From assembly GCF_016432865.1 (NCBI RefSeq), contig NC_067401.1:205716001-205780000 (forward strand): a stretch of DNA of 64,000 nucleotides, read 5' to 3'. The DNA is from Antechinus flavipes. Taxonomy: Eukaryota. Shown here piece after piece: positions 1-64,000 of the stretch; positions within the stretch are counted from its first letter, which is position 1, and each line of letters starts with the position of its first letter. A model generated the notes under the pieces. The model was not told where the DNA came from, did no database searches, and was given only the letters and a program-made list of their open reading frames with translations. The position numbers were made by a program, and so were the translations under genes.

Positions 1-1740
1 AGCTTTGGTTATTCTATCAGGAATACTTGAAATTCTGTAATTTCATTAAAGGTTCATTCCCCCTCATACGATTATACTCAGCTTTGTTAGGTAGGTTATT
101 ATTAATTGTAATTCTAGAGCCTTTGCCTTCCAAAATATTATATTCCAAGCTCTTCATTTCTTTATAGTAGTTGCTGCTAAATATTATGTGATCCTAACTG
201 GTGGCTCCCTAGGATATGAATTCCTTCTTTCTGACTGCTTGCAGTATTTTTCCTTTGACCCAGGAGCTCTGGGTTTTGGTTACAATATTCTTGAGTTTTC
301 CTTTTGGTGTTTCTTTCAGATTACCAGTGGATTCTTTTAATTTACAATTCTTTAATTGCCCTTTGGATCTAACATGTCTGAACAGTTTTCTTTTTATTTA
401 TTTCTTTATATTTATATTTTAATATATTATATAAATATAAAGTTATATTTATTAATATATTAATAACACATTAATTTAATATTGATATTAAATATTATTT
501 ATTTATAATAAATATTATATATTTAATATAGTGTCTAGGATCTTTTTTGTTCATTTGGATAGTTCAATGATTCTTAAATTATTTCTTCTCATACTACTTT
601 TCAGATAAGTTGTTTTTTCTTCTGTGAGAAATTTCATAATTTTTTCCTATTTTTTTTCAGGCTTCTAATTATGTTTTATTATTTCTTGATGTGTCATGGG
701 GTCATTATCTTTCATTTGGCCAATTCTAATTTTTGAGGAGTTATTTTCTTTGATAAGGTTTTATACCTTCTCTCCCTCTTTCCCCCAGCTTTTAATTTTC
801 TTTTCATATCTTTTTTCCCCTCATTTTCCAATTTTTCTTCTTCTGCTCTCAATTTTTAAAATAATTTTTTTATATCTTTCTAAAACTCATTTTAATTCTT
901 CTAGGAATTCTTATTGTATTTGTGTCCAAGATACATTTTTTTTCAAGTCTTTGTAGATGTTTTCAAGATATTATCTTCTTCAGTATTTATTTTTATCATA
1001 GCAGTCTTTTATGGATAATTTTTTTTTAATCGCTAATGCTTTCCAACCTGCTTTTTTACTTAGTGCTGGCACTGGAGGTGGCTGGGATGTCTGGTCTGAG
1101 TTTTTTTCTTCTTATGTCCTATTGCTTTCACAATTCAGTCTGGGAGCCTGTAAGCTTTCAGTGCTCCCAAAGTGGATATGATTTAGGGAGAGGTCTGTTC
1201 TCGGCTGTCCTTGTCTGAGCTCTGCAATTTCTTTATCAGTTCCAGGTCTGTTAGCTTGTCCTTGTTTGGAAGTATCTACAGAATGCTGCTGTATTCATTC
1301 ACTTAGCCTGCTTAGAGGTCTGAGGGTTTAGAGCAAGTGAAGTGCTGGTTTCCTTTTGGTCTGGAATTTTTTCCCTGGTTACTTCACTGAGGGTTTAGTT
1401 CCTGAGTTAAAGGCTAGAATTGAGTCCCTGCTGTGCTTCTGTGCTCAGAGCCATACAACTACATTCTCTTAAACAGTCCCTTGTTCAGTAAAGGGTTCAT
1501 CTAGAGTTAACAGCAATTGCTCCTCTCCATCCTGGATCAGTGAACTGGAACCGGATAGGGGGTTCTTGCCTCAAGGGCTAGTTTGAAGTTCCTGGAGATC
1601 TCTCTGGCTCTGATTCTTCCTTTCCCGGTGTCCTCTTTCAGTCCCATGTTTCATGTTCCTGGTCAGATCCTGTTCCAGGATCTACAGACCCATCTTCCTA
1701 TCATTCTAAGCTGTCATGGACTGGAAAAATAATTCATTGG
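1..1740 (-). mobile_element. Degenerate LINE-1 5' portion (ORF1 and probable 5' UTR), truncated by the window edge
   Basis: The reverse complement of ~1-400 reads, with frameshifts and stops, as an L1 ORF1p C-terminus (KILQA.RKKEF...GA.RIT..LAA.T.K..RAWN.IF.KAK...YL.KLSI). 530-960 is T-rich, as expected antisense to the A-rich coiled-coil region. The right boundary is approximate. Confidence 0.75.
400..530. repeat. AT-only low-complexity tract interrupting the L1
   Basis: Almost pure A/T (ttatatttatattttaatatattat...). Confidence 0.85.
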
Positions 1741-1795
1741 GACTCTTTCTTGGCTTTCTTGATCAGAATTCAAGAATTCTGTGCATTTTGTAGAT

Positions 1796-1976
1796 CAAAG
1801 CTTCTCAAACTGTGAGTTGCAACCCCATTGTATAACTGAATGTGAGGGGGGTCATAAAATTATAACTTATTATCAGTAAATTATTTGTATACCTATTTTA
1901 AACACTTATATATCTGGAGTTGTATAAAAATATATTAGGTGAAAAGGGATCATGAGTGGAAAAAGTTTAAGACCTG
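1796..1976. mobile_element. Short non-autonomous DNA transposon (hAT/MITE-like)
   Basis: Imperfect terminal inverted repeats (caaagcttctcaaact ... agtttaagacctg) flanked on both sides by tagat; family not assigned. Confidence 0.45.
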
Positions 1977-2104
1977 TTTAGATCACTGTGGAAAAAGAGT
2001 AGTAAAGAACTAGCCTCCACTGCTTCTTCTGCAAACTTGATTGCTATTCCTATTCTTTCAACATTTCCCTTTATGACAAACTTTTCAGAGCTCTCTCCAT
2101 TGAG

Positions 2105-2352
2105 AGACAGAATAATATAAAGTGTTGAGCACAAAAATTGGTGTCAGGAAGACCTGAATTTCAAATCCTGACTGAGACACTAATTTGTATAACCTTGGGC
2201 AAGTTACTTAATCTCTTTGAACCTCAGTCTCCTCATCTGTAAAATGGGTATAATAAGAGATTGGTTTTTGGAGGTTTTTTTAGGAGGATCAAATGAGATA
2301 ATGTATACTGAGCAGTTTACTACATTCAGGATTCTTCATAAATGTCAGCTAC
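2105..2352 (+). mobile_element. MIR-family CORE-SINE
   Basis: CORE motif ttgggcaagttacttaatctct...cctcagtctcctcatctgtaaaatggg and MIR-like tail ggatcaaatgagataatgta. Confidence 0.8.
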
Positions 2353-2633
2353 TCCTGTCATTGTTCTTTAAGTATGTTCTAGTTTGTGAATGTCTCTTCA
2401 GGATATATCCTGACCTATCACTGAACTCCAAACTCCAGATGTGGTTAGATAAAAGCGCAGCACAGTACATTAAGACAATCATGCCTCCCTATTCTGGACA
2501 CTATCCTTCTTTAAATACAGCTGAAGACCACATACACTTTTTGGGATTCTGTGTCACATGACTCCCTCAGAATAAGGATACAGTTCACCAAAACCCTCAA
2601 ATTTTAAATGATTTATTAAAAAGTTTTAAATTA

Positions 2634-2766
2634 GAGGCAGCTAGGTGATACAGTGGATAAAGTACCAACCCGGAGTCAGGAGGTTCTAAGTTCAAATATG
2701 GCTTCAGATATTGACACTAGTTCTGTGACCTGGGCAAATCATTTAACCCCAATTGCCACAAATAAA
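2634..2766 (+). mobile_element. Short marsupial SINE (WSINE1-like) with 15-bp target-site duplication
   Basis: ggcagctaggtg...cagtggata...gagtcaggagg...gttcaaat...aaccccaattgcc plus A tail. Flanks are aaaagttttaaatta (2619-2633) and aaaagatttaaatta (2767-2781). Confidence 0.8.
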
Positions 2767-3253
2767 AAAAGATTTAAATTAAATTAAATTTAAAATTTAA
2801 ACCTTAAATTTAAATTAAATTTACATTCCCCAAGACTTCTCTAGAACAACTTTCTCATTTTACAGAGGAGGAAAATTACTTGCCCAAAATATTTTTCGTC
2901 TTGATTATTCTCTGTGTTGCTGGTATTCTACATTTGTCCTGTTATTTTGCTGAAGCTACCTTCAGAACTTCAGACTTACTATCCCTATTAAATATCACCT
3001 TATTCAGAATAAAAAGAAAAGGGTCAAGAACACAGCCTTAAATAACTTCCCATCAACCAATCTTCTGAGAGGGTCTGGTTGGTTAATAAATTCTGAACTC
3101 ATCATATTATCATCTAGTCCACATCTCATCATCTAAACCCACCATGATATTGTGGGAATCAAGTACCTTGCTGAATGATTTGTCTATAGCTTCTCCTATC
3201 ATGTCTCCTTTTGCCCTACCTCTGTAACAAGTCCTCGCCTAAGCCCAACATAC

Positions 3254-3450
3254 CTCCCCATCCGAGTTCTCCTGGAGAAGCCGGAGAAACTCTTGTTGCT
3301 CAGGTCCATCCAGCTTCTTGATGAAGAAAAGAAGTTCCCACCATTCGGCCTGGCTCAGACACCCAGACTCTGTGTTGCTCTGAGCCTCAGCTTTAAGGTA
3401 CGGCAGAGCATACAGTCCCACAACGGGTTTCCACTCTGAGAACGGACGTG
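3254..3450 (-). CDS. CUL7: CUL7-position gene, coding exon 5 (ARPFSEW...[21 protein letters not shown]...DGE)
   Basis: Acceptor ccaacag, donor GAG|GTATGT; 197 nt. Confidence 0.93.
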
Positions 3451-5969
3451 CTGTTGGCACAAGCATAAAAAGTATTGACCAGCTGTTCAGGAGAATGTGA
3501 TACTGGTCACAGTCAGACCAGCTCAGGGGCCGCCTTTTTCTTTGGTTACTGTTCCTCTAATTCAGGTAAGCCTCTCCCCCATACATTACTCCCCTGGGAA
3601 TGCTTGTCTCTCCAAACTCACCTATACTTGGGGCCAGGCACCTGCTGCCCCCAGTTCCTTTCTCTGGCTCAGTAGTAACTTTGTCCTCAGTTACAGGACC
3701 CAGAATCTCCACCATGTGCCAGTGCACCCAGTATGTGCGGCCTGTCGACTGCCACAGCACCTGGAGTAAAGAGTGGAGGAAGTTTAGTCGCTTGGGCCAG
3801 GGGGGCATCCTCAGTTAGAGACCCAGACCTGGGGCATGTCAGGCCCCTTCCCATCAGCCACTAAAACATCCGGGGCTTGGGCAGCTCTCCCCAGAGTGGA
3901 GGCTAGGGGAAGAGCATACAAAGGACCCAAACTCTGTCAAATGAGAAGAGAAGGGAGGTAGCAGTATACTCGGTTGTTTCTGTCTCCTTTCCACTACCAG
4001 GAACCTCTCTGTCTGGCCTCTCAGTGGTTCAATCTTTTCCAAACGGCCATTCTCCCTGGGGCTAAGGTAGGGAGACAGTCCCTCTCCAGCCTTCCCCTAC
4101 TTTCTCTAGGGTCTCTTTCTTTTCCAGGGATGCTAGTCTACCTCCCCCGCCCCACCCTCGAGGTCACCAGTTCCAGCCCACGGACACAGACCTGCACAGG
4201 GGGCATTCCATTGTTGCTCTGCCGAAACTCGCCTTGGTCCCCAGCACTGATCTCCTCATAATCCTCCAGCATTCGAACGCGCATCCCTGGCTGCAGGGTC
4301 TCCTGGACGTAGTCCGCGTAGCCACTCAGGCTCGAGAACTCAGACCGAGGCCTGAAGGCCCGGCTCGGCCTCCTGGGGGAAGCAGGGGGAAGCAGGGTGG
4401 GGAGGATGGTGCTCGGCACAGAGGACCTGGGCTGAAAGATAGACCGGGCGGGCCGAGGGGGAGACGCAGGCTGCCTCCCTGGGCCCCGGTCCCATCCCAT
4501 GCCCCGAACCAATTCTGAAATCAGGTTGCCCATGGCCATGCTAAACTCCAGTTCCCTCTGGCCACGGCTCTTCTCCACACTGGAGGACTTGTTAGGGGAG
4601 CACCGGTTTCCCCACTCCCCAGACCCTGGCTCCACACTGCTACTTAGCTGGTCCAGGAGGGACGTGACACACAAGTAACGCTTCACTAAGGAGAAGAGCA
4701 GCTTTCCGGGGATCTGCAGGACAAACACCCTGGGCTCAGGGCACTGGCCTCCCGGCTCTGCCTCTTCCAAGCACGCTGCCAGAGAAGGGAGGACAAAAGC
4801 CCAGCCTGCGCCCGCACTCCCTCCCGTTACCTGGGGCAGGTGGATCCCTTCAAAGGCCATGCAGTGCTCTTCGGAGGATGTGGTCTCTGCAAACAGCTCC
4901 AACAGAGTGGAGCGGCTGTCAAAGTCCATGTGCTGTTCGATGCCATCCTGCTGGCTCAGTGACAGGAGCACATGGGCCCTGCTCCCTAAAACACAAGCCC
5001 TGCTCTGCATCCTGTCCCAAAAACCCATCTACCGCCTGCCTTCTGCCCGGTTCTCTCTCATCACCTGCTTCTCACTCTCTCCCACCCTCCGGCAGAACCA
5101 GGCCCTCTCCCACCAAAGGGCTCCCAGGACCGGCGGGCTCTGAGGGCTGAGACCCAGCCTCACACAATAACCTGTGCACTCACACCTGGCCGTTCAATTC
5201 TAAACTCTGTCTCTTTCTAGTCACCCCCCTCCTCCTTCAGTGGGGGTGCGTTCGCTCGGGGAACCGAAGGGTCCTGACCCCCTCCTTTGCCAAGGGCCCG
5301 ATCCCAGGTCCTGCCGGGGTCCTGCCTCTTTCCCGCTTCCCCTTTCCTTCCCTGCTGGCCCTCACCAGCGTCGTGGGCCGCCAAGGCCTGCAGCATCTTC
5401 CCGGCACTCCTGCGAATCTGGGACTCGGGGTTGCCCAGCATGTGCATGAGCAGGTCCAAGGCCCCCGTCTCCCGGAAGACGCCAGCCAGGGGTCCGATGC
5501 TGGCGTAGGCGCTGAGCACGTGGATGGTGTGTAGCACCGAGGCTGCGGGACTCGAGCTCCCCCCCCCATCCAGCTGCCGGGCGGCTCGACGCACCAGTCC
5601 TCGGACGTCTGCGGCCATCTCTCCCAGAGAGGCTTCGTCCAGCCCCCCGGCATCCCGGGGAAAGGCGCCCACGCTGCCCACGGGTTCGTGCTGGGGCCCC
5701 TTGGCTGGGGCTCGCTCGCCAAGGAGCATGGGGCAGTTGGCGTAGACCTCGGGGGCAGAGAGCCACATGAGGATGTGCTCTGCCTTGCCCTCTATGGAGC
5801 TGCCGCTGCCCACTCCGCCCTCCTTCCCACGCTGAAGGACAGTCCAACGGATCAAGTACTCTGGATGCCCATCGTGGCCCTGGCGCTGCCGCAGCAGTTC
5901 CTCGGGGTACGCCTGCAGTCGTGGGCCCAGGGGCACCAGCAGGTCTCTGCTTCTGCGTTCTCCCACCAT
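3254..5969 (-). CDS. CUL7: Cullin-7/9 family protein, 5' partial (539 codons; N-terminal region and CPH domain), in the CUL7 syntenic position
   Basis: Coding exons 5969-5366, 4985-4831, 4713-4192, 3760-3622, 3450-3254 (604+155+522+139+197=1617 nt, frame intact, all GT-AG). CPH domain ...[25 protein letters not shown]...[16 protein letters not shown]. It lies just downstream of MRPL2 on the same strand, as human CUL7 does, but the N-terminal sequence resembles CUL9 (see findings), so the symbol rests on synteny. Confidence 0.8.
3622..3760 (-). CDS. CUL7: CUL7-position gene, coding exon 4 ([21 protein letters not shown]...)
   Basis: Acceptor actccag, donor G|GTGAGT; 139 nt. Confidence 0.93.
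4192..4713 (-). CDS. CUL7: CUL7-position gene, coding exon 3 ([13 protein letters not shown]...NNGMPPVQ), start of CPH domain
   Basis: Acceptor cctgcag, donor CAG|GTCTGT; 174 codons. Confidence 0.93.
4831..4985 (-). CDS. CUL7: CUL7-position gene, coding exon 2 ([15 protein letters not shown]...IHLPQ)
   Basis: Acceptor tttag, donor CAG|GTAACG; phases 1 to 0 fit. Confidence 0.93.
5366..5969 (-). CDS. CUL7: CUL7-position gene, coding exon 1 ([24 protein letters not shown]...ALAAHDA)
   Basis: Acceptor tgttgtag before 5978, ATG at 5969, donor G|GTGAG at 5365. Confidence 0.93.
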
Positions 5970-6329
5970 CCTGGGCACCTACAACAGAGGAAGAAAAGGA
6001 GCGGGGTGAGGAAAAGTGCTCGCTGTGAAGTGACTCTGTGGGGAGGTGGAGACTGTGGGGCAGAACTGACTTATCTCATCAGAACAAAGGGAAGAGGAGC
6101 CCAGAACCAGGGATCCAGGGCAGGGAAAAACAAGGCTGTGGGGCTGCGGTAGGTTTGGGAAGGAGGATGTTACCGGAATGTTTCAGTTGCCAGATGGATG
6201 AAGCTACAATTGAGAGACTATGAAAGGTAAATTGAGGAATCTAATTTGGGAAGATAATATGCCATTTGTTCAAGGATTAAGAAACATGATAATAGCTCTA
6301 CCCGGAAAATAAAACCCTGGGGAAGAGTG

Positions 6330-6960
6330 GGAAATGATAATAGGGAGGGGGGGAGTGGGAGTGGGCTGGCTCACGGAAGGGACCACCGAGAGGAGGAGGA
6401 TTCATGCAAATATAATAGCTGGGGCACGGGCAGGGAAGCAGGGAAGCAGGGAAGCAGGGAAAGCAGGGTGTGGCGGATGCAGAAGCCGACAGGAGGGAGT
6501 AGGGTCGCAGGGGTTGACACGAGTCCCAACCAGAGCTGCAGTGGAGCCTAGGGCAAAAGGGGTGGGGTGGGAGGCGGGAAGGAGGAGAGCGAGAGGATGG
6601 AACGTTCCTCGGATGGGACCCACTGCGCCTGCGTAGTGTCACTCCGGAGCCGAGATACTCCCGGACCAGGAGGAGATGTGTACTGCAGTCGTGGGCTCAG
6701 GGGCCCCGGACTGGGGTTGGGCGTGAGGGTCAGATCCCGAGATTTGGGATAGCTCTGACACGGGGAGGAGTGGAGTCGGAATGATCCCGGACTGGAAGAA
6801 CACTTCTTCCAGACCACGTTTAACTGCTCTCAGAACAAGGAGAGCCCAGCTGCGGTACAGCCGCACAGGGCGAGAAATGGCCCTTCCCAGCTCCCGTTAA
6901 TTCCCTGGCAGTGGCTCATTTCCTTTTGGCTAGAGAGCACTATGGAAAGCCGACGGGCTT
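6330..6960 (-). promoter_or_regulatory. CpG-island promoter of the CUL7-position gene
   Basis: CpG-rich; NRF1-like TGCGCCTGCGTA at 6624-6635; short (GCAGGGAA)n tandem repeat at ~6429-6468. Confidence 0.7.
6375..6610 (-). other. CUL7: Probable non-coding first exon of the CUL7-position gene
   Basis: Lies in the CpG island; candidate donor CC|GTGAGC at 6374. The transcription start is inferred, not seen. Confidence 0.4.
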
Positions 6961-7341
6961 AGGGTGGGGGCGAAAGGAGCAGATGGGGCGAACCCATGTT
7001 CCGCCTACCCTCTTTTCCAGTCCCTGAGGTTCCCCAGCACGTCCCTCTCTCATCCCTATCCCAACACCCCGCAATAGACCTCTCCTCCCCTCCTCCCCCC
7101 TCCGTGCTCTTGGTCCGTTCCTCGTCCTGCCAACACCGCAGGTGCATTCCCCTTCCAGTCCCGACACTCCTGCACGTCCTATCCCCAATCTTTCTGGTAT
7201 GTTTCTGGTATCCTCAATGCCACTGGCACGTTTCCCCTCCTCTAACAGCTATAACAACACCTTTTGGCCCCAACACCACTGGACTATTCCTCTTGTCCCT
7301 CAACTACAAGAAGAAGACAGAAACCAGTCCAAAGGGGTTCA

Positions 7342-7347
7342 TTTATT
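7342..7347 (-). terminator. MRPL2 polyadenylation signal AATAAA
   Basis: tttatt on the plus strand, 29 nt past the MRPL2 stop codon. Confidence 0.8.
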
Positions 7348-7375
7348 GGGAGGCAGGGGAGTAGAAATATCAGGG

Positions 7376-16234
<8,859 letters not shown>

Positions 16235-16479
16235 AACGGGGTCAGCTCTCCACGTCGCTTCCCCACCTCACCGGAGCGCCGTCCGATGACTCAACGCCCC
16301 GAGTCCGGTGACGTTAAAAGCAGGCGCCTACGCTAGTACGCGCTGGAGGGATGGGTCTCCAGGTACGCAGAAGCCGACCCCCTGGGGCGTCGCTGGCCAC
16401 AACCAGTCCCGGAGAGGTTTCCTGCCCGCGTGACCGGAGATAGACTCCGCCCCCGAGAGCCGTCAAAACAATTGCCTTG

Positions 16480-16558
16480 AGCGCCGGCCATGTTGGATTT
16501 AAGGGGGCAGTACCGGCGGGGGAGCGGGCTGACCGACGGACAGACGTGCGTACCAAGG
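16480..16558 (+). other. KLC4: KLC4 non-coding first exon (start approximate)
   Basis: Consensus donor CAAGG|GTGAGT at 16559 inside the CpG island, upstream of the ATG-containing exon. Confidence 0.65.
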
Positions 16559-16659
16559 GTGAGTCTCTGGCAAAATTCCCTCTTCTTCCTTCTTCTCACT
16601 CCAGTTAAACAGGCCGGGCACCCAATGTCAGCCTGGCACCTCAGGGCAATGGGAGATAC

Positions 16660-17570
16660 CCCCGGAACAGACAGACGGACACACCCTCACCTCCTCTTAC
16701 GAGGACAGAACTTGAGACTCTCATTTCCTCCTTAAACAGAACTACGGACACATGCACGTCCTCATTCCCTTCTGAGACAGACGGACACATAGATACCCTC
16801 GTTCCTTCTTGGACAGACACACAGACATACACACTCTCGCTCCTCTTGGGACATTTCGGCATATACAAAGGTACACATTCTCCCTCCCTTATTGGACAGA
16901 TTCTTCTTCTGTAGACAGACAGACACACAGACACGTCCACTTCTCTTTTGGACAGATAGACACATGCACATAGAACCTCACTTCTTTCTTGGACAGACAG
17001 ACTGACACACGCACTTCCTTCCTCCTTGGACAGACAGACAGACACGTCCCTCTTTGAATAAGAACTTCCTTGGAAAAACACCCTCACTGTTTCTTAGGAC
17101 ATACGGACCCACAGTCGCTCCCTTCTTGGACATACAGAGACTATATGTTCACTATAGATATGTCTGTAAATATAACACATCCTCATCTCTTCTTTGATAG
17201 ATACGGGCCATTATTTTTTCCTGGGACAGAGAGATGCATACGCTCATCCCCAACTAGGACAAATAACTACGTGCACATCTTCATTCCTTCCTAGGGCAGA
17301 CATACATATAAACATCTTTATCACTTTCAAGGCCTAAGAGCTAGAAAGACATATACACATGATCATTCCCTAGTAGGACAGTTTATCTCCTAATCATTCT
17401 CTTTCACCCACTCTCACAGGCATACATCTCTAGGCAGATATCCTTGCCACCCCCAAGACAGATAAACTTGGTCTTTTCTTCCTCTTGAACAGATAGATAC
17501 ATAGTTATCATTCTCTTGGGCAACAGACAGAGAGTTCCCCCTGAGGTGGACAGACACACACACACACATT
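16660..17570 (+). repeat. Degenerate minisatellite, ~30-55 bp unit GGACAGAC(AC)n...CCTC(A)TTCCTTCTT
   Basis: Unit starts visible at 16703, 16746, 16811, 16849, 16894, 16950, 16991, 17028, 17097, 17128, 17224, 17257 and others. Confidence 0.8.
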
Positions 17571-18999
17571 CTGTCAAGTTAGAAAGTAAAATGTAACTAT
17601 ATGTTATGATATATGTATATTATGTGTAACTTATGTTATTATGTTACATGACAATATGTATTTAACATAAGTACTATAACTATTATAGCTTCCAGGTTAG
17701 ATAAACAATCCTCCCCCCAACCCAGCCCAGATAGATAAGGGGTTATATGCTTTCTCTTCTCCCCCCCCCCCACTTCTGATACTCAGAAAGTCATACCTAC
17801 TAGTGAACCTCAGAGACTCAGACCACAATGTCTCAAGGCTTGAGTTTGCAAGTTAATAAGTGTTGCTCACTGGTACTGGGGAATTACTCCTTACTTTTAA
17901 TTGCCTGAGGTAGAAGTGGGATTACAAAATGGAATGAGAGTGTCTGGCCTAGGCTAAATTCCTTTGCTATTTCCATATAAACCGACCCTTGTACTCTCAT
18001 ACCTCTCTCTAGGCACAAGGATCCTTTTTGACTAATAAACCTGGGGAAACAGAACTTCTCTCTCCCTTAGGTTTCCAGGTAAGCTCTCTTCTTACTCATG
18101 CTTAAGTGCAGGACTGACTTAGAGTTTGGGGGGGGAAGTAAGGGAGATGGTTCTTTTGGAGGGTTTGGATGTGCATAAAGCAAAAGAAAGGGCTTTTTTT
18201 TTTTTTTCTAGGTGGGGCTCTGTGGCAGGTGCTCTAATACTAGGGGGTGTTAGTATTGGACTCTTGGACTTTGTATAGGGCGTCTCCCAATCTGCTGAGC
18301 TGAGTAAGGTTCTTTCTTTCTCATACCTCTTGGTTCTTGGCTCCTGCTTCACCCCTGCAGTACAAGGCTCTGCTCTTGGTTAGGGCAATAGGGCTTGGGA
18401 CAATGACTGAGCCATGGGGAAGAAGAGGGTAGAGAATAAAAATTGGAGAAAAAAGCAGAAATAACCATGACTGAATGAGGTTGGGATCAAGGAATCTTGA
18501 GTAGCTAAGAGAAATAAAGGACTAAACTTTATGAGACAACTGTATCTTTCTCTTGCTGCTGAGATCCTCCAGTCTCTTTTTACACTGTGAGAACTATTAC
18601 TTCTCTCTTCTCTAGTATAATAATTATCTGTCTTCTTCTCTATTATTCCTTTTATTGACCTTCTTCACTATCATCCTCTCTCAACAACTCCAAATCCTGG
18701 TTTTCCCTCTTAAACCCATTATTCTAGCCTCTTCCCTTCCAGTTTGTGTAATGTTTGTATATTTCTTCTGCTCAACACTTTTGTCAATTCTGATGTCCAT
18801 TATTTCTCTTCCCATATCTCTTCTGCTGAATGTTATTCATCTCCAATCTTACTTTCTACACATTGAGTTTTGATTTCTCTAATATACCATTCTATTCTCT
18901 TATTCTCATAGTGATATCTCTTTCCCACAAAACTTAATTATTCTCTTTCTCTTTCCCTCTCCGTCTCCCCCAGTCCAGGTTGGAATCTCCTGACCCAGG

Positions 19000-29736
<10,737 letters not shown>

Positions 29737-30140
29737 CATCTGATTTCCTAGGATTTTCCCTACTGTGATTCCACAAACACACTGCATTCTCTGTGGCTCC
29801 TGCCTCTACCATGTCCTAAGGAAAAGACTGCCAGACCTTGGTTGACCAGTGGGGATGAACACTTGTAAACTACTGAGTTCTACCCATTTGGGCTTTGGTT
29901 TCACCCTCAGGAAGACCTTGTTGGGCTCCCTTGTACTCCTCTGCTGTCTGCTAGAGTAGTGCTAAGTCCTCCACAGACCGGGCTAGGAAGCAGGTATGCC
30001 ACAGGAATGGGGGGCTGAGGCCTGCTATCATCGTTTTAGTATGAAGGGTCTTTGGACTGGCCAAATTCCTATATCTTGGCCTCTCTTTTCTACTCTCTTT
30101 TGACTCCTTTTCTTCTGGTCCAAATATTTCACTTTTCTTA

Positions 30141-30146
30141 AATAAA
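30141..30146 (+). terminator. Probable KLC4 polyadenylation signal AATAAA
   Basis: First AATAAA ~400 nt after the stop codon; a second lies at 30554-30559. Confidence 0.65.
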
Positions 30147-31939
30147 ATAATCAGGATATGAGTCTTCCACATTTGTCTTGAGGGAATAGGGTAGGACTCA
30201 AGGTAAATACTGAAAACCAATGGAAAAGGGAGAGGAGATTATCATGGACTTGGAAAGAGGGTGGTATAAATGGCTAGAGTGTTGGCCTAAGAATTGGGAA
30301 TATCTGAGTTTTAATTGTGCCTCAAACACTTACTGGCTATGACTTTGGGCAGGTCATTTGACCTCTGAGCCTCAGTTTCCTTGTTTATAAAATTGGGAGT
30401 AGTAACAGCACCTGCTGGCTTGTTGTGAGAGTCAAAGGGAATAACATGTTAAGCACTTTGAAAACTTTGAAGCTCTGTATAAAATGCTAGCTATTGTTCT
30501 TGGTATCTGTCTTTTTCTTATCCAATTTATTTTGTGAGGCCTTCGAGGGTACCAATAAAGGGTTTGTGGGGTATTGAAACTCATATCCTTTAAGATTGAT
30601 CTTGAGGACATAGGAAGCTTATTAGCAAGACTTGATAGTCAAAGATTTATCAGGAAGAGCTCTGTAAAAAGTAGTAGTAGTAATGAAAGTTGGCTCTCCC
30701 ATGTGGTGACCATGTGGGTCCCTAGAGTTCTCTTGCTGAGACAGAGGGAGAACTGTTCACCCAGAGTCCTGGGATTCTGGAAACCCTCCCCCCACCATCT
30801 CTCAGTTTAAGGCTGGGCGGAAGTGAAGGCTAAGCTGGAGCCTTGCAGTCCCAGTCCCTCTCTCCACCCCAAAACCCCCCTTCCCAGCCTACTGGAAAAG
30901 AAGACACTATGATCTCTCACAGCACATCCTGAAGGAGTGAACAGCAGCTGGAGCCTATCTTTTGGAGTCTGTCTTTTGCTCACCCTCCTCCTACACCCCT
31001 TGCAGTTCTTACAACAAAGGAAGAATGTGTGTGGGGAGGGTAGGGGGCCACTGAGAGATTTGGAAAAAGGCCTGAGCCAGACAGACCCACCTCCAGAGAC
31101 CCAACCAGGCTTCCTTAGTCACGGAGACTTCTGCAGCTCACATTGTCCAGTCATGGACTTGGGACTGAAGTTGCCTGACTAATAAGGTTCTACTTACTGC
31201 ATTCCTGGGGCCAGCCTTTTCTAGCTTTAGGTTCAGATTGATGCTGGGTCAGAGCCAGACCACAGCTTCCCTGTAGAGCCTTCTCCAGTTGGCAGCCATG
31301 TCCTGGGGGATTCATATTAGCTTCAAGACACCAAGGAAACTGTGGTTCTAAAACTGACCTAGGATTTAAGGTTCCTTGGGGGAAGGGGACTGTTCCTTGC
31401 ACTAAATGACTTAAATAACCCAATCTCTTTTTGAGATTTTTTTTCTCCAGATCCCCGTTTGTATAGTTTTTGAAGGTAGCCCCACACCTAATCCATGTAA
31501 CAATACACAATTCCTAGGGTTTTCTCTGGCCAGTTCTCAGAAATAATGCCCCTCATTTTCGTCACCCCACCATCTCTTCCCCAAATGCTCCCTATCCTAC
31601 CCCTTTCTCCTCACACTAGCCCCTGTTCTCCCTACCTCACTTCCTCATACAGTTGCATCTCACCACCTCTTTCCTCCTATTCCCCAAGGTCTCTTTCGAA
31701 TTCTTCCTCCCTTTCCTTTCCTATAATGTCCCCTATTTCCTCACACCATCCTACTTGCTTTCATTTCCCACATCACCTTCAACTTCTCCCTACTCCCCAT
31801 TATCCGTGTTTCCTATCCTCTCTCCTCTTTTTTTCTCCCCTCCCGTCTTTTCTATACCTTTTCCATTTTCCTCCCTTCCCCTTCCATTACCCTTCATCTC
31901 TATCAGATCTCCCCCGGATCCTGCCCAATTTATGAAATC

Positions 31940-33200
31940 CTGAGGCTGAGGCCGAGGAGGTTCTAAGGGAGCCAGGCTCCGCAATTCGACTAAGATGAGG
32001 GATGCCAGGCCGACACCGAGCGGGGTGCCCGAGAGGGCGGGGCTCCAAAAAGAGGCTGGGGGGGGGGGGGGAAGAGACGGAGGGGCGGGGCTCCCAACTG
32101 AGGCTGAGCGGGGGTTGGGGGTGGGAGTGGGCTTCTGGGAGGCGGAGAGCTCTAAGAAGGCGGGGCTCCGCGAGCCGCCCGGGCGAGGGGTATCCTGAAG
32201 GGGCGGGGCTGAGGGGGGCGGTGCGCGCCGCCGGGGAGGGGGTTCTGAGGGGGCGTCGAGGGGCGGGGCTTCCCTTGGCGGCGGCGGCGCGCGGCTGCGG
32301 GCAGCTCTGGGGACGGGGCGCGCGGGCTCGACTCGGTGGCTCTCGGCACTGCTCGGGCAGCAGCGGGAGCAGCAGCGGCAGCGGCGGCCCGGCCCCTGCT
32401 CCCAGCAGCAGCGCCCTCGCGTCCTGCGCGCTCGGCGGAGCCGCTCCCCGCTCCTTTTCTTCCTTTCTCGTCCTCCTCTTTAGAGCCGGCCGCGATGGAA
32501 GCGGAGCCGGGGACCCCGGGTAGCCCTCGCCGGCCGCCGCTCCTCGGCTTTCTCCTGCTGCTGAGTGGTGAGTACTGAGGGACCGAAGCCCCTGTGGAGG
32601 ACAGCGCGCGGTGCGCAGCGCGGAGCGGAGCCGGCGCCCGGGCGAGAGCGCTGGCAGCCCACCTGGGAAGCGGCCTCTCCGTGCCCTAGCCAGGACGGCT
32701 CCGCCTTACCTGCCCGGAGAAACCTGGCCTGGGCGCTCCTCCTCCTGCCCCCGCGGCGGGCTGCCGGCCTCCGGGGGCCCAAGTGAGGAGAGCCGCAGAG
32801 CCCTACTCGCTTGGGGCCGGCTGCCTGGCGGGGCGGGGTAGTGCCCGGCTCCGGGCGGAGTCCTTTCTTTGGGGAGGTGGGATGCGCCCGGGGGACGCTA
32901 GGGCTTCCACGCAACCGGCCATCCTTCTATCCATCCATTCCTCCGCCCTAACGCGGATGGACCTTTGTTAAGGCGGCCCGACTCCCTCCTCCTTCCTTCT
33001 GCTGAGCAGAAGGGATCTTGGGCAGCGCAGAGGACTTCGATTGGGGGGCTTCTTCCCTTTCGAACCCTCATCCGGGGCAGTGAGCTCCCTGCCTGACTCC
33101 TAGAGGAGTAGGCACGGGCTACATAGTACCGCTGGCACTAAAGAGTTACGGTGGCCCCTGCCAAAATCGGGCATGGTTGGCCCGGGAAGAGGTGGATGGT
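31940..33200 (+). promoter_or_regulatory. PTK7 CpG-island promoter and first exon region
   Basis: Very CpG-rich; several GC boxes GGGGCGGGGC (~32082, 32200, 32260); CAG/CGG-rich 5' UTR. Confidence 0.9.
32495..32567 (+). CDS. PTK7: PTK7 exon 1 coding part (signal peptide MEAEPGTPGSPRRPPLLGFLLLLS)
   Basis: Good Kozak context gcgATGg, signal-peptide-like sequence resembling human PTK7 MGAARGSPARPRRLPLLSVLLL (recalled), phase-1 donor G|GTGAGT, expected position after KLC4. No exon 2 was found in the remaining 31 kb. Confidence 0.88.
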
Positions 33201-36200
33201 GAGGGCTGCTCCACTGGGGATTTGACCCTCTTCTCCGATCTCCATTATGCTTTGGATGATGGAGGCCAAGGCAGAAAAAGTTCGTGCCTGCTGGCCTTTC
33301 TACTTCTCTTTATCTATCCTTGCATTAAAAGATAAGAGCTGAAAAGTTTATTCTTTTTCTGCTTAGAAGGGCCAGGCACTTTAGTTCGAGAGGCGTATAT
33401 ATGTGTGAACTATATCTTTTGGTGTTCTATAATTTTTAACGCTGTTCCGAATTTACTCTCCCCCATTTGTCTCCCAAACTTGTGGACATCCTTAATTGTT
33501 GGCTTACTCACACCTAAATAGCTGGTTCAGTAGAAGCAGAGGATTCTGGAGCAGCCTTGAGATAGTTGGCCTCCTTGACCCATAATAACAGCTGCTACCA
33601 GAGACCTTGTGCTTCCAGTGAGATGAAATTTCTGGCCATATTCTTGGCTTTCTGCTTATCCTTCGTATTTGACCCAGTCATATTTTATGACACCTGTTTA
33701 ATGTTTTTAATTGGGGAGGGGGGAGGTAAGAGATGTTTAAGAAGTGGTGAATTTGTTATCTTCACTTTTTGTGCCCCAGGTCATAGGGCTTGGTGAAAGC
33801 CTAGGAGGGCCAAGTGTTTGCACATAAAGGTAAAAGAGCCCGAGATACTTCTGGTGCTGCCTTAGACCCCTGAAGGAAAGAATGTGATTGGCAGATTCGT
33901 TATTACATATGGTTAGATCCACATCTGTTCTGAAAGGAAGTTTGGTGGTAGTTTCTGCTGCAATTGAGGAGTCCTCTAATCATATGTGAAAAGGCTTGTC
34001 TTCTGGATTCTTTGTCTTTTGGTATTTAGGTTTGCTGTGATAGTTCCTTACCATCTTATTGTTGGGAACTTAAAGGGAGTGTTCTAGAAGTTCTAGGGAT
34101 GGGTATTCTTGTAGAACTGGAGCCTCAGTGCCCATGTACAGCAAATGCTAAATTCCTTCGGTGAGGAGAAGACCAACTCCTCAGATGTTAATCCTGTGAC
34201 GTTAGTGTGTGGTGATGGGGGAGGGATTGGGGGGAACCAAGAGGGAGCTCGAGGAATGGGACATGAGGTCTGGAATATCCTGGGGTGTGTGTGAAGGGGA
34301 AGCTGCCTTGTGTTCAACAAAGGAACATTTTAATGAGAGCCTTAAATCAACTCCACCAAATGGGCCCTGGTGTGGAACCTGTCCATGTGCTGTAAACAAT
34401 CATAGCCCATGGCCGTGGCCATGGCGCCTGCTGTCTTTAAGTGAAATCCGGGCTCTACACACCCCCGGACAGTATGACTTCAGGGGGCAGTGATTTTTTT
34501 TTTAATAGTTCACAGTAGAATTTTCCATCTCATTGTTTAATTATGTAATTAATTAACGAGACTTTGCATGGAGAGACCCCAGAGTATTAATAGGCCCAGA
34601 AGAAGAGGGGCCCAGACAGCTGGGCTTGTTGTGGATTAGGATGTTTTGAAGTTTAAGTAATTATGAAGTAAATGACCCAGTAACTTTCCAAACTTTGAGA
34701 TCTTTGTTGTGATAAATATGGTAGAAGAGAAGAGGGTTTTCTCTTTTGGAAACTAAAGTTCCTGAACTGACCAATTTGGCTTCTCAGTTGCTCTGCCATT
34801 TACTCTCCAAAGCCCTTTCTTTTTTGGGAGGTGGGGGCACACATGAAATGACACTCTGTTCTGGGCCTGATTGGTCATTACTTTATGATCGTATTCAAGC
34901 AGCTCTAGGAAACCTTGTGAATAGGTATTCTGAGAAATTGGGGAGGGGTAAAGAGATGTGGAGGATCAACTCTCTAATTCTTTCTGTACCAGATGGACAT
35001 ATCAGTTTTGCTAAAATACTACTTTTTATCGTGTTACTTCCATATTCTAAAATTTTCAACAACTCCCCACTACCTTTAGGATTTTTTTTTTTTTTTAACA
35101 TTTAAGTCCTCTGCAGTCTGATTAAAATTTACCTTCCCATCCATACCCATTAAGCATTCCTCACTATTCCCTTATATAAGCCAAAATGCACTGCTCAGCT
35201 TTCTGAATGTGAACATACTTTCAAACATAGCCTTTCATTGAAAAATGAGAATATTGAACTAGATGACTTCTGGGTTCCTTTTAGTTCTAACATGCTATGA
35301 TTGTATAGATATCTCTTTTCTATCTACTAAAATCCTCCAATTTCAAACCTTCCCATCTTATATGATCCCTCTAGCAAAAGAAGATATCTCAGTCCACTGA
35401 ATTTCTACAGGACACATCTGGAACATTCATATAGCTTTTATCACTTATTACAAAATATTATAGTTATTTGTAGACATGGTTTTTCCCTTATTAAAATGGA
35501 AGTTCCTGGAGGGGAAGGATTTCTTATAGTTTTTTTTCCCATAGTTCTTATAGTGCTAGGCATATGATTAGTCATTGTAAATATTTGTTAAATAAATGGA
35601 TATTTTGACTGCCCAATAATAATAATAATAATATTTGGCATTTGTATAGTGCCAAGCATTGTGTTTTTATTTCATTTGATCCTTACAACAACCCTGGAAG
35701 ATATGTGATGTTATTATTCTCATTTTAGGCTCAAGGAATCTGAGATAGAGAGATTAAGTGTCCAGAATTAGGTCTTCCTGACTCTGAGACCAGCATTCTA
35801 TTTCTTGCACCTCCTCAATGATCATAGGCAAAGGATTCAGAAGTAGGCAGAAATAAGTATATCTTTTCTTCCTCTTCGATTTTTAGGCCACAGGTTCCTT
35901 TTCTGGGGAGTGGTTGGATCATTTGTATACTGTCTCAAAATCTCAGGCTTGGACTATCCTGCTCTCTGCCTTATGAAAGAAATAAATATACTTTGCTATT
36001 TGGACCCTCTTTCATAGTGCCAGTGTATATTCTGGTACCCATTGAGGCTTTGGGGCTTTTGCTGCTTTGAAGGAATGGAAAAAAGAATTAGGCTTGGGAG
36101 TCACTATACTTAAACTGGATTCCTGCTTTTGCCATTCATAACCTAGATAATCTTAGGAAAGTCACCTCCCCTTTCAAAGTTTCCTGCTTTGTGCTTTGGT

Positions 36201-36559
36201 GGAGTTGGGATAGATATCTATAGGATCACCTATAGGATCATGAAAGAAAATTTAAAGATCATCTACCCGTCTTCTCCTTTCACAAATTATTGAAAATTGG
36301 GTGGGATCCAGGGAGTCTAAGAAAGTCACACACACAGGTGAGTGAATAGCAGAACTGAGAGTGTCATTTAGATTTTGTACCACTTCTACTATACTTGTCT
36401 ATGTTTTGTTGTTGTTCAGTGGTGTCTGACTCTTCTTCTTGATCCTGTGGACCATGCAGTGCATGAGATTTGAAATTGGATTTGAAATTAGATCTTCCTG
36501 ATTCTAGGCCCAATGATCTATCACTGAGTTACCTAACTGTCCATGTTTTTACACTGGAC

Positions 36560-36745
36560 TACTACTATACTATACTCATTCAATACTCAACTGTATCATA
36601 TTACTACTATACTATACTGAATGCTTTTATCAGACTAATACTATAATATACTTATAGAAGACTAAGACTATATTATACTTTACTAATTTATTTCTACTAT
36701 ATAATACTAATATTACACTTGAAGATATTTATATCATACTATACT
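36560..36745. repeat. Degenerate (TACTA)n low-complexity tract
   Basis: actactatactatactc...ttactactatactatactg...actaatactataatatac. Confidence 0.7.
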
Positions 36746-37344
36746 AATTTTATTTTTTTAATTTTAGGACCCAGATTGTGATTCTTTTAGTTTAGGAAAC
36801 TCTTGTTGAGAAAACTCTCTTACCACTGCTGATATCAATTTATAATATCTTTTGCAATTTATAATCAGGAAATAGCCTAAGGCACTGAACAGTTAAGTAT
36901 CATGATAAAGGCCACATACCAATATATATCAAAAGTCTGGGCTTTAATTCAAGTCCTCCTGATTCCAAAATTTCCATCATCTCTGGTACAGTACTTCATC
37001 TTCTTTTCATAGATTGTCAGAATTGGAAGGGACTATTTAGTGCAGTGCCTTCCTTTTACAAGACAAGACTGAAGCCTGGAATGGTACTCTGGACTTGCTG
37101 AACAGGCAGAGAATTAGTTGATAGCCAAGTGAGGACTAGAACCATGTTTCCTGACTCCCAGCTTGGGGCTTTTGCTACTTGCTACCATATTGTTTTTCTA
37201 TTGAAACTCAAAGTATTGATAATTTATTGGTATAGCACTTATAACTTAGGGATCTGATATGATGTATGTTACTTTGAGGATGGACCTAAGAAATGGAGTT
37301 TTCAGGTTGTCATTGTTGTGTGCCTCCAGTACACAGGCAACCCC

Positions 37345-37615
37345 TATTTGTATAGTAGAGCCACTAGGTGGTATAACCCTGGAGTCAGAAAAACTTATCA
37401 GAAAAACTAAGTCAGAAGAACTTATCTCAGTTCAAATCCAACTTTAGATTGCTACTATTACTAGCTGTGTGATCCTGGGGAAGTCACTTAACCTTATTTG
37501 TCAGTTTCTTAATCTATAAAATGAGATGGAAAAGGAAAATGGCAGCTGCTCTAATATTTTTGCCAACAAGACCTCAAGTGGGGTTGTGAAGAGTTGGACA
37601 CGACTGAACAAAAAT
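37345..37615 (+). mobile_element. MAR1-like SINE
   Basis: ggagtcagaa...tagctgtgtgatcctggggaagtcactt...tgaagagttggacacgactgaa. Confidence 0.7.
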
Positions 37616-37729
37616 TTGAATTCTACTTCCATTTCATTTGGTGTTGCTGTTATTGCCTCAGCTATATTTTTTGTATAAACTCTTATAAATGATCTTTAGC
37701 TCAGATGGCCTCTTTATTTAATTTAATTT

Positions 37730-37880
37730 TTTTGTTTTGTTTTGTTGGGACAATTGGGGCTAAGTGTCTTGCCCAGGATCACAAGCTAGGAAGTGTTAAA
37801 TGTCTAAGATCACATTTGAACTCAGGTCCTCCTGACTTGAGGACTGGTGCTCTAACCACTGTGGCACCTACCTGTCCCTG
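37730..37880 (-). mobile_element. WSINE1-like SINE
   Basis: gggacaattggggctaagtgtcttgcccaggatcac...tttgaactcaggtcctcctgact...ctaaccactgtggcacctacctgtcccc. Confidence 0.8.
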
Positions 37881-40800
37881 ATCAGCCAGTTCTTAAAGTC
37901 CAATAACTTCCATTATAGTACTGATACACAGGGACTGATTATTGAGAAAGAGTAATATATAGTAAAGTCTATTACAGACTTATGGAAAAGAAAGGGGGAA
38001 AGAAGTGATTTTGATACCCTTGTGTTTCTTCCACTTAAGGAGTTCTCACTTTATGTCTTTAAATCTGGTTACTGAAGATAAAAATTACCTTAGATGATTT
38101 GCATTCTTCTATTATCATTCATTTGTCTATTAATCATATTGTTATTGGGAAACAATCATGTTTATTGTTTATATAATTTTTAGAATGTTTGCAGCATTCC
38201 CAAGTACATTTTAAAAAAAATTTTCAGGGCCCAATCTTTACCCAGAGGAACACAATTCTAATTTTAATAGCTTGCCACTCAGTGAGGAAATTGCATTCAT
38301 TAAGTAGAAATTGGATTCAATAAGCAACTTTGAAAGAACACATCTATTACCTACAGTGAGGCATGTTTTTACTGGGTTTTGCCATGGTGTGATGATCTGA
38401 TCATTTTGACTCTGGGGGGAAGAGTAGAGAGAAGAAAAAAGGGAGGGAGTGAGGAAGGGTGGAGAGAGACAAAGACAGAGAAAAAGAGAAAGAAATTGAT
38501 TCATTCCCTGTCAGGGACTCAGTTTTTCCATCTGTGAAAATGGATATCCTTTTTGTCTAAATTTTATGACATGTTCCCATCAGTGAGTGATGCTGAAATG
38601 ATTTACCTCCATGTGCCTCACTATTCCCATTTTTAACAGGAGGATTTTGAGCTTAATAGCTTCCAAGGTCTAAATCATTTCTTGCTTCATCTTTTGGATT
38701 TGAGGAATTACTGCTCTCAACTTCTAATGTGTAAATTATGAGTAACTTGACAAGCCAGCTCCATGGAAGAAAGTGTTATACACAGGGTTGTGTGTCCTTA
38801 GCTTGCCTTGCCTGCCTGCCCTTCTGGCCTTTTTCCTCTAACCTCAGTTACATGTGTCTTTTCAGCTATGTCCCCTTGTTGCCCTATTTCTGAATTAAGA
38901 GAACCAGGCAGTTCTGGTTAGAGGCTTGGGTCCAGTATTGCTGTGGTTAACTCCTCAAGTCTTATTCATTACCTGCTGGGCTTGATCTTTCTCCCATGTA
39001 TTCTTTTTAATACTGTCGCCCTCCCCTTCGTGTCCCCCTACCATTCAGCTTCCATTTATCCAGCTCCGGTGAAAGTGCCCTCAGTGTAGCTGGGCTCGAT
39101 TCCTATCTTGGGGGTGCTGAGTTCACTCTATTCCAATATGCACTCATGCCAGCTCCAGCCCTATGGCACTCTGGTGGAGCCTGCACAGTACAGCTAATCA
39201 GTGGTTTTAGGAAGCCTTGTGCAGCATGTCACTTTTTCCGCCCTCTTTTCTTCTCCATATTTAAGACATTTCTCGGTCATGCTGTCAAGAGTCAGTGTAT
39301 GTAGCCAGGAGGCAACTTGGCTCCCAGGGCTAATGAACTTGGACCTGGCAGCTCTTCCGGGAGTCAGAGTTATTAAATTGCCAAGTGCCTGTTTCCCCCT
39401 CTGGATTAATTCTGTGGATAATTTAAGAAGCCTCACATAGCACTTTATTTGCTGTTTCTCTAATGTCTTTATCAGGTAATATTGTACATTAGAGTTTTCT
39501 GTGACTGTGGCTTATTTTCCTTCTAGACTGGAAACCCCTCACAGAGCTGCTATCTGAGTTTTGCATCTTCCCTAGTGCCTGGCACAGTGCTCTGCATCCA
39601 ACAGTCATTTATTTATCAAATGACTGAAGGAAGAGAATCTATGAAATTTGATTTTTTTTTTTTGAAAGAACTGAGCAGAGTCCTGTATCCTTTTTCTTAG
39701 AAACATAATAACAGTGATTGGCATTTAAGTTTCCAAAATGCTTTATGGCCATTATTATCACATTCAAGTCTCACTATAACCCTGAGGCAGACTCTGCAGC
39801 TGTGATTTACAAATGAAGAGTAAGTGATTTGTTCAGTGTCTGAGATAAGGTTGAAATCCAGGGCTTCCTTATTTGAGGTAGGCTGTCCCACGTCTTCCTG
39901 GGAGGTGTGTTACACACCTAATAAGAGTTTTGACTCTGGATTTGAACTCAGATCTTCCAGACTTCAGGCTCTAGCACCACCTAGCTTCCTCCCGACATTG
40001 CCTTTGAACTACAAGATCTGATACATGAATTTATCAGCTGTGCTGAAAACTAGGTAAATGATAAAAGGTTGTGAATCTTATTTGTTAAACAGGTTGAACA
40101 ACTCAACTTAATCTTCTGAACCTCAATTTCTTCATCTGAAAAAATGAAGGGGAGTTGTTCTCAATGACCTCTGAAGTCTTTTTCAACTCTAAATAGCAAT
40201 TTGGTTTCATTACGTGATTACCTTTTCTCCTGCCCAGCCCCTAGTCTGGGCTTGCCATTGTGTCAGGGAAGGAGGCCAACATTTTATGCCAGTAGTTATA
40301 GTTATTCTTTAGTGCATGGATCGGTTAGGAGCTGGAGCTTAGGGGTCTCCCAGTCCGGTGCCCAGATTTTACACGTAAGGAAACTGAGGCCCAGAAAGAA
40401 ATGCTTTGTCTTAAGAGCTTCCAATACTCCAAGTCCAGTAACTTTCCAGGAAATCACACTGCTTTGCCCAGAAATTTTGAACTCTAAGCTGAATGCTGAA
40501 TGAAGAGAGGTCATAATTATAGATTTAGAGGCATTTGGCACTTCAGAGATCATCTAATCCAACTTTTTTATTTTCCAAATGGAGACACTTAGACCCAGAG
40601 AGCCTTAACTTGCTTAGAGTCACCAAAAGTAGGAAGTGTCAGAGCAAGGATTTAAATCCAGGTGCTTTTCTCCTTATTCAGGGACCTTTCCATTGATAAT
40701 AGAATGGAAGGGAGCTCTAACTTGGAAGTCAAGAGCAGGGGTCTATCCCTGCTTTTGTCACGATCTCATTATGAAACTTTTGCAAACCATACTCTGGGCC

Positions 40801-41354
40801 TCAGTTTTTTTCACTTCTAAAATTGGAATATTTCCATGGTGCAGGATAAGATTCATGATAAGAGCATTCATTGGGATTCATTTGAATCCAAGTTAAAAAT
40901 CAAGAGTTTGCTGCTTTCTATCTTTGTTAAACCTTTCTGGACCTCAGTTTCTTTCCTTGTGAAATGAAGGGGTTGAACTATTCCTAAGGCCCTTTCTAGC
41001 TCTGCCATTTTAGGATTCGAATTAGTTTTTGAACACCTGCTATTTGCCTAGCATTATGCTAAGTGTTGTGTTAGGGAAAGGGCAGGTCTTGAGGAGAGAA
41101 CAGGATGGTTGAGTCAGGTTCAAAAATATATGATTCCTTAATATTTCTTTAGTTGGGGAAATAATAGAGATACAGATACAAATGGATAAGGAATTCTGGA
41201 AGGGACATTTAGCTCTTTGTTGTATAGTAATCAATCAATATTTATGACTGTGCTAAGTATTGCTGACACAAGTACAAAGAATAAAACTATCTGGTATTTA
41301 TATCACATATTACAAAGAATGAAATAGGTCCTACTCTCATTCTAACCCGAGAGA

Positions 41355-41602
41355 CAGTTTTTGTTGCTGTTCAATCATTTCGGTTCTGTTCAAATTTTTG
41401 TGACCCCATTTGGACTTTTCTTGGCAAAGATACTGAAATAGCTTGCCATTTTCTTCTTCAGCACTTTCCATTTGAGGAAACTTAGGCAAATAGGGTTAAT
41501 CCACTTTCCCAGGGTCACATATCCAGTATCTAAATCATGATCTGAACTCAGGTCTTCCTGATTTTAGGCCCCTCACTCTATCACTTTCCCACTTAACTTC
41601 CC
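41355..41602 (-). mobile_element. MAR1-like SINE
   Basis: gtgaccccatttggacttttcttggcaaagatactg...ttgccattttc...agggtcacat. Confidence 0.75.
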
Positions 41603-43877
41603 TAGAGAGACAATGCGTAAATATAAAAATGTGCAGCATAAATATAGACTTTATTTGCACATACAACCACAAAGTAATTAAATACAAGTTAGTTTGGGAG
41701 TAAGGTCACTAGCGCTTGTAGGGACAGATAAAGGCTTTATGAGTAAATGGTTCATGAGTTGCATTTTAAGGGAAGAAGGAGGTAAGATGAAGTGGATGTG
41801 AGGAAGATGGCCTTGGAAGACAGCAAAGAAGGAAAGATGGAATGTCTAGTGAGGACCAGAGAAAATGCCAGTTTCATTTAATTTCAGAGTATAAGAGGGG
41901 GAATAACATCCAGTGAACCTGGGGTCAGATTACATAGGGTAACTTTAAAGCTAAATGGAATCAAGTTCATCTTAATGTATGGATAAGATATACATACACA
42001 CACACTATCTATTCTAGCTAGATAAGGAGCAACACTAATATAGTAAAGTGCTAAATTAAATATAATTATGTTCCAAAATGTGTCATAAAGATAAATGTTA
42101 TTGGGAGTGAAAATTAGGAAGGGGAAGAGATTGGGGTGGTTTCTGAGAAGGTTTCATGAAGACAGTGGGACTTGGAATTGCCTATAAGTGTACCCAGTGA
42201 TGTGTAAGTCAAATCTTAGGTATTATCAGGTATATTTCATGTACAATTTGATGGTGCCTCTCATTACTTCATTGTGATAATGTGGTGATTCCAGAAAAGT
42301 ACCTTCTGCCTAGCAAATAAGGAGGACACCAAAAAATACAGATTTGGTCACTTTTGTATCTTCTGACACTCATGTTCCACCACGGGTACTACCTGGGACC
42401 CCTTAATCTTTTAAAGATTTCCCTTGTCTTTATTCTTTTATCTCCACGGGAGAGGACTCAACAAAGCCCCTTTGACTGGCAGCTTCTTAAATAGTTTACC
42501 TCATTCTAATGCACAGATTTTTGCAAAGTCTCTTTGTAAATGGATCTTGGTATTTCATCAGCAGCTCATAAATTTGGGACTTTTCCAAAAACAGCCACTC
42601 TGCATTTCCTGGCTAGAGCTTCCCCTCCTTCATCCTGGATGCAGATTCTCAGGAAGGACAACACTAGTTCAGTACTGATTTACTGAGTGACCCACAGCTC
42701 TTAGTACCCTTCCCTTCTCACTCCCTCACCCCCAGCCTCCCCCAAGATAAAAATCAAAGGGAAATTCAGGTAAGATGCAATTAATTGTCTGCTCTGGAAA
42801 GGGAGGAGACTTCCATTACAGTTGGTAAATAGTCTACCTTGGAACTAGGAGCCCTTTCTTCCCCCTACAAGGAACACAGGTCTTTTCTGACTCTGTTGGT
42901 GGCAGGCTATCTCCTAGCACAGTAAATAGGGATGAGGGACACAGCACCTAGGTATAAAGATAAAGGTATGTTATTTAAGTGGGTACAGCACACAATTTGC
43001 TCTCCTTTCCTGGGGCTCTGGAGTAGGAGTTCTAAACCAGAAAAAATGTTTTCTGTTGTCATTTTTTCCCTCACTTCACTGTAGCCAGCTTAGTATTTTA
43101 TGATTGAGGTGGACAGTCATGTTTATTGTGTTAAGCTTGACTGAAGTCAAAAAGGAAGCATCCTAGACTTTGGATCACATTTCCTTAAGAAACTTTAGGT
43201 AGGCTTGCCTGTGTTCTCTCTCCATAAAGATACTAGGGGGTCTCCCAAATCCTGAACTGAAACTAGTATATCTCTCTGATTTGGACCAACAGAGGGACAG
43301 AATTAAGAAAGAAAAACCTGGGTGCATTCTCTCCTTCAGGTCCTCAGAGACTGTGCCAAGTCTTTTGAAGTTTCCTGCATGTTTTATAGCATTGAGCACA
43401 CAAGTACTAGTCTTGTGGCAGGAAAACGCTGAGAGTTAGGAAACCCAGGTTCTATAACAAAGTCATTGTGTGAGTAGGGGGAAGTTGCCCCCCCTCTCAG
43501 AGCCTGTGTTACCTTCTCTGTTTAGAAGGCCAACTAAGGTCCAACTAGGAGGGTCTGTGTTCTATGACCAGGGATGAGCAAAGCCTTGTCTTTCCTAAAT
43601 CCCTTCGGCTTTCTTCTCTTCCATTGATTTTGGTGAGGGCTTTCAGATCTACAAAGTTAGTTCTCATTCTCTAACGGTAAGGCACAGAAACCTGGGACTT
43701 GGCTAAGATGGTGGTGTTAATGTGGTAAAGCTTCCCAAAGTATTAGGATTGGAAAAAGTTAAATAAGATAAGGGGAGGTTTAGAGGAAAAACTAGGGAAT
43801 GAATTATTTATCCTTTTAGGCCCATAGAATGTCCAGAACTGCAGGAATGAGGCCCAGAGAGAATAAATGAGCACATA

Positions 43878-44110
43878 ACGTTGTTTTGTTGTCTCTGTCA
43901 CAACGTTTTGTGATCCCATTTAGGGTCTTTTTGGCAGATACTAGAATGGTTTGCCTCTTCCTTCTCCAGCTCATTTTATAAATGGGAAAACCAAGGCAAT
44001 CAGAGTTAAGTGACTTACCCAGGGTTACACAACTAGAGTTTGAAGCTAAATTTGAACTCATCTTCCTGACTCCAGACCCAGTGGTCTTATCAACTTTGCC
44101 ACCTAGGTAC
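43878..44110 (-). mobile_element. MAR1-like SINE
   Basis: gtgatcccatttagggtctttttggcagatactagaatggtttgcc...gccacctaggtacct. Confidence 0.75.
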
Positions 44111-45689
44111 CTTCTGTTAAAGAACTGGAGACTGGCACATGTTACCATAGTAATCTGTGGAATCTTGGTGGCAGAAAGGAGAGATAGACTTTAAAGGATG
44201 CGTCCATCTTTCTAGAGTGGTTTAGGCGAAGTTCTCAGAGCTCCAGGGGAGAGGAAAGATCAGGTGGATTTCTGAAGTCCTTTCTAACTTGAGGAGTTTG
44301 GGCCTGGAGATTTAAGTTATCCAAAAGTGAATTTTGTCCATCCTCCATGAAAGAAGCAGAGCTCTACCTGAAAACTTAGCCTAGATCCAAAAAGATCCAA
44401 AGATCAACAGTTTTCTCTGAAAATGGAGCTCTTGGCCTAAGAACAGTGCATGTGGAAGGTCATGGGTGACTACAGGTTCCTGCTTGCTGTGTTCTTCCAC
44501 ATTCCAAGCCAGTACAGCATGCTGGGATTTGTAGGCAACTAAGTTCTTTGTTTTCCAAAGTTTTTGCTGTTAACAACTGTCAGGTAAGTAGTAGATGAGG
44601 AAACCAAGGGTCACAAAACAGAACTGGAGCTGAGTTCTAATTCCCAAGTCTAGAACTTTATCAAATATATCATCCTGCTAAATTGAAGAAGTGGGGACAT
44701 GGGTGGGGGGAACCTTTTTACTAAATTCTTTCTCATTCTTCCTCATACTCTACATGTCCCTCTTGTCAAACTTAATTCAAAATTCATGGCCTCTAGAAAG
44801 TGATCCCTGAATAAAGCACAATTTGTTGTAATACTTTCTTTGCTTAATGCCATTTCTATGTGAATATAATCTGTTTTTCATTGATATGTAATATATACTG
44901 TATATGAACACATACTCACCCTTATTTACTTATTTTTATTCCCAAATATTCTCAGACCTTTTTTTTTTTAAATTTGAGAATGTTCTTTTATACAATATAT
45001 CTTCTATTTAAATCTGTTGTGTGCCATACAAAGGTTTTATCCACATTGGTGAGTCAGAAGGTAGGTTGAAGAAATCTTTGCCCCTTCTAAGGGAGGATTG
45101 GTATCAAGTAGGGAAATCTTAACTTTGCTGGGTGATCCTGGGAAAATCATTTTCTCATTTGTAAAACAAGATGTTTGTACTAGAGAATCTCTAACCTCCT
45201 TTCGGCTTTAAAATTTCACACCTCTCCCACCCACCATTCTAGAATATTCAGATTTTCCTTGCTCATTAGTTCATCATAGTTTGACCATGCTGTTGATGGA
45301 TTGTTTACAGTGATTTATATTGTCGAAACCAATTAAACTCCATAAACATTTATTAAGCACCTGTTATATCCAATATCCTGAGTCCATTCTATGTTCTTTC
45401 GTGACCCAGAGTCTGATTGAAGAAAGGATAGTTAGCACCAACCTCGTTCTTGCCTTTGAACCGAGCATCTAGGGGCCAGAGTACCCAGAGCATGGTTGGG
45501 GGAGGTGTTCAGGGAGAGGTGATAATTTGTGTATTCTGTCATAGGGAATAAATAATTCCTGTCAGGCAGGCCCTCTATGGTAGGCAGTTCTTGTGGAAGG
45601 AATCTTTGCTCCTTCAAAGAAGGAGCTTTGTCCTGTATAGAAGTAAGCTCATTTGTCTAGGCCAGGTTCCTCCCCTGTTTTTTGTGGCT

Positions 45690-45880
45690 ATCCCATCTTG
45701 GGCAGTCAGATGAAACCTCTGTGTCCTTAGAAATTTTTAAAAAGTCATAATTCAAGGGAATACTAAATTTCAGAGAGATTAGTGATAATAAAATTTGAAT
45801 TCTTTTCCCACCCAAGTTCATGGATCCCTGGAATTTATTCAAGTACCCTGTGTACCCCAGGTTGAGAACTCTAGGTCTAA
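45690..45880. mobile_element. Putative non-autonomous hAT-like element (related copies at ~55960-56160 and ~60105-60370)
   Basis: Shared core (aaggaaat.c.aaatttcag...aataaa...ttt.cc....caagtt.atgga.ccc) and an ...aggttgagaac end; family not assigned. Confidence 0.45.
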
Positions 45881-46234
45881 CAGTAGGTTGAGGAGGGCTG
45901 GGTGGCACTTGCTAAGGCTTCATGGGAACCCTAGACAGGTGGTGTGGCCAGGATAATGAGGTCTTTGTGCCCCACTTTGGGATTCGAGGTTCTTTTCAGC
46001 AGCTGCCAATAGAGCCAGCCACCCACCCACCCACCAGTCTAGCAACCCTAAAAATGAAAAAGGAAATCAGGACTAGTGCTACAGCCAGCTTGTAAGAGCA
46101 AATCGATGGATCTGTTTGGCTAATTTAACAGATTAAACCAAATTGTTCAAGCGACAATTTAAAAAATGCCAAATTTGTAAGCAGTTTTGCAAGCTTCTGA
46201 TGTGAGTGCCTCCCCCCACCTCTCTCACACACTC

Positions 46235-46235
<1 letters not shown>

Positions 46236-46298
<63 letters not shown>
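46236..46298. repeat. (AC)~31 microsatellite
   Basis: Perfect AC run. Confidence 0.97.
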
Positions 46299-46300
<2 letters not shown>

Positions 46301-47189
46301 GGTGGGGATGGGGAGCGGCACTCTGGAGAGAGGGATGCTGGGGCTCTGGAACAACCCTGGGGGCTTGGAAGAGGTTTTTTTTTTTTTTTTTTCTTTCCTA
46401 AATTCCTTCTTAAAACAAAAGGCTCTTATTTAGTAAACACCAGCACACACCTCCGGGAAGGAGTTTCTCCAGTCATTCCCGGTTGATCGAAAACTTCACT
46501 TTCTTCTTCCGGTCCCCTTTCCTTGAGTTGCTTTGTTTCGTAGGTGTCATTTTGGGATGAGTGGGTGGGATTCTCTCTGTGTATTTCTGTTGTCTTTTTA
46601 CAGCCCTGGAGGTCCTGTAGGGAAAGATGATTCCGCCCTGTCTGCTTCAGCACTTCTCCGCTAATTGCTTCCTTACCTTTATTGACCAACAGGCTTGGAA
46701 GCTTTCTTTTTAGAATATTTTCCGAGCCACTGAGGAGGCTGCTAAGTGGATCTCTGTTGTATCTCTGGGGCTGCGCCCAGGACGAGTCTCTACTTGGGAC
46801 TTCAGCATAGGACCTTGTTTGACAAGCTCCAGAAGCCTGTCTGGGAGGAAAGGGGTGGGGGGTGGCCCAGGAAATGGGGGGGGAGGGAAAGGAGTTTAGC
46901 CAAGCGGGAGAGTAAATCTTGGGTTACTTATGTTTGTCTCCCCATGAGTCTGGGTTGCTTTTGCCTCTTTTCTCGCTCCAGTTCCAGATCAAAACACTCT
47001 CCTTAGGGAATAGGGAAATACCTCTCCTGATAGTGCAACCAGTGAGTAAACAGTGGAGGCCCCTGGCTGTGTTGGAAGGAGCAGAGCTGGAATGCAGAAC
47101 ATTTCATTTTAGGGCTGGACTTGGGTTTCTACTTCTTTCGATATTTGCAAATTTGAAACAAATGCCCTCATTTAGCAGCAGGCAGGCTG

Positions 47190-47561
47190 GGCTATAAACA
47201 GGGGCTGTTTATGGGCGTTTATGGTAGTCACAGGTATTTGTGAGAGACCCCATCAGGTCTAGGAAAGGGAGGGTTTATGGCTAGGTGGGCCGGAGAGACA
47301 GGGAGAGATTCCAGCCAGGTCTCCGGTGGAAGGTTGTTGTGAGGTGGGTGATGCCATAAAAATAATTACAACCTCCTAACCCCCAGGAAGGAGCCCCTTC
47401 TGGAGGACAAAAGGATTGGGATAGGGCTGGCCCCTGGAAGGCTGGGACTTGGGGGGGGGGGGTTTCTTCCCCCATAGCAGGCAAGCAGCCTAAGGTATCC
47501 GGTTTCCCGTGTGTCCGCCTCTTCCCAGGACCAGTAATGACCATTAAATGTATTTTATGAC
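47190..47561. promoter_or_regulatory. Candidate CDX/posterior-HOX enhancer in PTK7 intron 1
   Basis: TTTATGG at 47208, 47218, 47274; reverse CCATAAA at 47354; CTATAAA at 47192; TTTTATGAC at 47553. Confidence 0.5.
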
Positions 47562-49103
47562 TCTGGATTTAGAATCAATTGATGCTAGTCCCTTTCTTAG
47601 TCTTTAGGGGTTTAGGACTGGGAGGAAGAAGTTTGGATCCTCATTTTTTGTTTCTTCCCATTTTGATTTCTAAAAGGGATATTTTTGAAGTTATACCTGA
47701 AGTATGACCCTCTTATTTAAGATCAGTCAAGTGTGCTGTCTTTCAGTGGGGGCAAACAAACTGCAACAGTTTTGAACTACAGTTAAGAGTCAAAAGCTTC
47801 TAGCTGGAAAGAACCTTAGGGCATCTAATCTAAACTCCCTCTCATTTACAGATGAAGAGATAGAATGGAGAGGTTAAGTAATTGCCCAGACTCACACAGG
47901 TTTCCGAAGTTGTTTCTCATCCCACTCCCCACTCCCCTCCCATATGGATAGTCTCAGATGAACACCATAATCCTGATATTAATTAATATTTACCATTTTT
48001 CACCTTTGAGAATTAATAATTTAAATAAAAACTTTTCACTGTAGCAATTACAAAGCAAATATCACTTCCTTTCACAGTGGTTACATTGTAGTCAACATAG
48101 AGGTACTTCTGACCTCCAAAGAGAATTCTGAGACTTCCCACTCTTGACTTTTTCTTAACTATTTTTCTCGACTCTTTTCACCATTTGAATTCCTACCCAT
48201 CCTTTAAAGTCGGATTCAAATACCTCCTCCTGCAGGAAGCCTTCCTTCATCTCTCCCTGAGATTACTTATTCCTATAAAAACTGAATCTGTGATTTTATT
48301 GGAGCCCTCCAGTGAGGACCCTTCCTCTGTCTATTAGCACTTTCTCGTGCAATTTTTTGTCTCAAGAGTTATCCAGAGTATTGAGAATTAAGTAATTTGT
48401 ATATGTCAGAGACCAAATCTGAAGCTAGTTTTCCTGTCTCTGCGACCATCTGATCACATCTCTTGCCTTTTATTGTGTGTGTTGTATAATGAATACTGTT
48501 CATGTCATTGCCTACTAGCCTGGGTTACATTGAAATCAGGGACTTAAACTTTCTTTCCCTCCCAGTATCCAACACAGTAACTTCACATTGAGCACAATTT
48601 ATCATAGAAATATTTATTCTTCTCCCTTTTAAATGTTCTTTCCCCACTTTATTTGTGGAAAGAAGACTAGAACTTCTAGAACACACACTAAGCTCTAGAA
48701 ATACAGAGCCTCATGGGCTGCCAAGGGCTGGGTTGGGCCCTGGTTGCTTGGGACAGGAGGGAAGGCTGGATTAAACTGTGTGTTGAGTGAATTTGAGCTG
48801 AGCTTTCTGAGAGTGTCTCTTTTGCCCTCCTCCCTGAGGCAGCATGTAGATCTTGTTCTGAGGATAATTAAATGCTGTATGGGGACACCAGAATCACTCT
48901 CTCTCCATTAGTTAGTTATCTTGTCTTCCCCAGGGTCCACATTGAGGTTCTAAGAAGTAGCAGCTTTGTATTTAGTTGAGATTGGTTTGTTTGACCTGAG
49001 ATATTGGCATTTCAGAAGGAGATGTTTTTCTTTGTGGATAGATTCCAAGATCTGAATGATCCCCGGTATTTTTTCCCCCTTAGATTGTAGCATGGATCCA
49101 TTT

Positions 49104-49264
49104 TTTAAAAAATTATAACTTTTTAATGACAGAACCCATGCCTGTGTAATTTTTTACAACATTATCCCTTGCACTCACTTCTGTTCCGATTTTTCCCTTC
49201 CCTCCCTCCACCCCCTCCCCTAGATGGCAAGCAGTCCTATACATGTTAAATATGTTATAGTGTA
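49104..49264 (-). mobile_element. Short LINE-1 3' end with target-site duplication
   Basis: ttcccttccctccctccaccccctcccctagatggcaagcagtc...catgttaaata; flanks atggatccattt (49092-49103) and atggatctattt (49265-49276). Confidence 0.8.
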
Positions 49265-52089
49265 ATGGATCTATTTCTTAAGCCTCTTGAATGTCCACCT
49301 CTACTTCCTGGATACCTCACCTATCTCTGCCTTGCAGTTAGTTACAGCTCTAGCTTTTTCCCCTGGAAGGGTGTGCCAGTTCAGGCCAGCCTTGGTGTGG
49401 AGGAGGTCTCTGACTCATTATCAGATCAAGCACTTAGCTCTGACTGCCGAGCCCTGGGGGGCTGGTAGCCTGGGCCTGATAGCTTGTGAAGTAGGAATGT
49501 GGGGAGGTCTTTCTCTCCTCCCTTTCCCCTGGGAATGTTGGGGAGATGAATAAAGTATTGTAGGTTAGGGCTTTTAACTGCCGGGAAGAAAGGTGTCAGA
49601 GATTTCCTCGGAGGTCTGTCTCCCTCTCCATTCTAGCCAGTTTCCTGCTACCCTTTGATATACTAGTAAAGGCATTTTTAGTGGGCTATTTTGAGGCAGA
49701 ACCCTTAAGCCTTGATGTGAAATGCCTGCATCTGGGGGAAGCGGTTCCTTTCCACCCTGGGGCAGTGGGGGGGGGGGTGTCGAGGAGGTAATGAAGCTTC
49801 AAGGACTCTGATCACATCTCCTCAGCTGTATAAATGCCTACTATGTGCTGAGCAGTCGTGGAGCAGGCTCTTGGGAACTAGATTGCATTCCTTGAGTTCT
49901 GCTGACTTCTTGGTTTGGCTCTAGTTCATTCCTTTGGTCTCCCTACCCCAACCCCCCATCCTTTGATGCCTTGTTTACATCTATGGCCAGAAAAATTTGG
50001 ACGGGATTTGTAAGGACTTAACTGGGTCTCTTTCCAATTGCTACCCTCATAGGTGGAAACTGTGGCAGTTGAATTAATTGCTGGCTGGTAGGATCATGGT
50101 GAGCTGTTGATCAGGTTGACAAGCTAACAAACTCCCCTGAGCCTCAAGTTGGAAATGTGTTAGCTGAAGGTTGCTCTTATGTGCCTGGCAAATTGCTTTT
50201 TCCCCTCTGCCCAAGGAGAATTTTGATAGGGAAAAACAAGGTGTGAATTTTTTTTTAAAATGCTGTATGTTTTCTTAGCTTTTAGTTAAGTTGGGTTTAG
50301 GTCTGTAGGCATTAGGCTCTTCAGGTAGATCCTTCTCTCTGCCTCTGTAGGGAAAAGGAGGAGGGGGTTGGTTTTGGGGAATTGGGTGATGTTTGCTGTT
50401 GAATACAGGATGTGTGGTGACTGGACTGGATGAGATCCCACCGCCCATTCAGATGCCTGTGACCAGCCCCTTTCATTAGATCAAAGCGATACCTTTTGTT
50501 TTTCCTCTGATACTCTCCACCCTGGAGCCAGAGTTGTAAAGAGCTGGAACTCGGATGGTCTCCATCTGGGCTATTGAGAGGGTCGAGGGGGTTGGGAGAT
50601 GTCATTCCCTGTGGATTTGAACTTCCTGCTAGTTGTCTGTCCCAGGCACTCAGTGCTCTTGCCAGGATTTGTCTGGCTTAGCCTGACCGGGCCCCAGCGG
50701 GCCTCATGCCATTCCTTGCCATGCTTCAGATGGGGCAGCTCCTCCCGTGCCCTGCCCGGTTTGGGTGCTAGGCTGGGGAGACAAGCCGTCCAATGTGCCT
50801 GGTTTTCACTCGGGGCTACATGTTTTGTTGCTGAATCATTTGCATTCATTTAAAGTAGTGGAGGGTGAGTTGATATTTCAGGCTTCAGTACTGGATTGCT
50901 AGAGGATTTCTTTTCTGTCTTTAGACCTCATTAAGAATTCCGAGGGCAGCAGTATGGGGTCTGTAACTGCTCGCCCATTCAAAGCTTGCTTAACTTCTGA
51001 CTGCTTTGGGCAGAGGCCAGCTACTAAAATATGAAAACTGTTTGCCCAGCAGCCCCCAGAGTCTGGCCAGAGTGCTCTAGCCAAAGAAAACACACATTTA
51101 TAATCCATTATGGAACCTCATCCAAAGTCTTTTTACTCCTCAAAAGTCTTTGTCTTTTCTCCAGCAGTCTCCGAAGGTCTGCTAACATTTTTTTCTACGC
51201 CTACTATGTGCCAGACACTGTACTGAGCTCTGGATACAAAAAGAGGCTAAAGACAGTCCCTGCTCTCGAGGAGCTTATGAGCTAATGAGCAACTTATAAA
51301 CAATAATGTAGAAACAAAATATGAGCAAGATAAATGGGAGATTATCGGCACTAGCATTAAAAGAGACTCTTCTTGAACCTCCTTGTACGCTTAATGGTAC
51401 AACAGAAGGTACCCATCTATTCCTTTGGGTTCTTGGCATTCTGTACAAATATCATTTTGCAGCTGAGCCCAGCACAACCAATTCTCACATTGTCTGGGTC
51501 TAGAAATGCACATCTCATGCATCTTGAGTCCACCCATCAGCTCTTTGTCAGTTGATGGAGAGCACGTTTCATTTTTGGTTTTCTCCATTCATTAGAGCTC
51601 CTAAGACTTTCAAAGATATTTATCTTTACAGTGTTGTTAGTATATACATTGCTCTCTTGGTTCTGTTTATACCTCTCTGAATCAGTTCATTGAAGTCTTC
51701 CCATGTTTATCTAGAGAGGTTCAATGACTTGTTCAGGGTCACACAAGTAGAGTAAATGGCAAAGCCCAGAACCAGAGGCGGGTTCTGGGATTTAAAATTC
51801 CTTCATTCCTTCACACTATTTGTGTCTGGTATCTGGGGAAAGTATTAACCTTATCAGAAACGGATACTTCTTCTCACTTTTGTATTTGTAGAATTTGCTT
51901 TCATCTAGCTAGGTGACACAGAAGAATCAGAAAGCTCTGAGTTCATTTAACCTCTGACTTTTACTAGCTGTGCAACTCAGGGCAAGACATTTAACTTTTT
52001 TCAATCTCAGTTTCCTCGTCTGTAAAGTAGGGATGATAATGGCAATTACCAGAGGGTTGTTGTGAGAATCAATTGAGATAACATGTAGA

Positions 52090-52324
52090 AGTATTTCAAA
52101 GTCTGACTCTTTTATACAGCAAATTAACTGTTTGGACATGTATACATATATTGTATTTAACTTATACTTTAACATATTTAACATGTATTGGTCAATCTGC
52201 CATCTGGGGGAAAAGGTTGGGGGAAGGAGGGGAAAAGTTGGCACAAAAGGATTTGCAATTGTCAATGCTGTAAAATTACCTATGTATATATCTTGTAAAT
52301 AAAAAGCTATAATAAAAAAAGAGA
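52090..52324 (+). mobile_element. LINE-1 3' end nested in a MIR, with 15-bp target-site duplication
   Basis: Same 3' UTR type as 21985-22427; flanks gagataacatgtaga (52075-52089) and gagataacaggtaga (52325-52339); host MIR runs from ~51950. Confidence 0.85.
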
Positions 52325-53144
52325 GAGATAACAGGTAGAGCACTGCATAAGGGCCAGTTATTATGTCCTAATATAACGAATATTAGGAACAACATGGAAT
52401 TTCTTTGAAAAAGAAATAGGATTTCTTTTTTTAAAAAGTTGATGCAGAGATAGAATGCTGAACTTTGATTTTAAAAGATCTCAGCTTATGTATCTGGAGG
52501 CCGAAGTAAAGATATATTGCTTAGCATTTTGCTAACCTGTTGCTATCTGAATATACCCAGAACTTGTAGTCCATGTCTAGTCACTCCTTTGAAACACGTT
52601 TCTATGAATAAATTGGCAGCAGGTTTCACAAATAAACCTGCAAGGGCAGAAGAACAACTTCTTTAAATACTGAGCAGACCCCATTTGTATCTTCTGATCT
52701 GCCTCTATACCTCCTTCCTCAATAATAATCATAGTAGCTCCCATTTATATAGTGCTTAAAATATTTTACGTGGATTATCTCATCTGATCCTCACAATCCT
52801 GGGAAGTATCTACTAGCATTCTTTTACAGATAGAAATTTAGGCTTAGAGAGACTTACCCAGAATTATAGAGCAAGTCTTGAAGGGGGTAGAGTCAAACCT
52901 GGGTCTTCTTGTCTCCAGTCCCAGCACTTTATGCCCTATTTTATCCCAGATCACTACTGAAGACTTGATTACATTTTTTCTGGTGCTTACCTGCCTTTGT
53001 GATCTTTGGCAAGTCATTTTACTTTCCAATGACTCAATTTCCTTCTTTGTAAAATGAGGACCTTGAGCTCCATAGATCATCTTTGGGATTCCTTTCAGAT
53101 CTAGAGAGGATCCTACTGACCTTTTATGTAGACATATGAGGTGG

Positions 53145-53345
53145 ACAGCTAGGTGACACAATGAACAGAGCACCAGGCTGAGAGTCAGGAAAACTTATCT
53201 TCCCGAGGCAAATCACTTAGTCCTGTTTGCCTCAGTTTCCTCATCTGTAAAATGAGCTGGGAAAGGAAATGGCAAACCACTCCAGTATCTTTGCCAAGAA
53301 AACCCCAAATGGGGTCAGGAAGAGTCGGATACCATTGAACAACTA
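53145..53345 (+). mobile_element. MAR1-like SINE
   Basis: Near-intact tail aaggaaatggcaaaccactccagtatctttgccaagaaaaccccaaatggggtcaggaagagtcggatac. Confidence 0.85.
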
Positions 53346-53869
53346 TAACAGCAATGTGGTAGATAGTGTAGTAGGCAGTGAGAATAGAGAGTGGAGTATG
53401 AAAAAGTTACTGTTGATAGGGTAGGGGATAATATCCCCCTCCCCCCATTTTTCAGCATGAATCTGGGTTGCACAGAAACTGAGCCCTGGCTCTCCCTATT
53501 TTGGCCCCACAACATTGGGTTCAGCATTATAGACTGGGGTAGTTTGGATGATACTAAGCGGATAAATGTGAGTGCTGAATTGCCGTATCGGGAGACATGG
53601 GACTAGTCTAAGGTGATTCCTTGTGGAAGCCAGGTTCTTTTTTGGGCAGTTTCATTTAAGCACATGATAAGATAAGATACTACCACTATAAACAATAGAG
53701 GCCTGGATTTTTCACGGAAGGTTCAGAAGAGGGACAAATTAGAAGGGACATTGACAGCTGGGAAGTTTGTCTGAAGAAGGGGGGAGGGTGAGTCTGAGTC
53801 ACACCATTTATTCCTGGAATTCCTGGAATACTCAGCCTCTCCATCTCCATTTCTTGGTTTCTCTGGCTT

Positions 53870-54115
53870 TCTTCAAGTCCCAGCTAAAATGCAACTTTCT
53901 TTGAGAGTCTTCTGATAGTTACCTCCATTCTAGAGCTTCCTTTCTGAGGTTATCTCCTATTTTTCCTGTCTGCATTTTGTTTTTCATTGTTGTTTGCAGT
54001 TTTTAGTCTCCCTACCTTAGACTTTGAGCACTTTGAGACCAGGGATTGTCTTTTGCCTTTCTATGTCCAGTGTTTAGCATAGTGCCTGGCACTTAGTAAA
54101 TGCTAGTTTATTGAC
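53870..54115 (+). mobile_element. LINE-2 3' end
   Basis: cttagactttgagcac...gggattgtcttttgcc...gcatagtgcctggcacttagtaaatgct. Confidence 0.65.
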
Positions 54116-55489
54116 TACACAAGAAGTTTTTAATTATAATTTTTTATTGCTAACCAGAATGTGTAGCTTTCCCTCTTTCCTCATTTATATTTAATATTTA
54201 CTTGAGGAATTAAAATTAGTTTTAATATTAATATATTTAAATTGATCTTAAAGGTAAATCTACTGCAAAAGAAAAGCCAGCCCTACACATGATATGTTTG
54301 AACACTCAGAATGAATGATTTAATTGCTCATTGTTTGGAATTTTCTATACTCTCCTTGCCTCCATTGGTAAGGACAACTGAAAATTGACTAACTTAAGAT
54401 TTAGAGTTGGAAAGATCCGTGCCCTTTAATTCAACAATCTTTAAATGTCTACTGTGTGCAAGACCTTAGGAGTCCCAGAGGAAGGCTTTGTTTAGATTTT
54501 TGGAGCACCTAGACAAGGGCAGCACAGAACAAGATGTGAATGAGTTGCAATCTTCACCAATGGAGGGTGTGTACCCTCATTAAGACAGTCAGGGATCCAT
54601 CAAAATCTAGTATCTGTAAGTTATTATGTGAGGTGCTTGGAATAGGAAGATAAAATACTGATATGGTCTTTGCCCAAAATTCATTTAATTTCTGCTGGGG
54701 GTTGGGATTTAAGGATCAGTCAGAGGATCTTGGGAAGAGAAGATTTACAGGGAGCATAATTGCTGTCTGCAAATATTTGAAGGCTTGTCATGTGGAAGAG
54801 GAATTAATTAACTTGGTCTGCTTGGCCCTGGAGGGTAGAACTAGCACCCAGTGAGTAGGTAGGAGTTAAGGCAAAGATTTGGTACAACATAAAGAAAAGC
54901 TTCCTAACAATTAAGACTTACACCGAAATGGCTCCTTGGTAAAGGTAGCCCCAAAAGGAAATGTGCTGTCTGGGGTGATGAGAAGCTTCTTGATACTGGC
55001 CCTGTTTGAGTAGAAGACCACTTGTCAGAATGGTTCTTATAGCAGGAGTTCATCATTTGAGTAGCAGTTTAGCTCCATGACCTACCAGTTTCTTTCTAGT
55101 CCTGAGTCAATGATTCTCTGATTTTATAATGTGTGAGACATCCTGCTTTGAGGGGTGGGGGACAGAGAATGTGCATTTGTATAAGCTCACAGATGACTTC
55201 TTGGTTTGCAGCTGTGATCATTATTTTTTGGAGCAGTCCACTTCCACTGTCACTGATGTTTTAATCCTTGCAAATTTTCTTCTTATGGAGTGTGGTGCTT
55301 GGTACTTTTTGAGAGCATTGCCAGCCCTCCAAATTCTACTTTCAATCTTTCACTATTAGTGCATCACTGAATACTGTATTTTCTAGGTAAGCACATTCTG
55401 TGATACTCATTTCATCATTCTCTATCTGCATTGACCTTCCACTTTCAGTTTATCTTCATTTACTCTGCATATATCTTATCTAGTTATTT

Positions 55490-55700
55490 GGGCAGCTAAG
55501 TGGCTCAGTGGAATGGAGCACCTTGCCCCGAGTCAGAAAGACATGAGTTTAAATAAGACCTCCAGGCAAATCACTTAAATCCTCTTTGCCTCAGTGTGCT
55601 CATCTGTAAAATAAGTTGGAGAAGAAAATGGAAATTTTTGCCAGGAAAACCAAAAATGGGATCAGGAAGAGTTTTATATGATTGAACAACAAAAACAAAT
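55490..55700 (+). mobile_element. MAR1-like SINE
   Basis: gggcagctaagtggctcagtgg...ctcatctgtaaaataagttggagaagaaaatgg...ttgccaggaaaacc. Confidence 0.75.
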
Positions 55701-58009
55701 CTAGCGATTTATATGTAATAGATCTCTACCCTCAAGGAGCTTATTTCCATGATCAAAAATCATAGAAACTCAGATTTGGAAGAGACCTCAGACAGCATGA
55801 AATTTAACTCATCTGAGCAGGAATCATCTTTACAACATCCCCAATAAATAGTAATCCATTCTTTATTTCAAGGATTCTTAGCTGCTTAGCACAGTGTTTT
55901 GCACCCAAATAGGCATTTAATAACATACTTACTGATTAAGTCACCATTTTTGTGTCATGAGCTCTTTGGCAGTCCATGGATTTTTTCTCAGAATAATGCT
56001 ATTGTGTTTTTTTTTTTAATTAATAATTAAAGGAAATGCCAAATTTCAGTTAAAGTTTAATGAAAATAAAGATTTCATTTTTTCCTATTCAAGTTGATAG
56101 ACCCCTTAAACATCTCTCCACATATCAACTGGGAATTCATGGATTCCAGCTTAAGAACTTGAATATGCCATTTTTTAGGAAGATCACCACCTTCTTAAAT
56201 AGCCTGTTCCATTAAGATAGTTTTCCCTTTACTGAACACAGTGATCGCATTAGCTTCTCCCCCTTTCTTCCTACTTCTGCATTCTAATTTCTCTTCCACA
56301 TGGAAAACCTTCAAAAATTTGAAGACAACTATTCCATGGCTCTCTAAATTTTCTCTCTTCTCTGAGCTCAACTCATCACTTTTCTTTGGGCTTATAGAAA
56401 CCCAGCCAGCTCTTTTCTTGGTGACTCTTTGGTATCAGGCCCTTCAAGGCACCGTACAGACAGCCCATTCCACCTTTATTTAGACTGCTCTGCTAGACAG
56501 AGTATTGCATAAAGATGTTGAGCTCAAATTCACTTCCTGGTTACTTCTACCCATTGATTCTTTCTTTCAGAATCATACAGACCAGCCATGGGGTCATAGA
56601 CCTAGAGCTAAAAGAAACTTTCCAGCCCTCTCCCTTCATTTGATAGATGGGGCAACTGATTTGTTAAGAGAATTGAAATGACTTACCCAAGTTAATACAG
56701 ATCATGAATGCAGCTGTCCAGTGCTTTTTCCACATTGTCAAATCTCTCTTCCATATGCTAGTGACAGTCCCTCAGACATTGAGATTTACTCAAACTCTCA
56801 TCCTGTTGCCCCTTTTCCTGGCTACTTACTTTAGTGAATCCTCAAATTATGTGGTGTCTAATTCCTTTAATAAACAAAGTTCCTGCCCTCTAAGGGAGCC
56901 TGTAATCCAGTTCATAAGATAAGATATAAACTCAGGGAAAAGTTATATAATGATATAAGATTTAAGTTACAGCTCAAGACAGTGGTAGAAGAGATGATAA
57001 TGATACCTTATGTCTGTATTTCTTTGAAGTTTACAAAGCACTTTCACATTAGCTCATTTGGCAGTAAACAGAGATACGTACTTTTCAAATTCGCTCAGTA
57101 TCTCGGGTATCATCTCAAACATGTTTTTTCCAAGAGCAAACTTATTAACAGGCAAGAAGATCCTAGTAACTATCTCAAAGATTTAGTGATGCTGTTGAGT
57201 TCTTTCCCAGAGCTCAGAAAGCTTAGAGTCTTAACACCAGCTTTCCAGCGTTCCCTAGTTGGGTCCTTGAGCATAATTGCATAAAATTGCTTTGGAAAAT
57301 TTCAAAGCATTAATAGCCTTCTGCTTCTCACTTTGCCAGGGCATCCTTCCACATTCACCAGCACTGTTTTTTGCTTCCTAGAAAAAGAAGGTGGAGTAGG
57401 ACCTAAAGAATGCTACCATCATCGGGATACCTTTGTAAGACCTAAGGGAGTAGCTTTTCAGAGGGTAAGAGGGTGATGGTGGAGGTTAGGATTGACCAGA
57501 CTTTGGAAGAAAGCAGTATATTTCATAGAAGCGTGCATAACAGCCCGGCAGTGGAATGTGAAACTCTTGAAGATTGAAGACATCTGCATAGGGTTTCCTG
57601 ACAGCATCTCCACAGCTGGCTTGGATCATGGAATCCCAGCTGCATATACCAATATGAACCATAAGTTAAGTGATTCTTTCTGAGACCCTGTACTTGTGGG
57701 TACTGAAGGTTGAGGTCCTTAGGGCTAGTTGGAAAAGAACCACCCAAAAGGGAAAGATTTATTTGGAGCAAAATGGATAATGTACTTGGAGCATTTTTGC
57801 CAACTCTAAATGATTTTTATGCCAAAGGAATGCTTATAACAGTGTTCATTTTGACATGTAAATCATGGGCATAGGTCCCCTGTGGCAGATTTAGTAATGA
57901 GAATTCAAGGGTTACAAAGGCAAGTATCATCATCATATGTAAAATCCCAGACTTATATAACATTTTTGAAGGGAGGGGAGGAGAGGAGAAGGGAAGGAGA
58001 GGCAATCAG

Positions 58010-58125
58010 GGTTAAGTAACTTGCCCAAGGCCATACAGATAGAAAATATCTGAAGTAACATTTGAACTCAGGTCCTCCGGACTCCAGGATTGGTGCCCTA
58101 TCCACTGTACTGCCCAGCTGCCCCA
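58010..58125 (-). mobile_element. WSINE1/MAR1-type SINE 5' half
   Basis: gggttaagtaacttgcccaaggcc...tttgaactcaggtcctcc...ctatccactgtactgcccagctgcccc. Confidence 0.75.
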
Positions 58126-59304
58126 CTTGTATAATATATTATTCCATCTCATTCTCTCAGCAGCTCTGCAAGGTGGGTAGAAGAATATACCATTATGTCC
58201 AGTTTACAAGTAAACAAACTGAGGCCTAAAGAATTGAGTGAACTGCCCCGAGTCATATGTCGGCTTAGTGGAAAAATTGGAACAATAATCTAGGCCTTTT
58301 GATTCCTAATCCAGAATTCTTTTTGTTGTAGTTAGGACTCTAAACTCCTGTTAGTCATTGAAGGTTAATTGTTCTAACTTCTAGTTACTGAAGATGCCCC
58401 CATTAGATATGGCAGGTATAAAATGGCCAGAGGTGCTTCTGGCAAGGGGAGATGGGCTTGGGGGAGGGCAGTGGCATGTGTTTAAAATGGAGGCCTGAGT
58501 TCTAGAGCTTTTCTTAACACCTTAAGGCTTCTGTCTTATCTCAGAGATTCTTAGGTAGGCAAAAAGGTGGGAATTCTAGGCCATGATAAGCACCTTATAC
58601 TGATTTTTTTTTTTTTTTTTTTGAAGAGCATGAATTAAAAATAATGTCCTCTGGCCTCATTCAGCTTTTAGTTCCCAAGACTACCTGGAAAAGGAACTAA
58701 AGGTGCCCATCTTCCTTTGACTTTTGCTTTGACTGCTGGGAATAGCTATTAGTGTGGAACTGCTGGCTCAGGAATCTGCTCTGGCTCAGAGTTAGAAAAG
58801 TTTGGTGGAAAAGTGTCCTGTTATCTCATTCTTGTCCCAATGGCTCGATCTGTTTTTAGATGTCAGGAAGTCTAACAATAATGGTGCAATTATCTTGGTG
58901 AATAATGGATGAACCCAGAGAAGATATTGCTCTTATTCTGGTGATTATTTACCACATGCCTCTAATTTTGGTCCTTTCCAGTATGAACAGCTTGAGCCTG
59001 GTATGTGTATATATATAGCTTTCCCCACCCCCTACTCTTTCCCATCAAAACTCAGAGGCTCTCTGTGATCTTTTTTCATTTTCTAATAGCTCACATTTCC
59101 ATAGCATTTTATGGTTTACAGGACCCAGTGGGGGTGAGTAATGCTCAATATTATCTCCATTTTGAAGATGGGGAAACTGAGGCTCAGGAAAGTAGGGTGA
59201 CCTTTGCATGGTTACCTATCCCTACAGTCAGTTTTGGAGCTGGGTGTTTTTGACTCTTAAATGGGATATTCGTGCCAAAATTTGGAGCTAAGTGCTGGAT
59301 AAGT

Positions 59305-59495
59305 TGGGCAGCTAGATGGTGCAGTGGATGGTGTGCCAGGACTGGGGTCAGGAAGATCTAAATTCAAATCTAGCTTCAGATAGTTACTAACTGGGTAATC
59401 CTAGGCAGCTTACTTAACTGTGTTTGCCTCAAACCCCAAACAGGGTCACAAAGTGTTAGATAGGACTGAAAACTGACTAAACAAGCAACAACAAA
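59305..59495 (+). mobile_element. MAR1-like SINE with internal deletion
   Basis: gggcagctagatggtgcagtggat...aaaccccaaacagggtcacaaagtgttagataggactgaa. Confidence 0.7.
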
Positions 59496-60384
59496 GCTGA
59501 TTAAATATGAGTTCTTGAAAATGGTTGGGAAGGCTTCTTACCTTTCAACTGATGGCACTGAGGCAAAAGTATGGCACATTTTTCCTGCCAAAGACAGCTG
59601 ATACTGAGAATGATTACCATTATGCTCTTCCTTTGACCCAGAATGGATATCCTTGTGTTCCTGAACTCAGATTTATTAGGAGTTAATCCTGGTGACATAG
59701 GGCAGCTAGTTCCAGAATTAAAAAAATTTGAATGGGTTGAAATCTCAGCCCTCATACATCCTAACCTACATGATCTTGGAAAATGACTAAACCTTTTGCA
59801 GTTTGCCCCTATAATGAGGGGGCTGACTGGAGAGAGCTCTATAGCCTAGAGGTTGTAGCCACCCTTTTCTCACCTCTTTCCTTAAGAAAGGCAGCTGATA
59901 CTGTAGAAAGAGCCTTAGCTGTGCGGCCTTAGTTTCCTTCTTGGTCAAATAAGGGTTTGAGCTCTTTGTCAGAGCCCAGAACTAGCTGTTAGTTCAGTGG
60001 GCATTTCATGGAATCATAGAAGTAATCTCCTTAGTCTAATATTATAGTCTAACATATAGTCCATATAGTCTAATTCCTTAAATAAGCAGAAATATGTTCT
60101 ACATTAGGACTTCTTAACCTGTGGTAGTGGGTCTATGAACTTGGATGGGAAGAAAAATGACATCGTTATTTTTACCAACCTCTAACTGAAGTTTTACATT
60201 TTTTTCTTATTATTTAATCAATCAATAAACTTTTATTAAGTGCATGTTATATGCCAGGCACTGTGCTAAGAAGTGCTTTAATGTTTATAAACATGATTCT
60301 GAGAACGGTCCTTAGGTTTCATCACACTGCCAGTGAGGGCCATGGTGCAAGAAAGTTAAGAATCTCTATAGCAAATGATTTCTT

Positions 60385-61150
60385 TTTTTAAATTAGCCTC
60401 ATTTAATTTTTAATGAAACTTTTTATTTTCAAAACACATTCATTGATAATTTTTAATATCTACCCTCGCAAAACCTTGTGTTTCAAAATTTTTTTCTCCC
60501 TCTCTTCCTTAATCCCCTCCCCTAGATGGCAAGTAATCCAATATATGTTAAACATGTGCACTTCTTTTATACATATTTCCACAATTATCATGCTGCACAA
60601 GAAAAATAAGATCAAAAAGGCATAAAAAAAATGAGAAAGACAACAAAATGCAAGCAAACAACAAAAAAAGCAAAAATACTATGTGTTCCACATTCAGACT
60701 CTACAATCCTTTCTCTGGGTGCAGATGGCTCTTTCCATCACAAGATCATTCGAACTGGCCTGACTCACCTTGCTGTTGAAAAGAGCCACATCCATCAGAA
60801 CTGATCATCATATAATCTTCTTGTTGCCATGTATAACATATTCTTTTAGTTCTACTCGCTTCACTAACATCAGTTCATAGAAATTTCTCTGAAATCATCC
60901 TGCTGGTCATTTCTTATAGAACAATAATATTCCATAACATTCATATGCCATAACTTATTCAGTCATTCCTCAGCTGATGGGCATCTGATCAGTTTCCAGT
61001 TCCTTGCCATTACAAAAAAGCTGCTACAAACATTTTGGCACATGTGGGTCCTTTTCTCTTTTTTATAATCTCTTTGGGATACAGAACCCAGTGGAGTCAC
61101 TGCTAGATCAAAGAGTATGCACAGTTTGATAGCTCTTTGGGCATAGTTCC
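60385..61150 (-). mobile_element. LINE-1 3' end (end of ORF2 plus 3' UTR)
   Basis: cccctagatggcaagtaatcc...cataacttattcagtcattcc...tttccagttccttgccattacaaaaaagctgctacaaacatttt...ctgctagatcaaagagtatgcacagtttgatagctctttgggcatagttcca. Confidence 0.85.
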
Positions 61151-63179
61151 ATAGAAGCAAATAATTTTAAGGGTTTTTCTAGCACCAGTGGTCTGGGATT
61201 ATTTGATCTGGGAACACAGTCTTGCTTCCCTCTGCTCAACTTATTGAAGCTTTGAGCTTCTCTCCATAATCAGGGTGGTGGCTTGCTGGAAGAGAGAGAG
61301 GCTGAGTGCTGGGGAAGAGGTAGACTAGTCTTTAGAAGGTAGCAGTAAGTGTGAGGGGCCTGAGTAGGTGGCCATTGCCAGTGTTCCTTAGGGTCTAATT
61401 GGTTGTCACCAGAGTGCTGTAAAGCTAGAAGACACTTGTCAGGGACATTATAGAAGGAAGACCTGTTCAGCTACTGATGGGGACTGGATGGATTCTGAGA
61501 TCTCTTCCAGTTCTGAGATTCCAGGATCATAGAGAACATTAGTGCTGGAAAAGTCCCTTCATGTTGACTTGTCCAATGGGATCTCTCTTTTTTGAATTTA
61601 GTTCAGGGCAGATAGCTACAGAGCTCCCGAAAAGTGATCACTTGGGTCATTTGGGTTTAGGGAGAGGCAGGAGAAGAGGTTTCTTCTCACTCTGGCATTT
61701 TGCTGACACTCAGAGAGATAAAACTTCCCCTGGTCACACAGATGGGAAGTCAGGAATTAGGTTCATGTCTGGGGATCATATTATAGATTTTAGAACTAGA
61801 AGGAACCTGGGAGATCAGCTCCCTCATTTTATAGAAGAGGGTTTGCCCCGAGTCTCACAGGAGCAGAGCTGGAATCCAAGTCCTCATCTCCAGGCACAGT
61901 TTTTCCCACTATTTCATTTTTGAGTCTCCGTTGCTCCTGAGGAGTCAGGAGCTCTTTCTTCCTTCCCAATTGTCCAAATCCCCTTCACTGTTTCAGAGCC
62001 ACATTATGGGTCAGGGTCCATACAGAAGGCTTGCCCTGCAGTCCTGAGCAGAGCATTCTTTTCCAGGGCTAGTGTCTGGAGGAAAGCTTTCCTTTTCCAA
62101 AGCAGGTGTTCCTTGGGCAAGTGGAAACCTGTTCTCCCAATCAGAGGGAGCGCAGGGGCTCCAAAGGGCTTTGCGGGGGTAATCAACTAAGCTTTGTTTC
62201 TTGGGCTTCTCTGCCCTGTGAATGTCATTCACTGGCCACACTGTGGAGCATTGGATTCTGGAGCTGCTAGGAGTCTGCTCTCAAGTCCAGATTCTGCCTA
62301 AGCTGCCAAGAATCATTTTAGGTCTTTTCCAAGTATGTCAAGAACCAGTTTGTGTTGCTTTGACGAATGAAGCGCGCTATGATGTCCTCCCTGCCTGTTA
62401 GCTGGTGCTTTTCAAACTACCAGGGCACAGCCAGATGGTTCCTTCACATTTCTCCCTCCTTCCTGCTTTTAAGTGGTTTTCAGAGCACTTTTCACTCCCT
62501 ACAGCATATTTTGCATCCCTTTGTAATGAGCCAAAGTATTACCCCTTGTTTTGCCTTGTCTTGCCTTATTTTTCCCTTAGTTCTTGTTGGACCTGGGGAA
62601 GGCAGAGGAGGAAAGTTTCTGATTGGGTGTGGATGGGGACTTGGGGGGGGAGGGAATGCTTTGATTATCCTCTTTGTGTATCTGGATAGGATAGCTCCAT
62701 GTCTTCCATAATAGGTGGGCCTTGGACCCACCCCGTTTAAGAAAAAGATTAAGTACTTTAAGTGTTCTTTATACCATGGGAGGCATGAGTTCCCACCACT
62801 CCTTTCTGGCGTAATGAATTCCTTTAAACTTTGGGAAAGTAATCCTGTTCAGTGGAGCAGGTACCACAGAGAGCCCTTTCCCCCAATCTTCCTAGCTATA
62901 CCTCATTTCCCTTCTTCCCCTTTCCTTTTTCTGTCCAAACTACTCCACATAGCCCCTGCTTCCTATGGGAGAGGGAGAGAAACCACAATCCTTATTCCAT
63001 TCTAGCCCACTCCTTCCTAGGTTCTTCCAGTCTTCACCTTCTTTCCCCTTTTCTCTCTTGTTAGCTGTTCATCGATGCAAAGATCTCTTGGAGAATCAGG
63101 GAAGGCCAGTAAGATGAGGGAGGAGGGATTGAGTCTTACTGTATACTCTGTCCCTATGCCCTCTAGACCCTCTAGATCT

Positions 63180-63385
63180 AGCTATCTGACTTTCCATTCA
63201 ACCCTCAGAAGACCTGGTCCTTGCCATGTGCTCTGTAACTGTGCCCTCTTGTGCATGTTCTCTCCCCTAATTAGAATGTGAACTTCTAGAGAGCAGGAAC
63301 TGTCTCCTTTGTCTTTGTATCCCCATCATTCAGCATAGTACTTAGCACATAGTAATTGCTTTAATCAATGCCTTTTCATTCATTC
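63180..63385 (+). mobile_element. LINE-2 3' end
   Basis: cccctaattagaatgtgaacttctagagagcaggaactgtc...tttgtatcccc...gcacatagtaattgctttaatcaatgc. Confidence 0.7.
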
Positions 63386-63704
63386 ACACTTTTTTTTGGC
63401 TTGGATTTGCTTTGGGACTGATGATGAACTGGGAGGGATACAGATAGCATGCTGGATAAGGTTGCTTGCTGTGTAAAAGCGTAGACTGAGGAGTAATGTT
63501 TCCCACCGAGAAATTGGAGTGCCTGACTACAGACTCTCTGGAAGGAAGACACCAAAGATTCCAACTTGCCTTTGTCAGAGGCTTGCTCCACAGTCCTTTG
63601 GGGTGGGTGAGAAAGGACTAGTAAGATATTCTTAGAGTCTTAGAGAGACTTCTAGCTTTAGTTATCTTAAAAATCAATAACCAATTGTTAGTTCAGTTTA
63701 AATA

Positions 63705-63886
63705 NNNNNNNNNNNNNNNNNNNNNNNNNNNNNNNNNNNNNNNNNNNNNNNNNNNNNNNNNNNNNNNNNNNNNNNNNNNNNNNNNNNNNNNNNNNNNNNN
63801 NNNNNNNNNNNNNNNNNNNNNNNNNNNNNNNNNNNNNNNNNNNNNNNNNNNNNNNNNNNNNNNNNNNNNNNNNNNNNNNNNNNNNN
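63705..63886. other. Assembly gap (182 N)
   Basis: Run of N. Confidence 0.99.
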
Positions 63887-64000
63887 CACTCTTTCCCTCC
63901 ACTTTGGACCTGGAAGGCAGCCCAGTGAGTGATCACAGATTGTACCAGAAGTCAGTAGACTTAGGTTCCAGACCCAGCCCTTTCAGTAGAGTCCAGGCCT

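What the first reader, a model, noticed from the sequence alone, without database searches (positions are those of the whole stretch)
3254..5969. Gene in the CUL7 position has a CUL9-type N-terminus: possible CUL7/CUL9 gene conversion or chimera
Seen: the gene sits immediately 3' of MRPL2 on the same strand, with KLC4 and PTK7 beyond it. Known: that is the position of human CUL7, whereas CUL9 lies past PTK7 and SRF in the opposite orientation. From recalled human sequences, coding exons 1-3 carry CUL9-type blocks nearly verbatim ([19 protein letters not shown]; [15 protein letters not shown]; [43 protein letters not shown]; [41 protein letters not shown]) rather than the CUL7 versions (KAEHILLWMSKDEIYANCH; [15 protein letters not shown]). 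The end of coding exon 5 ([22 protein letters not shown]) instead looks CUL7-like ([22 protein letters not shown], versus CUL9 KKLDLCEQQPIFQNLWKNLDET). Inference: either the inverted CUL7/CUL9 pair exchanges 5' exons by gene conversion in marsupials, homogenising the N-terminal and p53-binding CPH region, or marsupial CUL7 keeps the ancestral state and eutherian CUL7 diverged quickly.
Basis: partly seen in the sequence, partly recalled or inferred. Interest (0 to 1): 0.75.

Follow-up and report, generated by a model that had tools for sequence, protein, structure and literature searches.

The report
CUL7–CUL9 gene conversion in marsupials
The first exons of this marsupial's CUL7 gene look like CUL9 because, in every marsupial checked, the two neighbouring inverted genes keep copying a 2.5-3 kb 5' stretch (introns included) onto each other, so both ubiquitin ligases carry the same p53-binding N-terminal module, which is not so in placental mammals.

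Summary
Five GT-AG exons on the minus strand (5969..3254) encode exactly residues 1-539 of the annotated cullin-7 of Antechinus flavipes (1685 aa, no RBR). Exons 1-4 score higher against human CUL9 than human CUL7, and exon 5 the reverse.

In seven marsupials from five orders, CUL7 and CUL9 of the same species differ at 0-7 of the first 464 residues. Orthologues between species differ at 9-31. In the N-terminal tree the paralogues pair by species, and the orthology topology is rejected (AU p 5e-29).

At DNA level the tract is 99.4-99.6% identical between the two genes in Sminthopsis (another dasyurid) and Monodelphis. It runs from about 150-170 bp upstream of the ATG to mid exon 4, introns included. 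Its edges are sharp and the flanks are diverged or unalignable. Antechinus and Sminthopsis CUL7 differ by about 9% over the same stretch. A second homogenised block covers residues ~1000-1400.

Most of the "CUL9-likeness" relative to humans is ancestral state that eutherian CUL7 lost.

No paper and no earlier scan note reports this.

The parts
5366..5969 (-). CUL7 coding exon 1 (ATG at 5969; residues 1-201 plus the first base of codon 202). Encodes the CUL7_CUL9_N beta-barrel and the first helical repeats.
   Evidence: boundaries, GT donor; PF23168; exact substring of P0443; human CUL9 322.6 bits versus CUL7 226.3.
4831..4985 (-). CUL7 coding exon 2 (residues 202-253).
   Evidence: 50/51 identical to human CUL9; 94 versus 51.7 bits. 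Turtle, viper and lamprey carry nearly the same sequence.
4192..4713 (-). CUL7 coding exon 3 (residues 254-427), with the first two thirds of the p53-binding CPH domain.
   Evidence: 238.4 versus 181 bits; matches the CPH structures 2JUF and 2JNG; PF11515.
3622..3760 (-). CUL7 coding exon 4 (residues 428-473): the end of the CPH domain, then a variable linker. The 3' edge of the homogenised tract falls inside this exon.
   Evidence: the Sminthopsis CUL7/CUL9 differences resume at window-equivalent 3656.
3254..3450 (-). CUL7 coding exon 5 (residues 474-539). The first half is gene-specific (CUL7 orthology signal). The last ~39 codons (about 3254-3370) are a second short patch shared with marsupial CUL9.
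   Evidence: human CUL7 69.8 versus CUL9 59.9 bits; S7=A7!=S9 at 11 sites versus 2; identical patch in marsupial CUL7 and CUL9.
3657..6142 (-). Inferred CUL7/CUL9 homogenised (gene-conversion) tract, about 2.49 kb. It covers ~170 bp of the intron upstream of the ATG, E1, I1, E2, I2, E3, I3 and the first ~100 bp of E4. Coordinates are projected from the Sminthopsis CUL7/CUL9 comparison.
   Evidence: 14 differing positions between Sminthopsis CUL7 and CUL9 inside the tract, dense differences outside; the equivalent Monodelphis tract is 2.9 kb with 13 differing positions. The tract was not measured in Antechinus itself.

Best explanation
The gene is the true CUL7-position, RBR-less cullin of Antechinus flavipes. 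Its 5' ~2.5 kb has been repeatedly overwritten by non-allelic (interlocus) gene conversion with the inverted paralogue CUL9. That stretch runs from about 170 bp upstream of the ATG, through exons 1-3 and their introns, into exon 4. It encodes the N-terminal beta-barrel, the helical repeats and the p53-binding CPH domain. CUL9 lies about 145 kb away, beyond MRPL2, KLC4, PTK7 and SRF.

Conversion recurs in every marsupial lineage examined, so the two genes evolve in concert there: both proteins share an essentially identical 464-residue N-terminal module. The linker and ARM region (residues ~465-800) and the C-terminus keep gene-specific sequence. A second block (residues ~1000-1400, with its introns and a 37-bp minisatellite) is also homogenised.

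The shared sequence looks 'CUL9-type' against human proteins mainly because eutherian CUL7 has diverged fast from the ancestral state. A few shared derived states also point to CUL9 ancestry of the tract.

Shown: tract identity including introns, sharp boundaries, pairing by species, and absence of an RBR.
Inferred: that Antechinus' own CUL9 carries the same tract, the direction of transfer, and any selective reason.
For: - Identity of the gene: the exons are exact substrings of P0443 cullin-7 of A. flavipes. There are no IBR/RBR domains, whereas Sminthopsis CUL9 has IBR and UBA_ARI1. MRPL2 lies upstream and a TMEM121-like gene downstream.
- Protein level: CUL7 versus CUL9 of the same species is 100% identical in 50-residue bins up to ~450 in 7 marsupials. 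It drops to 42-70% at 450-800 and is ~100% again at ~1000-1400. Within-species mismatches are 0-7 of 464; between-species mismatches for the same gene are 9-31.
- Trees: the N-terminal tree pairs the paralogues by species in 7 of 7 species. The AU test rejects a marsupial CUL9 clade, with an lnL difference of 170.8 and p 4.6e-29. In residues 470-800 the same sequences group by gene, with a CUL7 clade at 100*.
- DNA, Sminthopsis CUL7 versus CUL9: E1 99.8%, I1 99.5%, E2 100%, I2 99.1%, E3 99.8%, I3 98.9%. Antechinus CUL7 versus Sminthopsis CUL7 is 78.6-98.1% over the same segments.
- Site patterns over E1..I3: S7=S9!=A7 at 192 sites, S7=A7!=S9 at 3. The pattern reverses in the 5' flank, E4, I4 and E5.
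- Boundaries are sharp, going from 98-100% to 40-65%. The Monodelphis tracts are 2.9 kb with 13 differing positions, 3.6 kb at 99.4%, and 298 bp at 100%.
- GC3 is 70-92% in the tract versus 50-56% just after it, as GC-biased conversion would give.
Against: - The CUL9 locus of Antechinus flavipes itself was not obtained. For this species the tract is inferred from the sister genus and six other marsupials.
- No region of the marsupial gene groups with eutherian CUL7 in trees. Its orthology to CUL7 therefore rests on synteny and architecture, not on sequence.
- The trees used the quick search with SH-aLRT only, and several long branches are present.
- GC3 varies along the gene for other reasons too.
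Confidence: 0.88

Rival explanations
1. There is no conversion. Marsupial CUL7 merely keeps the slowly evolving ancestral N-terminus under strong purifying selection, and eutherian CUL7 diverged rapidly.
For: At 41 of 62 polarised sites where the eutherian paralogues differ, marsupials agree with eutherian CUL9 and squamates, so eutherian CUL7 is the derived one. Eutherian CUL7 sits on a very long branch, 0.72. Exon 2 is almost invariant from lamprey to human CUL9.
Against: Purifying selection cannot make introns 1-3 98.9-99.5% identical between paralogues when orthologous introns of two dasyurids are only 79-91% identical. It cannot make the paralogues pair by species (AU p 4.6e-29). It cannot give sharp tract edges.
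Confidence: 0.05
2. The gene is really CUL9, or a CUL9 copy, relocated next to MRPL2 by inversion between the inverted paralogues.
For: NCBI and Ensembl name this gene 'cullin-9-like' or 'Cullin 9' in wombat, monito del monte, agile opossum, opossum and Tasmanian devil. Near-identical inverted repeats 2.5-3 kb long could in principle mediate inversion.
Against: The product is 1685 aa with no IBR/RBR or Ariadne part. The downstream neighbours are the TMEM121-like gene and the RRP36 side, as for CUL7. A separate 2500-aa CUL9 with an RBR exists 143-148 kb away in Sminthopsis and Monodelphis. The 5' flank of Sminthopsis CUL7 is orthologous to that of Antechinus CUL7, at 70 sites versus 4.
Confidence: 0.02
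3. Marsupial CUL7 and CUL9 come from a recent or lineage-specific duplication, so their similarity is young age rather than conversion.
For: In several regions marsupial CUL7 and CUL9 form one clade apart from the eutherian genes (99*). No region groups marsupial CUL7 with eutherian CUL7.
Against: Identity is mosaic: 100% beside 42-70% within one gene pair. In residues 470-800 all marsupial CUL7 form one clade (100*) and all CUL9 another, so the duplication predates the marsupial radiation. Yet the N-termini pair by species. The same gene order, orientation and RBR-less architecture occur in eutherians, and an RBR-less cullin-7 occurs in echidna.
Confidence: 0.03
4. It is an assembly or annotation artefact: a collapsed or duplicated 5' region, or gene models borrowing exons.
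For: Near-identical 2.5-3 kb repeats are the kind of sequence that assemblers mishandle.
Against: The pattern appears in seven independently assembled species. The two copies sit in distinct loci with unalignable flanks and differ at 13-14 positions, including indels. The Monodelphis CUL9 protein maps codon by codon, 2504 of 2506, onto its own locus.
Confidence: 0.02

Closest known systems
Human/eutherian CUL7 and CUL9 (PARC) paralogue pair on 6p21.1
   Same: The domain plan is the same: N-terminal beta-barrel, helical repeats, CPH, ARM, DOC and cullin, with the RBR only in CUL9. The inverted, divergent arrangement around MRPL2, KLC4, PTK7 and SRF is also the same. PMC11257990 describes CUL9 as paralogous to CUL7 over its first 1978 residues.
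   Different: In eutherians the N-terminal 450 residues of the two proteins are only 59-62% identical, and eutherian CUL7 is highly derived. In marsupials they are 98.5-100% identical within a species, introns included.
Classical concerted evolution by interlocus gene conversion (for example primate gamma-globin HBG1/HBG2, alpha-globins, RHD/RHCE, Y-chromosome palindrome arms; from general knowledge, not tested here)
   Same: Paralogues are more alike within than between species. Identity extends through introns. Tract edges are sharp, the genes are mosaic, and GC is raised in the converted parts.
   Different: Here the partners are two large, functionally distinct E3 ligase genes about 145 kb apart in inverted orientation. 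Only two internal blocks are homogenised, and the state has persisted across all marsupial orders sampled while eutherians lost it.
Sauropsid, amphibian and lamprey CUL9-like genes (Vipera 2517 aa, Lampetra 2582 aa)
   Same: Exons 2-3 and the CPH region of the window are close to these outgroups. This shows that the 'CUL9-type' blocks are largely the ancestral state.
   Different: These outgroup proteins are long, CUL9-sized forms. Whether those species also have a separate CUL7 was not resolved. Podarcis 1714-aa entries cluster with Vipera CUL9-like.

Membership tests
CUL7 (RBR-less member of the CUL7/CUL9 cullin group) | N-terminal CUL7_CUL9_N beta-barrel and CPH (p53-binding) domain | tested here: met
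   PF23168 in E1 and PF11515 in E3/E4. The same domains are found in full-length P0443. The region matches the CPH structures 2JNG and 2JUF.
CUL7 (RBR-less member of the CUL7/CUL9 cullin group) | ARM_CUL7_CUL9, DOC/APC10 and cullin domains, and a protein that ends after the cullin domain without an RBR/Ariadne module | tested here: met
   P0443 (1685 aa, contains the window's exons exactly) has PF24742, PF03256 and PF00888 and no IBR. The control Sminthopsis CUL9 has IBR, IBR_1, IBR_2 and UBA_ARI1. These parts lie outside the window.
CUL7 (RBR-less member of the CUL7/CUL9 cullin group) | Conserved position: downstream of MRPL2 on the same strand, with the RRP36 side beyond the 3' end | tested here: met
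   MRPL2 exons lie at window 8377-8773 on the minus strand. The annotated loci L004, L005 and L007 show Ribosomal_L2 upstream and a TMEM121-family gene downstream.
CUL7 (RBR-less member of the CUL7/CUL9 cullin group) | Sequence orthology to eutherian CUL7 (grouping with it in trees) | tested here: inconclusive
   No region groups marsupial CUL7 with eutherian CUL7. Echidna cullin-7 groups with marsupial CUL7 only in the C-terminal region, with support 87. Past conversion and the long eutherian CUL7 branch blur the signal.
CUL9 (PARC) | C-terminal ARIH-type RING1-IBR-Rcat and Ariadne module | tested here: not met
   There is no IBR or UBA_ARI1 hit in P0443. The gene ends 20.5 kb before the window start and is followed by the TMEM121-like gene.
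Interlocus gene conversion / concerted evolution | Paralogues are more similar within a species than orthologues are between species | tested here: met
   0-7 versus 9-31 mismatches in 464 residues in 7 marsupials. The tree pairs paralogues by species. AU p 4.6e-29. Antechinus' own CUL9 was not available.
Interlocus gene conversion / concerted evolution | Identity extends to introns and synonymous sites | tested here: met
   Sminthopsis: I1 99.5%, I2 99.1%, I3 98.9%, exons 99.8-100% at DNA level. Monodelphis: 13 differing positions in 2.9 kb.
Interlocus gene conversion / concerted evolution | Discrete tracts with sharp edges next to diverged sequence (mosaic) | tested here: met
   Sliding identity jumps from 40-65% to 98-100% and back. 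Further tracts are shown.
Interlocus gene conversion / concerted evolution | GC enrichment of converted parts (GC-biased conversion) | tested here: inconclusive
   GC3 is 70-92% in the tract and 76-90% in the second block, against 50-56% at codons 450-650. Window GC is 0.63 at 4001-6000 against ~0.40 around. This is consistent but not specific.

The most novel reading that the evidence does not exclude
Concerted evolution of the N-terminal (p53-binding and assembly) module of CUL7 and CUL9 is the ancestral mammalian condition. In marsupials selection keeps it, because the two ligases must present identical N-termini, for shared partners or for mixed CUL7-CUL9 assemblies. On this reading, escape from conversion in the eutherian stem let CUL7 diverge rapidly and take on its eutherian-specific roles (placental growth, the 3M pathway). 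The identical inverted tracts may also drive recurrent inversion of the MRPL2-KLC4-PTK7-SRF block.
Probability: 0.2. Interest if true: 0.8.

Novelty: new member of a known kind. Interest (0 to 1): 0.63.

Why it matters
CUL7 (3M syndrome, placental growth) and CUL9 (p53-linked tumour suppressor) are treated as two distinct ligases with 60-63% identical bodies.

In marsupials their first 464 residues are kept identical by ongoing conversion, and residues ~1000-1400 are also homogenised. This has lasted since before the didelphid-australidelphian split. It has four consequences:

1. It explains why annotation pipelines call the marsupial CUL7 gene 'cullin-9-like' or 'Cullin 9'. Orthology and selection analyses that include marsupial CUL7/CUL9 will be distorted.
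2. It is a natural experiment. Whatever the N-terminal module binds must be shared by both ligases in marsupials but can differ in eutherians.
3. It places the rapid divergence of eutherian CUL7 in the eutherian stem, which makes a link to placentation testable.
4. It adds a clean, well-bounded case of long-lived conversion between inverted paralogues about 145 kb apart.

Tried and rejected
1. A word search with exon 1 alone found only exon-sized fragments: one marsupial orthologue fragment (P0001; loci L001 and L002), eutherian CUL9 and sauropsid fragments. It found no marsupial CUL9, because of the length filter.
2. The big representative search was then needed to get full-length ids. Its 50% clusters hid the marsupial proteins.
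3. A word search seeded with dugong CUL7 just reached the first marsupial entries. A third search seeded with Petaurus CUL7 exposed marsupial CUL9.
The direct same-genome test in Antechinus was therefore not done.
5. Sminthopsis CUL7 isoform X3 is not on record for DNA. The longest isoform worked.
6. A first tblastn exon map was too patchy for GC3 and was replaced by exact 5-mer chaining. A first full-length MAFFT run timed out.
7. The Ensembl wombat 'Cullin 9' P0318, which I had labelled CUL7, behaved as CUL9 in region 470-800. It was dropped from later trees.
8. The window's exons were never joined into a spliced model. Each was searched by reference, and the database protein P0443, which contains them exactly, was used for full-length work.
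9. P0018 looked like human CUL7, so it was left out of all analyses and its contig was not fetched. The human CUL9 entry P0355 was not used either. Human CUL7 and CUL9 entered only through the PDB search outputs.
10. PTK7 could not be verified, because only a putative first exon lies in the window.
Full report
**What is in the window**

- E1 5969..5366
- E2 4985..4831
- E3 4713..4192
- E4 3760..3622
- E5 3450..3254

Pfam finds the CUL7/CUL9 N-terminal beta-barrel in E1 and the CPH domain across E3/E4. Every exon translation is an exact substring of cullin-7 isoform X1 of Antechinus flavipes (P0443, 1685 aa). The reverse complement of window 1-8969 is identical to the corresponding stretch of that species' genome record (L005). 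So the window is from the yellow-footed antechinus, a dasyurid marsupial. The gene has 25 coding exons, and only the first five lie in the window.

MRPL2 lies just upstream on the same strand. A kinesin-light-chain gene follows on the other strand. Only a putative first exon of PTK7 lies in the window, and it was not verified. Downstream of the gene lies a TMEM121-family gene, as earlier notes of this scan said.

**Check of the observation**

Each exon was searched separately against the PDB. Bits for human CUL9 versus human CUL7:
- E1: 322.6 / 226.3
- E2: 94 / 51.7 (50 of 51 residues identical to CUL9)
- E3: 238.4 / 181
- E4: 49.8 / 39.1
- E5: 59.9 / 69.8

The gene is not CUL9. P0443 has ARM_CUL7_CUL9, DOC and cullin domains but no IBR/RBR, whereas Sminthopsis CUL9 (P0311, 2508 aa) has IBR, IBR_1, IBR_2 and UBA_ARI1.

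**Finding the marsupial paralogue**

- Exon-sized queries cannot reach full-length proteins, so the first word search gave only fragments.
- The representative search supplied full-length seeds.
- A search seeded with dugong CUL7 just reached marsupial entries.
- A search seeded with Petaurus CUL7, residues 1-530, listed the marsupial CUL7-position proteins. These are ~1685 aa with no RBR, and are often named 'cullin-9-like' or 'Cullin 9' by NCBI or Ensembl.
- The same search also listed the CUL9 cluster (P0311, with RBR). Its N-terminal 530 residues are 95% identical to Petaurus CUL7. Eutherian CUL9 reaches 70-76%, echidna cullin-7 70% and eutherian CUL7 about 59%.
- The cluster listing gave CUL7 and CUL9 for seven species: Sminthopsis, Monodelphis, Trichosurus, Notamacropus, Phascolarctos, Macrotis and Dromiciops.

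**Protein-level evidence**

Within each of the seven species, CUL7 and CUL9 compare as follows in 50-residue bins:
- residues 1 to ~450: 100% identical
- residues 450-800: 42-70%
- residues ~1000-1400: close to 100% again
- the remainder: 74-90%

Over residues 1-464 the within-species paralogues differ at 0-7 positions. The same gene differs at 9-31 positions between species.

A maximum-likelihood tree of residues 1-450 pairs the paralogues by species in all seven species. Forcing the marsupial CUL9 sequences into one clade costs 170.8 log-likelihood units (AU p 4.6e-29). In residues 470-800 the same sequences sort by gene: marsupial CUL7 clade 100*, CUL9 clade 85. So the duplication is older than the marsupial radiation, and the N-terminal pairing is not due to young age.

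In residues 1000-1400 and in the C-terminal part, marsupial CUL7 and CUL9 form one clade (99*). In 1000-1400 eutherian CUL7 and CUL9 also form one clade (96*). This points to older homogenisation in both lineages.

**DNA-level evidence**

Loci were fetched for Sminthopsis CUL9 and CUL7 (L003, L004) and for Monodelphis CUL9 and CUL7 (L006, L007). In both species the genes lie on one chromosome in divergent orientation, with their 5' ends 143-148 kb apart.

In Sminthopsis, identity between the two genes by segment is:
- E1 99.8%
- intron 1 99.5%
- E2 100%
- intron 2 99.1%
- E3 99.8%
- intron 3 98.9%

Antechinus CUL7 versus Sminthopsis CUL7 is 93.4, 78.6, 98.1, 90.4, 94.6 and 90.7% for the same segments.

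Over E1 to intron 3, site patterns are 192 for (Sminthopsis CUL7 = Sminthopsis CUL9, different from Antechinus CUL7) against 3 for the orthology pattern. The 5' flank, E4, intron 4 and E5 show the orthology pattern instead, at 70, 12, 51 and 11 sites.

The edges are sharp. Projected onto the window, the tract runs from about 6142 to about 3657. It has 14 differing positions inside and dense differences outside. Of these 14 positions, Antechinus agrees with one copy at 5 and with the other at 6, as expected for new mutations after homogenisation.

Monodelphis has an equivalent 2.9-kb tract with 13 differing positions. It starts about 148 bp upstream of the gene start. There is also a 350-bp identical patch covering the end of E5, a 3.6-kb block at 99.4% and a 298-bp block at 100%. 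Elsewhere the paralogues align only in exons, at 70-84%.

**Why it looks CUL9-like, and the direction of transfer**

I polarised residues 1-464 with two squamates, over the 62 sites where the eutherian paralogues differ and a marsupial state can be assigned:
- 41 sites: marsupials = eutherian CUL9 = outgroup, so eutherian CUL7 is derived.
- 5 sites: a state shared with eutherian CUL9 while the outgroup agrees with eutherian CUL7. A further 11 have an uninformative outgroup.
- 0 sites: a derived state shared with eutherian CUL7. A further 2 are uninformative.
- 3 sites: eutherian CUL9 is the derived one.

The likeness is therefore mostly ancestral, with a weak signal that the tract is of CUL9 ancestry.

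The CUL7-like end of E5 ([21 protein letters not shown]) is also present in marsupial CUL9. It shares 'GP' with echidna and eutherian CUL7. Transfer may therefore have gone the other way there. This is an inference from few sites.

GC3 is 70-92% in the tract and 76-90% in the second block, against 50-56% just after the tract. Window GC is 0.63 at 4001-6000. This is consistent with GC-biased conversion but not specific to it.

**Mechanism proposed**

I propose recurrent intrachromosomal non-allelic gene conversion between inverted paralogues. It would be limited to two blocks where homology is high enough. Each event restores the identity that allows the next, so the process sustains itself. 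This is an inference from the pattern. No recombination intermediate or polymorphism was examined.

The functional consequence is that marsupial CUL7 and CUL9 carry the same N-terminal beta-barrel, helical repeats and CPH domain. In the human proteins the CPH domain binds p53 (PDB 2JNG and 2JUF matched; PMC11257990).

**Literature**

Full-text searches gave the following:
- CUL9 with 'concerted evolution': 0 papers.
- CUL9 with 'gene conversion': 1 paper, unrelated.
- CUL7 with 'gene conversion': 6 papers, none about this.
- CUL7 with 'marsupial': 7 papers, none about this.

PMC2785787 places CUL7/PARC as a chordate-restricted group. PMC11257990 gives 63% identity for the human pair. Earlier notes of this scan on the same genome mention CUL7 but not CUL9 or conversion.

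**Limits**

- The trees are quick searches with SH-aLRT support only, and long branches are present.
Exons were searched one by one, and the database protein P0443 was used for full-length comparisons.
- A fragment that looked like human CUL7 (P0018) and the human CUL9 entry (P0355) were left out of all analyses.

Noticed in passing
L005:23342-23922 (Antechinus CUL7 intron, about 14.3 kb before the window start) and L003:20873-21797 (Sminthopsis CUL9): A 37-bp minisatellite has 15.7 copies in Antechinus CUL7 and 25 copies in Sminthopsis CUL9, with the same consensus. It lies inside the second homogenised CUL7/CUL9 block, so it is shared by both paralogues. It is the array that another note of this scan described as decoy splice sites.
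   Followed up: partly
Proteins (eutherian CUL7 and CUL9, residues ~800-1400): Eutherian CUL7 and CUL9 are 86-90% identical at residues 801-999, against 48-68% elsewhere. They form one clade (96*) at residues 1000-1400, apart from the marsupial genes. This hints at old conversion in the eutherian stem as well.
   Followed up: partly
and listings: Annotation of the marsupial CUL7-position gene is inconsistent. It is 'cullin-7' in Antechinus, Sarcophilus, Sminthopsis, Petaurus and Trichosurus, 'cullin-9-like' in Vombatus, Dromiciops and Gracilinanus, and 'Cullin 9' in Ensembl/UniProt entries of Monodelphis, Sarcophilus and Vombatus. Conversion explains this.
   Followed up: yes
P0281 and P0294, UniProt 'Cullin-9' of Sus scrofa, 2397 and 2114 aa: These two pig transcript-derived entries have an N-terminus 81-86% identical to dugong CUL7, yet carry IBR/RBR domains. 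They may be chimeric CUL7-CUL9 transcript assemblies or artefacts.
   Followed up: no
window:4138-5028 (minus strand): E2, intron 2 and E3 lie in one open frame of 296 codons. Retention of intron 2 (117 bp) would therefore keep the reading frame.
   Followed up: no
window:46206-46330: A (CA)n/(TG)n microsatellite lies next to a poly-A/T run in the large first intron of the putative PTK7 gene. It is ordinary.
   Followed up: no
   Followed up: no
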